A DNA stretch of 64,000 bases from an uncultured Clostridia bacterium (GCA_947628135.1 CANQYT010000010.1:151-64150), one strand, 5' to 3'. Numbered from the stretch's first letter, positions 1 to 64,000 are shown. Notes: generated by a model from the sequence alone, not told the origin. Numbers and translations are program-made.

Positions 1-101
1 ATGTTGAGTATTTTGCAAAATTACTGAAAAGCGAGATGATTGTTGCATAATCAAATCCTTTTCATAGGATTTGCTATGGAATAAAATTAAGGAGTCAGTA
101 T

Positions 102-716
102 ATGGCAGAAAAGGTGATTCGCTCACATAGAGCACGCGTCAAGCAGGCAAATGAAACGCTAAAGAACAATCCGCGATTTAAGCGTGAACGCATTTCGATT
201 ATCGACAGGGAAGCCTTTGTGGAATTTTTTCTTTTGGAGGATATTGTAAAATTATACAATATACGGCTAAGAGAGGAAAAAGCGTATATTCCTCGGGGAC
301 GTGCCGATGAAAAGGGGCGGCAGCAAAATATTGAAAAATTTTCCGCAATAATAGATGTTTTTAATGCGGCAATCGGTGCGGCAAGGTCCGCAATCAATTC
401 GGGAGATTACAAGCGCGTTTGGAAGGCGATTCACGAAGGTGCGCTGATGGCAACGGCTAATAGCGTCAGAAATTTGCCTGAATTGAAAAGGTTGGCAATA
501 GATTTGCTCAGAGAACTTTCTTCGGATATGACTTATTCTTTGGACGTGAGTCGGGAATTGGAGGAGGATCTCGATGATCTGGACGCTCACGAACAAAATG
601 TCCGTAAAGTCAAGAATCTTCCGCCGACAATGGATGAAATCGAAGAGGTCATCCGCGCGGCAGAAGCGGCAATACCGGACAGAAATAGAAACAGTAGAAT
701 AGATCCCAACACATAA
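102..716 (+). CDS. hypothetical alpha-helical protein (204 aa), basic N-half and acidic C-tail; possible second ESCRT-III-like subunit
   Basis: ORF with an AAGGAG RBS just upstream. First visible gene of a tightly packed same-strand operon. Same length and charge polarity as the adjacent Snf7-like ORF. Acidic helical tail EEDLDDLDAHEQNVRKVK...MDEIEEVIRAAEAA. No motif-level family match recognised. Confidence 0.6.
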   Translation: MAEKVIRSHRARVKQANETLKNNPRFKRERISIIDREAFVEFFLLEDIVKLYNIRLREEKAYIPRGRADEKGRQQNIEKFSAIIDVFNAAIGAARSAINSGDYKRVWKAIHEGALMATANSVRNLPELKRLAIDLLRELSSDMTYSLDVSRELEEDLDDLDAHEQNVRKVKNLPPTMDEIEEVIRAAEAAIPDRNRNSRIDPNT

Positions 717-731
717 AAAGGAGAGGTAACA

Positions 732-1346
732 ATGAGAAAAAAACAGACGAACGATGAGAAAATCATTTCTGCACTCGATGCATTGGACAAGTCCGTGCGA
801 AATCTTCAACAATTCGGAGCAAAATACGACCCATATATTGATGAGGCGGCTATCCGCGGCGACGACGCGCGGGCAAAACAACTCATAAAGCAAAAGATAC
901 GTATTTACGATCTTGTCGAACAACTAAAAACGCTCAAAAGTAACATCGAACTCGGCGCTTATACATCGTATGCGATTTCCGAACTCGGCAAGTTGCCTGC
1001 CGCGATTGCGGGGTGCAAGGGATTGCTGGCGGAGTCGCCGGATTTTTCAAAGTTGGGCAAGAGTATCACTTCGATATTTAAAGATATCGACAAGTCCGAA
1101 AGTGAGTTGGCAAAACTCAACGAAATACTCAATCCCAAACCTGCAGTAAGCATTCCAAGTCGATTGGACGGTGTCGCAGACGACGAAGCCTCAGATCAAT
1201 TCAAGGCAGAATATGCCGCTATGATCGAACGCGTCAAGGGCAAGGTCGCTCCCGAGGCGGTTGCAAAACCGAGCGGCACAGACGTAAACACAACGGGCGA
1301 CATCGACTATGCGGGCATTGTCGCCGAAGAAAACAAAAAGAAATAG
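732..1346 (+). CDS. Snf7/ESCRT-III-like protein (204 aa)
   Basis: GGAGAGG RBS. Length, basic N-terminal and acidic C-terminal polarity, and helical-hairpin pattern (AAIRGDDARAKQLIKQKIRIYDLVEQLKTLKSNIELGAYTSYAISELGKLPAAIAGCKGLL, then DFSKLGKSITSIFKDIDKSESELAKLNEIL) parallel the CHMP/Snf7 alpha1-alpha5 layout. Lies immediately upstream of a Vps4-like ATPase. Family call is by eye only. Confidence 0.55.
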   Translation: MRKKQTNDEKIISALDALDKSVRNLQQFGAKYDPYIDEAAIRGDDARAKQLIKQKIRIYDLVEQLKTLKSNIELGAYTSYAISELGKLPAAIAGCKGLLAESPDFSKLGKSITSIFKDIDKSESELAKLNEILNPKPAVSIPSRLDGVADDEASDQFKAEYAAMIERVKGKVAPEAVAKPSGTDVNTTGDIDYAGIVAEENKKK

Positions 1347-1352
1347 CGTACT

Positions 1353-2543
1353 ATGGCAGAAGCAAGTATGATCGGCATTTTTAATAGTAAGGTAAGCGCA
1401 TTTAACGAAGCCGTAAGTGCCGGTGATGTGGACGCTGTTTGTCAATTGGCTTCGGAAATGATCCAAATCTCCTTGGAACAGTGTGCCAATCCGAATGTCA
1501 GTACAACGCTCAAAGATACTTATCGTAAACAGTGCTTGGCAGTTACAAAGCATTTGGTACACTACGCAAAACGTACGCCCGTCGCTTCCTCCAATACGGG
1601 TGGTAGCGACGAGGGTTGCGCAGACCCCTACTATACTGAAAAAAATTGGTTCTCGGACGATGTGCCCAATCTGAATTTTACCAACATTATCGGAGTTCAG
1701 GATGTCAAGGACGCTTTTATGGTCGACGTCGTAGCCCCTCTGCGCTCTGAGTTTCAGGCAGTTTATCACAAATTCAGGGGCAATCAGCTTGGCACACAGA
1801 TTTTGTTGTACGGACCGCCCGGCACGGGAAAAACCCATATAGTCAAATGTCTTGCGGGTGCGCTTAATTGCAAAATCGCGGTAGTGCCCACAAGCGAAGT
1901 ATTGGCAAGTGTCGTTGGCGTGGCAGAGAAAAATATGCGAGACATTTTTGCGCAAGCCGAAAAACTCGATCGTTGCATAATTTTCTTTGACGAAATCGAC
2001 AGCATTTGTTCCGACCGAAGTAGCGATGATTCGCGGCACACCAAGTCGATACTTACCACAATGTTGACTTGTATGGACGGGTTTATGAAAACCAAAAAAC
2101 CCAACCAGTTGCGAATAATTGTTGCGGCGACCAACCTCCCTTGGAAGTTAGATGCGGCGCTAAAACGCGGCGGTCGGTTTGAAACTCAAATATATGTTCC
2201 GTTGCCGGACAAAGAGGCGCGCAAAAAATTTGTGGAACAGGATTTAACGCAAGTTCCTCACGCGTTGGATGTCACTGTGGAATATCTCGCAAACAAGTTG
2301 GAAGGTTACGCCGGTGCGGACATAAGGGCGGTAATGAAGCAAATTTCCAACGAGCCATTGCGTCGTGAAATATTGAACATAATGAAAACCGGCAAAGAAT
2401 GCGGCGAGATGGTTACGCTTGCCGACTGTGACAAAGTAATATCATCGTATATTAACGGCGTCAACAACGAGACGTTGCTGCGATTCAAAGCATACGATTT
2501 GGGTATTACATACGAGCAATTGCTTCAACAAATCAAGAGGTAA
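1353..2543 (+). CDS. Vps4/katanin-like (meiotic-clade) AAA ATPase with N-terminal MIT-like domain
   Basis: Walker A ILLYGPPGTGKTH and Walker B IIFFDEIDS. Second region of homology AATNLPWKLDAALKRGGRFETQIYVPLPD resembles Vps4 [27 protein letters not shown]. N-terminal about 75 aa is a three-helix pattern ending YRKQCLAVTKHLVHYAKR, like MIT helix 3 of Vps4. The pore-loop-1 position reads SVVGV, with no aromatic residue. Confidence 0.85.
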   Translation: MAEASMIGIFNSKVSAFNEAVSAGDVDAVCQLASEMIQISLEQCANPNVSTTLKDTYRKQCLAVTKHLVHYAKRTPVASSNTGGSDEGCADPYYTEKNWFSDDVPNLNFTNIIGVQDVKDAFMVDVVAPLRSEFQAVYHKFRGNQLGTQILLYGPPGTGKTHIVKCLAGALNCKIAVVPTSEVLASVVGVAEKNMRDIFAQAEKLDRCIIFFDEIDSICSDRSSDDSRHTKSILTTMLTCMDGFMKTKKPNQLRIIVAATNLPWKLDAALKRGGRFETQIYVPLPDKEARKKFVEQDLTQVPHALDVTVEYLANKLEGYAGADIRAVMKQISNEPLRREILNIMKTGKECGEMVTLADCDKVISSYINGVNNETLLRFKAYDLGITYEQLLQQIKR

Positions 2544-2549
2544 AACTAA

Positions 2550-3563
2550 TTGATCGATAAGGACAAAATTGCAACATACTACTCAAACGCACGGGAACTT
2601 GTTAAACAAAATAATCCCAAAGCGGCGAGGGCTTACGTTCTCGCCATTTTGAATTGTGCATTGGAAACATATCAAAAGGCAACTAAGATTTTGACAAAAG
2701 CCAAAACGCAAGCATTTTTGGACCAATGGATAAAAGTTTCTCGTGAACTTTACGACAAAGGTGTAACCGACTTTGTGTTAGGGTGTTTTGGTCTCCCCGT
2801 CAAGCAAGATTGTCAAGTTCCCAAAACAAAAGCCGATTCCGCGCAACAGCCGTCAAAATCTTCGTCGTCGCAAGGTAAGCCCGACACATCGTCGGTGGAT
2901 GAAGTAGACATTGCCGGTCTTGTTGAAGAGTGTGCAAAAACACAAGGTTGGTGTGCGGAGCAATTTGACAAGAACAAACGGGCTGTCGTGGAAATTTCCG
3001 CCTCCAACTCGCAAAAGAATTCGACCGGGACGGGATTTATCATATCGTCCAAAGGTTACTTGCTGACAAACGACCACATCGTATATGACGAAGACGCACA
3101 AGGTTACTATCCAAAAACCAAGATGTCACTTGCGGGAGGAAAAACCGTAAAGATCAACGTTCTGTTCTCCGACAAAAAGTCCGATGTGGCGCTTTGCAGT
3201 TTCGACCCCAATTCGGCGGGAAACTTCTCGGTGATCAAGCGAATCTCAGACTATTCTCGCGTGTTACAGGGAGCGGATTGCCTTGTGATAGGTAACGCTT
3301 TCGGTATGGGATTAGCGCCTTTTTCCGGTGTGGTTCGTTTTACAAAAAACGCCGAGGGAAATCTTGTGTATACTGCGCCGTCCAACCCCGGCGACTCCGG
3401 TGGTCCGGTATTGAACAGAAACGGCGAGTGCATAGGTATCAACAAGTCCAAGACGCTCACGGTGGACAATGTTTCGGCGGACGGCTACGTCAATGCAACG
3501 CCGATGGACAAAATTGAGGAGTTGCTGTACAAGTGGTGCGACGCAAACAACATTGAATTGTAA
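2550..3563 (+). CDS. cytoplasmic trypsin-like (S1/Trypsin_2) serine protease with N-terminal MIT-like helical domain
   Basis: TTG start with an AAGAGG RBS. Catalytic triad contexts: LLTNDHIV (His), SDVALCSF (Asp), GDSGGPVLNRNGECIGI (Ser). No signal peptide. N-terminal about 75 aa helical domain, then a Ser/Pro-rich linker carrying VDEVDIAGLVEE. Confidence 0.88.
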   Translation: MIDKDKIATYYSNARELVKQNNPKAARAYVLAILNCALETYQKATKILTKAKTQAFLDQWIKVSRELYDKGVTDFVLGCFGLPVKQDCQVPKTKADSAQQPSKSSSSQGKPDTSSVDEVDIAGLVEECAKTQGWCAEQFDKNKRAVVEISASNSQKNSTGTGFIISSKGYLLTNDHIVYDEDAQGYYPKTKMSLAGGKTVKINVLFSDKKSDVALCSFDPNSAGNFSVIKRISDYSRVLQGADCLVIGNAFGMGLAPFSGVVRFTKNAEGNLVYTAPSNPGDSGGPVLNRNGECIGINKSKTLTVDNVSADGYVNATPMDKIEELLYKWCDANNIEL

Positions 3564-3661
3564 AATAATTACTAAAATGGCATCAATCATAAAATTTCCC
3601 CGAAAGGTTCTTGGAGTAATTTGTTGTTTGGGTGAAAAATAAATATGGAGGGTAACTACAG

Positions 3662-4378
3662 ATGAAATATAGCATAAAAGAAGCAAAAGAAACAATTTTG
3701 TGTAATATTGATAGATTTCAGACAGATTCCAAGGAATTGTTACGAGTCGCTGTAAACTCACTCAATCGGTGTGGCGATGATTCGTCGCCTGTGTCAAGCA
3801 GATTAAACGACCTGTTGAACAATTTTTCAATCTTGGATGACTCCGGCAGGGAACGTTGGGCAGAAAATGTTTACATAGCTGTTGTTGCAATGAAGAGAAA
3901 AGATCTTTGCAAACAGGAAATCAAACAAAAGAATGGCAAAATAGATGGCGAGACGGCTCAGTGGATTACAACAGCGGTTCAAGGCGTGTTGGGGGTCGCG
4001 TCAGTTGTTTTTACGGTATTGTTTGCATTGGGTATTATCCCAAAAGATTCGTTTGGCGAATTGGGGGAAAATTCCGACGCATTTTATTATTTGATCGGAA
4101 CAATTTGTCAACAAGTTGTTGCATTTGTTATTGCGATTGTTATCGGTCTGTGGAATCGTTGTGTGATAAGAAAGAAATATGCCAACCAGACTTTCACATT
4201 TGAAGAACTTATGTCTGTCAAGTACGAAGGAAAACCCGTCAAATTTCTCATTCAACCGGTCACAAAGATGCTAAATGTAATGATTAGTATATTTAACTTT
4301 GGTGGTCAGACGATGGTAGTGGATAATCATGATGGCTCCAAGCCAACCGAATCGAATGAGGAGGAAAATAGCAGATGA
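3662..4378 (+). CDS. 2-TM membrane protein with N-terminal helical cytoplasmic domain (paralog of 11862-12647)
   Basis: GGAGGG RBS. Two hydrophobic helices (VLGVASVVFTVLFALGII and VVAFVIAIVIGLW). N-terminus MKYSIKEAKE and the WAENV motif are shared positionally with the 11862 ORF. Confidence 0.75.
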   Translation: MKYSIKEAKETILCNIDRFQTDSKELLRVAVNSLNRCGDDSSPVSSRLNDLLNNFSILDDSGRERWAENVYIAVVAMKRKDLCKQEIKQKNGKIDGETAQWITTAVQGVLGVASVVFTVLFALGIIPKDSFGELGENSDAFYYLIGTICQQVVAFVIAIVIGLWNRCVIRKKYANQTFTFEELMSVKYEGKPVKFLIQPVTKMLNVMISIFNFGGQTMVVDNHDGSKPTESNEEENSR

Positions 4379-6963
4379 CACAAAAAAAACAAACAAATAG
4401 AATATGGGCATTCGTCAATTTTGGAAGGCAGACAATTATAGATGGCGATTCGGCGTCGTTTTATAATTGTATGGAAGATATTCGTAAACAGTTGGCGCAA
4501 ATGGTGACCAAACAGGAGTTTCAGCAGTTTCAGAGTGCGATTAGTACACAACTTGGTAATTTACAACAAATTTGTAACAATATAAGTGACTTTAAACAAA
4601 AGAAAAAACTCGTTGATAAATTTGACGGAATGATACAATTGTTGCTTGAACAGAGTCAAGAGATACAAGCATGGACGCAACAAATCTCAAATATCAACGT
4701 GCAAAGTATGCTTGATGAGATTTCGGATGTTGCCACACAAGTCAAAGAGGAAATAAAAGACAAAAAAGAAAATCTTAAGAAACAGCAAACAAATCTTCAC
4801 AACGCAACCCAAAAAGCGCGTCCAAATAAAGAAGAGATTTTGCGTTATGCTGACATTGTACAGACCCAATCACCAGATGACTTTTTTGCAAAATTTTGTC
4901 AAGCACTTTACAGCGAAAATTATCGAGAGGCAATAGATTTTATAGATAAGATTGATGTTGAGCATCTCGAAAAAGATGTGTTAAAAGATACTCTCTGTTT
5001 TTTGATAAAGCTTATGCGCCGCGAATGGATTACACCTGCATCGGGGCTTATTGAACGTGCAAGTTTTGTTTTGGAAGATAATGAGGGTTCTTTTCGAGCT
5101 GCATATAGGACGCCATTTGAACAAAAAAAGAGACAAATTGACGAAAATGTTTACGGTATTCCGACGGGGCCATTTGTGTTTGTCGCTTATAATAGTGAAA
5201 ACGTTGTCCAGGTGTCGGAACTTGTTACATTTCTTGAAGAAACACCGGGCATCAAATGTTTTGTCGCTTTTAGAAATGTTGAGAATGGACTTGATAGCGG
5301 AGAATATATAGATAAACTTCACAAGGCGATGGAAAATTGCTCAATCTTTGTACTTTATTCGACATATAAGTCTCGCAACCAGGGCGGCTCCCTTGAAGAA
5401 ATGGAGTATATAATGAATGAAGATTACCATCGTGCTACACTAGCAGGAGAGCCCAAATATGACGCAAGAAGAGTCTACAGTGATCTTCCTGATGATTACA
5501 AAAAGCCCCGAGTGGAGTTTGTGCGGGAGACAAGACAATTAAATGAAAGAGACACCATTGCCGACAAGTTTTTTGGTACGACAACTCGTAGAACTGGAAG
5601 AGAGGAGTTGAAAAAAAGAATTCTTGAATTACTTCAGAACGAAAATCGCGACGATGCATCTACTCCGGAGCAAAGCGTGAAAGAAGCCCGTAAACCTACC
5701 GGAGATACGCACAAACACACCCCCAAACATTCGGCAAAACCCATAGTAGACAAAAAAAACAATGAGACTACGCAAAGCAAGTCTGATATAAATTCCTACG
5801 GCGAGCAAAAAAAAGAATCAGATTACAACAAGGAAGATGCCGAGAAAACGAGGATGAATCTGCTCTGCAAAAAAGCATTACGTGTTCTGTTGGAAAGAAA
5901 CGACGGCAAAGCTTCCATCGCGTCGATACAGCGCAATCTCGGAATAGGTTTCAACCGTGCGGGACGAATAATGGACACTTTACAGCGTTTGGGTTACGTA
6001 GAAACGCTTTCCCCAAGCGACCCGAGTTCCAAACCCTTGAAAGTGCTCATCACCCTAGAGGAGTTGGACGAACTGTTCCCTGATTTGAAAACGCAAGCAG
6101 TTGACCCCCCTATCCGATATACAATTACGTATTCCAATGTTAAAGGGGCAGCAAATTTCAATCCGACAGGTTACACAGTCAAAGATTTGCCCCTTGACGT
6201 CAAACCCATTGCAAAAGACGGCTATTCTTTTGTTGGTTGGTATGTTGATGAGGCTATGACAAAGGGTGTCACTCGACTTACGGAACAAGGCGACTATGTT
6301 TTGTATGCTAAGTGGATAAGACGGGTTGAACCAACCGACGAATTTTCAGAAGAAGCAAGGAAATACGTGTTGGGTTACACATCCGATGATATAGTGGACG
6401 GGTGTCTCTTATTCACCCCGAAGGCGGCTGGTAAAAGTTATGAGGTGCTAAAGTTACACAAGAGTGTGGAAAAATTGATTATTCCAAGGCAATTTGATGG
6501 ACTTCCGATAACAAGCATAGGCGAGAGGGCTTTCGATGGTTGTAGTAATTTGAAAGAAATAACTATTCCGAGCAGTGTCACAAGTATAGGCGAGTTGGCA
6601 TTCAGGGATTGCACCAATTTACAAACAGTGACTTTTGAGGACGACAGTAAACTACAAAGCATAGGCGATCTCGCTTTTAGCGGTTGTCACAATTTGCAAA
6701 CAGTTTATTATGGCGGGAGTAAGTACCAGTGGAAGAAAATTAAAATAGATTACAATGTTTCGATGTCGCCAAAGGTCAGACGCTATTACTTTTTTCATTA
6801 TTGGATCAAGTACCAGCGAAAGATACTTAGAGTATGTTACAGCAATTTTGCGTTGAAAAAAGCTAACCGCTATTATTATAGCGGGGAATTTCCGAAACGG
6901 AGCAAACGGTCTTTCTATTGGCATTGGGATGAAACAAAAACGCATCCGGTCATTTGGCAATAA
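4375..6963 (+). CDS. multidomain protein: coiled coil, TIR-like domain, FtsK-gamma winged helix, Listeria/Bacteroides (Flg_new) repeat, BspA-type LRR (LRR_5)
   Basis: ATGA overlap with the upstream gene and a GAGGAGG RBS. TIR-like block FVFVAYNSENVVQVSELVTFLEETPGIKCFVAFRNVENG...IFVLYSTYKSRNQGGSLEEMEY. FtsK-gamma signature SIASIQRNLGIGFNRAGRIMDTLQRLGYVE. Flg_new-like YTITYSNVKGA...GYSFVGWYVDEAMTKGV...YAKW. LRR_5 units IPSSVTSIGELAFRDCTNLQTV. No signal peptide or TM segment. Confidence 0.8.
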   Translation: MTQKKQTNRIWAFVNFGRQTIIDGDSASFYNCMEDIRKQLAQMVTKQEFQQFQSAISTQLGNLQQICNNISDFKQKKKLVDKFDGMIQLLLEQSQEIQAWTQQISNINVQSMLDEISDVATQVKEEIKDKKENLKKQQTNLHNATQKARPNKEEILRYADIVQTQSPDDFFAKFCQALYSENYREAIDFIDKIDVEHLEKDVLKDTLCFLIKLMRREWITPASGLIERASFVLEDNEGSFRAAYRTPFEQKKRQIDENVYGIPTGPFVFVAYNSENVVQVSELVTFLEETPGIKCFVAFRNVENGLDSGEYIDKLHKAMENCSIFVLYSTYKSRNQGGSLEEMEYIMNEDYHRATLAGEPKYDARRVYSDLPDDYKKPRVEFVRETRQLNERDTIADKFFGTTTRRTGREELKKRILELLQNENRDDASTPEQSVKEARKPTGDTHKHTPKHSAKPIVDKKNNETTQSKSDINSYGEQKKESDYNKEDAEKTRMNLLCKKALRVLLERNDGKASIASIQRNLGIGFNRAGRIMDTLQRLGYVETLSPSDPSSKPLKVLITLEELDELFPDLKTQAVDPPIRYTITYSNVKGAANFNPTGYTVKDLPLDVKPIAKDGYSFVGWYVDEAMTKGVTRLTEQGDYVLYAKWIRRVEPTDEFSEEARKYVLGYTSDDIVDGCLLFTPKAAGKSYEVLKLHKSVEKLIIPRQFDGLPITSIGERAFDGCSNLKEITIPSSVTSIGELAFRDCTNLQTVTFEDDSKLQSIGDLAFSGCHNLQTVYYGGSKYQWKKIKIDYNVSMSPKVRRYYFFHYWIKYQRKILRVCYSNFALKKANRYYYSGEFPKRSKRSFYWHWDETKTHPVIWQ

Positions 6964-6999
6964 GTGGAATATAGGTGATAAATTACGAAGAAGCAAAAA

Positions 7000-7307
7000 A
7001 TGACATTTGCAGATGAATTTCGTGAGAAGTATAGATTGGCGCTTCGGGCGGCGAGAGCAAACGATCGTGAGGCGACGCTTGCGGGATTGAAAGATTTGTA
7101 CGAACTTTTTGCTGCGCAGTACGCACTAAAAACGGCGACTCCGGTGGTCCGGCATTGAACAGAAACGGCGAGTGCATAGGTATCAACAAGTCCAAGACGT
7201 TCACGGTGGACAATGTTTCGGCAGACGGCTACGTCAATGCAACGCCGATGGACAAAATTGAAGAGCTGTTGAACAAGTGGTGCAAAAGCAATAATATTGA
7301 ATTGTAA
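7000..7307 (+). pseudogene. chimeric gene remnant: 5' end of the RuvB-like gene fused to the 3' end of the protease gene, frameshifted
   Basis: 7000-7139 is a near-identical copy of 10330-10470. 7134-7307 is a near-identical copy of 3390-3563. The junction is at a shared in-frame GGCGAC (Gly-Asp) hexamer. A 1-nt deletion just 5' of the junction (cttaacaacgg versus ctaaaaacgg) gives a TGA after 52 codons. No good RBS. Confidence 0.75.
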
Positions 7308-7345
7308 ATCTTGAAAGCGATATTACAACAAAAGGAAAACAAGTT

Positions 7346-10297
7346 ATGACGATTGATGACGCAATCAAAACTTTGAAACAAGTTTTAAATAAGCCCAGAG
7401 ACGAAAAAAGCGAAGAATTTGAACAAGTTGAAACGTCCGTAAAAAATAGCATAAATTTATTAAACTGTGTCAAAAACGACGTGCTGAAAAATCCAAAGGG
7501 TGGAGATTTTGAATTGCCGAATGAGATTGGACAGTATATTACTGGAATCGATGGCAAGTCGACGTATCCAATTTACGAAATAAATTTTCCATGGGCTGCA
7601 GAATTAAACAGAAGAATAGTGTGCGGTCTAAATGGGGATGAGGTAAAGAGGAGAATTAAATGGGATACTATTTCAAAGTGGTTAACTTTCATAGGGATAG
7701 TAATTACAATAGTGATTCTCATCGTGCTTTGTCGTTTTGTCGGGGATACCATGGTGTCGATCTCAGGGACTCTTCTTTCCGTAATCACTTCTTTCGTTCC
7801 TCTTTTGTTGGATCAATCACGCAACAAGAAGTTTTATCGTACCTACGGCATTTCTATCAAGGACATTAAAAGACCTCCGATTACCGATGAAGAATACAAA
7901 AAATATATCAAAGACGCGAGAAATCTATATAAGTCGCAGAATGTGTCGGAGAGGCCCAAATTTTTTAGGGAAGATATACGAGAAGCAAAAAAAATATATA
8001 ACAAATTGCTCAAAACAAGGAAAAATGACCCCAACTGTTATGTTGGGTTGCTTGCAGTCTATTCTAAGGGCTTTTCAAAATATTCCGGTAAGTTGAGGGA
8101 AGACTATTATATTCATAAGATTAACAAGTGGAAAGGTGATGAGAAGCATTCGCATTTAGATAAGGAGTACAAAAATGATTATACAACATATACGAAAAAC
8201 ATAGTTAAACCCTATCAAGAAAACCAAAAGCAAACCAAGACGAAAAAAAACGAACAACATAGCGAGCGTGTTGCACACGCCATTTTGGTCTGGCAAAAAA
8301 TTGGAATATGTGCTGTTCTGCTACTTCCAATAATTCTCTCGAGCGTGGTTTTGGCTTTGGTATATTGCTTACCCGTAAAGACATTTGACGATTGGACGGG
8401 TTGGCTACTCACGATTATCTTTGCATTGGATTGCCTATCTGTGATAGCGGTAATTGTGCTTTTGATAGTACTTATGGTAGCAGATAATCCGGATTTCTCC
8501 GGTTTTGTGGTGGAACCTGGTGGTGTATGGGCAGCGATATGTGGAATATGCGGGGGAACATATATAATTGCTAGTATAGAAATACCGTATTGGGTGCTAA
8601 TTCTGATAGCGGTTGTTTGCCTTGCTATGTGTTTAGCTTGTCTTATTTGGGGTCTTGTAGACACAGACACATGCAAACGGCGTCTTCTTCTTGTTTGCAT
8701 TTGTATTTGTAGCGTTTTGGTTGGTTGTGCGCTTTACAGCGGTGGCCGGACTTTCTCGGAATTTGAGTCATATTATACTGAAAACCCGGACGGAACATAT
8801 ACATATCTTGTTTGGGATGAGAATGTGGAAAATTTGCAAATCCCATCCGAATATCAAGGAAAACCGGTTACTGCTATCAGTCGAGCCGACAATGTCGATT
8901 TATCCCACCTAAAATCTGTATTCATCCCCGAAAGCGTGACGTCGATTGAATTCGGGGCTTTCTCCGGTTGTAGCGCGCTTACAAATATTACGGTGCCGTA
9001 CGTGGGATATTATGATATATCTGGAGTTAAAGATTACGAAGGTGAAGCGGAGACTTTGCACCCCCTTGGGCATTTGTTCGGCACTTCGCCCTACAGTGGG
9101 GGCGTAGCGACAGAGCAATATTACTGGGGAAAGTATCTCAGTGGTGATGATGCGGGCAGAGCTGAAATTTTTTACAACACTTACTATATTCCGGAATCAC
9201 TGAAACATATAACCGTACTTGGTGGCGAAGTTTGCAACGGAGCGTTCTATGGCTGTACAAATCTTGAAAGCGTCACATTGGGTGACGGAGTGACGGCGAT
9301 TGGCGAATATGCGTTTCGAGATTGTACTTCTCTTGTGAGCGTCGCCATTGGCGAGGGTGTTACCGGTATTGGGGAAAACGCTTTTTTGAATTGTAGTGGG
9401 CTTACGAACATATATATCCCCGAAAGTGTGACGTCGATCGAGTCGGGGGCTTTCTCCGGTTGTAGCGCGCTTACAAATATTACGGTGCCGTATGTGGGAT
9501 ATTATAATATAGCCGAAGTTACAGATTACGACGGCGAAGCGGAGACTTTGCGCCCCATTGGGCATTTGTTTGGTGCCTCGCCTTACAGTGGGGGCGTAGC
9601 GATAGAGCAACGATATATTTGGGGAAAGTATCTCAGCGGGGACGAGTCGGGCGAAGAATCTGTATTTTCCAAAACTTACTATATTCCGGAATCACTGAAA
9701 CATATAACCGTACTTGGTGGCGAAGTTTGTAACGGAGCGTTCTATGGCTGTACAAATCTTGAAAGCGTCACATTGGGTGACGGTGTGACTGCGATTGGCG
9801 AATATGCGTTTCAAGATTGTACTTCTCTGGTGAGTGTCGCCATTGGCGAGAGTGTTACTACTATTGGGAAGGACGCTTTTCTAAACTGCAATGCCGTTCA
9901 AAAAAACAAAGGCATTTTGTATGTTGGCAATTGGGTTGTCGGGTGTGATAACACTGTGACAGAAGCAGAACTATCAAATGATGCCACGGGAATTGCAAAT
10001 TATGCTTTTGCAGATTTCGCATCCCTTACTTCCGTAATCTTGAACGAAAACCTAAAAATTATCGGAGAGGGCGCATTTCAAGGAACAGGAATAACCACAA
10101 TGGTAATTCCACAATCGGTTGCGGTCATTGACGCCAATGCTTTTAGTGGGTGTACACTTTCAGAAGTTGTTTTTGATAATGTTGACGAATGGTATGCGGA
10201 CAAAACTTATGTACCGTATTCCGACCTACTTGATGCCACAAAAGCCGCAAGTTGCTTAACTTCGACATACGTCGAATGTGTGTGGAAACGCGGCTAA
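7346..10297 (+). CDS. polytopic (about 7 TM) membrane protein with N-terminal helical cytoplasmic domain and C-terminal extracytoplasmic BspA-type LRR domain
   Basis: 983-aa ORF with an AAAGGA RBS. Hydrophobic helices lie at about aa 115-160 and 315-470. C-terminal half consists of repeated LRR_5 units (IPESVTSIE.GAFSGCSALTNITVP, VTAIGEYAF.DCTSLVSV). Confidence 0.85.
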   Translation: MTIDDAIKTLKQVLNKPRDEKSEEFEQVETSVKNSINLLNCVKNDVLKNPKGGDFELPNEIGQYITGIDGKSTYPIYEINFPWAAELNRRIVCGLNGDEVKRRIKWDTISKWLTFIGIVITIVILIVLCRFVGDTMVSISGTLLSVITSFVPLLLDQSRNKKFYRTYGISIKDIKRPPITDEEYKKYIKDARNLYKSQNVSERPKFFREDIREAKKIYNKLLKTRKNDPNCYVGLLAVYSKGFSKYSGKLREDYYIHKINKWKGDEKHSHLDKEYKNDYTTYTKNIVKPYQENQKQTKTKKNEQHSERVAHAILVWQKIGICAVLLLPIILSSVVLALVYCLPVKTFDDWTGWLLTIIFALDCLSVIAVIVLLIVLMVADNPDFSGFVVEPGGVWAAICGICGGTYIIASIEIPYWVLILIAVVCLAMCLACLIWGLVDTDTCKRRLLLVCICICSVLVGCALYSGGRTFSEFESYYTENPDGTYTYLVWDENVENLQIPSEYQGKPVTAISRADNVDLSHLKSVFIPESVTSIEFGAFSGCSALTNITVPYVGYYDISGVKDYEGEAETLHPLGHLFGTSPYSGGVATEQYYWGKYLSGDDAGRAEIFYNTYYIPESLKHITVLGGEVCNGAFYGCTNLESVTLGDGVTAIGEYAFRDCTSLVSVAIGEGVTGIGENAFLNCSGLTNIYIPESVTSIESGAFSGCSALTNITVPYVGYYNIAEVTDYDGEAETLRPIGHLFGASPYSGGVAIEQRYIWGKYLSGDESGEESVFSKTYYIPESLKHITVLGGEVCNGAFYGCTNLESVTLGDGVTAIGEYAFQDCTSLVSVAIGESVTTIGKDAFLNCNAVQKNKGILYVGNWVVGCDNTVTEAELSNDATGIANYAFADFASLTSVILNENLKIIGEGAFQGTGITTMVIPQSVAVIDANAFSGCTLSEVVFDNVDEWYADKTYVPYSDLLDATKAASCLTSTYVECVWKRG
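8924..9885 (+). repeat. tandem duplication of about 492 bp (about 164 aa) inside the LRR gene
   Basis: 8924-9415 and 9416-about 9885 align almost base for base. Both run from ATCCCCGAAAG.GTGACGTCGAT through GGTGACGG.GTGAC.GCGATTGGCGAATATGCGTTTC, with one codon indel. Confidence 0.85.
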
Positions 10298-10329
10298 TAA
10301 ATTGTTAATGATAAAAAAAGGAGACACAT

Positions 10330-11859
10330 ATGACATTTGCAGATGAATTTCGTGAGAAGTATAGATTGGCGCTTCGGGCGGCGAGAGCAAACGATTGTGA
10401 GGCGACGCTTGCGGGATTGAAAGATTTGTACGAACTTTTTGCTGCGCAGTACGCACTTAACAACGGCGACAGCATTGTGGTAAAGGCAAAACTTTCCTAT
10501 TGGCAGGATGTTTTCGGCGGCTATATCCAACTGATCCGTACCAATGGATTGCAGGATAGGCGTGTGCAAAAATTTTTCGGTTTGATCGACGATTCGGACG
10601 TTCCTTCGCTGGGAGATTTTTTGAGCGGTAAAGGTGCGAACGCATTGCCACCGCAAGCCACGGAAACAACTCCTCCTTGTGATGTGGATATTGCAGGTAT
10701 AGTAGATGAAGATTTGACCGAGCAACCGTCGAATCCGCCGCAAGCCAAGCAAAATGAGCCTATTTTGAATAGTGAAGGGCAATCGCCGATAGGTTTGACC
10801 CCGCCGTCTATTGAGCAACTTCCTCAACGGCCCGTTGCGGTAAAAGAAGATGTCGCGCCTGCGTTTGACCATCCGTCTGCGGAAAAAGTGGCGACTCCCG
10901 CCTATGCGCCCGACAGTTTGGAACACTTCATTGGACAGCAGCACATTGTCAAAGTGTTGCTTAAAGAAATTGCCATTGCCAAGGCAGAGGGCAAGCGTCA
11001 TCTTGACAACATTTTACTTTTGGGTAATCCCGGTCTGGGCAAAACCACATTGATGAGGTTGATTGCCGCTCAACTTGGGGTTCGGTTTGAGTGGATGGAT
11101 TGTTCTCAGTATCGCAACAGTCGGCAATCAATGAAGGCGCTCCAAAATTTTTTGGTGCGAATTGCACGAGAGAGTGAACCGGTAGTTATCGGTTTTGACG
11201 AGATTCACTGCCTTCCCGATGAGTTACAGGAAAGTCTGCTTACGCTGTTGGAAAGCAGAGTGTATGTGTCGCCCCCGGATATAAACGGCAATGTAAAACG
11301 GATACCGATTGAAGAGTTTACATTTATTGCCGCAACGACAGATGACGACAAAGTAAAAAATACAATCAAAGACCGCTGTCTGCGACTTAAATTTCAACTT
11401 GTAGACTACACAACAGATGAGTTGGCACAGATATACAGAACAAAGATTTTTGCAAAAGGTCTAACCATAACGGAAGAAGCAATACAAATTTGCATACCGC
11501 GCAGCCGCGGCTCGATACGTTATGTAAATTCTTTTGTAGACGGGATGGAGCGAGAGTTATACGATACCAACGGCAACAAACTTTCCACGCATATTGACCG
11601 CGAAACGGCGTTGAGATTTTTTGACGAACGCGGAATTGACGAGATGGGGTTGGAAAACAAGGACCGCGAAATACTAAATACCCTTTATGAGGCGGCAACG
11701 CCCATGGGCGCGGAAACTTTGTCGGCGCGCGTGGGACTTGACCCCAAAAAGTACCTTTCCGAGTACGAGCCGTATCTCATTCGTATTGGCTTTGTGGACG
11801 TTTCCGGCAGGGGTAGAAGTTTGACAGAAAAAGCAAAAGAATATTTGAAGGAAGAATAA
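10330..11859 (+). CDS. RuvB-like AAA+ ATPase with N-terminal MIT-like helical domain
   Basis: AAGGAGA RBS. RuvB-type core FIGQQHIVKVLLKEIAIAKAEGKRHLDNILLLGNPGLGKTTL, Walker B VIGFDEIH, IAATTDDDKVKNTIKDRC. RuvB domain-III-like winged helix GLENKDREILNTLYE...YEPYLIRIGFVDVSGRGRSLT. About 200-aa N-terminal extension made of a helical domain plus a linker with CDVDIAGIVDED. Confidence 0.88.
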   Translation: MTFADEFREKYRLALRAARANDCEATLAGLKDLYELFAAQYALNNGDSIVVKAKLSYWQDVFGGYIQLIRTNGLQDRRVQKFFGLIDDSDVPSLGDFLSGKGANALPPQATETTPPCDVDIAGIVDEDLTEQPSNPPQAKQNEPILNSEGQSPIGLTPPSIEQLPQRPVAVKEDVAPAFDHPSAEKVATPAYAPDSLEHFIGQQHIVKVLLKEIAIAKAEGKRHLDNILLLGNPGLGKTTLMRLIAAQLGVRFEWMDCSQYRNSRQSMKALQNFLVRIARESEPVVIGFDEIHCLPDELQESLLTLLESRVYVSPPDINGNVKRIPIEEFTFIAATTDDDKVKNTIKDRCLRLKFQLVDYTTDELAQIYRTKIFAKGLTITEEAIQICIPRSRGSIRYVNSFVDGMERELYDTNGNKLSTHIDRETALRFFDERGIDEMGLENKDREILNTLYEAATPMGAETLSARVGLDPKKYLSEYEPYLIRIGFVDVSGRGRSLTEKAKEYLKEE

Positions 11860-11861
11860 AA

Positions 11862-12647
11862 ATGAGATATACATTATCTGACGCTGTGGAATTGTTGGAA
11901 GAACTTGAAAAAAAGACTAAAAATCCACATCTCGCATCGGCAAAATCGGTGCTCAGTGATCTAAAACCCTTATTGGGAGAAAACAAGGATATGGAGTCCT
12001 TGTCAAAATTATTTGAAAAAGGAGCACAATACGCCACGCAAGCAACAAGCGACGAGACGGTTGCAGCGGATGCGGACTTTAACCTTTGGGCGGAAAACGT
12101 AGCAAAAGAGATCTTGGAATATAAGGGTGAGTGTTGTAAAAAAATACAAGACATACACAATACATATGAATCGGCGCAGTCTTTTCTCGGTAAAAGTTTG
12201 AGTAACCGAAAAAAGACCGCAATCGGTTTTTTCATAGCCTTTATGGTTCTTTCAGTGATTACCGCCGTGGTTGCAATATATGGTCTGTTTTACCACAAAG
12301 AACAGTGGGGCGAAAGCCTCGCGAGCGTACTTGGAATTATCGATTTCTCGGTTGGAATTTGCGGGGTTTTTATCGAGCGTATCAACGATATGAGAGAACA
12401 AAAAATCAGCCGTGCAATGGAAGAAATTATGCGCACTCCCACCACCCAACCGGATAAAGCCGAAGAGTATGCGAAGAATATTAAAGCGGTTATAAAAAAG
12501 TCGGTTGTCGGCAATGGCAATGAGATTTACCATATAGATAATAATGCCCAGATAAATATTATCGAAAACAGCATTGAAACAAATAATGAAACACAAAGGA
12601 ATGTACGGCAATGGGAAGAGGAGATGAAATGGTGGCTCGAAAGATAA
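11862..12647 (+). CDS. 2-TM membrane protein with N-terminal helical cytoplasmic domain (paralog of 3662-4378)
   Basis: GAAGGAAG RBS. Two TM helices (AIGFFIAFMVLSVITAVVAIYGLF and VLGIIDFSVGICGVFI). Shares the MRYTLSDAVE and WAENV positions with the 3662 ORF. Confidence 0.75.
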   Translation: MRYTLSDAVELLEELEKKTKNPHLASAKSVLSDLKPLLGENKDMESLSKLFEKGAQYATQATSDETVAADADFNLWAENVAKEILEYKGECCKKIQDIHNTYESAQSFLGKSLSNRKKTAIGFFIAFMVLSVITAVVAIYGLFYHKEQWGESLASVLGIIDFSVGICGVFIERINDMREQKISRAMEEIMRTPTTQPDKAEEYAKNIKAVIKKSVVGNGNEIYHIDNNAQINIIENSIETNNETQRNVRQWEEEMKWWLER

Positions 12648-14395
12648 TTAAATCTACCGTGGGCAATTATAATAGAGTATTCTTTCTACGAAATCTAAAA
12701 GGTGGCACAATAAACTTAAGTCAACTTCCAAACGAGTGGAAAGAATATGTGGACGAGAAGTTCCGTGCGCAAGGCGAACTACTCACGTCCCTACCGGAAG
12801 ATGTTCGGCAAATTGTATATTCGGCGGTAGTGTCCGGTATGGAAAACGTCGCCACGAAAATTGCCCACGAGCGATGCTTGCATGATAAAAACATTGATAG
12901 AGTTGAGGATATTGCAGTTTCATTAGATGAGATGAAACAGCACGAAGAAGAAATCTTTGACAACATCCTAAATATACTGAACAAAGGTCAGTTAGAAACA
13001 AACAAACGCATTGCCGCATTGCAAGAGTTAAATGAGCAGCTTCAATTCAATACTCGCAAGGCTATGGTTTATTACGAGGAGATTCTCGCAGAAATTCGTT
13101 TGGGCAAAGAGCGCATTGATGAGATTATTATTCTTGAAGAGGGAAATTCTATTGCAATAGGGGATATTAAAGAGGATATAAAGGATTTAAAAACAAACCT
13201 TGAAAACATAATATTTCGTTTCATACAACTTTCGGAAAAAAGACATGAAGAATATCAGTCAGCGCGCGCCTTGATAGATAAAGAATTTGGAAAAATCTCT
13301 TCTCTGGGATTGGATGGGCATACGATTTCGGAAATGCGAGGGTGGCTTCAAGGATTATCGAAAAAAAACAAATCTGATATTGAGAAGAGCATCAAACAAC
13401 AAGGAGATAATCTTTCTAAAGAATTATTGTTTATAAACGAAAATTTGAAAGACATCGCAAGTTCTCTCAATAGTTTGGGACGAGGACAAGAGTTAACGGA
13501 TGGCGAAATAAAACGGCTTTCCCAAAAAGCGGAAGAGATTCTTCAAAGAGAAGTAAAACTTTATGGTCTTGCATTGGACACAAATCAAACGACACATCAA
13601 ACATATGAAAAAACACAGGAAATTTTCGACTATTTAAAGGATATTCTCGTTCCGGTAGCAGACTTGGAAGAAATTTGGAGGAAGGTTTTGCAAAACACAA
13701 ATGGACCAGAAGAGGAAAAATATAAACAAAAATTAAATGAGAAAATTTGTAAACTGCAACAAAGTGCAAAAGCAATGGAACTTCAATTGCAAATCGCAGC
13801 GCAAGAGGGTGGGGCTGTCGAGGAGGCGTGTCCCTATTGTGGTTATGTTGAATTGCGCGGAATCGTTGGAGATAAGTGTCAATGTGATTGCTGTGGCAAA
13901 ACTTTCAATCGAAAAGATGTAAACCTAAAAGAGGTAGACGAATGGCGCCAAAGACACACTGCAAAATTGGAAAATGTTTACTGTATTAAAGAGGAGGACT
14001 CTTCTAAAACTCATTACTTTTGCAGAATGAAGCTGGACCAAAATACAGTCAGCCACAAGGGTGTTTTGATAATCCCATCAATTCCTCCAGAAACAACCGT
14101 CCCGGAAACAACTGCACCAAAAGTGTGGTTTGGTGATAAACTCACGCTTTCTGATGGCAAAGTCAAAATTGCTTTTTGTAAACCCAACATCGATGATGAG
14201 GTTGGTTTGGAAAGAATGCGGCGAATCAAAACGTTGATATTGCCAAGCAATATATTTTTGACCAAGTTCAATGATGCATTTCCATTTTCAGAGGGGATAG
14301 ATGACTTGGAAATGGTATTGCGATTTGATGAAAAAGAGAAAAAGTGTACATTAGACAAAGAAACATTAAAGCAAATTAAAAAGGAGAGTGTATAA
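12611..14395 (+). CDS. long coiled-coil protein with internal CxxC...CxCxxC zinc-ribbon
   Basis: 594-aa ORF. An alternative start ATG at 12629 has a better GAGGAG RBS. Heptad-rich central region. CPYCGYVELRGIVGDKCQCDCCGKTF motif. Confidence 0.75.
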   Translation: MGRGDEMVARKIIKSTVGNYNRVFFLRNLKGGTINLSQLPNEWKEYVDEKFRAQGELLTSLPEDVRQIVYSAVVSGMENVATKIAHERCLHDKNIDRVEDIAVSLDEMKQHEEEIFDNILNILNKGQLETNKRIAALQELNEQLQFNTRKAMVYYEEILAEIRLGKERIDEIIILEEGNSIAIGDIKEDIKDLKTNLENIIFRFIQLSEKRHEEYQSARALIDKEFGKISSLGLDGHTISEMRGWLQGLSKKNKSDIEKSIKQQGDNLSKELLFINENLKDIASSLNSLGRGQELTDGEIKRLSQKAEEILQREVKLYGLALDTNQTTHQTYEKTQEIFDYLKDILVPVADLEEIWRKVLQNTNGPEEEKYKQKLNEKICKLQQSAKAMELQLQIAAQEGGAVEEACPYCGYVELRGIVGDKCQCDCCGKTFNRKDVNLKEVDEWRQRHTAKLENVYCIKEEDSSKTHYFCRMKLDQNTVSHKGVLIIPSIPPETTVPETTAPKVWFGDKLTLSDGKVKIAFCKPNIDDEVGLERMRRIKTLILPSNIFLTKFNDAFPFSEGIDDLEMVLRFDEKEKKCTLDKETLKQIKKESV

Positions 14396-15177
14396 TGAAC
14401 AACTCAATATTATCGCTACAAGCGGATATTTCGCCGAACATCACTTTGGTCGCCGCCATATTATTTGCGGTGATGTTTGTTGCAGCAACGGCGTTTGTGG
14501 CATATCTTGTGATAAAACTTAAAAAAACAGTAGAAAAACATAATGCGGTTGTAAAAAAATTAGAGGCACTGTTGATTGAAAAAGAAAGAACAGTAAAAGT
14601 TCTTAATACAAAATTAATAAAAGTGCGCAATGAACGCAACGGCTTACAACAAGAGGTTGTCAATCTTACTGCGGCTTTAACGGCATCTCAAGAACAAGCG
14701 GAGCAACAACAAGGTGAATTGCAAACGCTTAACGAGAAAATTATTGATATGCAAAACCGTTTAGAAGAAGCAAAGCAATATTCCGAGTCGTTACAAACAA
14801 CCACCGACAATCCTATCCGACAAACGGAAACAACCGAATCTGCAGGCGAGGGACAATTTGAAATTGATAAACATGACCAATTGCAGAATGAGGGGGCGTC
14901 GCCCGATGTTGTGCCTATCGACAATGAGGAAATGATAAACTTGAAAAAACAAGTAGAAAGCCTCTTGTCTGAAAACGAGCAATTGCGGCGAAGAGAAGAG
15001 GAGCGTAATAAGGGGTACACCATAGAAGATTATTTTCCTGCAATAGATGCCGCCTTTGAATATGCGGACTCTTGCAAATTCGATCAAAACAACCCGCGCG
15101 GAAGTTTTGCCACACAGCGTCAACAACTAAACGAAATTCGAAAGTGGCTTGACGCATATCGTTCACAAAGGAGATAG
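14395..15177 (+). CDS. N-terminally membrane-anchored coiled-coil protein
   Basis: TAATG overlap and an AAGGAGAG RBS. One TM segment (ITLVAAILFAVMFVAATAFVAYLVI) followed by a Q/E-rich coiled coil. Confidence 0.75.
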   Translation: MNNSILSLQADISPNITLVAAILFAVMFVAATAFVAYLVIKLKKTVEKHNAVVKKLEALLIEKERTVKVLNTKLIKVRNERNGLQQEVVNLTAALTASQEQAEQQQGELQTLNEKIIDMQNRLEEAKQYSESLQTTTDNPIRQTETTESAGEGQFEIDKHDQLQNEGASPDVVPIDNEEMINLKKQVESLLSENEQLRRREEERNKGYTIEDYFPAIDAAFEYADSCKFDQNNPRGSFATQRQQLNEIRKWLDAYRSQRR

Positions 15178-15180
15178 CGT

Positions 15181-16956
15181 ATGCCTGATAATATGAAAAA
15201 GAAACCAAAACACAAGTGGTATGTTGGAATAGACTTTGGAACCACCAACACTTATGTTGTTGCGTACGACGAAGAGGAAGATAAAGTGTACACAAATGAG
15301 TCTAGGTTAAAAGATACAAGCATGCAAGATCAAAATGGTAACATACCAACGGCCATCACAGTAGACATTGAACAGGGGCCAGAAAAAAAAGACGCCGAGA
15401 GGGTGCTTGTCGGGAATCGGGCGATACAAAAACCACTATTGAGAATTTTTCGCGAATTAAAAACTGTCGCAAGAACACTCACTCCTCCAAACGGGACGTT
15501 TGGTGAAGGTGAAAAAGTGGTAGAATATCCTTTTCGAAACTGTGATTTAGAAACATCGCTTCAGTTTGGAACCGATGAATACCCAATAAAAAAGAAAGTA
15601 AAAGACCTTTTGCGAGTATATTTCCAACAAATCTTCGAGGTTTTTGGAATTAATCCGGAAGATGTCGATAGCCTAGTTGTTGGTTGTCCTGCGGTCAACG
15701 GGAAAGACGGCACCAAGTATAATTATAAAGATGTATTGCAAACAACACTTCTAGAGATTTTAGGTAAGAAGGCGACCGAGGAGACCGTAAAGATTTTGCC
15801 AGAGCCCGAACTTGCCGGGGTTACATCCTTATTTGGAGATGACCCAAACAACAACGTAACTGTGCTTGTTATAGATATCGGTGGGGGTACAACAGATTTT
15901 TCTGTGCTAAAATACGCAAAGGGTACAATTAAATATGGCGTAAAGGATTCATGCAATGTTGCCGGTAACACAATAGACGATTTGATCCAAAGTTTGCTAC
16001 CTGACGATTTTCATACTAATAAGTTGTCGTGTAGACAGGCAAAAGAACAGTGTTTCAGCGAAGGGGGGAACGGCGATTTGGGCAAATACGGCGAGAAGAA
16101 ATTATCTTTGTCATATGAATGGCGCAAAGACGAGAAAGACTATATCTCTCTTGAACAAGGTGCTTTGTATCTTGATGGTAACCTGAAAAAAAGCGGTAAT
16201 GGTATCGAAAAACAAGTTTTTGAGAAAATAGGGAACAAACTTGATAGTGTGTTGGACAAACATAAAGGAGATCCAATCAACAGGGTGTTTTTTGTTGGCG
16301 GCTCGTCAGCGATTCCCCAATTGATTGAATACTTGAAAAAGAAATTGACGCATTCTGAAAAAGTGGATTACAAAGTTGGTTTCGAAACAATGTTTGGACA
16401 AAACCAGAGAACAATTGCGGTTCCTGGCGGGGAATCTATTACAGTCACAAACTATAATGCGGTGGCGATTGGTGCATTTATACAAGCCGCCACTGATTAC
16501 AAATGTATTGTTATGCCTAAGATAACATTGGCATGGCCGGGGATGTATAAACAATGTCAATCTAAAAGTACAAAGAATAAATTGCTCTTTGTGGGCAACA
16601 AGTATGTTGAAGCACAATATGCTGTTTTCGAGCCGAACAAGGAATGGTTTGGACTTGGTGAAGAGAGTTTAAAAAAAAACAATATAATTTCATGGACGGT
16701 TGAAAATGGAGAAGAAACGGTTGTTTATAACTATCTAATAGATATCAATCAACTTAAGAAATGCACATTAAGCGGTGAAAGGGGTACTCTTATAATTTTA
16801 AGCCTTAACAAGGAAAGTGCAGAATGTGTAGTGTATGGGTGTAAAAAGCCGTCCCAGTCAACGCTGGGTGAATATGTAAAATCAAATGGGATAGATAAGG
16901 CTCGTTGGCCCGAATCAGGGCCAAAAGCAATAGAATACAAACTTGAAAAAATATAG
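15181..16956 (+). CDS. Hsp70/actin-fold (ASKHA) ATPase, DnaK-NBD-like, with divergent C-terminal domain
   Basis: Phosphate-1 motif WYVGIDFGTTNTYVVAY, phosphate-2 motif VLVIDIGGGTTDFSVL, adenosine motif VFFVGGSSAIPQLIEYLKK. No canonical DnaK substrate-binding domain recognised. Confidence 0.82.
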   Translation: MPDNMKKKPKHKWYVGIDFGTTNTYVVAYDEEEDKVYTNESRLKDTSMQDQNGNIPTAITVDIEQGPEKKDAERVLVGNRAIQKPLLRIFRELKTVARTLTPPNGTFGEGEKVVEYPFRNCDLETSLQFGTDEYPIKKKVKDLLRVYFQQIFEVFGINPEDVDSLVVGCPAVNGKDGTKYNYKDVLQTTLLEILGKKATEETVKILPEPELAGVTSLFGDDPNNNVTVLVIDIGGGTTDFSVLKYAKGTIKYGVKDSCNVAGNTIDDLIQSLLPDDFHTNKLSCRQAKEQCFSEGGNGDLGKYGEKKLSLSYEWRKDEKDYISLEQGALYLDGNLKKSGNGIEKQVFEKIGNKLDSVLDKHKGDPINRVFFVGGSSAIPQLIEYLKKKLTHSEKVDYKVGFETMFGQNQRTIAVPGGESITVTNYNAVAIGAFIQAATDYKCIVMPKITLAWPGMYKQCQSKSTKNKLLFVGNKYVEAQYAVFEPNKEWFGLGEESLKKNNIISWTVENGEETVVYNYLIDINQLKKCTLSGERGTLIILSLNKESAECVVYGCKKPSQSTLGEYVKSNGIDKARWPESGPKAIEYKLEKI

Positions 16957-16964
16957 GAGAAAAA

Positions 16965-18089
16965 ATGGATAGAAATGACATCAGCGTGTTTACGCCAAAA
17001 GAGGCACCCGAGTACAAAATTGACAAAATAACGAAGGCCATACGTGAAGGGCTGCAAATTTCCCCAAGCGATAACTTTGATGAAGATTTAAACAGCATAA
17101 AAAATCAACTTTGTGCGTTGAATAAAAAGATTGAACAGCTCTCACCAAACACGGATATTTCGGCATTTGAGAAAAACGCGGATGTTTCTTCGTTGCAAGA
17201 TTACGCGGAGTTGGTGAAAAATTACGAATATCTCGCCGCGCAAGTTGCTGGGTTATATGAGGAAATCAGAACTATTCAAGCAGATATCAAGTCATTTGCA
17301 AAGAAAACAGAGATTAAATCCTTGCAAGCACAGTATATCATACTGCGTGGCCAAATTGACAAATTGAATAAAGAAATCAAAACAATTCCAACGGAAAGCA
17401 CATCATTTGCGAAAGAAACCGATGTTTCTTCATTGAACGGTCGTGTTGTTGAACTCGAAGAACAAGTAGGAAAAAACCATTCTGATTTGGAGAATAAACT
17501 CCAAGAATTGTCTCAAAAAATTAATGGTTTCCACAACGGCACCTCCGCGCAAGACACATCGCCGGAAACGGGCAAATCGCGATTATTCGGAAAATATATT
17601 TTCATTTGTGCTATATTGCTTTTCAACATATTGGCGACATCCATTATTATATGCTGTCCAAGATATTTGGGCGAGGTCGATCCGTTGCCTTGGTTTGGCA
17701 TTATACTTCTGATTGCATGTTTGATTCTCAATATTGTTGGGTCGGGCATTTGGCTTTATGAATATTACTTATCCGAAGAATATATCATGAAGAAGGGAAA
17801 CATCATATTTACAATTGTTGTTGAGGGGACATTGTTGGTTCTCAATACCGTGGTGATGTGGTTATTCGCATCTAATCCGTTGCAGGGAATTACAGGGGCA
17901 TCCATTGCGTTGACAGTGGCGTTGGTGTGTGCCAATTTTGCTATGCTTATGTTGCGGGTGCTGTATATTCTTGATGAGCATACCTTTTTCGATGTTACGC
18001 TTGATCGTTCCAGTTTAGCCATGAATATATGCGGCGCATTATGTGCGGTGGCAACAGTTATTGCACTGATCTTTGCAACGGCAGCATAA
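16965..18089 (+). CDS. coiled-coil N-domain fused to a polytopic (4-5 TM) membrane domain
   Basis: AGGAGA RBS. N-terminal half has three related segments (DISAFEKNADVSSLQDY, IKSFAKKTEIKSLQAQY, STSFAKETDVSSLNGRV). C-terminal half is strongly hydrophobic. Confidence 0.75.
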   Translation: MDRNDISVFTPKEAPEYKIDKITKAIREGLQISPSDNFDEDLNSIKNQLCALNKKIEQLSPNTDISAFEKNADVSSLQDYAELVKNYEYLAAQVAGLYEEIRTIQADIKSFAKKTEIKSLQAQYIILRGQIDKLNKEIKTIPTESTSFAKETDVSSLNGRVVELEEQVGKNHSDLENKLQELSQKINGFHNGTSAQDTSPETGKSRLFGKYIFICAILLFNILATSIIICCPRYLGEVDPLPWFGIILLIACLILNIVGSGIWLYEYYLSEEYIMKKGNIIFTIVVEGTLLVLNTVVMWLFASNPLQGITGASIALTVALVCANFAMLMLRVLYILDEHTFFDVTLDRSSLAMNICGALCAVATVIALIFATAA

Positions 18090-18248
18090 TGATAGCACGT
18101 CGCCTGAGTTTATCTATGCTCTTTAGCTTACAAAAATTAGGCGCAAAAAGTTTAAGATGTTTTGGAAACTAGCGATCTACAACAAGGTTCTAAGTTACAA
18201 AACAGTTTGTACAAATGAAATGAACGATTTTAAAAGGAGAGTAAATCA

Positions 18249-18965
18249 ATGACCATCAGTACACAAAAAATAAAAAATCTGTTGCAACGCGAGGCAGTGG
18301 AAAGCGAAAACGAGGGGCAATATATGCTTCGTGCGAACTCAAAGTTGAAGCAAATTTTACACGATGCAGCGAGCGATTCATCCGACGTTGCGGCGGTTCA
18401 GACAATACGATCCTTTGTCGAGACGGACAAGGTAAGCAAGCGGAGGTTGTTGGCATATTGTGCAAATTTTGTTGATCCCACATCATCACACACACAAACT
18501 AACGCCCGTGATACACAAGTATGCTTGCACACATATTTGCAAAAGAGCGAACTATACAAATTGGTGGATTTTATCAACTTACATAGGCACGACACCACTT
18601 TTGGCGAGACCGTATACAACTTGATGAATCAACACGGAATGACCGCTCCGCAGGTGTACAAAAACGCGATGTTACGACGGCAGGATTTTGCGCGAGCAAC
18701 GGCTTTTGAAGGAGATTACAATGTTACGAAGCGTGTTGCTTGGCAAATAATCATCGGGTTGCATTGTAATTTGCAAGAAGCGGACGCCGTTTTATTCAGC
18801 GCGGGTTATTTGCGTCGTAAAAACGACGTGGATCTAATTATGGAGTACTTTATCAGTAGAGAAAACTATGATATTGCAGCAATTAACGCTGTTTTGTCCG
18901 ATCTGCAATTAAAAGAATTTCCGTGCTATGAGCCAAACAGACGAGGCGACCCATCACTCAAGTAA
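18249..18965 (+). CDS. putative HTH (XRE-like) DNA-binding protein
   Basis: AAGGAGAG RBS. The segment FGETVYNLMNQHGMTAPQVYKNAMLRRQDFARA...VAWQIIIGLHCNLQEADAVLFSAGY resembles a common Firmicutes HTH family (F.E.L..LI...GM.....YK.A...R..FSKI). Followed by a terminator. Confidence 0.6.
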   Translation: MTISTQKIKNLLQREAVESENEGQYMLRANSKLKQILHDAASDSSDVAAVQTIRSFVETDKVSKRRLLAYCANFVDPTSSHTQTNARDTQVCLHTYLQKSELYKLVDFINLHRHDTTFGETVYNLMNQHGMTAPQVYKNAMLRRQDFARATAFEGDYNVTKRVAWQIIIGLHCNLQEADAVLFSAGYLRRKNDVDLIMEYFISRENYDIAAINAVLSDLQLKEFPCYEPNRRGDPSLK

Positions 18966-19022
18966 AATATACGAAACAAATAGGATGTAAAATATAGACA
19001 TTTACTTGGAAAAATAAATTTT

Positions 19023-19052
19023 GACGGAGTTAGTTACTCCGTCTTTATTTTT
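19023..19052 (+). terminator. intrinsic terminator ending island operon 1
   Basis: GACGGAGT-tagtt-ACTCCGTC stem followed by TTTATTTTT. Confidence 0.75.
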
Positions 19053-19410
19053 GTCGCAAAAATTGTGCCCGAATATAGCCTCATTATCTGTTACAATCGA
19101 TATATAAAAATCGAATAACATAAACCTCGGAAATAAAAGTGGCTATTTAATGGCGTTTTGTCTGACGAGGGCAATTGCGAGCCGATAACATTGACGGATC
19201 TTACCCGGATACATTTTTTGAACTATTGAAATCGCTTGATAAAACGTGGAATGTATCTATGCTGAGGTGTCGGTATTTGAGCGGATACCGATACGATGGA
19301 CGATAGGGTATATGCTCTTTATAGCAGCGAGTTGATGGTTGCCGATTATATATTGGGCAGAATGGTTCGCTCGCTTGATATGTATCAAATAAAAACGCAA
19401 AGGAGAAAAA

Positions 19411-19974
19411 ATGGCTAATAACACAGAACCGTTTTCTTGGGAGTATTCACTTCAACACAACACCGTCAATATTTTCGGCACGATTGACGATGCAAAGGCG
19501 GAATTAATCATTGCCCAATTGCAGTATCTGGATAGCAAGGGCGCAAATGAGATCGTTGTACAAATAAACAGCCCCGGCGGAAGCGTATCGGCAGGGTTCG
19601 CTATTTACGACACCATTAATTACGTCAAGGCACGTATCGTCACCGTGGGGATAGGTATGTGCGCCAGTATGGGGGCATTTCTTCTCTCGGCGGGGAGTAA
19701 AGGCTGTCGTAGGGCTACGGAAAACTGTGAAATATTGATTCACCAACCGCTTGGGGGTGTAAGTGGACAGGCATCCGATATGATTATTGCAGCCGATCAT
19801 ATCAAGCGTATGCGGGATCATATAAATCGTATTCTTGCCGTTAATACGGGACAAACAGTAACGAAAATCAAAAAGGATACGGACCGCGATAAAATTATGA
19901 CTGCGCGTGAGGCCCTTGAATATGGGCTCATCGACAACATTATTATGTCCGTCAACAAAGCACAAGGAGAATAG
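19411..19974 (+). CDS. clpP: ATP-dependent Clp protease proteolytic subunit (island-encoded paralog)
   Basis: Classic ClpP sequence. Catalytic contexts: GMCASMGAFLLSAG (Ser), ILIHQPLGG (His), DTDRDKIMTAREALEYGLID (Asp region). Confidence 0.93.
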   Translation: MANNTEPFSWEYSLQHNTVNIFGTIDDAKAELIIAQLQYLDSKGANEIVVQINSPGGSVSAGFAIYDTINYVKARIVTVGIGMCASMGAFLLSAGSKGCRRATENCEILIHQPLGGVSGQASDMIIAADHIKRMRDHINRILAVNTGQTVTKIKKDTDRDKIMTAREALEYGLIDNIIMSVNKAQGE

Positions 19975-19977
19975 TTT

Positions 19978-21621
19978 ATGAACAACAGTCTTTATGAATT
20001 GTTTTTGACTGAGTACTTCAAACAGGTCGCAGCACTTGGACCGTTCTGCGGCAAAAGAGCATTTGATTTTCTCGCGAAAGTCTTTCTGTTGCCGCGAGAG
20101 ACAGGGGACGCGTTGTGGCAAGCGGTGGAGCAAGAGACTGTCGCCGATGTCGTAACATTGGAAGATTCCAATCGATTTAAGCGTATTTTGCAACTTGGTT
20201 CGATAAACGGTATTCCCCTCAACGTCTCGGAGCAGAATATTCGAATGGTTTCCATAAAAAGCAGTGCCATTGCGGAAATGTCTGCTATCGATATGTGTGC
20301 GGAACGAAACGTCACCGTATCCCAAGTACTGCAAAATTTACATAGTCACGCATCACAATGTTACGTAAGCGCAATGTATATTTGGGGCACAATGCAATGT
20401 GATGGAAACGCGGCATTGTCAGTAGACAAGCGTTTCGAAAAAGGCGTGACTGATATTGAAAAAGCCGCACACTGGGGCTATATTCCTGCAATACTAACAA
20501 TACTTTATTATCTGAGTAACGGAGATAAGTATCCTGTGAATCAAATCGGACACTCATCGGAATATTATCAAAAGTTACTCTATACATTTGCTGTCAACTC
20601 CCCATATTGTGATTTGCTGTCGGCGTTAAATTTAAAGCAGAGTAAACAATCTCAAAGCGCGCAATTGCTTTTGGGGCTAATTGCACAACGGAAAATAAAG
20701 GCGGAGATTTTCGACAAGTCCATTGCCAAAGTTGTGTACGGAGACACGATAGACATTGTCGCAAAAGAAAAGTTGTTGTCAGATGCCGACGTAAAGATCA
20801 TATCGGAGATGGCGATTTTGCCAATGCATTTATTGCGAGGAACTTATGAGATAGGAGCGGGCTTTTTTTCGTCGCTGCCATTTATCAATCGAGACGTCGA
20901 ACAAAACGTGTTGCGTGGCGAACTCAATCATTTGGGGGATTTCTTTTTTGAGCAGAGAAAACCTCTCTGTCTTTGTTGTGAGGATAAATTCGTTTTGGAT
21001 GCGTACAGACAAGGATTCGAGAAAATGGAAATAGACAATCCAAAACCGCAACACGTCGTAACGATCGATGTCGGTGAGTTGTCCGATGAAGATCTGCAAC
21101 AGAATGCAGACAACATATTTGTTGCCAATTGCAAAAACAACGCACACAACGTTTATTTGTTCGTTTTGCAAGGGAACGTCTCGTCCGACAAAATCAACGC
21201 AGTCAAGTTTTTTTTAAAAAGCAACAAGCGAGCAAAGTTCAAACTCAATAAACCGTCAGTCACATTGGACTTAAGTCCTATCGTTCCAATATGTTTTTGT
21301 GACAAACAAAATGCCAATAAGCTTTCAGGTTTCGTCAACACGCAAATGGTGGCGACTCTATCTGTGGAAGAGCGCAAACGTATACTGAAACAGAGGATAC
21401 AAGATGTCAATCGCAGATTTAAGGAAGTATCAAGGCGTGTTGTCGACAGTGACATCGACCTGCTGTCTCGCCATCCGTTGGATATCGCCTTGATGGCGTT
21501 GGACAAGTTGTATTCAGAATGTTCCTGCAGCGATGAAAAAGATTTGAAAGGGATCGCTTTCTATATCGCGGAAGTTGAAAAATATCACAACGGTAATCGC
21601 GGTTATGGTTTTGGAGGTTAA
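19978..21621 (+). CDS. hypothetical protein with Sel1-like repeat region; C-terminal half possibly a degenerate AAA+-like fold
   Basis: AAGGAGA RBS. Sel1-like segment YVSAMYIWGTMQCDG...DIEKAAHWGYIPAILTILYYLSNGDKY. C-terminal region (VYLFVLQGNV...LSVEERKRILKQRI) has no Walker A. The fold call is speculative. Confidence 0.6.
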   Translation: MNNSLYELFLTEYFKQVAALGPFCGKRAFDFLAKVFLLPRETGDALWQAVEQETVADVVTLEDSNRFKRILQLGSINGIPLNVSEQNIRMVSIKSSAIAEMSAIDMCAERNVTVSQVLQNLHSHASQCYVSAMYIWGTMQCDGNAALSVDKRFEKGVTDIEKAAHWGYIPAILTILYYLSNGDKYPVNQIGHSSEYYQKLLYTFAVNSPYCDLLSALNLKQSKQSQSAQLLLGLIAQRKIKAEIFDKSIAKVVYGDTIDIVAKEKLLSDADVKIISEMAILPMHLLRGTYEIGAGFFSSLPFINRDVEQNVLRGELNHLGDFFFEQRKPLCLCCEDKFVLDAYRQGFEKMEIDNPKPQHVVTIDVGELSDEDLQQNADNIFVANCKNNAHNVYLFVLQGNVSSDKINAVKFFLKSNKRAKFKLNKPSVTLDLSPIVPICFCDKQNANKLSGFVNTQMVATLSVEERKRILKQRIQDVNRRFKEVSRRVVDSDIDLLSRHPLDIALMALDKLYSECSCSDEKDLKGIAFYIAEVEKYHNGNRGYGFGG

Positions 21622-21627
21622 AACGCA

Positions 21628-23328
21628 ATGAGGTTCTCAAATGAAATTATTCAGGGGTATGAAAACACCGAACTTAAACACTATGGCCAGTTACTGGCAA
21701 ACTCGCCACAATTAGTGCCGTATAGCGATCTCGCGAGTAGAGAGATCACCGGCGCATTAAAAGCGTGCTTTCGCATCGATAATGACCTGTATCTGATGTT
21801 TTCCAATGGAGATATGCACGTTGCAGTCGTAGCAACTACCGGCGGCGGAAAAACAACACAATATGTTTTTCCAACTATTCTCGCGTTTGCTCATGCACAC
21901 ACCAAACGCTCTCTTGTTATATCCGATCCAAAAGGTGAGGCGTATCGAACGACTGCAATCACTTTGCGCAATGAGGGATATGATGTTCTTTTGGTCAATT
22001 ACAGAGATTTTCTTTATAGTGAGTGTTTTAATCCGCTGACGCACATTTTTGATAAATATATGCGCGTTCATAATCTTGAAGACGAAGTTGATGTGGTGGA
22101 AACCGCCAATGGGTTCAGAAATAAGTTTATGGGGGTGATATACGAGTCGCAAAGGGAACTTGACAAGGCTGTTGCGCGTATGAAAAAACTTCTTGAAGAG
22201 GACGTCGCTAACGATATTGACACAATTGCCACAATTTATGTCGCAATTGAAAATTCGCGCGATCCTTATTGGCATGAGGCGGCTCGCGATCTTTTGAAAG
22301 CATGTATTTGGGCTATGTTGGAGGATATAGATCCGCAGCAAGAGGGTGTCGAACCAATCACAAGAGATACATTCAGTTTTCGAACGATGTTATCCATTAT
22401 GGATAATCTTGTGGACGATGACGGAGATCATTATAGAGACGGGGGCTATTTTTCCGATCGCCCGGCAAATTCACGAGCGTATATGTTTGCCAAAAATACC
22501 ATTTTGGAAAACGGTCGTCCGACTCGCAAATGTATTGTGAGTATGCTCAATACGGCGTTGTCCGTATTCAAAACAAGCACAATAAAATTGCTGACGAGTT
22601 GCAACAGTTTTGATTTGGATGTGCTTACAAACAGCAATCGGCCCGTAGCAATTTTTATTGACTATAAAGATGAAGACAGAACTCACTACAAAGTAATCAG
22701 TGCATTTATACAGTCGGTTTATATGCACTTGATTCAATATGCCAACAGCCAACCCACAGGCAAATTGAATATCCCGTTTTACTTCATTTTGGATGAGTTT
22801 GGCAATTTCCCGATCATAAACGACTTCGACACGGTGATCTCAGCCGCACGTGGACGCAACATCTATTTTATACTGGTATTACAGTCTTGGGCGCAGTTGG
22901 AAAATATTTACGGACGTAATACGGCAGAGATAATCAAGGACAATCTGAATTTGCATATATTTATCGGGAGCAACAACCCACCGACAATTGAGGCGTTTTC
23001 CAGAGAATGCGGGTTGACAACAAGGTTTTCCCCAACCAGTGCACTCAGCGGACGTGGTGGTGAAATAGAGAATTATCAAATAGAAACTATTCCGCTTGTT
23101 CCTCAAAGTAACTTAACAAAACTTCAGGTTGGAGAAGCCATAGTAACAGAAGCCAAATGCGGATATGTAATGCTCTCTAAGTTGGAACGACACTATCTTT
23201 GTGCCGAGTTTGAAGGTTTGCCTACTGCGGATTATAAAAATTATAAGTGCAAATTGAGCCCGCTGGATGATAAGTATGAATACCATTTTACGCCTCGCAA
23301 AAAGTTCAGACGGCAATTTTTTGGCTAA
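21628..23328 (+). CDS. TraG/VirD4/TraD-family type IV coupling-protein-like ATPase, lacking N-terminal TM segments
   Basis: Walker A VAVVATTGGGKTTQYVFPT. Also SLVISDPKGEAY, CFNPL, Walker B FYFILDEFGNFP and ILVLQSWAQLENIYG, which are typical of T4CPs. No hydrophobic N-terminus. Confidence 0.85.
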   Translation: MRFSNEIIQGYENTELKHYGQLLANSPQLVPYSDLASREITGALKACFRIDNDLYLMFSNGDMHVAVVATTGGGKTTQYVFPTILAFAHAHTKRSLVISDPKGEAYRTTAITLRNEGYDVLLVNYRDFLYSECFNPLTHIFDKYMRVHNLEDEVDVVETANGFRNKFMGVIYESQRELDKAVARMKKLLEEDVANDIDTIATIYVAIENSRDPYWHEAARDLLKACIWAMLEDIDPQQEGVEPITRDTFSFRTMLSIMDNLVDDDGDHYRDGGYFSDRPANSRAYMFAKNTILENGRPTRKCIVSMLNTALSVFKTSTIKLLTSCNSFDLDVLTNSNRPVAIFIDYKDEDRTHYKVISAFIQSVYMHLIQYANSQPTGKLNIPFYFILDEFGNFPIINDFDTVISAARGRNIYFILVLQSWAQLENIYGRNTAEIIKDNLNLHIFIGSNNPPTIEAFSRECGLTTRFSPTSALSGRGGEIENYQIETIPLVPQSNLTKLQVGEAIVTEAKCGYVMLSKLERHYLCAEFEGLPTADYKNYKCKLSPLDDKYEYHFTPRKKFRRQFFG

Positions 23329-23613
23329 TCCGGGCGGGAGGTAACCAGGCAGGATACTTGTGGGCATTGTGCGGTAAATCAAACAATGATTTAATTGCCC
23401 AATGACTGAATTGTTAAGTAAAGACTATAAATTAAAACTTCCTGCTTTTGGTAATTACAAATTCGATTTGTCAAACTTTGCGCTAAGCAAAAGCCTAATG
23501 GACATTTACTCAACGTGTGTTCGTGCCGCAAAAGAAGTTATACGTACAAGTTCGCGGTGTAAGTATTTCGTGAATTTGCGGCACTCCAAAATATAACATC
23601 AGGAGAATACAAA

Positions 23614-24666
23614 ATGACCGGAAAAATAAATTTAATGCAAGAATTATTGAAGCGCAAAACTTTTTCCATTCCTATGGTTCAAAAAGAACTCGGCATAAGT
23701 TATAAGGAACTGCGTAACAACGTGAAAAATATGGAAGAAATGGGGCAGGTAACTTTGACTGATGATGATTTGAACTATATCGTTGTTAATGAACCCCAAA
23801 TCAAATTCAAATCGTCGAAAAATAACTGTGCGACTAACAGCGTGAACAATCGCTATTCTCAATCGGAGAAATCAAAGTCGGATTTATCAATATGGCTCTG
23901 TGATGATGAGGATGAGGAGGACGATGAGGATGAGGAGGACGATGAAGATGATGAGGATTGTGATGACGACCAAAACACGCTCGACGAAACAATCAGCCGT
24001 CGTCGCCGTGAAATTCTTGAACGCCTTGCTCGATTAAATGAAGAAGATGAGGAAGATAGCGATTCCGATAAAACGAGTTGTCAGTTGAAAGATGACGGCA
24101 ACCGATTGGCTGAATATGTTTCCGAAGAAAAAAACTGTAAGATGATAGACGGTATAAATTATTTCGATGATGTGAATAAGGCCAAAAAAATAATAGATAA
24201 AATTGGAAAAAGCGGATATAAACTAACGCTCAGAGCTATTCAATATGGTACAGCAACGACAAGATATGTTTTTCATTACCCTACGCAAGATCAAAATATA
24301 AAGGACATAAGCCGACTCACTGCGGATGTTGGTTCGACAATTAAGGCAGACAATGTAAGAATCGTTGCACCTTGGTATGGAGATATGGTTTGTGTTTTAG
24401 TACAGCACAATGTCACGTTTGATTCTTTTAGCAAAAAAGCCCTTCTTTATTGGGTTATGCGCAACAGCGGTCGAGTCTCAATTTCGTCATTACAGCGTGG
24501 TTTGGGTATTGGGTTTAACCGAGCCGGCAGGATAATGGAACATTTGCAAAAAATCGGTTGTGTCGAACAGTTGTCATCACGCGATGATATTTCCAAACCC
24601 ATAAATGTAAAAATGACAGTACAGGAAATCAATATTTTGTTTCCCGGATCGCTGGGGTGGCGTTGA
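23614..24666 (+). CDS. FtsK-like protein with alpha and gamma domains but no motor (beta) ATPase domain; N-terminal wHTH and poly-acidic tract
   Basis: AGGAGAA RBS. Acidic run DDEDEEDDEDEEDDEDDEDCDDD. FtsK-alpha-like YGTATTRYVFHYPTQDQNIKDISRLTADVGSTIKADNVRIVAPWYGDMVCVLV. Gamma signature ISSLQRGLGIGFNRAGRIMEHLQKIGCVE. No P-loop. Confidence 0.8.
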   Translation: MTGKINLMQELLKRKTFSIPMVQKELGISYKELRNNVKNMEEMGQVTLTDDDLNYIVVNEPQIKFKSSKNNCATNSVNNRYSQSEKSKSDLSIWLCDDEDEEDDEDEEDDEDDEDCDDDQNTLDETISRRRREILERLARLNEEDEEDSDSDKTSCQLKDDGNRLAEYVSEEKNCKMIDGINYFDDVNKAKKIIDKIGKSGYKLTLRAIQYGTATTRYVFHYPTQDQNIKDISRLTADVGSTIKADNVRIVAPWYGDMVCVLVQHNVTFDSFSKKALLYWVMRNSGRVSISSLQRGLGIGFNRAGRIMEHLQKIGCVEQLSSRDDISKPINVKMTVQEINILFPGSLGWR

Positions 24667-25051
24667 TCTGTTTGCGTTTGTGAAAACAAAGTATGATGAA
24701 ACCCAAAACAATAATAAACAAAGTGGTGCGCACAACAATATATAATAATGCAAGGGATTACAAACAACAAATGTCGCGCAACAGAGGGTGGGTGCGGATG
24801 TGTTATAGTCTTGTGGCGCGGCGGACGGTTGCGGGGCGCAGTGTTTTGTTGCATTGGTTTGTATTTTTTCTTTTTGTACTGCGCTGATAATGCAAGGTTT
24901 AAGTGGGGCGGTAAATTATTCTGTTGCAACCTTTATAGGAATGCTGTAAGATTTGCCGTCCTGCTGTGGCGGTGGGCGAGCGACAAGCGTTCAAGCGCTT
25001 GGCTATAAACATTGCGGCTTGCAACACTTCAAGCGGCGATTACACGCGATG

Positions 25052-25423
25052 TCAATCCGCGTCGTCGTTTTTGACGCGGAACGCCTTTTCTTCCAGCAGT
25101 CTTTCCGCATAGCCGGATACCGCGGCGACGCCCAATTCGTTCAGCGCGCTGCACTCTTCGGCAAGGCGCAACACGTCGGGGCGCAATGCGCGCTCTCCTA
25201 TGTTGACTTGATGTACGATCAATTTTTTGTCGGTGCACGTCCTGCCTATCAGATAGTCCACGGTCACCCCGAACAAGTCGGCAAATTCCATCAAGGTGGA
25301 CAGCGACGGTTCGCGCCGTCCGTTTTCGTATGCCGATACGGTCGATTCGGCAATGGACAGCCTGTCGCCAAGCGCTTTCATAGTGAGATTGTTCGCTTTC
25401 CTCAATTCTTTTATTTTTAACAT
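25052..25423 (-). CDS. XRE-family HTH transcriptional regulator
   Basis: MLKIKELRKANNLTMKALGDRLSIAESTVSAYENGRREPSLSTLMEFADLFGVTVDYLIGR. Start chosen at 25423, which has a GGAGAG RBS. The ORF track extends to 25453. Confidence 0.88.
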   Translation of the reverse strand: MLKIKELRKANNLTMKALGDRLSIAESTVSAYENGRREPSLSTLMEFADLFGVTVDYLIGRTCTDKKLIVHQVNIGERALRPDVLRLAEECSALNELGVAAVSGYAERLLEEKAFRVKNDDAD

Positions 25424-25480
25424 ATTTTCTCTCCGAACCGAGTATAATTCCACGAAATATTATGCGCAATGCAAAAAAAG

Positions 25481-25548
25481 AAAACTTTACAAAACGTAAA
25501 GTTTTTGACGAAAAATACTTTACAAAACGTACAGATTGGTTGTATAAT
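25481..25548 (+). promoter_or_regulatory. candidate operator pair plus promoter for the sipW/GLUG operon
   Basis: Perfect palindrome AAAACTTTAC-aaaac-GTAAAGTTTT at 25481-25505. A 15-bp direct repeat ACTTTACAAAACGTA occurs at 25484-25498 and 25517-25531. The second copy overlaps a TTTACA (-35), 18-nt spacer, TGTATAAT (extended -10, 25541-25548). Confidence 0.5.
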
Positions 25549-25775
25549 GATTAAAACTTGACAATTTGTACGTAAAAATTCGCAAAAAAGGCGCGCTGTT
25601 TCGAAGATATGACTGTACGAAGCGTAAAGTCTATACGTTTCGGCGGGAGCGAAATAGGGCGAAAAGTGCAACATTGTGACTTTGTTGGTCGAAGCTCTAC
25701 ACAAGTTTATCAAAATAGTTTAGTATAGAGCGGAATACAGTAGTACGGCACGATAAGTGCCGTTGCGGAGACAGC

Positions 25776-26246
25776 GTGAAAAAACTTGTATACATTTTGT
25801 CGGCGTTGTGCGTATTGTTGTTGGCGGTGGGCGTTGTGCTTACGGTTTTGTTGTTGAACGACGACGAAGCGGTCCGCAACGTTACGCTCGACAAAGACGG
25901 GACGACGACGGCGGAGTTGGCGTTTTGCGCGCAATTAAATCCGTCCGAAAGTCGCGAATACAGCGTGGTGTTGCACGGCGGCTCAGACGAGCGGCTCAAC
26001 GTCACGTTTACGTTGGACAACGCGCGCGGCGAGTTGGCAAAATTCGTCGAGGTGGAGTTGTCCTGCGACGGGCTGAACGTGAGGGGCACTCTTGCTCAGT
26101 TGCAGGGAAAGCGTTACTCGGTTTTGTGCGATTTCAGCGGCAGTTTCACCGTCACGATAAGGCTGGGCATTCCCGCCGACGTAGGCAACGACGCAATGGG
26201 CAAAAGCGTCGATTTCGATTTGCTTTTGCAGGCGGACAGGCAGTGA
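25776..26246 (+). CDS. small N-terminally anchored or secreted protein
   Basis: GTG start with a GGAG RBS. N-terminal hydrophobic segment KKLVYILSALCVLLLAVGVVLTVLLL. Codon usage matches its neighbours. Confidence 0.65.
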   Translation: MKKLVYILSALCVLLLAVGVVLTVLLLNDDEAVRNVTLDKDGTTTAELAFCAQLNPSESREYSVVLHGGSDERLNVTFTLDNARGELAKFVEVELSCDGLNVRGTLAQLQGKRYSVLCDFSGSFTVTIRLGIPADVGNDAMGKSVDFDLLLQADRQ

Positions 26247-26247
26247 T

Positions 26248-27042
26248 ATGTCGCAGCGTGGTCGCAAAAGCGCAAAAAAGGCGTTGCACATAATTGCAAA
26301 CGCGGCGCTGTATTTGTTTCTGACGCTGTGTTTGCTGACGCTGACGCTGTCGATTTTTTCGGAAAGGAGCGACGGGGCTGTCACCCTGTTCGGCAAAGTG
26401 CAATTGCGTATCGTACTGTCCCCCTCTATGGAAAGCAACGACGATACGGACGTGTCCGACTTCGAGATTAAGTCCATTCCCGTGCGCAGTATGGTGTTTG
26501 TGAGTACAGTGCCGACAAACGAGGCGCAGGCCCGTTTGTTCTACGACGGTTTGAAAGAGGGCGACGTTCTCACTTTCAAATACGTCTATTCGCAGCAGGA
26601 AACCATCACTCACCGACTGATACGCAAAGAACCTAACGGCAGCGGCGGATATTTGCTGTATCTCAAAGGAGACAATTCCGTCAGCTCGGCAAATGCGGAC
26701 GTACAGATAGTGGACACCGACGACGAGATGGGGTTGAACTACATCGTCGGCAAAGTTACGGGGCAAAGCGTTGTTCTCGGCAACGTTGTGTACGCGGTGC
26801 AGCAACCCGTCGGACTCGCGCTCATAGTGATAGTGCCTTGCGCCGCGATAATCATCGCAGAGACGGTGCGCATAGTCAACGTGCTTGCCGCCCGCAAACG
26901 CGAGCGCGCCGAGGCGGAAAACAAGCGGCTTGCGGATGAAGCCGCCGCCAAAGAGACGGAAATAGAGCAATTGAAAAAACGTCTTTCCGAATTGTCTGCG
27001 GCGACTCAAAGCGCAGAACTTTCCGCAAATAACAAAGAATAG
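26248..27042 (+). CDS. sipW: signal peptidase I, SipW-like (ER/archaeal type, S26B) with C-terminal TM and coiled-coil tail
   Basis: VLSPSMES (catalytic Ser context), ITHRL (His), LKGDNSVS...D. Lies next to proteins with TasA-type signal peptides. Confidence 0.78.
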   Translation: MSQRGRKSAKKALHIIANAALYLFLTLCLLTLTLSIFSERSDGAVTLFGKVQLRIVLSPSMESNDDTDVSDFEIKSIPVRSMVFVSTVPTNEAQARLFYDGLKEGDVLTFKYVYSQQETITHRLIRKEPNGSGGYLLYLKGDNSVSSANADVQIVDTDDEMGLNYIVGKVTGQSVVLGNVVYAVQQPVGLALIVIVPCAAIIIAETVRIVNVLAARKRERAEAENKRLADEAAAKETEIEQLKKRLSELSAATQSAELSANNKE

Positions 27043-27051
27043 GAGAATCAG

Positions 27052-27696
27052 ATGTATACAGCGGTTATTGTTTTTATGGCGTTGGTGGCGGCGATGTGCG
27101 TTTTCAGCGTCACCGTGATAGTTATCGACTTGAAACGTTCGAAAAAGCCCGCCGACCCCGACTCGGCAACCACGGCGACGCAGTCCGCTCAGACGGTCGC
27201 GGCAACCGCTTCCGTCGCTTCGGCGGCTGCGGTCGCGGCAGTAGAGGACGAGCAGGCGGTGGTGTTCAGCGCGCAGAAAATGACCCATACGGAAAAATAT
27301 GCGCAGTTGGACGACGAAAGCAAGGCTTGGTACAACGCCGTTGCAACTCACGCGGCGGCAGTGCCGCAGATCAAGCGCGTGAAAAACGACAAATGCGAAG
27401 AGTTTCGCCTGTTCGGCAAGCGTATCGTGCGACTGTCGATAAAAAAAGGCGTAGTTCACTGCGAGTATTGCATAGTCAACGTCGAATTTAACCGCTATGT
27501 TGTCAACGGGAAGTTGGCGGTCAAACATACCGCCACGATAATCAAGTTGGTTTCCGAACGGGAAGTCGTAGCCGCCGAAAACGCCGTTGAAATTGCTGTC
27601 GCCATTGTGCGCAGAGAACGCAACGAAAAACATCAAAGAGATCTGGAACGCCGCCGCGAAGCACGCAGGCAACGGACGGCGTCATCGGATAACTAA
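27052..27696 (+). CDS. N-terminally anchored hypothetical protein
   Basis: AGGAGAA RBS. TM segment AVIVFMALVAAMCVFSVTVIVI, an Ala/Thr-rich linker and a basic C-tail. Confidence 0.65.
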   Translation: MYTAVIVFMALVAAMCVFSVTVIVIDLKRSKKPADPDSATTATQSAQTVAATASVASAAAVAAVEDEQAVVFSAQKMTHTEKYAQLDDESKAWYNAVATHAAAVPQIKRVKNDKCEEFRLFGKRIVRLSIKKGVVHCEYCIVNVEFNRYVVNGKLAVKHTATIIKLVSEREVVAAENAVEIAVAIVRRERNEKHQRDLERRREARRQRTASSDN

Positions 27697-27714
27697 ACGA
27701 AAAAGGAGGTTTTT

Positions 27715-28344
27715 ATGTCCAAACGATCGAGGATCATACTTCTGTCCTGCGTGACGGTGTTGTGTTGCGTGGCGCTGATAACGGCTGGTACGTTGGCTTT
27801 GTTCACCTACAACCGAACCGTAACAAACCATCTGCAAGCGGGCAGTCTCGTCGCTACTCTTACGCGCACCGAGTTGGTAAGCACGGTTTTAGACGCTCAC
27901 GGCAGGCTCGTAACGTCTGCCGACGACGATCCCAAAGATTTCACCGAGCAGTCTGCCGACAATGTTTTCGGGTTGAAATCGCAGGAAACCGTCGCTCCCG
28001 GGTGTTCGTTCGAGGCGGCGATGCAACTGTCCAACGGCGGAACTGTGGCGTTTTGCTATTGGGTGGAGATAACAGGAATAAGCGGTGACGACGAACTGCA
28101 AGATCAACTGCAACTTACCGTTTCGGTAAACGGCGGTCAGGCGCGCTCCGCAACGCTCACAAGCGGCGAGGCGGCTTCTCTGTTGGGCAGCGAGCAAAGT
28201 CCCGTAGGCACTTTGGCTGTGGGAGAACAAGGCAGTTTTACCGTCAAGTTGGAATTTCTGTCCGCAGCGGGCAACGACGCGCAGTCCAAGACCGCAAGTT
28301 TCGACCTTGTCGTCCACGCGGTGCAGGTAACCGCTCAACAGTAG
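27715..28344 (+). CDS. TasA/camelysin-like secreted protein with SipW-dependent-type signal peptide
   Basis: AAGGAGG RBS. N-terminus ...ALITAGTLALFTYNRTVTNHLQAGSL is typical of the SipW-cognate signal class. Confidence 0.7.
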   Translation: MSKRSRIILLSCVTVLCCVALITAGTLALFTYNRTVTNHLQAGSLVATLTRTELVSTVLDAHGRLVTSADDDPKDFTEQSADNVFGLKSQETVAPGCSFEAAMQLSNGGTVAFCYWVEITGISGDDELQDQLQLTVSVNGGQARSATLTSGEAASLLGSEQSPVGTLAVGEQGSFTVKLEFLSAAGNDAQSKTASFDLVVHAVQVTAQQ

Positions 28345-28410
28345 GCCGTTACAAAATCTGTATTCGTGCGAGGGTATATCCTTGCACACATCAAAAAAAA
28401 GGAGAAGAAA

Positions 28411-31400
28411 ATGAAGAAAACGAGCAAAATCATCATTACGTCCGTGTTGACGATAGTGGCGTGCGTAAGTCTCATTGCCGGCGCAACGTTCGCGCTGTTC
28501 AGCAGCGAGAGCAGTACCAACGTCGCCATTACAAGCGCAACCGTGGACGTAAAGGCGTCGATCGACGAAAGCAGTTTGCAATATTCGTACGATCCGTCTT
28601 TGCAAGGACCGAACACAAGTTTCGATTACAAAGTAACCGACGGCAATCTTGTGCTGAACTACCTTGCCCCCGGAGACGAGTTGAGTTTCGACATTCAACT
28701 TTCCAACGAAAGCACGATACCCGTCAAGTGGCAGCTTTCCGTTGCGGAGGGCGATGAGGATCAGGCGGGATTTTTCCGTCTGCTCAGCGTCGAAACGGAG
28801 GGCTACGATATGGTGGCGACATCCAAAGCCAGCCTCACAGCGTGGCAAAGCGTAGCGGCGGGAAGCGCGATAGACCCGCTTCACGTCTCCATCGGTATGC
28901 CTGTTGAAGTTACGCAGGCTCAGGTGGACGAGTATTCCGAAACGCAGAAACTTGTCGTTACCGTGACGGCGATACAGGGCAACGCCGCAACGACCGATCC
29001 CGTTGCAAGCGCAATCAATCTGCACGAGTCGTTTGACGTGGACGAACTCAAAAAGGGCGAAATAACGCAAAACGTCAACTTGCTCAACGACATCGAACTG
29101 CCGAAGGGCGACGGTTGGGAAGCGTTGAACATCTCCGATACCGCAGTGTTCAACGGCAACGGCTACACGATCTCTTTCACGCAGGGCGACCCCGAAACGT
29201 TTGCGGAGACGGAAGCCGAAGTTCGCAACGTAACGCTGCGTCTTGCAACCGACTTCGGCAAACGCTGCACTTGGGACGAACAGGGCGACACGGAAGTTGC
29301 TTGGCAAGCCAACAATGCTAACGGACTGAAAGCGTTTGCGCAGGAAGTAAACACAGGTATCGCCGCGCATACTATCGCGCGTCACGCTCCGCGTTCCTTG
29401 CGCGCGCCCGTTGTTGCGCACACGCGTAATTTCGAAGGCGAATTGGTGGAACTTACCGGCGACATAGACCTCCTCGGCGTGACGGATTGGCAACCCATCG
29501 GCTCAACCGACAGTATGCCGAGCAAACTCTTCAAGGGTACGTTCGACGGAAAGGGACACACGATTTCCAATCTTACATACACGACCCAACAATCGGGCGC
29601 GGGATTGTTCAATTCGACGGCGGAAGCGAAGTTTGAAAATATTGTATTGAAAAACATCACCGTCAGCGGTACGGAATACGTTGGCGCGCTTGTCGGCTAC
29701 GGCTACACAAGCGACTACGAGAACGTCACCGCGATCAACGTCAAACTTACGGGCAATCACTTTGTAGGCGGCATCGCGGGCGGCAGTTATTCGCAATTCG
29801 TCAACTGCCACGTGGAAAAACTCGAAATCGTTTGCACGCCCGACGGACAGGAAGGCAGTTACGACAACGGCGACAAAGTCGGCGGACTTATCGGAATTGA
29901 GGAAAGCGGCAGTTTCCGTTTCGAAAATTGTTCCGTCAAAGACGCAAACATAACCGCATTCCGCGACGTGGGCGGCTTTACGGGATACGCCAACATCGGA
30001 CGCATAGTAAATTCCAAGGTGGAAAACGTCCACATCACGATAGACAGACAGCGCAACTACTCGGAGGAAGACCCCAAGCCTTTCAACGCCGACAGTTACA
30101 TCGGCAGAAAAGCCGAGGGCTGCAACGTAGACGAGGCGAGCGCGTCCGCAGTGAGCAACTTTACCGTTTCTTACGTAAACTGCGGAGAGTTTTTCAAGAC
30201 GGACGACGGTAAGTACCGCATCGAATCGGCAAGCGGTCTCGGCGAGTTCCGCGACAGCGTCAACGGCGGCGAGAACTACGCGGGAGTTACCGTTCAACTT
30301 ATGTCCGACGTCGATCTGCAAAACGAAGATTGGACGCCGATAGGAGAGGGTTACGACGCCAACAAGCCTTTCAAAGGCACGTTCGACGGCAACGGATACA
30401 CCATAAGTAACCTGACCGTCAACAGCACGAACAGAGGTTTCGGACTGTTTGCGCGTTGCGACGGGGCGACGATACGCAACCTCGCAATAGGCGGACTCGT
30501 ACAGATAAGCGCAAACGACAGTTACGGAGCGGTGATATGCGGATACGGCAGCGGAACGTTTGAGGATATAGTCATCGACGCAGATCCCGACAGTTACGTA
30601 AAGTCTACGCTTACGGGGCTGGACGTGGGTTCGATTGTGGGACTGTCCAACGGCAGCACCGTAACCGACGTAGAAAGCAACATCACCGTCAGCGCAACGG
30701 GCGGCAGAGTCGGCGGAATCATAGGACAGTCCAACGGCGACGCGCTCACGCGCGTAACTTACAAAGGCTACGTTGACGCAAGTTCCAATCGCGGAGGCAT
30801 TGTCGGTATGCTGCAAAGCGGAACGACGACTGTTACGGATTGCCACTTTGTCGGAAAACTCAAAGCGTTGCTCGGCGGTGCGGAAACAACGTACGAACAA
30901 GGTATATGGGGTGGCAAAGTAAGCGGCAGCGCCACCGTGAAAAATTCCGATTGCCTCATCGAAACAGGCGACGGATTTACCGATACTGCGGTTTGGGACG
31001 ACGGCGGCAAAGTCACTCACGGTTACACCGTGGCGGATCTCGCGGGCTTAAAGGCTTTTGCTAATATCGTATCCGAGGGCAAGTCTTTCCGCAACGTAAC
31101 GGTAAGTTTGCTTGACGACGTGGATCTCGGCGGCGAGGAGTGGACGCCCATCGGAGCGACGGTAAACGGCTTCGATGGCTGGTTCGACGGAAACGGACAC
31201 AAAATTACCGGTCTGTCCGTCACGCAACTCACGCGCGCTTCGCAAGGCTCTTACTATGCGGGTCTGTTCGGTTACGTCAGCCGCGGCAAGATAACAAATC
31301 TGAAAGTCTACGGCGAAATTCGCATAGACGAACTGCCCCAAGACGCCGAACACAACTATTTAGGCGGAATCGCCGGTATCAGCCGCGTAAACAACAGTCT

Positions 31401-31926
31401 GTATTCCGACGTGGATATTTCCGTATCCGCAGGCAGCAGACCGACCGCGGAATTGTATGTCGGCGGAATCACGGGACAGCTTCTCGGCGCTACGGGCGCT
31501 CCGCAAGGGTCGAATTCCGATTTGCTCAACGGCGGCGACATACGCGTAGAGGGCACTGTTAAAAGCGCGCATATCGGCGGAATTGCCGGTCTCGCTCAAA
31601 ACGGTTCAGGCTTCAATTTCGTAAATCTCGGGAAATTGAGTTGCGCCGTTGAAATAGCGTCCGACCCCGCAACGCAGGATATGGCATTTATGATGAAATG
31701 TATCGGTCTGATCATCGGGCTGGACGTCATCGACGAACTCGGCAATTGCTACTCGGTTGCGTCCGAAGATTACGAGGCTTGCGGTTACTGCTCACGCACT
31801 ATGATGGAGCAACCCGAACATACCGCCACGCTGATAAACGGATCTTCGCACACTCGCGAACAATTCAGCGGGTTCGATTTCGGCGATATCTGGGATATAA
31901 CCAATGGAAAAATCGCTTTGAGGTAA
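28411..31926 (+). CDS. large secreted GLUG-motif repeat protein (adhesin/surface fibre-like) with SipW-type signal peptide
   Basis: Start moved to ATG 28411 (AAGGAGAAG RBS). N-terminus MKKTSKIIITSVLTIVACVSLIAGATFALFSSESSTN. Many repeats of the form F.GTFDGNG.TI.NL and VGG(I/L)(A/I/T)G. Confidence 0.85.
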   Translation: MKKTSKIIITSVLTIVACVSLIAGATFALFSSESSTNVAITSATVDVKASIDESSLQYSYDPSLQGPNTSFDYKVTDGNLVLNYLAPGDELSFDIQLSNESTIPVKWQLSVAEGDEDQAGFFRLLSVETEGYDMVATSKASLTAWQSVAAGSAIDPLHVSIGMPVEVTQAQVDEYSETQKLVVTVTAIQGNAATTDPVASAINLHESFDVDELKKGEITQNVNLLNDIELPKGDGWEALNISDTAVFNGNGYTISFTQGDPETFAETEAEVRNVTLRLATDFGKRCTWDEQGDTEVAWQANNANGLKAFAQEVNTGIAAHTIARHAPRSLRAPVVAHTRNFEGELVELTGDIDLLGVTDWQPIGSTDSMPSKLFKGTFDGKGHTISNLTYTTQQSGAGLFNSTAEAKFENIVLKNITVSGTEYVGALVGYGYTSDYENVTAINVKLTGNHFVGGIAGGSYSQFVNCHVEKLEIVCTPDGQEGSYDNGDKVGGLIGIEESGSFRFENCSVKDANITAFRDVGGFTGYANIGRIVNSKVENVHITIDRQRNYSEEDPKPFNADSYIGRKAEGCNVDEASASAVSNFTVSYVNCGEFFKTDDGKYRIESASGLGEFRDSVNGGENYAGVTVQLMSDVDLQNEDWTPIGEGYDANKPFKGTFDGNGYTISNLTVNSTNRGFGLFARCDGATIRNLAIGGLVQISANDSYGAVICGYGSGTFEDIVIDADPDSYVKSTLTGLDVGSIVGLSNGSTVTDVESNITVSATGGRVGGIIGQSNGDALTRVTYKGYVDASSNRGGIVGMLQSGTTTVTDCHFVGKLKALLGGAETTYEQGIWGGKVSGSATVKNSDCLIETGDGFTDTAVWDDGGKVTHGYTVADLAGLKAFANIVSEGKSFRNVTVSLLDDVDLGGEEWTPIGATVNGFDGWFDGNGHKITGLSVTQLTRASQGSYYAGLFGYVSRGKITNLKVYGEIRIDELPQDAEHNYLGGIAGISRVNNSLYSDVDISVSAGSRPTAELYVGGITGQLLGATGAPQGSNSDLLNGGDIRVEGTVKSAHIGGIAGLAQNGSGFNFVNLGKLSCAVEIASDPATQDMAFMMKCIGLIIGLDVIDELGNCYSVASEDYEACGYCSRTMMEQPEHTATLINGSSHTREQFSGFDFGDIWDITNGKIALR

Positions 31927-31960
31927 GCAAAAAATCCAAAAAAAAGAGGTATTTCCGACT

Positions 31961-33070
31961 ATGACAAAACTTATTGCATATTGTAAAAGTATAGCGTTGT
32001 TTGTCGTACTTGCCCTGCTTGTCGGTTTCGCGCCGTCGCTTCCCGCGGCTTATGCGGAAGAGGTGACGCCCGCTATCAGCGGTACGACGATAACCATCGA
32101 CAGTGCGGACGATCTTGTGTGGGTTTCCGCATATTCCGCCAACACCGACGAAAGTCAAAAGGTGCAAGATATACCGTTTACGTTCTACGGCTACACTTTG
32201 CAAGTTACCGCGAACATCGATATGGGCAATGCGGCTTTCACTCCGATAACCGACTTCCACGGCACGTTGGAGGGCGTGGAGTTAACGGAGGACGTATATC
32301 CCACGATCAGCGGTCTCAAAGTCAATACCGCCGACAACGCGGCTCTGTGCGGCAACATCGCCTATTCGGGCGGACGACCTGTGTTCAGAAATCTGACAAT
32401 AGCCGACTCCTCCTTTGAAACGAGCGGAAATTACGCAGGGTCGTTTGCCGCGCAGGCGTACACGAGTACGTTTACAAACTGCCACGCAGTCAACGTCACC
32501 GTAAGCGCCAATCGCTTCGTCGGCGGCATAGTGGGTATGACCTACGGCAACATAACTCAATGCAGTCTCAGCGGCAATTCCACCGTGTCGGCGTCTACGC
32601 GCAGTCTCGCATACGGCGACAACGTCGGCGGCATAGTGGGACTTATGGGCGAGGGCGGAATGGAAATTTCCGCTTGCAACGTGACGGACGCCGTGCTTAC
32701 GGGCACTCGTCAGGTGGGCGGTGTAGCGGGACTCGCCAACTATGGCAACACGATAACCAACTGCGATGTGACCAATTGCCAAATTTCGGCGTTGGGCTCG
32801 CTGAGCACTTCGCGCGGCGAGGTGTGCGCGGGAGGAGTCGTCGGGCAAATCAACTTGCAGGCAAACTACACCGTCACCGTCACCGACAACCGCGTACAGG
32901 ATTGCACCGTGACCGCTTCGGCACTGTTTGGCGGGGCGTATTCCGGTTGGCTGATAGGCGAGGGTTATTCCCGCACCTCCGCAGGCACTCTGACGACCAC
33001 GGGCAACGAAGATCTCGGCGGCAACACGCCCGACGTAATGATAGGCGGCACGCCGTCCGACAACGGTTGA
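31961..33070 (+). CDS. secreted GLUG-motif repeat protein
   Basis: Signal peptide ...LLVGFAPSLPAAYAEE. Repeated FVGGIVG, VGGIVGL, VGGVAGL and AGGVVGQ units. Confidence 0.82.
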   Translation: MTKLIAYCKSIALFVVLALLVGFAPSLPAAYAEEVTPAISGTTITIDSADDLVWVSAYSANTDESQKVQDIPFTFYGYTLQVTANIDMGNAAFTPITDFHGTLEGVELTEDVYPTISGLKVNTADNAALCGNIAYSGGRPVFRNLTIADSSFETSGNYAGSFAAQAYTSTFTNCHAVNVTVSANRFVGGIVGMTYGNITQCSLSGNSTVSASTRSLAYGDNVGGIVGLMGEGGMEISACNVTDAVLTGTRQVGGVAGLANYGNTITNCDVTNCQISALGSLSTSRGEVCAGGVVGQINLQANYTVTVTDNRVQDCTVTASALFGGAYSGWLIGEGYSRTSAGTLTTTGNEDLGGNTPDVMIGGTPSDNG

Positions 33071-33233
33071 TCTCGCGTTTCGGCGCGGGTAATGCGCCCC
33101 GTTTTGTAGGCGCAAACTCCTTTGTAAAGGCCTCGGGAGAGATCTCGGGGCTTTTGCTTTGTCCGAAAACTCATCTGCGCACTATTTTTGCGCGGTAAAA
33201 CGTCGTTCGGGGCGCGTAAGCGCGTGTATACGG

Positions 33234-33262
33234 TTGACAATATCCCGCAGCGGTGGTACAAT
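33234..33262 (+). promoter_or_regulatory. sigma-A-type promoter for the metK leader
   Basis: TTGACA (33234-33239), 17-nt spacer, TACAAT (33257-33262), directly upstream of the riboswitch. Confidence 0.65.
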
Positions 33263-33270
33263 ACAATCAG

Positions 33271-33417
33271 CCTATCGAGAGTGACGGAGAGACGGACTCT
33301 GTGAAGTCACAGCAACCTAAAATATTGTTAGGTGCTAAATTCCGCGACGTAAGTCGGAAGATGGGACGGCGATGGCTGTTTGTGCGTCTTGTCTTTGTGT
33401 GACAGGACGCTTTTTTT
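33271..33417 (+). promoter_or_regulatory. SAM-I (S-box) riboswitch with terminator expression platform
   Basis: CCUAUCGAGAGUGACGGAGAGACGGACUCUGUGAAGUCACAGCAACC...AGGUGCUAAAUUCCGCGAC...GUCGGAAGAUGGGA matches the S-box core (compare the B. subtilis yitJ leader). Followed by a GCGTCTTGTC/GACAGGACGC hairpin and T7 at 33384-33417. Lies upstream of metK. Confidence 0.88.
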
Positions 33418-33454
33418 GAACGGGCACAGGCGCGATAGGTAACAAGGAGAAAGT

Positions 33455-34639
33455 ATGAAAAACGCAAAACACAGATTCTTTACCTCCGAAAGCGTGACGG
33501 AAGGACACCCCGACAAGATTTGCGACCAAATTTCCGACGCTATTTTGGACGCTATTCTCGCTTCCGACCCCGATGCGCGCGTTGCGTGCGAAACGGTCGT
33601 TTGCACGGGTACGGTGTTCGTGATGGGGCAAATTACGACCACGGCGGTTGTGGACTACGCAAAGATAGTGCGCGACACCGTCCGCGAAATAGGTTACACG
33701 CGCGCAAAGTACGGCTTCGACGCGGACAGCTGCGGCGTGATAGTTTCGCTGGACAAGCAGTCGCCGGACATAGCCCGCGGCGTGGACCGTTCCGACGAGT
33801 ACCGCGATCGCGGCGAGATCCTCGACCTGTACGGAGCGGGCGATCAGGGTATGATGTTCGGATACGCCTGCAACGAAACGCCCGAATATATGCCTATGGC
33901 TATCACTTTGGCGCAAAAGATCAGCCGCCGTCTTGCGCAGGTGCGCAAGGAGGGTATTCTCGACTACCTGCGCCCCGACGGAAAGTGTCAGGTGACGGTG
34001 GAGTACGACGAGTACGGCAAGCCTTTCCGCGTGGATACGATAGTGCTTTCCACACAGCACGGTCCGGACGTGGACAGCGCGACCATTGCCCGCGATATGA
34101 TAAATCTCGTCATACGGGAAGTCGTTCCGCTGGAATTGCTGGACGAAGAAACCAAGTACTACATCAATCCCACGGGACGTTTCGAAATAGGCGGTCCTGC
34201 CGCGGACAGCGGTTTGACGGGGCGCAAGATAATAGTAGACACGTACGGCGGTTACTGCGCTCACGGCGGCGGCGCGTTCAGCGGAAAGGACGCGACCAAG
34301 GTGGACCGTTCGGCAACGTATATGGCGCGCTACATCTGCAAAAACATAGTCGCCGCTTCTCTGGCGGATAAGATACAGTTGCAGGTAAGTTACGCGATAG
34401 GGCGAAGCAAACCCGTCAGTATAGACGTAAACACGTTCGGCACGGGCAAAGTCAGCGATTCCGCCCTTGCGGAGATAATTTCCGAAGAGTTCGACCTGCG
34501 CCCTCGCGCCATCATCGATTTGTTCGGTCTGCAACGTCCGCTGTATCGCGACACGGCGTGCTACGGGCATTTCGGCAGAGACGAATTTCCCTGGGAGCAG
34601 ACGGACAGGGTAAGCGATCTTGAAAAATACGTCAAATAG
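33455..34639 (+). CDS. metK: S-adenosylmethionine synthetase
   Basis: [46 protein letters not shown] and similar hallmark motifs. Confidence 0.97.
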
Positions 34640-34648
34640 GAGCGATCT

Positions 34649-36934
34649 GTGGAACTGAACGCAAAAGGCACTGTTTTGTCCATCGTTTTTCGCAACGAGG
34701 AAAACGGCTACACCGTACTGAATATGGAAACCGTCGACGGAGACACCGTAACTTGCGTGGGCAATTTTCCCGCTATTTCCGTCGGGGCGGTACTCAACGT
34801 AACGGGCAAACTTTCCGTACACAAAACGTACGGCGAACAGATAGCCGTGGAAAGTTACACCGTTTGCGACCCGACTTCGCGAGCGGGCATTGTGAGGTAT
34901 CTCGCCAGCGGACTTATCAAGGGCGTGGGCGAAGTGACGGCGAACAACATCTACAATATGTTCGGCAACGACACGTTCGGCGTAATCGAACACAACCCGA
35001 TGTTGCTTGCCAACGTCAAGGGCATTTCCAAGAAAAAGGCTATGGACATTGCCAACGCCGTGTCCGAACTCAAATCTATGCAGGAACAGATAATGTTTTT
35101 GCAGAGTTACGGTATAACGGTCAATCTCGCCGTCAAAATTTACAATATTTACAAGTCGGAAACGAAAAACGCTGTACTTGCCAACCCTTACCGTTTGATA
35201 GACGACGTAGATGGGGTGGGGTTTTTGACTGCGGACAGAATCGCTCAATCGATGGGAATAGAACCCGTAAGCGAATTTCGCGTGCGCGCAGCCATCGTGT
35301 ACGGACTGAAAGAAGCCGCCGAAAAACAGGGCAACACCTACCTCGTGTTCGACGATCTTATCGCGGCGTGTTCCGAATTGCTCAAAGTGGACCTCACACT
35401 GTACGGGCAGTTAGTGGAGGACACCGTTGCCAAATTGGTGCTCGAACCCACAGTAAAAGTGTTCGAAACGGACAATAAACGCTGCCTGTCCCTTGTGCGT
35501 TACTACAAGTTGGAAAAATCCGTCGCCACGCGCCTCGTCACGCTCAATCACGACGCGCGCAGGATAATGGTGGACGCGGACGCGCTTATCAAACAGTTCG
35601 AAACGGTACACAACATCGCTTTTCACGCGGGACAATCGGGCGCTGTGAAATCCGCCCTCATCAACGGCGTAACGGTGATAACGGGCGGTCCGGGGACGGG
35701 CAAGACCACGATAATCAAATGTATAGCGGAGATACTCACTTCCTACGGAATGCGTCTGGAATTTTGCGCGCCTACGGGCAGGGCAGCCAAACGGCTTTCG
35801 CAGTCCACGGGCAGCGACGCCAAGACGATACACCGTTTGTTGGGTTTCGAGTCGCACGGCGACAAAATGCAGTTCAAGTACAACCGCAGCAACACTCTCC
35901 CCTGCGACGTCGTGATAGTGGACGAGATGAGTATGATAGACGTTTCTCTTATGTACAGTCTGCTTTCCGCCTTGGAAAACGGCACTCGTCTCGTACTTGT
36001 GGGGGACAAGGACCAACTTCCCAGCGTGGGCGCGGGCAACGTGCTTGCCGACATCATTGCAAGCGGCGTTGTGGAAATACGCTATCTCACCCACATCTAC
36101 CGTCAGTCGGAGGACAGTCTGATAGTTTCCAACGCGCACCTAATCAACAAGGGCAAAATGCCGGAGATCAACAACCGCAGCAGAGACTTTTTCGTGATGA
36201 ACTACAACGATTTCCGACAGGTCTCGGATACGGTGGTGGAGTTGGTAACTACGCGCCTGCCCAAGTTTACGGGGCTGCCGTCGTCGGAAATTCAGGTGTT
36301 GGGCGCGCTCAAAAGCGGCGTGGCGGGGGTGGAAAACCTCAATCTGCGCTTGCAGCAGGCGCTCAATCCGCGCGTCTACGGCAAAAACGAACTAAACGTA
36401 GGCAAAAGCGTCCTGCGCGAAGGGGACAGGGTGATGCAAACGGTCAACAACTATGAGTTGCCCTTCGTGCGCTTCAACAACGACGGCACAAGTACCGAGG
36501 GCGCGGGCGTTTTCAACGGCGACATCGGCTTTGTGCGGCGAATCGACAGGGCAAACGGCATTGTGGAAGTCGCCCTCGACGACAATCGTATCGCCACGTA
36601 TACGGAGACGGAACTCGGCGATCTGCAACTTGCGTACGCGGTCACCGTCCACAAAAGTCAAGGCAGCGAATTCGAAGTGGTAGTCGTGCCCCTTGTCAGC
36701 GGTCCGCCTACGATAATCAACAAAAATTTACTGTACACCGCAATTACCCGCGCCAAACGCGCGGTGGTGCTTGTCGGCAGTAAAAAGGTGCTTGCGATGA
36801 TGGTCCACAACAACTACGTCGCGGCGCGTACCACCAATCTGCGCAGGTTTTTGCAGGAAGAAAACGCACTGCATCAACGCTTTTTCGGGACGGCTGTGCC
36901 CAACGGCTCGTTTGACGCCGACGGCGATGAGTAA
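34649..36934 (+). CDS. recD2: RecD2/YrrC-type SF1B ATP-dependent DNA helicase
   Basis: GTG start. Walker A ITGGPGTGKTT, Walker B VIVDEMSMID, LVGDKDQLPSVGAGNV, AVTVHKSQGSEF. N-terminal OB/HhH region typical of YrrC. Confidence 0.9.
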   Translation: MELNAKGTVLSIVFRNEENGYTVLNMETVDGDTVTCVGNFPAISVGAVLNVTGKLSVHKTYGEQIAVESYTVCDPTSRAGIVRYLASGLIKGVGEVTANNIYNMFGNDTFGVIEHNPMLLANVKGISKKKAMDIANAVSELKSMQEQIMFLQSYGITVNLAVKIYNIYKSETKNAVLANPYRLIDDVDGVGFLTADRIAQSMGIEPVSEFRVRAAIVYGLKEAAEKQGNTYLVFDDLIAACSELLKVDLTLYGQLVEDTVAKLVLEPTVKVFETDNKRCLSLVRYYKLEKSVATRLVTLNHDARRIMVDADALIKQFETVHNIAFHAGQSGAVKSALINGVTVITGGPGTGKTTIIKCIAEILTSYGMRLEFCAPTGRAAKRLSQSTGSDAKTIHRLLGFESHGDKMQFKYNRSNTLPCDVVIVDEMSMIDVSLMYSLLSALENGTRLVLVGDKDQLPSVGAGNVLADIIASGVVEIRYLTHIYRQSEDSLIVSNAHLINKGKMPEINNRSRDFFVMNYNDFRQVSDTVVELVTTRLPKFTGLPSSEIQVLGALKSGVAGVENLNLRLQQALNPRVYGKNELNVGKSVLREGDRVMQTVNNYELPFVRFNNDGTSTEGAGVFNGDIGFVRRIDRANGIVEVALDDNRIATYTETELGDLQLAYAVTVHKSQGSEFEVVVVPLVSGPPTIINKNLLYTAITRAKRAVVLVGSKKVLAMMVHNNYVAARTTNLRRFLQEENALHQRFFGTAVPNGSFDADGDE

Positions 36935-37667
36935 AAGGACGCGTTTTCTGCGCGAATTGTTCGCGCCGATGCAATTCCGTTGCGTTTGCTGCGGCAAAGA
37001 CGTATTCGACGAAACGGGATTTTGCGAGCAATGCAAAAAGGACGTCGCGTACAACAACGGCAAAACGTGCAAGCGTTGCGGCGTGGCGATAGAGGGCGAA
37101 GAGGACTACTGCGGAAACTGCGCTTTCGACAAAATTTATTTCGACCGCGCCTACTCTCCGTTTTGCTACGAGGGAGTGATACGGGACGTTATCCTCGCGA
37201 TGAAGTTCAACAACCTCGGCGGCAACGCCGCAGTGTTGGCGCGTTACCTCGTGTACGTCGCGCAAAGGGAACATCTCGTTTACGACGCGGTCACTTACGC
37301 GCCTATGTCCCGAGCTTCCTACAAAAAACGCGGTTACAATCAGGCGCGCTTGCTTGCTGAAGAATTTTGTGCTATACTGAACAATACGGATCTGCTTGCG
37401 GAGTGCATAGTAAAGGTGCGCGACACCGAACCGCAGGAAAAACTGTCCCGTGCGGAACGCAAGACCAATCTGACGGGCAGTTATCGAATCCACCCCGCGG
37501 CGGACGTAAAGGGCAAGCGCGTGCTGGTGATAGACGACGTCAAAACCACCGGCGCAACGCTCAACGAATGCGCCAAAGCGCTCAAACGCGCGGGCGCTGC
37601 GGAAGTGATTGCGCTCACCGTCGCTTCGCGCAGAGAAAATTTCGACTACGAAAAGTCACAGGAGTAA
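36927..37667 (+). CDS. comFC: ComF family protein (ComFC, phosphoribosyltransferase-like with N-terminal zinc ribbon)
   Basis: CVCCGKD...FCEQCKKD...CKRCG...YCGNC, then the PRT motif VLVIDDVKTTGATL. ATG 36927 preferred over the TTG at 36912. Confidence 0.85.
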   Translation: MSKRTRFLRELFAPMQFRCVCCGKDVFDETGFCEQCKKDVAYNNGKTCKRCGVAIEGEEDYCGNCAFDKIYFDRAYSPFCYEGVIRDVILAMKFNNLGGNAAVLARYLVYVAQREHLVYDAVTYAPMSRASYKKRGYNQARLLAEEFCAILNNTDLLAECIVKVRDTEPQEKLSRAERKTNLTGSYRIHPAADVKGKRVLVIDDVKTTGATLNECAKALKRAGAAEVIALTVASRRENFDYEKSQE

Positions 37668-37670
37668 TAT

Positions 37671-40600
37671 ATGAAAGAAAACTACGGCAGAGCCAACGCC
37701 AAAGCGCTCAAAAAGTTGAGCAAGACGGTAAACCTCGTAAACCAATGCGAGGCGAAGTACGCCGCTATGTCCGACGCGGAATTGCGTGGTCAAACGCAGA
37801 TATTGCGCGACAGGCTGAACGGCGGCGCTACCTTGGACGAATTGCTGCCCGACGCTTACGCCGTTTGCCGCGAGGCGGCGCACCGCACTCTCGGTCAGCG
37901 TCACTTCGACGTGCAGGTAATGGGCGGAATAGCGTTGCATCAGGGGCGTATCTGTCAGATGGCAACGGGCGAAGGAAAGACGCTCACGGAAACTTTGCCC
38001 GCGTACCTCAACGCGCTCACGGGCAAGGGCGTACACATAGTCACCGTCAACGAATATCTCGCCAAGCGCGATATGGAGTGGATGGGGCAGGTATTCGGAT
38101 TTCTCGGGCTGACCGTCGGCGTAACGCTCAGCGGACAGGAATTCAAGGAAAAACTTGCCGCTTACGCCTGCGACATCACCTACGGCACAAACAGCGAGTT
38201 CGGTTTCGACTACCTGCGCGACAATATGGCGGTTTCCCGCGACGAGCGCGTACAGCGCGGACTGAATTTCGTCATCATCGACGAGGTGGACAGCATATTG
38301 ATAGACGAAGCGCGCACGCCCCTCATCATCAGCGGGCGAGGCGAAAAGCCCGGACCGATGTACGACAAAGCGCACGAATTTGTTCTTACGCTCAAATCGT
38401 CCACCAACGTGGATATGGAGGGGCAGGTCAAGGACGAGTACTTCTGCTCGGAGTGCGGCAAGTCCACCCTTTCCGACAGACAGCCCGACTCCTGTTCCCA
38501 CTGCGGCGCGCCCGCGGAAAAACTTACTCTGCGCGAGCCTATCTACTACGAGGACATAGCCGACAGTTTGCACAATCGCGGCGATGAGGATGAGGAACAA
38601 AGCCGAAAACGCACCCCCATTCCCAACGGAGACTACATTCTCGACGAGAAAGACCGCACGGTCCGTCTGACCGAGTTGGGCGTGTTGAAGGCGCAACGCC
38701 GTTTCGACGTAGACAATCTTTCCTCTCCCGAAAACACCGAACTCAACCATTACATCAACAACGCATTGCACGCGCAGTTTGTGATGAACAAGGGCGTAGA
38801 CTACATCGTTGAGAACAGAAAAGTCATCATCGTGGACAACTTTACGGGGCGCAAGATGATAGGCAGACGTTTCAGCAACGGTCTGCATCAAGCGATAGAG
38901 GCCAAGGAACACGTCACGATCCAGCCGGAGGACAAAACCGTCGCAACCATAACCTTGCAAAACTATTTCCGTCTGTATCGCAAAATGAGCGGTATGACGG
39001 GTACTGCAAAGACGGAAGAAAAGGAGTTCAACGCCATTTACAACGTGGACGTGGTGGTGATACCCACCAACAAACCGGTAAAGCGCGTTGACCACGAAGA
39101 CCAGTTCTATTCCACGCGCGAGGGCAAACTGCGCGCGATCGTGGCTAAGATAATGGAATGTCACGCCAAGGGACAGCCCGTTCTCGTAGGTACTACCAGC
39201 GTGGAAAAGAGCATAGAGTTGGGCGCGCGTCTCAAAAAGAGCGGCGTCGCTTCCAAAGATCTTGTAACTTTGCTCAACGCGCGATCCAAGGAAGAACAGG
39301 AAGCCATTGCCATTGCCAAGGCGGGTATGCCCGGCGCGATAACCATCGCCACCAATATGGCGGGGCGCGGAACGGACATTCTGTTGGGCGGCGGCGATCC
39401 GCACCCCCTTGCGCGCAAGCAATTCATCAACGAATTGAAGGAAAACGCTCAAAAGAACAAAAACAAGCACGTCAAGCAGGAGTTCAAAGACAAAAACGGG
39501 CAAATTGTCAGCGAGATACAACTTGCGCTTGCAATGGCGACAGACCCCGACTACAACAGTGCGGACGCGTTGCATTACCGTGCAAGATACAATCAAATTT
39601 ACGAACAATATGCCAAAACTTTCCGCGAAGGGCGGCAAAAGGTGTTGGACGCGGGCGGACTGTTTGTTATAGGTACGGAACGTCACGACGCGCGCCGCAT
39701 AGACAACCAGTTGCGAGGACGTTCGGGACGTCAGGGCGACCCCGGCGAAAGTATGTTCTTCATCTCCGCCGAGGACGATATGATGCGCGTGCGCGCCAAC
39801 GACTTGTTGCAACGGGCAATGGCGTTTGTGAAGTTCGACGAGGACGTGCCCATTCAGTCGCGTATGATCACCAAAGCGGTGGAAATCGCGCAAAAACGCA
39901 TAGAGGGGCTGCACTTTTCCGCCCGTAAAAACGTGTTGCAGTACGACGACGTCAACAATCAGCAGCGCAAAGTCATCTACAAGGAGCGCGACCGCATAAT
40001 GGACACCGAGGACATTCACGCGGATATTCTCGCAATGGTGCCCGACTACGCGCGTTACGCGCTTGCCGAAGCGTGCGACAGCAACGAAAACGTGGGCGAT
40101 TGGAATCTCGACAAAGTCAACGACATACTCAAAGGATTTTTCCTTTGCAAAGAGGGCGAGCAACTTGTTTGCGCGGACGATCTCGCAAGCGCAAGGCACG
40201 TGTGCAATTTGCTGTCCGAACGTCTCACAGAATTTTTCAACGAGCGGCTCGAAGAAGCGGGCGACTACGCCAAGTACTTCTACAAGTTGGAGCGCGACGT
40301 TTTGTTGCGCACAATGGACAAACTGTGGATAGACCACATCGACGCGTTGGACGACCTTCGTCAGGGCGTAGGTCTGCAAGCGATAGGACAGCACGACCCG
40401 CTTGCCGTCTACAAGAAAGAGGCGTACGATATGTTCGACGCTCTCAACGAACAGATCAAGGTCCAGACGTTGCGCCAACTGATACTCAATATGGGCAACA
40501 AAGAGCGTATGCTGCGCATATTGAAATGGCACGCCGAAAGAAACGACGCGGCGGTCAACGCGCAAAACGAGAGTGCGAAAAAGGAACACTCGGCAGCAGA

Positions 40601-40742
40601 ATCGGCAACGGAATCGGCAGCGGCAGCAAAAGACCCCGACGCTCCTATGACCAATCAGGAACGTTGGGCGGAAGCGCGCCGCCTCCGCGATGAGCAAAAC
40701 GCGCTTAAACGCGCGCAGGTTCTTACCAAAAAACGCAAGTAA
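37671..40742 (+). CDS. secA: preprotein translocase ATPase SecA (with PPXD-region insertion)
   Basis: MATGEGKTL, VNEYLAKRD, FVIIDEVDSILIDEARTPLIISG, MTGTA, ATNMAGRGTDI, RIDNQLRGRSGRQGDPG. Confidence 0.97.
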   Translation: MKENYGRANAKALKKLSKTVNLVNQCEAKYAAMSDAELRGQTQILRDRLNGGATLDELLPDAYAVCREAAHRTLGQRHFDVQVMGGIALHQGRICQMATGEGKTLTETLPAYLNALTGKGVHIVTVNEYLAKRDMEWMGQVFGFLGLTVGVTLSGQEFKEKLAAYACDITYGTNSEFGFDYLRDNMAVSRDERVQRGLNFVIIDEVDSILIDEARTPLIISGRGEKPGPMYDKAHEFVLTLKSSTNVDMEGQVKDEYFCSECGKSTLSDRQPDSCSHCGAPAEKLTLREPIYYEDIADSLHNRGDEDEEQSRKRTPIPNGDYILDEKDRTVRLTELGVLKAQRRFDVDNLSSPENTELNHYINNALHAQFVMNKGVDYIVENRKVIIVDNFTGRKMIGRRFSNGLHQAIEAKEHVTIQPEDKTVATITLQNYFRLYRKMSGMTGTAKTEEKEFNAIYNVDVVVIPTNKPVKRVDHEDQFYSTREGKLRAIVAKIMECHAKGQPVLVGTTSVEKSIELGARLKKSGVASKDLVTLLNARSKEEQEAIAIAKAGMPGAITIATNMAGRGTDILLGGGDPHPLARKQFINELKENAQKNKNKHVKQEFKDKNGQIVSEIQLALAMATDPDYNSADALHYRARYNQIYEQYAKTFREGRQKVLDAGGLFVIGTERHDARRIDNQLRGRSGRQGDPGESMFFISAEDDMMRVRANDLLQRAMAFVKFDEDVPIQSRMITKAVEIAQKRIEGLHFSARKNVLQYDDVNNQQRKVIYKERDRIMDTEDIHADILAMVPDYARYALAEACDSNENVGDWNLDKVNDILKGFFLCKEGEQLVCADDLASARHVCNLLSERLTEFFNERLEEAGDYAKYFYKLERDVLLRTMDKLWIDHIDALDDLRQGVGLQAIGQHDPLAVYKKEAYDMFDALNEQIKVQTLRQLILNMGNKERMLRILKWHAERNDAAVNAQNESAKKEHSAAESATESAAAAKDPDAPMTNQERWAEARRLRDEQNALKRAQVLTKKRK

Positions 40743-40743
40743 T

Positions 40744-41838
40744 ATGATACAGATAGACGAACTGAAAATCAAAGTAAAGGATCTTCAATCCAAACTTCAC
40801 GGCATAGGCGAAAGTCTCAACGTTCCCAAGTTGCAGGAGGAACTTGCCGCTCTCACCGAGCAGCAGCACCGCGCCGACTTTTGGGAGGACGTAAAAAACG
40901 CTCAACAAGTCAGTCAGCGCGCAAAGAACGTGGAGGACAGAATCTCCTCCTACGGCAAACTGTGCAAACGGCTTGCCGACGTGAGCGACCTCATCGAACT
41001 GTGCGACGGCGACGAAGCGATGCTTGCGGAAACCGCCGACGAACTGAACAGAATAGACGTTGACGTAAACGAAATGCACGTAACGACTCTGCTCAACGGC
41101 AAATTCGATATGAACAACGCCATTTGCACCCTTCACGCGGGCGCAGGCGGCACTGAGGCGCAGGATTGGGTGCAAATGCTGTACCGAATGTACACGCGCT
41201 ACTGCGAGCGCCGCGGTTACAAATACACCGAGTTGGACCGTTTGGACGGCGAGGAGGCGGGTATAAAGTCCGTCACTTTCAAAGTGGACGGCGCAAACGC
41301 CTACGGTTATCTCAAAGCGGAAAAGGGCGTACACCGTTTGGTGCGCATTTCTCCTTTCGACGCAAACAAACGCCGTCACACAAGTTTCGCCAGCCTCGAA
41401 GTGATGCCGGAACTTGCCTCCGACGGCGAAATAGTCATCGACGACAAGGACTTGAAGATAGACACATATCGCAGCAGCGGCGCGGGCGGACAGCACGTCA
41501 ACAAGACGGAAAGCGCGATACGTATCACTCACCTGCCCACGGGTATCGTCGTCGCCTGTCAGAACGAGCGCAGTCAGATACAGAACCGCGAGCAGGCTAT
41601 GATGATGCTGCGCAGCAAACTTGCCGAACTCAAAGAGCGCGAGCAGATGGAAGAAGCGGCGGCTATCAAGGGCGAAATCAAAAAAATCGAATGGGGCAGT
41701 CAGATACGTTCCTACGTGTTCTGTCCCTACACTTTGGTAAAGGATCACCGCACCAACTTCGAAAATCCCAACGTCGGCGACGTAATGGACGGAAATATAC
41801 AGCCCTTCATCGAGGACTATCTTACAAAGGCGTTTTGA
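40744..41838 (+). CDS. prfB: peptide chain release factor 2, encoded without programmed frameshift
   Basis: SPF tripeptide (VRISPFD) and GGQ (SGAGGQHVNKTESA). Uninterrupted frame from ATG 40744. The ORF-track start at 40690 lies inside secA. Confidence 0.93.
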   Translation: MIQIDELKIKVKDLQSKLHGIGESLNVPKLQEELAALTEQQHRADFWEDVKNAQQVSQRAKNVEDRISSYGKLCKRLADVSDLIELCDGDEAMLAETADELNRIDVDVNEMHVTTLLNGKFDMNNAICTLHAGAGGTEAQDWVQMLYRMYTRYCERRGYKYTELDRLDGEEAGIKSVTFKVDGANAYGYLKAEKGVHRLVRISPFDANKRRHTSFASLEVMPELASDGEIVIDDKDLKIDTYRSSGAGGQHVNKTESAIRITHLPTGIVVACQNERSQIQNREQAMMMLRSKLAELKEREQMEEAAAIKGEIKKIEWGSQIRSYVFCPYTLVKDHRTNFENPNVGDVMDGNIQPFIEDYLTKAF

Positions 41839-41841
41839 TAT

Positions 41842-42687
41842 ATGAAGAAAATAACTCGGCAATTTTATATGGGCGAACGCGCCCTGTTTGCGGTAAAAGA
41901 TCTGCACCTCGTCGAGTGTACGTTCGACGCCGGCGAGTCCCCCTTGAAAGAAAGCGACAATTTGCTGTGCGACGAATGTCTGTTCAAATGGAAGTATCCT
42001 CTGTGGTACTGCAACGACGTTTCCGTCAACGACAGCACGCTGTTTTCCACGGCGCGCGCGGGCGTTTGGTACACACGCAACGTTTCTTTCAGCCGCTGCG
42101 TTGTGGAAGCGCCCAAAACTTTCCGCAGGTCCGTCGGGGTAACGCTCACCGACGTAACGCTGTCCGACGCTGCCGAAACGCTTTGGAATTGCACCGACGT
42201 AACTCTCAACAACGTGACGGCGCGCGGCACTTATTTCGCAATGGGGTGCAAAAACGTTGTCTGCGACAACCTCACTCTCACGGGCGACTACTGTTTCGAC
42301 GGCGCGGAAAACGTCACAATACGCAACTCACGCTTGCTCAGCAAGGACAGTTTCTGGAATTCCTCAAACGTCACTGTGAGCGACAGTTTCATTTCGGGGG
42401 AGTACCTCTGTTGGAACGCCCGCAACATAACTTTCGTCAATTGCACGTTGGAAAGTTTGCAGGGGCTTTGCTATGTGGACGGGCTGAAATTGGTAAATTG
42501 CAAACTCATCAACACGACGCGCGCTTTCGAGTACAGTTCGGTAAACGCAGAGATAACGGGCAGTGTGGACAGCATTGTAAACCCCGCCAGCGGCAGTATC
42601 GTCGCCGACGGTGTGGGCAGTCTCACTCTTGACAAACGCTACATAAACCCGACCGACGTCACGGTAAAGATAAGGGAGAGCAAATGA
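41842..42687 (+). CDS. DUF3737-like beta-helix repeat protein
   Basis: 281-aa ORF. Repetitive N(V/I)T(L/F/V).N/D pattern and GESPLKES...KYPLWY, as I recall for DUF3737. Family assignment is from memory only. Confidence 0.6.
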   Translation: MKKITRQFYMGERALFAVKDLHLVECTFDAGESPLKESDNLLCDECLFKWKYPLWYCNDVSVNDSTLFSTARAGVWYTRNVSFSRCVVEAPKTFRRSVGVTLTDVTLSDAAETLWNCTDVTLNNVTARGTYFAMGCKNVVCDNLTLTGDYCFDGAENVTIRNSRLLSKDSFWNSSNVTVSDSFISGEYLCWNARNITFVNCTLESLQGLCYVDGLKLVNCKLINTTRAFEYSSVNAEITGSVDSIVNPASGSIVADGVGSLTLDKRYINPTDVTVKIRESK

Positions 42688-43850
42688 CAATTTTCGACAA
42701 AACCGTAAATCGGCGCAACACCGACTCTCTCAAATGGAACGTCGGCGAAGGCGAATTGCCTATGTGGGTGGCGGATATGGATTTCAAGACCGCCCCCTGC
42801 GTAACGGCGGCAGTAGTGGACAAAGCCAAACGCGGCGTATTCGGCTACGAGGAAGTGCCCGAGAGTTGGTACGACGCTTATCGCTGCTGGTGGGCGGCGC
42901 GCCACGGCTGGCATATCGAGCGCGAATGGTTGTGTTTCACTACGGGGGTAGTACCCGCTATCACGAGCGGCGTAAAGTGCTTGACTGCCGTCGGAGACGG
43001 CGTTTGCGTGATGACGCCCGTCTACGACATTTTTTTTCATTCGATAGAGAACACAGGCAGGCGCGTAGCCGAAAGTCCGCTTACTTACGACGGCGAGACG
43101 TACGGAATCGATTTCGACGGGCTGGAATCCGTTTTGCGGCAACCTCGTACCACCCTGTTGATACTATGCAACCCCGCAAATCCCGTCGGACGCGTGTGGA
43201 GCAGGGAAGAACTTGCCAAGGTGGGGCAGTTGTGCGCACGGCACGGCGTCACCGTCTTTTCCGACGAGATACACTGCGACCTCACCGAGCCGAACGTGGG
43301 TTACGTTCCCTTTGCGTCCGCTTCTCCCGTGTGCGCGGAAATTTCGGTGACGGCTGTTTCCGCAAGCAAGGCGTTCAACCTTGCGGGGATGCAGTCGGCG
43401 GCGGTAGTCGTGCCCAACGCGCAGTTACGCGAAAAAGTGGTGCGCGCGCTCAATCACGACGAGATAGCCGAACCCAATTCTTTCGCTTGCACGGCGGCAG
43501 TAGCGGCGTTTACGTCGGGCGGGCAATGGTTGGACGAACTGCGCGCTTATTTAAGCGGCAATCGCAAATACGCCGAGCGGTTTGTTCGGGCGCATATCCC
43601 GCAGGTAAAACTTACCGCGCAATGCGCCACCTATTTGCTGTGGCTGGATTGCTCCGCCGTGACGGACGATTCCGAAGCGCTGTGCGATCACATTCGCAAA
43701 ACAACGGGACTGTATCTCAATTGCGGCGCAAAATACCGCGGCAACGGACGTTACTTCCTTCGGATAAACGTCGCTTGTCCCCGTTCCGTTTTGCGCGACG
43801 GACTGCGCCGTCTGAAAGAGGGCATTGCGGACTACGTTGAAGCAAAATAG
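42684..43850 (+). CDS. PatB/MalY-type PLP-dependent C-S lyase (class I/II aminotransferase fold)
   Basis: N-terminus FDKTVNRRNTDSLKW, NPANPVGRVW, and PLP-lysine context SASKAFNLAG. Confidence 0.85.
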   Translation: MTIFDKTVNRRNTDSLKWNVGEGELPMWVADMDFKTAPCVTAAVVDKAKRGVFGYEEVPESWYDAYRCWWAARHGWHIEREWLCFTTGVVPAITSGVKCLTAVGDGVCVMTPVYDIFFHSIENTGRRVAESPLTYDGETYGIDFDGLESVLRQPRTTLLILCNPANPVGRVWSREELAKVGQLCARHGVTVFSDEIHCDLTEPNVGYVPFASASPVCAEISVTAVSASKAFNLAGMQSAAVVVPNAQLREKVVRALNHDEIAEPNSFACTAAVAAFTSGGQWLDELRAYLSGNRKYAERFVRAHIPQVKLTAQCATYLLWLDCSAVTDDSEALCDHIRKTTGLYLNCGAKYRGNGRYFLRINVACPRSVLRDGLRRLKEGIADYVEAK

Positions 43851-43904
43851 ATTTTTGTTTGGGGTCACATCAAAAAAATTTATGCTAAAACGCCGTCAAA
43901 AAAG

Positions 43905-43933
43905 TTGTTAGTTAAAAGTTATTGTGCTATAAT
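43905..43933 (+). promoter_or_regulatory. sigma-A-type promoter upstream of the FMN-binding protein gene
   Basis: TTGTTA (43905-43910), 17-nt spacer, TATAAT (43928-43933). Confidence 0.5.
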
Positions 43934-44044
43934 AGCACCGTAAAACGAACTTTGCCCCATATAGGTGCAATTTCGTTACTGAGTAAGGATTTCTCGGCGA
44001 AAGCCTCGAAATACAAAAAATATATTTTTTGAAGGAGAAACAAA

Positions 44045-44512
44045 ATGAAAAAGATACTTGTTATTGCTCTTGCGGCAATCTTGGTAGTATCCGCTGTTTG
44101 CGTTCTTGCCGCTTGCGGTGAGGAACAAAAGGTTACCGGTTCTGTCGATTATACATCTTGGTCTACCCACTATGGTACGAAAGTTGATGTAGTCGTAAAG
44201 GGCGGCGTAATCAAATCTGTTACGTTGTACGATGATGAAGATACGAATTGGGTTCGTACTTCTACCGGTTGGACAGAGGGTCAACACCCCGGCGACCTTG
44301 GCTTCACAAAAGCGGAAGCAGCTTATGAAAAATGGATCAATGACAACCTTGTCGGACAAAAAGTTGACACCGTGTTGGGTTGGGATGTAACCGTAACCGC
44401 TGACGAGCAAACCGTCGATAAGGAGAGTGTACCCCACATTACAGGCGCTACGCAATCCTCCGCTCGCATAATTGCGGCTGTTCAAGACGCCCTCGGCAAA
44501 CTTGACAAATAA
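44045..44512 (+). CDS. FMN-binding-domain lipoprotein (ApbE flavinylation substrate)
   Basis: Lipobox VLAACG. C-terminal HITGATQSSARII fits the flavinylation motif (TGAT) of FMN_bind domains. Confidence 0.8.
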   Translation: MKKILVIALAAILVVSAVCVLAACGEEQKVTGSVDYTSWSTHYGTKVDVVVKGGVIKSVTLYDDEDTNWVRTSTGWTEGQHPGDLGFTKAEAAYEKWINDNLVGQKVDTVLGWDVTVTADEQTVDKESVPHITGATQSSARIIAAVQDALGKLDK

Positions 44513-44530
44513 TTAAGCGCAAAATTGCTA

Positions 44531-44564
44531 AAAAAACTCGATTCCAACGAATCGAGTTTTTTTT
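44531..44564. terminator. bidirectional intrinsic terminator
   Basis: A-tract, CTCGATT-ccaacg-AATCGAG stem, then T8. Confidence 0.8.
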
Positions 44565-44570
44565 GTACTC

Positions 44571-45300
44571 CGCCGCACGTTTGGTCGAAACAATGGGTTT
44601 CAACTAAACTCCGCAAAGTTCGGGCGTGTACCGAATCTTTGCGCCGTCGTCGCACCAATTGTTAGTCAGCACCAAGCACGCATAAGCGTACTCGGTACGG
44701 CTGACACAATGGTGCTCCTCTCCCACACAATTTTCGTAAACTCAAATTGTGTGTGTACCCTATCGAGATTCCGAGGGTAGGGGAGACCCCGGCGAAAGGC
44801 TTTCAACGGTTCGCGCCGTGTAGGCGCACCTCTTAGTCCGACTGCGGCGGCGCGATAGCGCACAGGATAATGTTACTTACTATATAAAATGAAACCGACC
44901 CCGGACGGGAGTGTCGGTTTCATATATTTTACCTATTTAACCGTCGATTGCGCAAGCGTTACGCAGTAGCCAGCAATCGACCGCCGCACGTGTGGTCAAA
45001 AAAAACACAAAGTTTCAATCAAACACCGCAATCACGGACCTGCGCCGAGATTGCGGTCCTCCCCGGGGATGCCGGGGGTAGGGGAGACCCCGGCGAAAGG
45101 TTTATCCGACCGCGCAGGTTTCCTGCGCAACTCCCAAGTCCGACTGCGGCGGCGCGTAAGCGCACAGGATAATGTTACTAAGTATATAAAAAGAAACCGA
45201 CCTCAGCCGAGAGTGTCGGTTTCATATATGTTGTCTATTTAACCGTCGATTGCGCCAGCGTTACGCAGTAGCCAGCAATCGACCGCCGCACGTGTGGTCG
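44571..45300. repeat. two tandem, highly structured repeat units (about 408 and 304 bp) of unknown nature; candidate paralogous sRNAs or a repeated intergenic element
   Basis: CCGCCGCACGT(G/T)TGGTC occurs three times (about 44571, 44979, 45283). Both units share the core GGTAGGGGAGACCCCGGCGAAAGG...AGTCCGACTGCGGCGGCGCG.A.GCGCACAGGATAATGTTACT..., a GAAACCGAC...GTCGGTTTC hairpin, and GTCGATTGCGC.AGCGTTACGCAGTAGCCAGCAATCGAC. Confidence 0.7.
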
Positions 45301-45305
45301 GAGCG

Positions 45306-46397
45306 TTATCCCTTGTGTACCACAACTTGCGGGAAGGGAATGTCTATTCCGTGTGCGTCGAACATATTTTTGACGGCGGCGTTCAGTTCGCGTCCCGCGG
45401 TGAATATATCCGCTTCCTTGCATTGGCAGGTAAATTGCAACGTAACGCCGCTTGCGCCGAGGCTTGCAACTCCGTCGTAGGAGATGTCGGTCGCGTGTTC
45501 CAAAGTGAGTTTCGGGAGGTTCTTTTTGATGATTTTTTCCACTTCGGGCAACTTTGCGCCGTATTCAACGTCTATCAGCGTCTTTGCTACGGACTTGTCG
45601 GTGTCGTGGTTTATCACGCCGCGCAAGTCGCTGTTGTTGATTATCTTGACGTTGCCTGCCGCTTTCAATTTCGTAGTGCGCACGCCTATGGATACTACCT
45701 CGCCGCGGAAGTCGCCTACCGTCACCCAATCGCCCACGTTGAATTCGTTTTCAAACACAATGAACAGTCCCGCGACGATGTCGGCTATCAAAGATTGCAT
45801 ACCGAGACCGACAATCAACGTCAACACTCCCGCTCCCGTGATGAGCGCAGTGGTGTCTACACCGAAGTTGGACAGAACGACGATTATCACTATCACCGCC
45901 GTTACCCAACTTATCAGGCTGCGTATCAGGCTGGATACGGTCACGCCGCGCTGCGTTTTGCCGAACGCCTTGCGGACTATCAACGAAACTATCGTCTCAA
46001 TAATCAATATGATAGTTACCGCCTGTATGCACTTTATCAGTTTCGGCACTATCAAAATCAAGTTGTCCAGAAACAGCGAACCGGTGTTGGGTGTGGCAGT
46101 GGACGGGTCGCCGTCTTGAACTGTACTAGGGTCGAGAAACCAATTTACTTTGGGATCTGTACTGAACAAATTTGCGTAAAATACGTAACTGAGTACTGTG
46201 ATAACTATCATCACGCCCAGCACTATCAACTTTACGGGGCTGATCGCTTTCATTTTTCTTGTCAGCGTCTCTTTGACGCCCACCTTTTCTTTTTGCTTTG
46301 CCATATATTTCCTCCTTTGAGCATAGCAAGATTGTACACCTCCGTAAATATTTTTGCAACTGATTTTACAAGGTTTTTGAAAACGTAAAACGCACAA
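45306..46397 (-). CDS. MscS-family mechanosensitive channel
   Basis: TM region followed by GDWVTVGDFRGEVVSIGVRTTKLKAAGNVKIINNSDL, the typical MscS beta-domain. Confidence 0.9.
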   Translation of the reverse strand: MCVLRFQKPCKISCKNIYGGVQSCYAQRRKYMAKQKEKVGVKETLTRKMKAISPVKLIVLGVMIVITVLSYVFYANLFSTDPKVNWFLDPSTVQDGDPSTATPNTGSLFLDNLILIVPKLIKCIQAVTIILIIETIVSLIVRKAFGKTQRGVTVSSLIRSLISWVTAVIVIIVVLSNFGVDTTALITGAGVLTLIVGLGMQSLIADIVAGLFIVFENEFNVGDWVTVGDFRGEVVSIGVRTTKLKAAGNVKIINNSDLRGVINHDTDKSVAKTLIDVEYGAKLPEVEKIIKKNLPKLTLEHATDISYDGVASLGASGVTLQFTCQCKEADIFTAGRELNAAVKNMFDAHGIDIPFPQVVVHKG

Positions 46398-46540
46398 AAC
46401 GTCTTATGGGGTGGCGATTTTCGAAACAAGTTGTTTTGCGAAAGCGCGGCGCGCCGCAATTACGTACGGCAAAAGGCGCGTATAAGAAAGTTTTGCTTGC
46501 CATATTTTGCCAAATATAGTAAAATATTTCGGGTATAAAG

Positions 46541-48610
46541 ATGAAAAAGAGTGTGTTTTTGCTGTTATCCGTAATTGTACTTGCAGCCGTTGCGGCGTGC
46601 TGTGCGAACCTTTCGCACGGCGACGTTGCTTTTGCCGCGGCGGAGGACTCCGATTATGTTTATTCTTTCCAAGCAAACGGACGCACGCTCAAAGTTTCAA
46701 ACATAACGGCGCAAGGTAACTACGTGGGAGTTCGTTTCGGCGGAAGCGACTATTTCGGCGACAGCGAGATACCCGTTTCCGTGGAGATATATTCCTGCGA
46801 CGCACTGCGTCTGGACTTTCCCATCAACGGCAAGGCGCTCAATTCCGAGCAGATAGCCACCCGCGACGAACTTGTGGAATTGCTTACGGAAATAGATCGC
46901 TACGTCAACTACATCGACGCTCTTGCCAACGTAAGTTACGGCGAGGACGGCGAGACGGCGTCCGACGTATATCGCTACAACCACGCGGAAGAGTACGGCG
47001 AACAAACGGGCGATCACGCTTACCGTCTGGAAATTTCCCAAGATACCTACGAAATGCTCGCCATTGCGCAGGAAATGTACACAGCCACCGACGGAGCGTT
47101 CAACCCCGCGGTGTACCGCCTTGTGGATCTGTGGGGCTTTTCGTCGCGTATATATTCGCGCGGAGACATAGGCGGACAACCGTACGACCGCACGACCACG
47201 CCTAACGGCAGGGAAGTTACTTACGAGGTGTTTTTTGGCAGCGGCAGCGACGACGGCTATCCGCTGCCCGACGAAAAGTATATAAAGGCGTTTTCCGAAG
47301 CGGCGTTTACGGACTTTTCCTCCGAAACGGGCGCGGTCGTTCTTTCCGAATCGGACGGCAAGTACTACGTAACCAAGAACGTCCCCTGCGCCGTTGTGGA
47401 CGGCGAAAGTTTTTCGCAGTGGATAGACCTCGGCGGCATTGCCAAAGGTTACGTCGCTGACGGTATACGCAATATGATAGCGGCAAAGGGCGCGGATCGC
47501 TACTACGTAGATATAGGTTTGAGCAGCAAATCCGTCGGCAAGGAATACGACGGCGGAAAAACGGCGATGGCAGTGCAGGACGCTTTTTCTTTCTTGTACA
47601 ACCTGTTGGAAGTGCAGTTGGACGAATGCACCGTATCCACGAGCGGACAGTACGTGCGCCAATACATGGTAAACGGTATCAGTTACGCGCATATACTTGA
47701 CGGAGCAAAGGGCGCGCCCGCGCAAACGGGCGTAAGGGCGGTTACCGTGGTGACCCCGAAAGAGGGCTTTTGGGCGGCAAGGGGCGACTGTCTTACTACC
47801 GCGCTCACCGTTATGGGTAAGGATGGGATAGTCGATTTCGTCAACGGCTATCTCAAAGACAACGGCATAAAGGTGATAGTGCAGTACGAATCGTTGGACG
47901 GCAGCAAACAACTGCTGACCAACTATTCGCGCGAGGAAGTGACGTCTTTGTACGACAAGGAATTCGACTCCTTCGCTTGGGCGCTCAAAACGGACGAAAA
48001 CGGCGTGTACTACTACGACGGCGGCGCGTATTCTTCCGATGTCGACGCATACAAAACCGTCACGATAGTGCTGGGCTGTATTTTGGGCGTTGCGGTGGTT
48101 GCGCTTGCGGTATACAACATAGTAAAAGGCCGCAAAAACACGCTTACGAAAGTTCGTCAGGCAAAGAAGGACAAACCTTTCAAAATTTGCGATCTGATAG
48201 TTTACGCCGGGGTCGTGTTGGTGATATTGGCGCTGTTCGGCGCGTTTGTGTTGGATACAGACGACGCGCCTATGCAGGCGGTTACCGTGGTGGACGAGCA
48301 AACGGGCGAAACGCTGTTTGTGTGCAATCTCGCCCGCAGAGAATACACCGTCAACGTTGACAACTCCAACGGTTGGACGGTGTCCGTCACGCAAATTTCC
48401 GACGGGATAACCGTTCGGCTTGTCAGGGAAATAAACGGCGAAGAGCATTTCAATGAACTCACCGTTATGTACGGCAGTGCGCCCAACGTAAAGATGACCG
48501 ATTCCAAATGCGGCGTTCATCGCGACTGCGTACGCAACTTCCCCGCAATTACGCGTTCGGGCGGCGCGATAGTGTGCAGTCCCAACGGCTTGAAGGTGGT
48601 GACGTTATGA
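46541..48610 (+). CDS. apbE: ApbE-family FAD:protein FMN transferase fused to two TM helices and a C-terminal NusG_II (DUF1312)-like domain
   Basis: Signal/lipoprotein-like N-terminus. ApbE-type motifs FNPAV, DLGGIAKGY, VSTSG, HILD. The C-terminus ...DSKCGVHRDCVRNFPAITRSGGAIVCSPNGLKVV resembles NusG domain II proteins. Confidence 0.8.
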   Translation: MKKSVFLLLSVIVLAAVAACCANLSHGDVAFAAAEDSDYVYSFQANGRTLKVSNITAQGNYVGVRFGGSDYFGDSEIPVSVEIYSCDALRLDFPINGKALNSEQIATRDELVELLTEIDRYVNYIDALANVSYGEDGETASDVYRYNHAEEYGEQTGDHAYRLEISQDTYEMLAIAQEMYTATDGAFNPAVYRLVDLWGFSSRIYSRGDIGGQPYDRTTTPNGREVTYEVFFGSGSDDGYPLPDEKYIKAFSEAAFTDFSSETGAVVLSESDGKYYVTKNVPCAVVDGESFSQWIDLGGIAKGYVADGIRNMIAAKGADRYYVDIGLSSKSVGKEYDGGKTAMAVQDAFSFLYNLLEVQLDECTVSTSGQYVRQYMVNGISYAHILDGAKGAPAQTGVRAVTVVTPKEGFWAARGDCLTTALTVMGKDGIVDFVNGYLKDNGIKVIVQYESLDGSKQLLTNYSREEVTSLYDKEFDSFAWALKTDENGVYYYDGGAYSSDVDAYKTVTIVLGCILGVAVVALAVYNIVKGRKNTLTKVRQAKKDKPFKICDLIVYAGVVLVILALFGAFVLDTDDAPMQAVTVVDEQTGETLFVCNLARREYTVNVDNSNGWTVSVTQISDGITVRLVREINGEEHFNELTVMYGSAPNVKMTDSKCGVHRDCVRNFPAITRSGGAIVCSPNGLKVVTL

Positions 48611-49275
48611 AGCGCAACGGAAAGTTTTTCTCCGCTCGCCGCCTTGCGGTGCTTGCGGTGCTGACGGCGATGGGGCTGATTATGTTCGTGGTGGAAAGCC
48701 TGTTTCCGCCGCTGTTCCTGCCCGGCGCAAAGATGGGATTGAGCAACATTTTTTCGCTGCTTGCGCTGTTTGTGCTCGGACCGACGGAAGCGTTTGTGTC
48801 GGTGATAGTCAGGACGACTTTGGGCAGCGTGTTTACGGGAAATATCTCCACGCTGATGTACAGTATGACGGCGGGGCTTACTGCGGTGGCGGTGTCGTCG
48901 GTGTTGGTGGAATTTGTCTATCCGCGCGTGAGTATCGTGGCTGTATCGGTAGTTGCGGCGGTAATGCACAACGTGGCGCAGAACGTGGTGTTCTGCCTCG
49001 TAAGCAACACTCCCGAAATGTTTGCGTATATGCCTTGGCTTGCCTTGGTGGGGGTGCTTGCGGGGATAATCGTTGGCTTTGCGGTGTGGTTTATTCTGCG
49101 CGCCGTTCCGACGAGGGTATTTCTGGACGTAGCCGATTTCGGCGACAGGGACAACGCTCCCGCTCCTCACCAAGAAGTTGACGGCGAGGGTGCGGACGGC
49201 GAAACGACCGCTTGCGCCCTCCCCGACGAAAGCGACGACGGCGCAGGCAATCCCGACAGACCCGACGGCAAGTAA
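48607..49275 (+). CDS. Gx transporter family (heptaprenyl diphosphate synthase component I-like) membrane protein
   Basis: ATGA overlap with apbE. LAVLAVLTAMGLIMFVVESLFPPLFLPGAKMGLSNIFSLLALF is typical of PF07456 proteins. Confidence 0.78.
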   Translation: MKRNGKFFSARRLAVLAVLTAMGLIMFVVESLFPPLFLPGAKMGLSNIFSLLALFVLGPTEAFVSVIVRTTLGSVFTGNISTLMYSMTAGLTAVAVSSVLVEFVYPRVSIVAVSVVAAVMHNVAQNVVFCLVSNTPEMFAYMPWLALVGVLAGIIVGFAVWFILRAVPTRVFLDVADFGDRDNAPAPHQEVDGEGADGETTACALPDESDDGAGNPDRPDGK

Positions 49276-49333
49276 CAAATTGTTCCGATTACGTTTGCTC
49301 AAACAAACGATATTGTTTCAAATGGACGGTAAA

Positions 49334-50149
49334 ATGAAAAACATACTTATATTCAACGATATTTCCGGTTTGGGCAATTGCTCTTTGGCAGCCAATCTGC
49401 CGATATTGTCCGTGTTGGGACACTATGCAATGCCCATTGTTACGGGTCATTACAGTTGCCAAACGGGATTCGACGGATTCCGTTTCCATCGCAACGGCGA
49501 CGCGGCGCAGTTTGCGCAAACGCTTGTCTCCTACCGCAAGCCGGACGCCGTTTACGTGGGTTTCGGCAACGATTCGGACATATTGCGCAGTATTACGGAA
49601 TTTGTCGAAAAGTCTTTCGGCGAAACGTTTGTGATGGTAGACCCCGTAATGGGCGACAACGGAAAACTGTATCCCGTTTTCGACGGCGAATACGCGCAGG
49701 TTATGCGCCGACTCGTCCGTCTTGCCGATTGCATCACGCCCAATCTTACCGAGGCGTGCCTGCTTTCGGGGGTGGATTACGACAGACTTGTCTCTCATAA
49801 AGAGGAGGCGGGATATCTTGCGCAAGTGGGCGGCGCGTTTGAAAATTTTCTCGCGCAAACGGGCGCAAAGAGCGCAGTCATCACGGGAGTGGAGTGCGGC
49901 AAGTTGATAGGCAACGTCGTACTGGACGGCACAAGGACGCGCTACGTGACAAACGACAGAGTAAACGTAACGTACAGCGGCACGGGAGACGTGTTCAGCA
50001 GCGTGCTTTGCGGCGAAATACTCAACGGAGTAAGTTTGTTTGCCGCAACGCAGGCGGCGGCTTGTTTCGTGGAGAAAGCGGCGCGCGCGACGGAGTGCGA
50101 GGACAGACGTTTCGGTATAGAATTCGGGCGCGTTCTCAATCTTTTGTAA
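49334..50149 (+). CDS. pyridoxal/pyridoxamine kinase-like (ribokinase superfamily)
   Basis: ISGLGNCSLAANLPILS, VDPVMGDNGKLY, ITPNLTEA, YSGTGDVFSS. The start is uncertain (49322 or 49334). Confidence 0.78.
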   Translation: MKNILIFNDISGLGNCSLAANLPILSVLGHYAMPIVTGHYSCQTGFDGFRFHRNGDAAQFAQTLVSYRKPDAVYVGFGNDSDILRSITEFVEKSFGETFVMVDPVMGDNGKLYPVFDGEYAQVMRRLVRLADCITPNLTEACLLSGVDYDRLVSHKEEAGYLAQVGGAFENFLAQTGAKSAVITGVECGKLIGNVVLDGTRTRYVTNDRVNVTYSGTGDVFSSVLCGEILNGVSLFAATQAAACFVEKAARATECEDRRFGIEFGRVLNLL

Positions 50150-50161
50150 AATAGCGGAAAA

Positions 50162-50208
50162 ACACCCCGTATACGCTGAAAAAACGTATACGGGGTGTGT
50201 TTTTTTTT
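50162..50208. terminator. strong bidirectional intrinsic terminator
   Basis: ACACCCCGTATACG-ctgaaaaaa-CGTATACGGGGTGT followed by a T-run. Lies between convergent genes. Confidence 0.88.
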
Positions 50209-50223
50209 GACTTTTTCGGAAAA

Positions 50224-51945
50224 TCAGTCCTCTCCGAGCATTTCCAACTTGTCTTTCGGGGGTACGGGTTTGCTGTCTCCGTATTTCACAAACAGCATCG
50301 TGACGAAGGACGCCGCCACGAACAGCGCGCCGTACGGAAACAGTATCGACATTGTGCCCGCCGCGTCCATAAGCGCGCCGCTGAGTATCGGCGTAACGAC
50401 CTGCGCCGCCATCGAAGCGGTGTAGTAGAAACCCGTGTATTTGCCTATGTCGCTGCCTTTGGACAGTTCCACGACCATCGGGAAACTGTTTACGTTTATC
50501 GTTGCCCAACCGATACCCGCAAGCGCAAACAGTATCCACAACAGCCAAGCGGGCGAGGACGCGTTGACGAATATCGCGCCGAAAAACGCCGCCGTCAACA
50601 GCGCTATGCCGCCGAGAATACACTTTTTGCGACCGATCTTGCTTGCGAGCATACCTACGGGCACGTACGCCACGATAGCCGCGCCTTGCGCTATCATCAG
50701 CGTGGTGTTGTAGTCCATATTGAGTACGTTGAGCGCGTACACGCTGTATTTGCTTGTGATGGCGTTGTAGCCCGTAAACCACAGCGCGACGGACGCGAGT
50801 ATCAGTATCAGCGAGCGCAATTTGTCTTTGGGCAGTTTGTCTTTTTTGTCGGTGTTTTCCTCTTGCGCGTCGTCGCCGTCCAATGCCGTTTGAGCCTCCA
50901 ACATTTCTTTGTTCCAGCGTTTTTCCTTTACGGTAAACATAAATACGATGAGCGCCGCAAGTATTATGCCGCATACGGCGACGACAAACCAAGTGTAACT
51001 CATCAGTTGATTTTTCACCGCGCCCGTGCCGAACAGCATACCCAACACAAGCACCAGCAAGCCTCCCGCCGTACCCATAAGATTTATTACGGCGTTTGCT
51101 TTGCTTCGCAGCGGCTTCACCGTGACGTCGGGCATAAGCGCCACCGCCGGACTGCGGAAGGTGGCCATCGCCACGAGAGTCGCCAACAGCACCGCGATGA
51201 AAACAAGCAGTATCCACCAATTCGATTTCGTGACTTGTTTTGCAAATTGCGCTTCCGCGTCGGAGACGAGGGAAGAATAGGCGTTGGTGGTGCGTTCGGC
51301 GACCTCTTCGTTGCTGTCTGCGTAGAGTGTTTTGCCGTCAGCCGTCTTGCACAGTCGGTAGCGTTCCTCCGTTTTTACTCCGTTTTGTTCCGTAGGTTTT
51401 GTGTAAACGTACAAGGAATCGTAGTTCAATTCATTTTTGTACCAATCGGCAAGTTCCCGCTGTTGTTCGGGCGAAAGGTCGTCGAAGTTGACGTTTTCGC
51501 CGAAATATACCCTTGCGGCGTAGTCGCGCACGGTGTATTTTTCCGCAACGGAATTGTTGGTTATGTTGTGGTATTCGCGGTTTTCCACTTCGTAGTTTTC
51601 CGTCCAATACGTTTCTTTCGTGCCGGCGGAAATTTTGTTCAGTTGCGCGTTGTCTGCAAACGTCAGCCCGACGAAACAGATTATCGCGGCTATCGCCCCC
51701 GCAACTATGAACGGCGTGCGTTTGCCGAAGCGCGTGTCCTTTTTGTCGGAAAGCGCGCCGAACAGCGGCAGCATAAACAGCGCCAGCACGTTGTCCAGCG
51801 ACATTATCACGCCCGACCAAGTCTGATCCAATCCGAACTTGTTGGTGAGCATAAGAGGAATTATCGTGTCGTATGCCTGCCAGAATGCCGATATGAGAAA
51901 AAACGCAAAGCCGACGAGTATCGTCCTTTTGTAATTCAGTTTCAT
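50224..51945 (-). CDS. MFS transporter with a large (about 150 aa) soluble insertion between the TM bundles
   Basis: 12-TM-like hydrophobic pattern. LPLFGALSDKKDTRFGKRTPF is an MFS loop 2-3 motif. Confidence 0.85.
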   Translation of the reverse strand: MKLNYKRTILVGFAFFLISAFWQAYDTIIPLMLTNKFGLDQTWSGVIMSLDNVLALFMLPLFGALSDKKDTRFGKRTPFIVAGAIAAIICFVGLTFADNAQLNKISAGTKETYWTENYEVENREYHNITNNSVAEKYTVRDYAARVYFGENVNFDDLSPEQQRELADWYKNELNYDSLYVYTKPTEQNGVKTEERYRLCKTADGKTLYADSNEEVAERTTNAYSSLVSDAEAQFAKQVTKSNWWILLVFIAVLLATLVAMATFRSPAVALMPDVTVKPLRSKANAVINLMGTAGGLLVLVLGMLFGTGAVKNQLMSYTWFVVAVCGIILAALIVFMFTVKEKRWNKEMLEAQTALDGDDAQEENTDKKDKLPKDKLRSLILILASVALWFTGYNAITSKYSVYALNVLNMDYNTTLMIAQGAAIVAYVPVGMLASKIGRKKCILGGIALLTAAFFGAIFVNASSPAWLLWILFALAGIGWATINVNSFPMVVELSKGSDIGKYTGFYYTASMAAQVVTPILSGALMDAAGTMSILFPYGALFVAASFVTMLFVKYGDSKPVPPKDKLEMLGED

Positions 51946-52244
51946 CTGCTACCTTCCCGTGAGTTTTTCCGTGTTCCGTCGGAATTTTCGCCGAATAGGA
52001 TACGTTTGCGGCGGTGTTTGCGGCGCGGCGATCCCTATCCTTGCGGAAAACGGTCCTTTTCAATTACTACAATTATAGCGGAAAATCTTCCGTTTGTAAA
52101 TACCGTATGATAGTTGCCGTGAGCGACGGAGTGCGCTCGACAAAATTTTTCAAAGATTGCCTGCGGTTGCGCCGACAGTTTGCCGTAACGGGCGTTTTCC
52201 CGTCATACAATGTTAGCGTAAAACTTTGTTGCGGAGGCATATTT

Positions 52245-53363
52245 GTGACAAAACGTAAAAAAAAGACGCGTTCGGAAAAAACGGAGGAGACTTCGGGGCG
52301 CAAACGTATAATAAAGGTCGTCCTGCCCGCCGTGCTTGTGTTGGCGTTTGCCGTCGGCGCGCTGTTGTGGGCGTTGCCCAATCTTCCCGTACGTCCGCAG
52401 ACGCAAAGCGGCGCAACCTATAAGGGCGTGTTGGAGTTGTGGAATGTAGAGTGTTTTGAGGGCGGAGTGGGCAGCCGCGAAAGTTGGCTCAAAGGACGCG
52501 CCGCCAAGTTCGAAAAACTGCACGAGGGATTGTTTGTACACGTGAACACCTTTACAGTTGAACAATTGCAGTCCAAACTGTCGGCGGGAGATAGTTTCGA
52601 TTTGATATGTTTTTCCCGCGGAGCGGGTTGTCTTGTGCAGGACAGGCTTGCCGCTTGCGACGTCGACGTGGGCGCGGTAAAGACGGGCTTTGCTCTTTCG
52701 GGGCAGATAAACGGCAAACAGTACGCTGTCCCGCTGTTTACGGGCGCGTATTGCCTGTTTGCCCGCGCGGAAATGCTCTCCGCCGACAAACTCGTAAGCG
52801 AGGCGCTCAGCCGCACCTACACGAGGACGGCGGGCAAGTCCTCCGTGACGCTTGCGCCCCTCGTTTGCGGTTTTACGCCCTACAACAGTCCGCTTTCCGC
52901 ATTGGCTATGTCGGGAGGACGGGGAAAAGCCGACGTTTCCGACCAAGTGACGCAGTACGAAGCGTACGAAAAGTTCGTTGCAAACCGCACCGCGGTGACG
53001 TTGCTCGGCACGCAGCGGGATATGTATCGGCTTTCGCAAAAGGAGTCGAACGGGCGTATAGAACAGTTGGCGTTTGCGCCCCTTAATGGGTACACCGATC
53101 TGGTGCAGTATCTCGGTATCTGCGCGCAATCGGACAATACTGAGGCTTGCGAGGATTTCGCGCGCTATCTGCTGAGCGAACAATGTCAGTCGTCGTTGGT
53201 AAATCTTTATATGTTTTCGGTGCTTGAACAAAAGTTTTACACTGCGGAAAGATATTCTCAATGCGAAGAGGCTTTGTCGCTTGCGTACGTACCCAACGTA
53301 TTCGGCGACGGCGACGCCGTAGCCCGTCAGCGGCAAGTGGCGTTGGAAACGCTTTCGGTGTGA
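52245..53363 (+). CDS. membrane-anchored hypothetical protein, solute-binding-protein-like
   Basis: GTG start with a GGAGG RBS. TM segment VVLPAVLVLAFAVGALLWAL. The rest resembles the periplasmic-binding fold only loosely. Confidence 0.6.
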   Translation: MTKRKKKTRSEKTEETSGRKRIIKVVLPAVLVLAFAVGALLWALPNLPVRPQTQSGATYKGVLELWNVECFEGGVGSRESWLKGRAAKFEKLHEGLFVHVNTFTVEQLQSKLSAGDSFDLICFSRGAGCLVQDRLAACDVDVGAVKTGFALSGQINGKQYAVPLFTGAYCLFARAEMLSADKLVSEALSRTYTRTAGKSSVTLAPLVCGFTPYNSPLSALAMSGGRGKADVSDQVTQYEAYEKFVANRTAVTLLGTQRDMYRLSQKESNGRIEQLAFAPLNGYTDLVQYLGICAQSDNTEACEDFARYLLSEQCQSSLVNLYMFSVLEQKFYTAERYSQCEEALSLAYVPNVFGDGDAVARQRQVALETLSV

Positions 53364-53364
53364 T

Positions 53365-54309
53365 ATGGATAGCGCAGTATTGGACAAGTTGCTGTCCCGA
53401 ATGAAAAAAATCCGCGTCGAAGCGCGTCTCGACGCGAGTTTCGACAAATTGACCACCATAGGCACGGGCGGAAAGATATGCGTGGCGCTTTTTCCCGACG
53501 CGCTGCCCAAACTTGTAAAAACGCTTCGATTTCTGCGCCGATCTCGGGTAAACTTCGTTGTGTTGGGCAGGGGCAGCAACGTGCTTGCCTCCGACGGTTT
53601 TTTCGACGGCGCGGCGGTGGTGACTACGCGCGTAAACAATTTTTCCGTGAGGGGACGGTACGTCGTTGCGCAATGCGGAGCGTCTGCCGCGGCTTTGTCC
53701 CGCGCGCTTGCGGACAGAGGACTGACGGGAGGAGAGTTTCTGTCCTGTCTGCCCGCGACGGTGGGCGGCGCGGCGGTGGGCAACGCAGGCTGTTTCGATC
53801 AATGTATGAAAGACGTCGTCGTTTCCGTTGTCGCAATGCAAAAGGGCAAAGTGCGCCGCGTCTCGGCAAAAAATTGTCAGTTTGCCTTTCGCGGCAGCGC
53901 GTTCAAGCAAAGCGGCGACGTCGTACTCTCCGTCAAGATGCGTTTCCAACCCTCCTCTCCCGACAAAGTGCGCGAAACGGTAGCGCGTATGCGGGAGAAA
54001 AAGGCTTCGACTCAGCCGCTTAACGCCCGTTCGGCTGGGTGCGTGCTTTTTCACGAAAACGTCGCGCTGTCGCGGCTGATAGACGAAATGGGTTTCAAGG
54101 GCTACCGCATCGGCGGCGCGCAAGTATCGGAAAAACACGCGGGCTTCGTCGTAAACATTGACAAATCCACCTCTTTGGATATATACTTAATAATACAGCG
54201 ATTGAAAGCCGCGCTCTGGGAGCGTTACGGTATACGCGCCCGCACGGAAGTACGGCTGATAAACTTTGCAGAGGACGAATATGACTTTTTCTCAAAGCGT
54301 AAAGAATGA
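53365..54309 (+). CDS. murB: UDP-N-acetylenolpyruvoylglucosamine reductase
   Basis: TTIGTGG, LGRGSNVL, GNAGCF, SAGCVF, and GGAQVSEKHAGFVVN motifs. Confidence 0.92.
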   Translation: MDSAVLDKLLSRMKKIRVEARLDASFDKLTTIGTGGKICVALFPDALPKLVKTLRFLRRSRVNFVVLGRGSNVLASDGFFDGAAVVTTRVNNFSVRGRYVVAQCGASAAALSRALADRGLTGGEFLSCLPATVGGAAVGNAGCFDQCMKDVVVSVVAMQKGKVRRVSAKNCQFAFRGSAFKQSGDVVLSVKMRFQPSSPDKVRETVARMREKKASTQPLNARSAGCVLFHENVALSRLIDEMGFKGYRIGGAQVSEKHAGFVVNIDKSTSLDIYLIIQRLKAALWERYGIRARTEVRLINFAEDEYDFFSKRKE

Positions 54310-55213
54310 AATATTGCGCTCCGTACGCAATGCAAAAAAATGTTGCGCCGCATCTTTTTTGAAAGCGGCGTTGAAGTCCGTCGGCTCTCTCACGTTGGGA
54401 TACGGCGGTTACGCTTTCAGCGTGGAGAGCGACAACGCCGAATTTCTCGCGTTGCTGAGCGGCGTCGCCGAAACGCAGTTGGACGTGCGCACGCAAATTG
54501 TTCCAAGCAACATTTCCGCAAAGGGCGGAGAGGTGTACTGCTGTAAGTTCGACGCGTCGTTGGGCGAAAAGTTGGGTCTGGTGGCAAGAGACGGCGACGG
54601 CGCGCTGGGTTTTGCCGACGCTCGCACGCTTGTTCCCGACCAACATTGTTGCAGGCGCGCCTTTATGCAGGGTCTGTTCGTTTCCTGCGGCTCGGTCGTT
54701 ATACCGCAGACGGAGGACGTTTCCGACGACGACCGCGCAAAATATCATCTGGAACTGCGATTTACCGACGCGGAATTTGCCGACGCGGTGAGTTCCGCCT
54801 ACGCCGCGGCGGAGTTTCGCAGAACTCCCCGCAAAAATCACATTGTACTCTATCTCAAAGACAGCGAAAAAATAGCGGATTTTCTCGTGTACACAGACGC
54901 CACCAACGCCAAGTTGGAACTGGAAAACATCATCGTGATGCGCAGCGTTCGCAACGGGATAAACCGTCAGAACAACTGCGAAGTAGCCAACATCGAAAAG
55001 ACGGTAGCTGCGGCGGCAAGGCAGTTGGGCGCGATTGCCGCCCTGCGCGACAAGGGACTGTTCGATTCGCTGCCGGACAGTCTCAAAGAAATCGCGCTGC
55101 TGCGCGAAGAAGAACCGGAAGCCACTCTCGAAGAGATAGCCAACCGACTGCACATTTCCAAAAGCGGTGCAAATCACCGTTTCGCCAAGTTGACGGAACT
55201 CGCCGACAAATAA
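54281..55213 (+). CDS. whiA: sporulation/cell-division regulator WhiA
   Basis: MTFSQSVKNEIL start. LAGLIDADG-derived middle region. C-terminal HTH LEEIANRLHISKSGANHRFAKL. Confidence 0.92.
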   Translation: MTFSQSVKNEILRSVRNAKKCCAASFLKAALKSVGSLTLGYGGYAFSVESDNAEFLALLSGVAETQLDVRTQIVPSNISAKGGEVYCCKFDASLGEKLGLVARDGDGALGFADARTLVPDQHCCRRAFMQGLFVSCGSVVIPQTEDVSDDDRAKYHLELRFTDAEFADAVSSAYAAAEFRRTPRKNHIVLYLKDSEKIADFLVYTDATNAKLELENIIVMRSVRNGINRQNNCEVANIEKTVAAAARQLGAIAALRDKGLFDSLPDSLKEIALLREEEPEATLEEIANRLHISKSGANHRFAKLTELADK

Positions 55214-55232
55214 ATTCGCAAAGGACGACGTT

Positions 55233-58200
55233 ATGAAACAGTTTGTACATCTTCATCTTCACACGGAATACAGTTTGCTGGACGGCGCAACGCGTATAGA
55301 CGATCTGCTTGCCAAGTGCAAACAACTGGATATGCCCGCCGTAGCCGTCACCGACCACGGCAATATGTACTGCGCGTGGAAGTTTCTCAAAGCCGCTCAC
55401 GCCGCGGGCGTAAAGCCGATAATAGGGTGCGAGTTTTACCTATGCGAAAATTTGCACAACGTCGGCTTCGAAAATAAGGAATATTTCCACCTCATTCTGC
55501 TTGCGAAAAACAACGTCGGTTACTACAATCTTTGCAGACTCAATTCCATTGCGTTTGTGGAAGGTTTCTATTACAAACCCCGTATCGATTTCGACACATT
55601 GAAAAAGTACTCCGAAGGGCTTATTTGTCTTTCCGCCTGCATTGCGGGACAACTGCCCCGTTTGCTGCTTGCCGACCGTCCCGAAGAGGCGCGCGAGTTG
55701 GCGCTGCAATACAAAGCCTTGTTCGGAGACGACTACTACATCGAAATTCAACGCCACGGAATAGACGACGAGGACGCGGTTATGCCGCAACTCGTTCAAT
55801 TGGCGCACGAACTTAACATAAAAATTGTCGTCACCAACGACGTACACTATCTCAACAGAGAGGACGCCGAAATACAGGACGTGATGATGTGCGTTCAGAT
55901 GGGCAAGTACCTCGACGACACGGACAGAATGAAATTTCAGGGAGAGGAATTTTATCTGAAAGACTACGACGAGATGGCGGCGTTGTTTCCCAATCTGCCC
56001 GAAGCAATGGAAAACACGTTGGAGATCGCCGCAAAGTGCGACGTAAACTTCGGCAAGGAAAAGTTACTGCCTCTCTACATTCCGCCCGACAAAATGTCCT
56101 CGCCCGACTACCTGTGGTATCTCGTACAGCAGGGACTTGCGAAAAAGTACCCCAATCCCTCAAAAGAGGTGCTGGACAGAATAAAGTACGAGTACGACGT
56201 TATCTGCAATATGGGTTTTGTGGATTACTACCTCATCGTTTGGGATTTCATCAACTACGCAAAAACCAACGGAATACCCGTCGGTCCGGGGCGCGGCAGC
56301 GGCGCAGGCAGCGTGATAGCGTATCTCATCGGTATCACCGAAGTAGAGCCTTTCCGTTTCAATTTGATGTTCGAGCGCTTTCTCAACCCGGAACGCAAGT
56401 CTATGCCCGATTTCGACGTGGACTTCTGTATGGACCGCCGCGGCGAAGTTATCGACTACGTTCATCGCAAATACGGCGACGACAACGTGTGTCAGATAGT
56501 CACGTTCGGCACTATGGCTGCGAAAAACGCCATTCGCGACGTGGCGCGCGTGCTGCGTTTCCCGATAAGCGAATCCAACCGTCTGGCAAAGATGGTCCCC
56601 GACAACTTCAAATACACTTTGCGCCACCTGCTTGGCGAAGTTCCCTACAAAAATGCCGAAGATACCTACATCTCCGACGAACTCAAACGCGCCTACGACG
56701 ACCCCGCAACGCACAAACTCATCGACATCGCAAAGCGTATAGAGGGCTCTCCGAGACAAACGGGTATGCACGCCGCGGGCGTAGTCATCTGCCGCGAAAA
56801 GGTCAGCGACCACGTGCCTTTGCAAACCAACGGCGGCGCGCTTGCCAAGGGCGGAATAGTCACCACGCAGTACACGATGACGGAAGTGGAGGAGTTGGGA
56901 CTGCTCAAAATGGACTTCCTCGGACTGCGCACGCTCACCGACATTAAAAAGGCGTGCGACTACATCTACGAGGACTACGGCGTAAAAGTGAATTTCGGTA
57001 CGGACGATTACGACGACCCCAACGTGTTCAACCTCATTTCGAGCGGCGACACGATGTGTATTTTCCAATTGGAAAGCGGCGGTATGTGCGATCTTATGCG
57101 CAAAATGAAGCCCGCCCATTTGGAAGAAATCATCGCAGGCATAAGCCTTTACCGTCCCGGACCGATGCAGTACATCGGCAACTACATAGAGTGCAAGTTC
57201 GACAAATCGAAAATCAAATATCTGCACCCGGAAATGGAATCGATACTTAGCGTCACCAACGGCTGTATCGTCTATCAGGAGCAAGTTATGCAACTCGTGC
57301 AAAAACTTGCGGGCTTTTCTATGGCGCTTGCGGACAACGTGCGCTACGCTATGAGCAAGAAGAAAGCGCAGATGATGGAGGACCTCGGCAAACTGTTCAT
57401 CAACGGCGGCACTTGGACCAACGGCGAAACCGTCCCCGGCTGCGTAAACAACGGCGTGGACAAAAAAATCGCGCAGGAGATATGGAATCAACTGTTCGAC
57501 TTTTCGCAGTATGCTTTCAACAAATCGCACGCGACGTGTTACGCTTACGTCACGTATCAGACGGCTTGGCTCAAAAATTACTACCCCGTGGAGTTTATTT
57601 GCGCCCTGCTTAACAACCGTATCAACGACATCTCGCAAATAAAAAAATATATGGCGTACGCCAAATCTCAGGGGATAGCGGTGCTTCCTCCCGACATCAA
57701 CAAGAGCCGCGACGAATTCCGCGTGGAAAACGGCGCGATTCGTTTCGGTTTGGGCGGCATACGCAACATCGGCGTGGGCGTAGTCAAGAAAATCGTGGAA
57801 GAACGCGAGCGCGGCGGCGAATTCAAGGATATGCAGGACTTCTTCGAACGTTGCTACGAACGGGAGGATACGGCGACCTCGCGCGAGGGACAAAGTTTCA
57901 TCAACAAGCGAATGGTGGAAAATTTCATCAAGGGCGGCGCTTTCGACTGCTTCGGCAGGACGCGCGCCGATATGCTTGCCTACTACAACGACGAGTTCAA
58001 CGAGGCTTTGGACAACCTCAAAACGCGCGCTTCGGGGCAGTTGTCCATATTCGACCTCGTTCCCGAAGTCAAGGCGAACACCCGCGCCGAACACGCGCAG
58101 ATCAAGGAATTCGGCAAAGACGTACTGTACAACTACGAAAACGAAGTGCTGGGCGTATATATGACGGGCAGTCCTTTGGACGACTACGACGAAGTTGCCC

Positions 58201-58799
58201 GCAAGTACCGCTTCGATTTCGACACGTCCGAAACGATGGCGTACGTACCCGAAGGCTCGGAGGACGGCGAACCCGTCCGCCCGAAAGTGGACAAAAAGTT
58301 TGTAACCACGGGCGGCATATTGCGCAACATACGCGTAACCGTCGGCAAGGACAATCAGCGGCTTGCTTTCGGCGTGTTGGAGGACAAATTCGACACGATA
58401 GAAGTGGGATTGTACGGCGCTACGTACGAGAAGTACAAAACGCTGTTTGCGGAGGACGCATTCGTAGTCGTTCGCGGCAGTCTGAGCGAATCGCGCGACG
58501 CTTACAAAATCAACGTAAGAGAACTCATCAATCCCCGAAGCGAGATCGAGCAGAAAGAGGCGCAGCGCACGGAAACGGCGCGCAACGTTACGCTTTGGCT
58601 GAAAATGGAGGAACGCGACGAGGAAAAATACGCGCAGGTGGTGGACGCTTTGCAACGGTACGAAGGAGATATCCCCGTCAAATTCAAAATAGAAGGCGTG
58701 CCTTACAAATTGGAAACGTGCGTGCGCAACTGTCCCGGTATCATATACGAACTTGCGGGTATCCTCGGAGAAAAGAACGTTATCTTTTTCGAAAAGTAA
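55233..58799 (+). CDS. dnaE: DNA polymerase III alpha subunit (DnaE type)
   Basis: PHP domain FVHLHLHTEYSLLDGA. Also GRGSGAGSVIAYLIGIT, PDFDVDF, FNKSHATCYAYVTYQTAWLK. 1188 aa. Confidence 0.97.
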   Translation: MKQFVHLHLHTEYSLLDGATRIDDLLAKCKQLDMPAVAVTDHGNMYCAWKFLKAAHAAGVKPIIGCEFYLCENLHNVGFENKEYFHLILLAKNNVGYYNLCRLNSIAFVEGFYYKPRIDFDTLKKYSEGLICLSACIAGQLPRLLLADRPEEARELALQYKALFGDDYYIEIQRHGIDDEDAVMPQLVQLAHELNIKIVVTNDVHYLNREDAEIQDVMMCVQMGKYLDDTDRMKFQGEEFYLKDYDEMAALFPNLPEAMENTLEIAAKCDVNFGKEKLLPLYIPPDKMSSPDYLWYLVQQGLAKKYPNPSKEVLDRIKYEYDVICNMGFVDYYLIVWDFINYAKTNGIPVGPGRGSGAGSVIAYLIGITEVEPFRFNLMFERFLNPERKSMPDFDVDFCMDRRGEVIDYVHRKYGDDNVCQIVTFGTMAAKNAIRDVARVLRFPISESNRLAKMVPDNFKYTLRHLLGEVPYKNAEDTYISDELKRAYDDPATHKLIDIAKRIEGSPRQTGMHAAGVVICREKVSDHVPLQTNGGALAKGGIVTTQYTMTEVEELGLLKMDFLGLRTLTDIKKACDYIYEDYGVKVNFGTDDYDDPNVFNLISSGDTMCIFQLESGGMCDLMRKMKPAHLEEIIAGISLYRPGPMQYIGNYIECKFDKSKIKYLHPEMESILSVTNGCIVYQEQVMQLVQKLAGFSMALADNVRYAMSKKKAQMMEDLGKLFINGGTWTNGETVPGCVNNGVDKKIAQEIWNQLFDFSQYAFNKSHATCYAYVTYQTAWLKNYYPVEFICALLNNRINDISQIKKYMAYAKSQGIAVLPPDINKSRDEFRVENGAIRFGLGGIRNIGVGVVKKIVEERERGGEFKDMQDFFERCYEREDTATSREGQSFINKRMVENFIKGGAFDCFGRTRADMLAYYNDEFNEALDNLKTRASGQLSIFDLVPEVKANTRAEHAQIKEFGKDVLYNYENEVLGVYMTGSPLDDYDEVARKYRFDFDTSETMAYVPEGSEDGEPVRPKVDKKFVTTGGILRNIRVTVGKDNQRLAFGVLEDKFDTIEVGLYGATYEKYKTLFAEDAFVVVRGSLSESRDAYKINVRELINPRSEIEQKEAQRTETARNVTLWLKMEERDEEKYAQVVDALQRYEGDIPVKFKIEGVPYKLETCVRNCPGIIYELAGILGEKNVIFFEK

Positions 58800-58971
58800 C
58801 GCAACCGCCTCGCCGCCGTATACAGATTTCGTTCCCTTCCGACTTGACAAACGTCGGCTGCGGCGCGGTCGTATACGGCGTTTTTTTGCGCGCGAACGCC
58901 TCAATCGCTTGACATTTTTTTGCGGATAATGTACATTTATCAATAGTTCCGTTTGGAACTATTTTTGCAAA

Positions 58972-59421
58972 ATGAGGCGTACGAAAATGCAAAAAGACAA
59001 TTTGCTGGATTACATTCACAACGTATTTCTGGTAAAAAAACGCGTAGACGAAACGGTCGCGCGGCAAAACGGACTGTCTCCGTTGGACGTGCATATTCTC
59101 ACGTTTATCAACGTCCACTCCGACGACCGCACTGCGGCGGATATGGAACGCAAACATCTCATCAAAAAGAACACCATTTCGGTGCACGTGGACGGTCTTG
59201 TGCGGCAGGGTTACCTTCGTCGTCAGTTCGACGCAGAGGACAGGCGTAAGGTGATATTGTCCCTCACGGAAAGCGGCGAGTCCGTCGCCGCGCAATGTAT
59301 AAAAGAGTGCGGCGAAACGTGCGCGAAATTGCGCGAGGGTCTGACGCAGTCGGATATCGACTTTATTTATCGCTGTTTTGCGATAGTAAACGACAACGCG
59401 TTGACCATTTTGCGCGGTTGA
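58972..59421 (+). CDS. MarR-family transcriptional regulator
   Basis: wHTH segment LSPLDVHILTFI...ISVHVDGLVRQGYLRRQFDAEDRRKVILSLTESG. The start may be ATG 58987. Confidence 0.82.
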   Translation: MRRTKMQKDNLLDYIHNVFLVKKRVDETVARQNGLSPLDVHILTFINVHSDDRTAADMERKHLIKKNTISVHVDGLVRQGYLRRQFDAEDRRKVILSLTESGESVAAQCIKECGETCAKLREGLTQSDIDFIYRCFAIVNDNALTILRG

Positions 59422-59599
59422 GCGTCAGGTAACGGCAAACTTTTTGCGACAGGCGCGGCGCGCCGAGAATATGCGGCGAGCAACTCGTTTTCGGGTGGGA
59501 CGCGTCAAATTGTTTGCATATTATATAAATTGATATTATAATAAGCAAATATGGAATAAAGAACGTTCCGCTTTTGGTAAGCGGGATCGAGGTGGAAAA

Positions 59600-59686
59600 T
59601 TGATTCGAAAAATGTTGAAAGGGGCAAAGGGCTACGCAGTCCAATCGATATTGTCGGTCGTTCTCAACTCCAACGCGGTGGAGATA
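59600..59686 (+). pseudogene. orphan copy of the 5' end (RBS plus first about 29 codons) of the ABC transporter gene at 61074
   Basis: TTGAT.(c/a)GAAAA.TGTTGAAAGGGGCAAAGGGCTACGCAGTCCAATCGATATTG.CGGTCGTTCTC is shared between 59600-59660 and 61074-61134. The copy runs into a stop after about 37 codons. Confidence 0.7.
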
Positions 59687-59723
59687 CTTTGCCGGGGTTG
59701 TCACGGCGAATAGGGGGCGGAAA

Positions 59724-60938
59724 ATGAAAAAACGTCTTGCATATATTTTTGCCTTGTTATTTACATTTGTCGTTGCGTTTGGCGTATTGAGCGCTTGCAC
59801 ATTGCCGGACAGAACAATCAACGAATACAACGTTACTATCGGCGAAGCGAGTCTTATGTCCACAACAAGCGCGACCGAAGTGCTTGCGCGCATTCGCCCG
59901 ACGGTGGTGGACGTGACAAGTTACGGCGACGAAGTTACTGCTGCGGGTAGCGGCGTCATCATCTCTCGCTCAACTTTGACGGACAATGAAGAGTACTTTG
60001 TTGTCACCAACCACCACGTCATAGAAGGCGGCAACGTCTTTGCGGTCGACGTGTTGAGCATCGACAACGGCACGGAAAGTACAACAAGTTACAACGCAAT
60101 ACTTGTGGGCAGTTCCAAAAAGCGCGATATTGCCGTGTTGGCGTTTTTCACCGCCAAGGGCACGCAACTTTCCACAGCCACGTTTATCCAAGACAGCGAC
60201 GTGGTAAAGGTGGGCACGGAAGTGTACGCGATTGGCAACCCGTTGGGTATTTTGGGCGGTACGGTCACTCACGGGATAGTATCCGCCACCAAACGTCAGG
60301 TTTCGGTGGAAGAAGTGGGTACAATGACGCTTATGCAGACGGACGCGTCCATCAACGGCGGCAATTCCGGCGGCGGACTGTTTGACACCGACGGCATTCT
60401 CATAGGGATAATCAACAGCGGTTACGACACATATAACGAGCAGTCTGTGGAAGGACTCAACTTTGCCATACCCGCCAACGACGCCAAATATGCCGCCGCT
60501 TCCATCATCGAAACGCACACGGAAGAAAACGGCACGGTAACGTCCTACGGCTATGTGGAAGGGGACGCAAATTTAAGTCTTACCGTTTCCGCCGCAACAT
60601 TATACACGTCCTCCGCGTTGATTTCGCGTTCCACCTATTTGACGTTGACGGCGGCAAGCGACAGTCCTTTCTACTCCGCTTGGGGCGGCAGTACCAAGGC
60701 AGTGACGTCTGTCAAAATCAACGGCGCGGAGGTGTCGTTGCCTTCCGACGGAAGCGCTTACTCGCTTATAGCCGCGGCAAGCGACGCTCTGTTGTCGGTA
60801 CAAGCGGGCGACAGCGTAACGGTAGTGTATCGGGACATTTACTCGTCAAACAGTTTTCTCGGCAGGTCGCGCAGTTACGTTGACGGAACGGAAAAAACTC
60901 TGACCGTAACGGCGTCGCAGTATGTGTACCGTCCGTAA
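59724..60938 (+). CDS. lipoprotein trypsin-like (S1C/Trypsin_2) serine protease
   Basis: Lipobox GVLSAC. Triad contexts VVTNHHVI, RDIAVL, GNSGGGLFDTDGILIGI. Confidence 0.85.
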   Translation: MKKRLAYIFALLFTFVVAFGVLSACTLPDRTINEYNVTIGEASLMSTTSATEVLARIRPTVVDVTSYGDEVTAAGSGVIISRSTLTDNEEYFVVTNHHVIEGGNVFAVDVLSIDNGTESTTSYNAILVGSSKKRDIAVLAFFTAKGTQLSTATFIQDSDVVKVGTEVYAIGNPLGILGGTVTHGIVSATKRQVSVEEVGTMTLMQTDASINGGNSGGGLFDTDGILIGIINSGYDTYNEQSVEGLNFAIPANDAKYAAASIIETHTEENGTVTSYGYVEGDANLSLTVSAATLYTSSALISRSTYLTLTAASDSPFYSAWGGSTKAVTSVKINGAEVSLPSDGSAYSLIAAASDALLSVQAGDSVTVVYRDIYSSNSFLGRSRSYVDGTEKTLTVTASQYVYRP

Positions 60939-61073
60939 ACGAAAAAAAAAACGAAATATATGCGTCAATTTGGTTGGCACAACAAAACAAACTGTACTAT
61001 AATATAAAAATTAAATTTTGCAATACGGTGCCTTGGCTTTTTCGGGATGAAAAAGCGGGACGAAGGAGGCAAC

Positions 61074-62933
61074 TTGATAAGAAAACTGTTGAAAGGGGCA
61101 AAGGGCTACGCAGTCCAATCGATATTGACGGTCGTTCTCGTGCTGTTTGAAACGGCGTTGGAGGTCGTACTGCCGATATTTATGTCCAACATTCTCAACA
61201 CTATGCAGTTGTACGCCGTAGACGCCGATCTCAAAGGATTGTCAACGGCGATGACGGTGTACGATTTCAGAGGAGGCACGCACTCGCTGCTCACTTACGA
61301 CGCGGGTACGTTGATTTTGGGTAAAGAAGACATTTTGCTCAACACCGTATATTCCTACGGCATACTTATGATCGTATCCGCCGTTTGTTCGCTTACTTTC
61401 GGCGGCTTGGCAGGTTGGCTTTGCGCCGTTGCGGGCGCGGGCTTTTCCAAAAACGTGCGCGGTATGCTGTTCAAAAAAATACAAGGTTTCAGTTTTGCCA
61501 ACGTGGACAAGTTCAGCACGGCAAGCCTTGTCACGCGTTCCACGACGGACGTAAACAACGCGCAAAACAGTTTTATGATGATAATCCGCACGGTAATAAG
61601 AGCGCCCGCTATGCTCATTTTCAGTACGGTGATGGCGTTTGTTACCGAACCGAAAATGGCTTGGGTGTTCTTGGGGGCGATACCCGCGTTGGGCGTGGTG
61701 ATGTTTTTAATTGCTACGCGCGTACATCCGCTGTTCAAGTCGATGCTCAAAAAGTACGACAAGATGAACGCCGACGTTCAGGAAGATCTGGTGGCGATAC
61801 GCGTTGTAAAGGCATTTGTGCGCGAGGACTACGAGGAACAGAAATACCGCGAGTCCACCGAGAGCGTGCGTAAAGCGCAACTTAAAGCGGAAAAACTGAT
61901 GATACTTATGAATCCGCTTACCAGTCTGATAATGTACGCCACAATTATCGGCTTGCTCATCATCGGCGGCAAGGATATAGCCGTCGGCTCGATGCAGGGC
62001 GGCACGCTTACCGCAATGATGAATTACTGCACGCAGATACTCAGTTCTGTTATGATGATATGTTTCATCGCCGTGCAGTTGGTTATGTCCCGCGCCTCTA
62101 TCGACCGTATTTACGAAGTGTTGGAAACGGACTCCACGATCAAGGACGGCGCTCAAACGGACAAGACCGTCAACAGCGGCAGTATCGACTTCGACAACGT
62201 CGATTTCAGTTACTCCGACAACGCCGACAATTTGACGTTGGAACATATCGATTTGCACATCAAGTCGGGCGAGACGGTTGGTATCATCGGCGGCACGGGC
62301 GACGGAAAAAGCAGTCTCGTCCAACTTATACCGCGTTTCTACGACGTGTTCAACGGCAGAGTGGCGGTGGACGGAACGGACGTGAGAGAGTACTCTTTGT
62401 ACAATCTGCGCGAGGGCGTTTCGATGGTGCTGCAAAAGAACGTACTGTTCTCCGGCACTATCCGTGAAAATCTGCTGTGGGGCAACAAGGACGCCACGCA
62501 GGAAGAGATAGAAGCGGCTTGCAAGGCGGCGTGCGCTCACGACTTTATAATGTCCTTCCCCAACGGTTACGAAACGGACCTCGGACAAGGCGGCGTAAAC
62601 GTCAGCGGCGGTCAAAAACAGCGTCTGTGCATTGCTCGCGCGCTGCTCAAAAAGCCGAAAATAATGATTCTCGACGACTCCACCAGCGCAGTGGACACAG
62701 CAACCGACGCGCAGATACGCAAAGGGCTCAAAGAACTGAGCGCGGATATGACCACGATAATAATCGCTCAACGTCTGTCCTCCGTTCAGGACTGCGACAA
62801 GATAGTAATTCTCGACGACGGCAAAATAAACGCCGTCGGCACTCACGAAGAATTGTTGAAGAACAATTCTATATATCAGGAAATTTACCGTTCTCAACAG
62901 AAGGGTACTGTGGAAGAAGGAGGTGACAACTGA
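61074..62933 (+). CDS. ABC exporter, fused permease/ATPase (MDR type)
   Basis: TTG start with a GAAGGAGG RBS (the ORF-track ATG at 61047 is possible). Walker A GGTGDGKSS, signature VSGGQKQR, Walker B ILDDSTSAVD. Confidence 0.9.
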   Translation: MIRKLLKGAKGYAVQSILTVVLVLFETALEVVLPIFMSNILNTMQLYAVDADLKGLSTAMTVYDFRGGTHSLLTYDAGTLILGKEDILLNTVYSYGILMIVSAVCSLTFGGLAGWLCAVAGAGFSKNVRGMLFKKIQGFSFANVDKFSTASLVTRSTTDVNNAQNSFMMIIRTVIRAPAMLIFSTVMAFVTEPKMAWVFLGAIPALGVVMFLIATRVHPLFKSMLKKYDKMNADVQEDLVAIRVVKAFVREDYEEQKYRESTESVRKAQLKAEKLMILMNPLTSLIMYATIIGLLIIGGKDIAVGSMQGGTLTAMMNYCTQILSSVMMICFIAVQLVMSRASIDRIYEVLETDSTIKDGAQTDKTVNSGSIDFDNVDFSYSDNADNLTLEHIDLHIKSGETVGIIGGTGDGKSSLVQLIPRFYDVFNGRVAVDGTDVREYSLYNLREGVSMVLQKNVLFSGTIRENLLWGNKDATQEEIEAACKAACAHDFIMSFPNGYETDLGQGGVNVSGGQKQRLCIARALLKKPKIMILDDSTSAVDTATDAQIRKGLKELSADMTTIIIAQRLSSVQDCDKIVILDDGKINAVGTHEELLKNNSIYQEIYRSQQKGTVEEGGDN

Positions 62934-64000
62934 TGCCCCCGCGTACGAAAATTATGGGCGCGCAACGCCCCAAAAATCTTAAAGGCACTCTCGGCAGATT
63001 GCTCGGCTATCTCAAACCGTTCAAGGGACGTATTGCGGTGGTGTTTTTGTGCGTAGCGGTGCAAAGCCTTGCCAACGTATTTGCCACGTCCTTGCTCAAA
63101 CCGTTGCTCAACGGTCTGGCGGTGGGCGCGGAAACGGGCGACGTGACGCTTACGGGCATACCGTTCATCGACGAATTCGCCTTTTCGGGCGTGCTTGCGG
63201 ACAAACTTACTTACCTCGGAGCGGTAGTGGGTCTGATGGCGGCTATATACGTGCTGGCGCTTGCAAGCAACTACATTCTCAACCGTTTGCTTATCGCGGT
63301 TTCCACCTCCACGATAAAAAGGCTGCGCGACGAACTGTTTGCGCATATGCAAAGTCTGCCCGTACGGGTATTCGACAACACCACGCACGGCGAACTTATG
63401 AGCCGTTACACCAACGACATAGATATGATGAACGAATTTATCGCCCGCGCGCTACCGCAGTTCGTCAGCAGTTTCGTAACCATCGTCGGCGTGTTTGTGG
63501 TGATGTTCGTAATGGATTGGAAGTTGGCGTTGGTGATGGTGGGAATGCTCATAGTGATGGGTATTTTGGTAAAATTCATCGGCGGACGTTCCAAGAGAAA
63601 TTTCGTCGCTCAACAGGAGGCGGTGGGCAAACTCAACGGCTACGTCGAGGAAATGACGGAAGGTCAGAAAGTGGTAAAAGCCTTCAACCACGAAGAAATT
63701 GCCGTGCAGGAATTTGAAAAGATCAACGGACATTGGGCGACGGTTTCGGCGCGAGCCAACAGTTACGCCAACATTATGGGTCCGATAATGAACAACCTGT
63801 CTCACTTCTTCTATGCGGGCATAGCCGTTTTCGGAGCGTTGATTGCCACACGATCGCAGAACCCGTTGGATTACGTGGGTACAATCGCGGCGTTTTTGCT
63901 GTATATTCGCAACATCACAATGCCTATCCAGCAAATTGCTCAGCAAATCAACTTGCTGTTTATGGCGGTTGCGGGCGGCGAACGCGTGTTTGCGCTTATG
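62933..64000 (+). CDS. second ABC exporter permease/ATPase subunit, 3'-truncated by the window end
   Basis: TGATG overlap with the upstream gene. Translation MPPRTKIMGAQRPKNLKGTLGRLLGYLKPFKGRIAVVFLC... stays open to position 64000. Not in the ORF track because it is unterminated. Confidence 0.85.
   Translation, partial: MPPRTKIMGAQRPKNLKGTLGRLLGYLKPFKGRIAVVFLCVAVQSLANVFATSLLKPLLNGLAVGAETGDVTLTGIPFIDEFAFSGVLADKLTYLGAVVGLMAAIYVLALASNYILNRLLIAVSTSTIKRLRDELFAHMQSLPVRVFDNTTHGELMSRYTNDIDMMNEFIARALPQFVSSFVTIVGVFVVMFVMDWKLALVMVGMLIVMGILVKFIGGRSKRNFVAQQEAVGKLNGYVEEMTEGQKVVKAFNHEEIAVQEFEKINGHWATVSARANSYANIMGPIMNNLSHFFYAGIAVFGALIATRSQNPLDYVGTIAAFLLYIRNITMPIQQIAQQINLLFMAVAGGERVFALM

Follow-up and report, generated by a model that had tools for sequence, protein, structure and literature searches.

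A Possible DNA-Guided Protease Cassette Linking ClpP, a Lon-Like Adaptor and a Soluble Coupling Protein-Like ATPase in Gut Clostridia

Results

In the 64,000-nucleotide stretch of an uncultured Clostridia bacterium genome that was analyzed here (the window), the second operon of a genomic island comprises four genes on one strand, encoding a private ClpP paralogue, a 547-aa protein that we term the adaptor, a soluble ring ATPase resembling type IV coupling proteins (T4CPs) and a soluble FtsK derivative (Table 1). All four open reading frames proposed for positions 19411-24666 in a first-pass annotation were confirmed with their coordinates, while a 64-aa ORF at 23402-23596 showed no conservation and is probably not a real gene. 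The island starts, to the left of the cassette, with a tyrosine integrase gene that borders on host sugar genes, and its low-GC right edge lies at ~26 kb, where the GC content rises from ~0.42 to 0.54; it is uncertain if the XRE-type HTH gene near that edge belongs to the cassette. Upstream of the four genes, the 238-aa window protein has no Pfam match, and weak matches to HTH_26 or HTH_31 occur in five of the 23 members of its family, which is probably one of XRE/Cro-like regulators. Homologues of this gene lie directly upstream of the ClpP or adaptor gene in 22 related loci. A terminator-like hairpin separates it from the four-gene unit, a type of pattern whose count was not above shuffled expectation. 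A second copy of the cassette is present in the same genome, split between the end of contig C1 and the start of contig C9, and contig C12 bears a separate clpP-clpX operon of the host.

Table 1. Features of the cassette and its surroundings (positions counted from the first letter of the window).
Feature	Position (nt)	Strand	Evidence or remark
Second FtsK-gamma domain of the island, within the TIR/LRR protein encoded at 4375-6963	5869..6051	+	PF09397, 46 bits, residues 499-559
XRE/Cro-like HTH regulator (probably), 238 aa	18249..18965	+	Recurrent upstream companion of cassette
Terminator-like hairpin then T-run, between upstream gene and four-gene unit	19023..19043	+	Pattern scan only
Private ClpP paralogue, 187 aa	19411..19974	+	PF00574, 215 bits
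Adaptor, 547 aa: helical N-domain with Sel1 repeats, LonA-like AAA+ module, disordered C-terminal tail	19978..21621	+	Profile, AF2, Foldseek
Sel1 repeats of adaptor	about 20320-20517	+	Family profile
LonA-like AAA+ module of adaptor, without ATPase motifs	about 20875-21597	+	Profile and Foldseek
Candidate ClpP-docking motif, codons Tyr543-Gly544-Phe545 in C-terminal ...RGYGFGG	21604..21612	+	Conservation
T4CP-like ring ATPase, soluble, 566 aa	21628..23328	+	PF02534, PF12696, PF10412
Walker A ATTGGGKT, residues 69-76	21832-21855	+	Motif
Walker B YFILDE, residues 385-390	22780-22797	+	Motif
FtsK derivative, soluble, without motor, 350 aa	23614..24666	+	FtsK_gamma, alignment, Foldseek
N-terminal gamma-like wHTH	23614-23793	+	Last-gene profile
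Acidic tract, residues 97-119	23902-23970	+	23 residues: 22 Asp/Glu, one Cys
Alpha domain	about 24160-24405	+	Alignment and Foldseek
Gamma domain	about 24415-24639	+	PF09397
XRE-type HTH gene, right edge of low-GC island	25052..25453	-	PF01381, 62 bits

The window ClpP matches Staphylococcus aureus ClpP with 185 bits and has all of the Ser, His and Asp motifs (GMCASMG, IHQP and DTDRD); the triad columns of this ClpP-fold S14 peptidase were kept in 56/56 cassette ClpPs. In contrast, the N-terminus of the cassette ClpPs reads EEFSxQYSL where host ClpP has IPMVID...YDIYSRLL, and at positions 60, 62, 112 and 114, which we take to be the residues of the IGF-docking pocket, Y60, Y62, F112 and L114 have given way to T, Q, R/S/A and T, respectively, so that these positions are polar in most cassette ClpPs. 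Neither the canonical N-terminal axial-loop sequence nor the hydrophobic IGF-binding pocket was found in the cassette ClpPs, unlike the host ClpP, which retains the canonical residues in both regions. Judged from sequence, the docking pocket and the N-terminal gate region of the private ClpPs are therefore remodelled.

The first-pass annotation had raised the prospect of a degenerate AAA+ fold in the C-terminal half of the 547-aa protein, and this was borne out: the fold is of the LonA type and has no Walker motifs. The single sequence had no match in Pfam; a profile of 46 homologues matched Sel1-repeat structures at positions 115-178 (E 3.9e-9) and LonA AAA+ modules at positions 395-505 (E about 1e-3). 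The AF2 model (pLDDT 89, pTM 0.82) gave LonA AAA+ modules almost throughout its best 50 Foldseek PDB matches, and it ends ~10 residues past the lid helices with no S16 protease domain. A Walker A-like pattern is absent from 82 of 86 locus homologues and from 140 of 143 representatives of the family (273 clusters at 50% identity, E <= 1e-30), and there is no acidic pair at the adaptor's Walker B position. Since it has no ATPase motifs, the adaptor is not expected to unfold substrates itself.

A ClpP-docking IGF/LGF loop had been suggested as a feature to look for in this protein. The motif is there and is almost invariant; it is not carried by a loop, but by the C-terminal tail, which is disordered in the AF2 model. 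G544 is invariant and F545 nearly so in the homologue alignment, and a hydrophobic-G-F/Y element occurs within the last 0-14 residues of 142 of the 143 family representatives. The hydrophobic-Gly-Phe(-Gly-Gly) tail of nearly all members is the core of the docking loop of host ClpX (LGFG, within AGLGFGN). We therefore predict the tail to be a candidate ClpP-docking motif of the ClpX style. The first residue of the tripeptide is Y or F in most members. A Y/F-GF tail was found in 56/57 loci with a private ClpP and an I/L-GF tail in 15/21 loci without one (Fisher 2e-10), an association which came down to seven independent pairs, three or four concordant and none or one opposite, for which a sign test was not significant.

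The third gene encodes the only active motor of the window, as indicated by sequence motifs. It has matches to PF02534 (E 3e-44), PF12696 (E 7e-26), PF10412 (E 6e-18) and the coupling protein Cag5 (PDB 8dol), and it scores 250.1 bits against the NCBIfam model "VirD4-like, CD1115 family", whose cut-off is 250. Walker A is present in 85/89 and Walker B in 89/89 members of the ATPase family, and the window ATPase has a basic, aromatic C-terminal tail. As had been noted from the sequence, the protein does not have a hydrophobic N-terminus: no TM segment is present because the highest 19-residue hydropathy in the window ATPase is only 1.03 (family median, 1.39). In contrast, the CD1115-family T4CP of pCd5_2, the sole plasmid relative examined, is a 729-aa protein with two N-terminal TM segments (hydropathy 2.3-2.4) and a conjugation neighbour. 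The plasmid T4CPs nearest to the window ATPase have at most 31% identity to it.

The surroundings of the ATPase were likewise unlike those of a conjugation module. Immediately left of the window there are no conjugation genes, only the integrase and then host genes. In the 95%-complete own genome we identified no VirB4-type AAA_10 and no relaxase of the MOBP, MOBT or MOBQ families (Relaxase, Rep_trans, MobA_MobL). Relaxase, VirB4 and mating-pore genes were absent from nine Pfam-annotated contexts, and the ten most recurrent annotated neighbour clusters of ~80 loci included no conjugation genes. An ordinary ICE transfer module was rejected on these grounds.

The last gene has the composition that was first proposed for it, FtsK alpha and gamma domains together with a wHTH and a 23-residue acidic tract, and no P-loop motor (beta) domain. 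FtsK_gamma was matched with 58.8 bits and FtsK_alpha with 19.2 bits, the latter under the Pfam cut-off; alignment to FtsK-like relatives of full length and Foldseek matches to FtsK alpha/beta structures (E 2.5e-5) confirmed the alpha domain. The gamma domain was matched to 2ve8, 2ve9 and 2j5p by Foldseek and phmmer, and its recognition helix, IGFNRAGRIME, aligns with IGYNRAAR(I/M)IE of FtsK, the recognition-helix residues being kept. The alpha domain (190-256) runs directly into the gamma domain (270-344), with ~310 motor residues of the relative L007 missing, and a full FtsK motor is encoded by the last gene of L007, L019, L022 and L026. The proposal that motor and DNA-recognition parts had been split over two polypeptides thus does not hold in its simple form, as the last gene of many relatives is a complete soluble FtsK (alpha, motor and gamma); by sequence, the window's copy of this gene encodes a motor-deleted derivative of such a protein. 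Across loci, the last gene is constant only in its N-terminal gamma-like wHTH; further FtsK parts are usual and the gene is otherwise hypervariable. A fusion of the ATPase with the wHTH was seen in a single instance. The gamma part of the last-gene profile also detected the gamma domain in the island's first operon, which had been placed at about 5850-6080.

Strong co-occurrence of the four genes was found in a survey of ~85 related loci. Wherever the contig extends far enough, the adaptor gene immediately precedes the T4CP gene, with one exception (L020), and the two genes are tightly spaced or overlapping; the pair is obligate and probably translationally coupled. ClpP lies upstream of the pair in 58 of the ~85 loci (about two thirds), one third of cassettes having no ClpP of their own, and a wHTH gene follows the T4CP gene in almost all. 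Besides those of the window's own genome, 13 strong matches were found among 301 genomes of the order, and the cassette is present in three of the seven genomes of the genus, one of them the window's own. Many cassettes, such as one beside a V-ATPase operon, are surrounded by ordinary chromosomal genes, and an integrase is absent from the adjoining 8-10 kb. The cassette is widespread in gut bacteria and apparently undescribed: we found no description of it in papers, PADLOC or Pfam. No system-specific model of PADLOC-DB 2.0 was matched, the only hit being one of 28 bits between mad8 and the ATPase, which we attribute to P-loop similarity because mad8 also matches an ordinary ABC-F protein (66 bits).

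Cooperation with the first operon of the island had also been suggested. Linkage to this ESCRT-like operon does recur, but it is facultative, as the Snf7-like/AAA/trypsin core of that operon is directly beside the cassette in four of ~80 loci and most cassettes are standalone. Those four loci have the Snf7-like and trypsin genes in 4/4 cases and the AAA gene in 3/4 (at an E cut of 1e-10). RuvB-like genes lie beside the cassette in a few more loci, with the order either way. Neighbours of the cassette also include TIR-LRR, Macro and Abi/TerY-like genes, based on generic-domain matches.

Discussion

Our analyses suggest that the cassette, instead of being a remnant of plasmid transfer, may encode a DNA-guided protease of a novel type. 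The four genes are best read as coupling proteolysis to DNA handling, as the first-pass annotation proposed, because of the degenerate AAA+ fold of the adaptor, its tail motif, the co-occurrence of the genes and the absence of conjugation genes on the left. Together they make up an accessory cassette that is self-contained, non-conjugative and carried on an integrase-bearing island. To the reading that they encode an accessory ClpP machine, driven or switched by the T4CP-type ATPase and aimed by FtsK-gamma domains, we give a probability of about 0.5. In such a machine a ring of adaptors would dock on ClpP through its tails, using the private ClpP where one is encoded and the housekeeping ClpP elsewhere, and would also be held to the T4CP-like hexamer. 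The hexamer would either feed a DNA-bound or DNA-linked protein to the protease or switch the protease on, while the FtsK-gamma/wHTH partner would select the DNA or nucleoprotein target. Counting against this reading, we know of no T4CP, as RecA-like FtsK/HerA-class ATPases, that is a partner of ClpP, and of no precedent for a six-fold dead AAA+ ring linking a motor to ClpP. The third of cassettes with no private ClpP, the small number of independent pairs behind the tail association and the occurrence of the ATPase-wHTH fusion as a singleton also weigh against it.

The role of the ClpP machine is probably conflict-related. Its patchy spread, its presence in two copies per genome, the variability of the last gene and the TIR-LRR, Macro and Abi/TerY-like neighbours point to a conflict role directed at mobile DNA such as phages or plasmids; the gene context is no more than suggestive of defence. 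A bolder version of the reading, which we hold only tentatively and think rather unlikely as a whole, is that this would be the first ClpP machine with a RecA-like T4CP hexamer of the FtsK/HerA superfamily as its motor in place of an AAA+ unfoldase, a dead Lon-derived bridging ring and FtsK-gamma aiming. It would act against plasmids or phages by destroying proteins that incoming DNA carries in bound or covalently linked form, such as relaxases or terminal proteins, and the linkage to an ESCRT-III/Vps4-like operon would make the two parts of one immune island.

Possibly, the ATPase is a sensor and switch instead of a substrate pump. Foreign DNA would be sensed by the ATPase and wHTH, upon which the x-GF tails would dock on and open ClpP, causing uncontrolled proteolysis and abortive infection, with the dead Lon-like ring as a protein analogue of acyldepsipeptide antibiotics (ADEPs). 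ADEPs are IGF mimics that deregulate ClpP, and the trigger model would account well for an adaptor without ATPase motifs and private ClpPs without the canonical gate sequence; moreover, the canonical I/L-GF tails of ClpP-less variants would suit housekeeping ClpP, and patchy spread and conflict-type neighbours agree with it. However, it leaves unexplained both the tight spacing or overlap of the ATPase and adaptor genes and the need for a private ClpP with a remodelled pocket, and we consider it unlikely.

A role in the maintenance or regulation of the mobile island is improbable. The T4CP-like and FtsK-like proteins would then handle the DNA of the element (segregation, resolution, excision or replication control) and ClpP with its adaptor would only tune the level of a regulator, for which the integrase on the island, the sequence-reading FtsK type of the gamma domains, the recurrent XRE-like neighbour and the full FtsK motor of some relatives could be cited. 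On the other hand, the many cassettes in ordinary chromosomal context, the occurrence of two copies in one small genome and a last gene whose hypervariability is unusual for such a function all speak against it.

More doubtful still is an origin from a phage or capsid-less satellite, in which the ClpP would correspond to a head-maturation protease, the ATPase to a packaging motor of the FtsK/HerA class and the wHTH to that of a small terminase. DNA packaging by FtsK/HerA-class ATPases is known from some virus lineages, PHROG head-maturation protease families match the window ClpP (best, 141 bits), and one relative lies ~6 kb from a terminase and portal gene. Nevertheless, the ClpP is nearer to cellular ClpP (215 bits in Pfam and 214 bits for ClpP subfamilies, compared to 94 bits for a head-maturation model with a cut-off of 120), neither 50,697 phage records nor PHROGs contained a match to the adaptor, and capsid, portal and tail genes are not recurrent beside the cassette. 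Finally, a decayed or partial conjugative or mobilisation module (ICE/IME) whose T4CP-like protein transfers DNA via a pore encoded elsewhere can scarcely be credited, since, despite the VirD4/TraG superfamily sequence of an ATPase that barely reaches the CD1115 cut-off and the integrase on the island, that ATPase has no membrane anchor and is distant from plasmid T4CPs, the genome has neither VirB4 nor the MOB families sought, and what universally accompanies it is a ClpP adaptor instead of a relaxase.

To our knowledge, the known partners of ClpP are AAA+ proteins of the Clp/Hsp100 family only, and T4CPs are known solely for gatekeeping at the membrane in conjugation and effector secretion. 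A conserved operon joining ClpP and a T4CP via a dead Lon module would therefore represent a new architecture of energy-dependent proteolysis, give coupling-protein ATPases a new cytoplasmic job and supply a natural protein counterpart of ClpP-activating antibiotics. If the cassette is a defence system, it would also bring in an effector logic based on a protease and would be a candidate mechanism against plasmids in gut Clostridia.

Comparison with Known Systems

Among T4CPs, the nearest are those of the Firmicute CD1115 family (NF045973; pLS20-type conjugation), with which the cassette ATPase shares the nucleotide-binding and all-alpha domains, Walker A and B and the Pfam families, whereas it lacks their N-terminal TM anchor and adjoins a pseudo-Lon adaptor. 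Sir2-HerA and DUF4297-HerA, in which a ring ATPase of the FtsK/HerA superfamily is combined with a multimeric effector enzyme in sporadic accessory operons, are functional analogues only: the cassette ATPase is of the T4CP and not the HerA clade, the effector would be a protease reached via an adaptor, and there is no PADLOC model. With FtsK/SpoIIIE, the last gene shares the alpha and gamma domains and an FtsK-like recognition helix, as well as the full motor in relatives; it differs in being soluble, in the loss of the motor from the window copy, in its additional N-terminal gamma-like wHTH and acidic linker, and in its place behind a T4CP-like ATPase gene.

The adaptor has the three-helix bundle, AAA+ alpha/beta and lid fold of LonA, but not the S16 protease domain or the Walker motifs, its protease being supplied in trans as ClpP. 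An N-domain with Sel1 repeats takes the place of the Lon N-domain, and a flexible x-G-F-G tail is found where Lon carries its protease domain. LonC-type Lon relatives are also ATPase-inactive. The likeness to ClpXP, ClpAP and ClpCP lies in a ClpP with an intact Ser-His-Asp triad and an AAA+-fold partner with a hydrophobic-Gly-Phe(-Gly) element whose core is identical to the host ClpX loop. In the cassette, however, a catalytically dead protein of the Lon rather than the Clp type serves as AAA+ partner, its docking element lies in a C-terminal tail instead of an internal loop, ClpP has a remodelled pocket and gate, and the only active motor is a RecA-like T4CP ATPase.

Cassette proteins

ORF, Pfam, motif and hydropathy checks found the four ORFs of the first-pass annotation as it had described them: a ClpP, a 547-aa protein referred to here as the adaptor, a type IV coupling protein (T4CP)-like ATPase and a last gene with FtsK-type domains (Table). 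The ClpP matches PF00574 at 215 bits and aligns with S. aureus ClpP over 163 residues with the Ser, His and Asp motifs retained. The 566-aa ATPase matches PF02534, PF12696 and PF10412, barely reaches the cut-off of 250 for the NCBIfam model 'VirD4-like, CD1115 family' (250.1 bits), and carries the Walker A motif ATTGGGKT and the Walker B motif YFILDE. Its highest hydropathy is 1.03, which upholds the claim that it has no hydrophobic segment, and it has more than 600 close relatives.

No Pfam family matches the adaptor, but a profile of 46 homologues matched Sel1-repeat structures (E 3.9e-9) and, with its C-terminal half, LonA AAA+ modules. Nearly all of the top 50 PDB matches of an AF2 model (pLDDT 89, pTM 0.82) were likewise LonA AAA+ modules, a fragment with the three-helix bundle included. 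The AAA+-like fold suspected for the C-terminal half is thus present in both profile and model; it is a dead ATPase, with no Walker A motif and a Walker B strand devoid of the acidic pair. The C-terminal tail is disordered in the model, with Gly544 invariant and Phe545 nearly so, and a hydrophobic residue followed by Gly-Phe/Tyr lies within the last 0–14 residues of 142 of the 143 full-length family representatives, usually with Gly-Gly next. The ClpP-docking loop of the host ClpX is AGLGFGN, and therefore the adaptor tail reproduces its x-G-F-G core. The IGF/LGF docking element that had been sought in this protein accordingly exists as a tail motif.

The cassette-encoded (private) ClpPs form a distinct group in which the catalytic triad is kept (56/56) and a conserved EEFSxQYSL replaces the canonical gate sequence at the N-terminus. 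Four of the eight IGF-pocket positions of E. coli ClpP (Y60, Y62, F112 and L114) are occupied in most of them by T, Q, R/S/A and T, respectively. The host housekeeping ClpP, encoded beside clpX on contig C12 of the same genome, retains Y62, F112 and L114, with Ser at position 60. These differences fit an insulated adaptor–ClpP pair; cassettes lacking a ClpP gene would presumably rely on the housekeeping ClpP. In non-redundant loci that have a private ClpP, Tyr or Phe precedes Gly-Phe in 56 of 57; in those that have none, the canonical Ile or Leu does so in 15 of 21. The raw association (Fisher 2e-10) is only suggestive of the tail residue tracking ClpP presence, because a phylogeny-aware test on the ATPase tree found seven independent contrasts, three to four in the same direction and none or one opposite, and was not significant.

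At the extreme C-terminus of most T4CP-like proteins in the related loci (L002–L089), a basic stretch is followed by an aromatic-acidic-aromatic end (PFDF, WDF, DDLF); the window ATPase ends in RKKFRRQFFG (nt 23280–23328). The helical half of the adaptor contains invariant basic residues and, taken with these basic, F-D-F-like tails, suggests a putative tail-in-groove contact; the ATPase C-terminus may be a docking tail for the adaptor's Sel1 domain.

The last protein scores strongly for an FtsK gamma domain (58.8 bits) and below threshold for an alpha domain, has an acidic tract at residues 97–119 (23 residues) and lacks a P-loop. Its AF2 model comprises a winged helix (residues 1–60, pLDDT about 96), a disordered stretch (63–117), an alpha-like domain (183–264) and a gamma domain (268–342), and Foldseek matched FtsK alpha/beta structures (E 2.5e-5) as well as FtsK gamma structures. 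The gamma recognition helix, IGFNRAGRIME, aligns with IGYNRAAR(I/M)IE of E. coli and P. aeruginosa FtsK, a stretch that contains the KOPS-reading Asn, Arg and Glu. The N-terminal wHTH of this protein, about 60 residues, recurs in almost every gene directly 3' of the ATPase in the relatives' loci. The remainder is variable, from 213 to 861 aa, and may comprise either a single gamma domain, two of them, or an entire soluble FtsK (alpha, motor and gamma). The complete form was identified in L007 (precomputed Pfam), L022 (Pfam) and L025 (domain layout of a profile alignment). Because alignment to a full FtsK relative joins alpha directly to gamma, the window's last protein is, on this alignment, a motor-deleted derivative of a full FtsK, a form also found in L002, L011 and L080.

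Preceding the last gene is a gap of 285 nt (window 23329–23613), of which the relative in L011 shares only the last ~40 nt; for this reason the last gene may be driven by a separate promoter. A 64-aa ORF inside the gap (23402–23596) is probably not a gene, as relatives do not conserve it. At L082:7953-10373 the wHTH of the downstream gene is fused to the ATPase C-terminus (806-aa ORF here, 799-aa database entry); this Rosetta-stone fusion is a genuine ORF, yet it is weak evidence because it is a singleton, from one cluster on one contig.

Distribution and genomic setting

The survey covered 80 loci in species-representative genomes and nine contexts in metagenomes, drawn from Christensenellales, Anaeroplasmataceae/Coproplasma, Erysipelotrichales and other gut MAGs. 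A word-indexed search gave nine matches to the adaptor family, and a full HMM scan gave 273 clusters (50% identity, E <= 1e-30), nearly all of 525–560 aa. The anticipated co-occurrence of the cassette genes in other genomes was confirmed: the adaptor gene lies immediately 5' of the ATPase gene, with frequent overlap between the two, in all loci uncut by a contig end except L020 (no hit), a ClpP gene precedes the pair in 58 loci, and the wHTH gene almost always follows. Of the 300 further genomes sampled from the order, 13 gave a strong adaptor match, as did three of seven genomes of the genus when the window's own is counted. Owing to this patchy presence and to a second, paralogous copy in the same genome, the cassette is accessory. 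The chromosomal surroundings of the second copy are the same as those of locus L006: NAD synthase and TrmB lie upstream, SSB downstream.

Table. Cassette genes, related arrays and neighbouring features (C1, C8 and C9, other contigs of the window's genome; L-numbers, related loci; recurrent neighbours from the flanks of L010–L089).
Feature	Location	Remarks
g14-like 238-aa putative XRE regulator	window 18249-18965	upstream of ClpP; family co-directional, directly upstream of cassette in 22 loci
ClpP	window 19411-19974	
Adaptor	window 19978-21621	
T4CP-like ATPase	window 21628-23328	
Last gene	window 23614-24666	
Tyrosine integrase	C8:81063-82025	directly upstream of island, at its left end
Second cassette, first part	C1:224536-225898	outside window, at C1 end; ClpP, adaptor N-terminal part
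Second cassette, second part	C9:1-3405	outside window, at C9 start; rest of adaptor (tail PYGFGGY), T4CP-like ATPase 895-2592, wHTH gene 2596-3405
Compact arrays of ESCRT-III-like, Vps4-like AAA, trypsin and RuvB-like genes plus cassette	L052:555-11010; L035:1823-10443; L022:5725-17704; L026:5806-15460	either order
DUF1292 proteins		co-directional neighbour, 20 loci
TIR-LRR_5 proteins (one with nitroreductase domain)		co-directional neighbour, 15 loci
Metallophosphoesterase		co-directional neighbour, 14 loci
FtsH paralogue		co-directional neighbour, 10 loci
Macro-ASCH		co-directional neighbour, 7 loci
HAD_SAK_2		co-directional neighbour, 6 loci

The genome (1.66 Mb, 26 contigs, 95% complete) is from a rabbit gut metagenome. 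Its cassette lies in a low-GC island, window bases 1 to about 25,500 (GC 0.39–0.45 vs 0.51–0.57 elsewhere in the window), whose large ORFs are all on the + strand. The window's contig, C10, starts only 150 nt to its left, and a related metagenome contig, L106, links C10 to the end of C8. The two contigs overlap by ~77 nt, and four other assemblies (L103, L104, L105 and L107) break at the identical position, 251 nt short of the first gene on the island. These breaks hint at a repeat, or at heterogeneity in the population, at the junction. No att-type direct repeats of at least 13 nt were shared by the integrase end and the right island edge. The conserved C-terminal half of the 238-aa protein family resembles a Cro/C1-type HTH, with weak Pfam matches in 5 of 23 members. 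Promoter and terminator scans gave counts not above shuffled expectation, and the sequencing runs containing the stretch are all DNA runs, from rabbit-gut metagenomes.

Cooperation with operon 1, the island's first operon with its Snf7-like (ESCRT-III-like)/AAA (Vps4-like)/trypsin core, had also been proposed, and here the linkage recurs but is facultative. Such genes directly adjoin the cassette, upstream or downstream, in L022, L026, L035 and L052 (Snf7-like and trypsin genes in 4/4, AAA in 3/4 at an E 1e-10 cut), and in L052 they and the cassette make up a single tight array of genes in one direction. Among the 300 other genomes of the order, seven have the Snf7-like gene, 13 the cassette and three both (0.3 expected), with the two at most 12 kb apart in only one of those three. 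RuvB-like genes flank the cassette in L007, L035, L052, L080 and L084. The window island looks like an expanded version of the compact arrays, with LRR, TIR and Hsp70-like insertions.

Discussion

We consider that there is about an even chance (0.5) that the cassette is a proteolytic machine that is guided by DNA and takes part in conflict with mobile DNA. In such a machine an adaptor ring would dock onto ClpP through its tails and would also bind the T4CP-like hexamer, which could be the source of ATP-driven translocation or a switch, while the wHTH/gamma protein would pick DNA or nucleoprotein targets. The principal alternative is a trigger of the ADEP type, in which docking itself would simply unleash ClpP. 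The cassette's neighbours point to conflict systems, with AbiEii, Cas3, Fic and a vWA-kinase set each beside it in single loci in addition to the recurrent families, though the PADLOC matches are generic.

Other readings fared less well. The cassette corresponds to no known defence system in PADLOC, where no family or model matches it and a mad8 match reflects generic P-loop similarity, and full-text searches, which reached few subscription journals, found no description of it. A phage origin was rejected, the adaptor being absent from the phage records searched and from PHROGs. Conjugation genes immediately to the left would have made this an ordinary transfer module; instead, the integrase is preceded by host genes for an ABC sugar-transport ATPase and two pullulanase-like lipoproteins. 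Together with a genome that has no VirB4-type AAA_10, Relaxase, Rep_trans or MobA_MobL family protein, a TM-less ATPase and the distance of the plasmid coupling proteins, this rejects an ICE.

The Menshen system has NsnA proteins with a T4SS-DNA_transf domain (PMC12065111) and is a different system. Among plasmid coupling proteins, the nearest belong to the CD1115 family, with at most 31% identity to the window ATPase; the one examined is a 729-aa protein that has two N-terminal TM segments and adjoins a pLS20-type conjugation membrane protein, whereas the window ATPase is TM-less.
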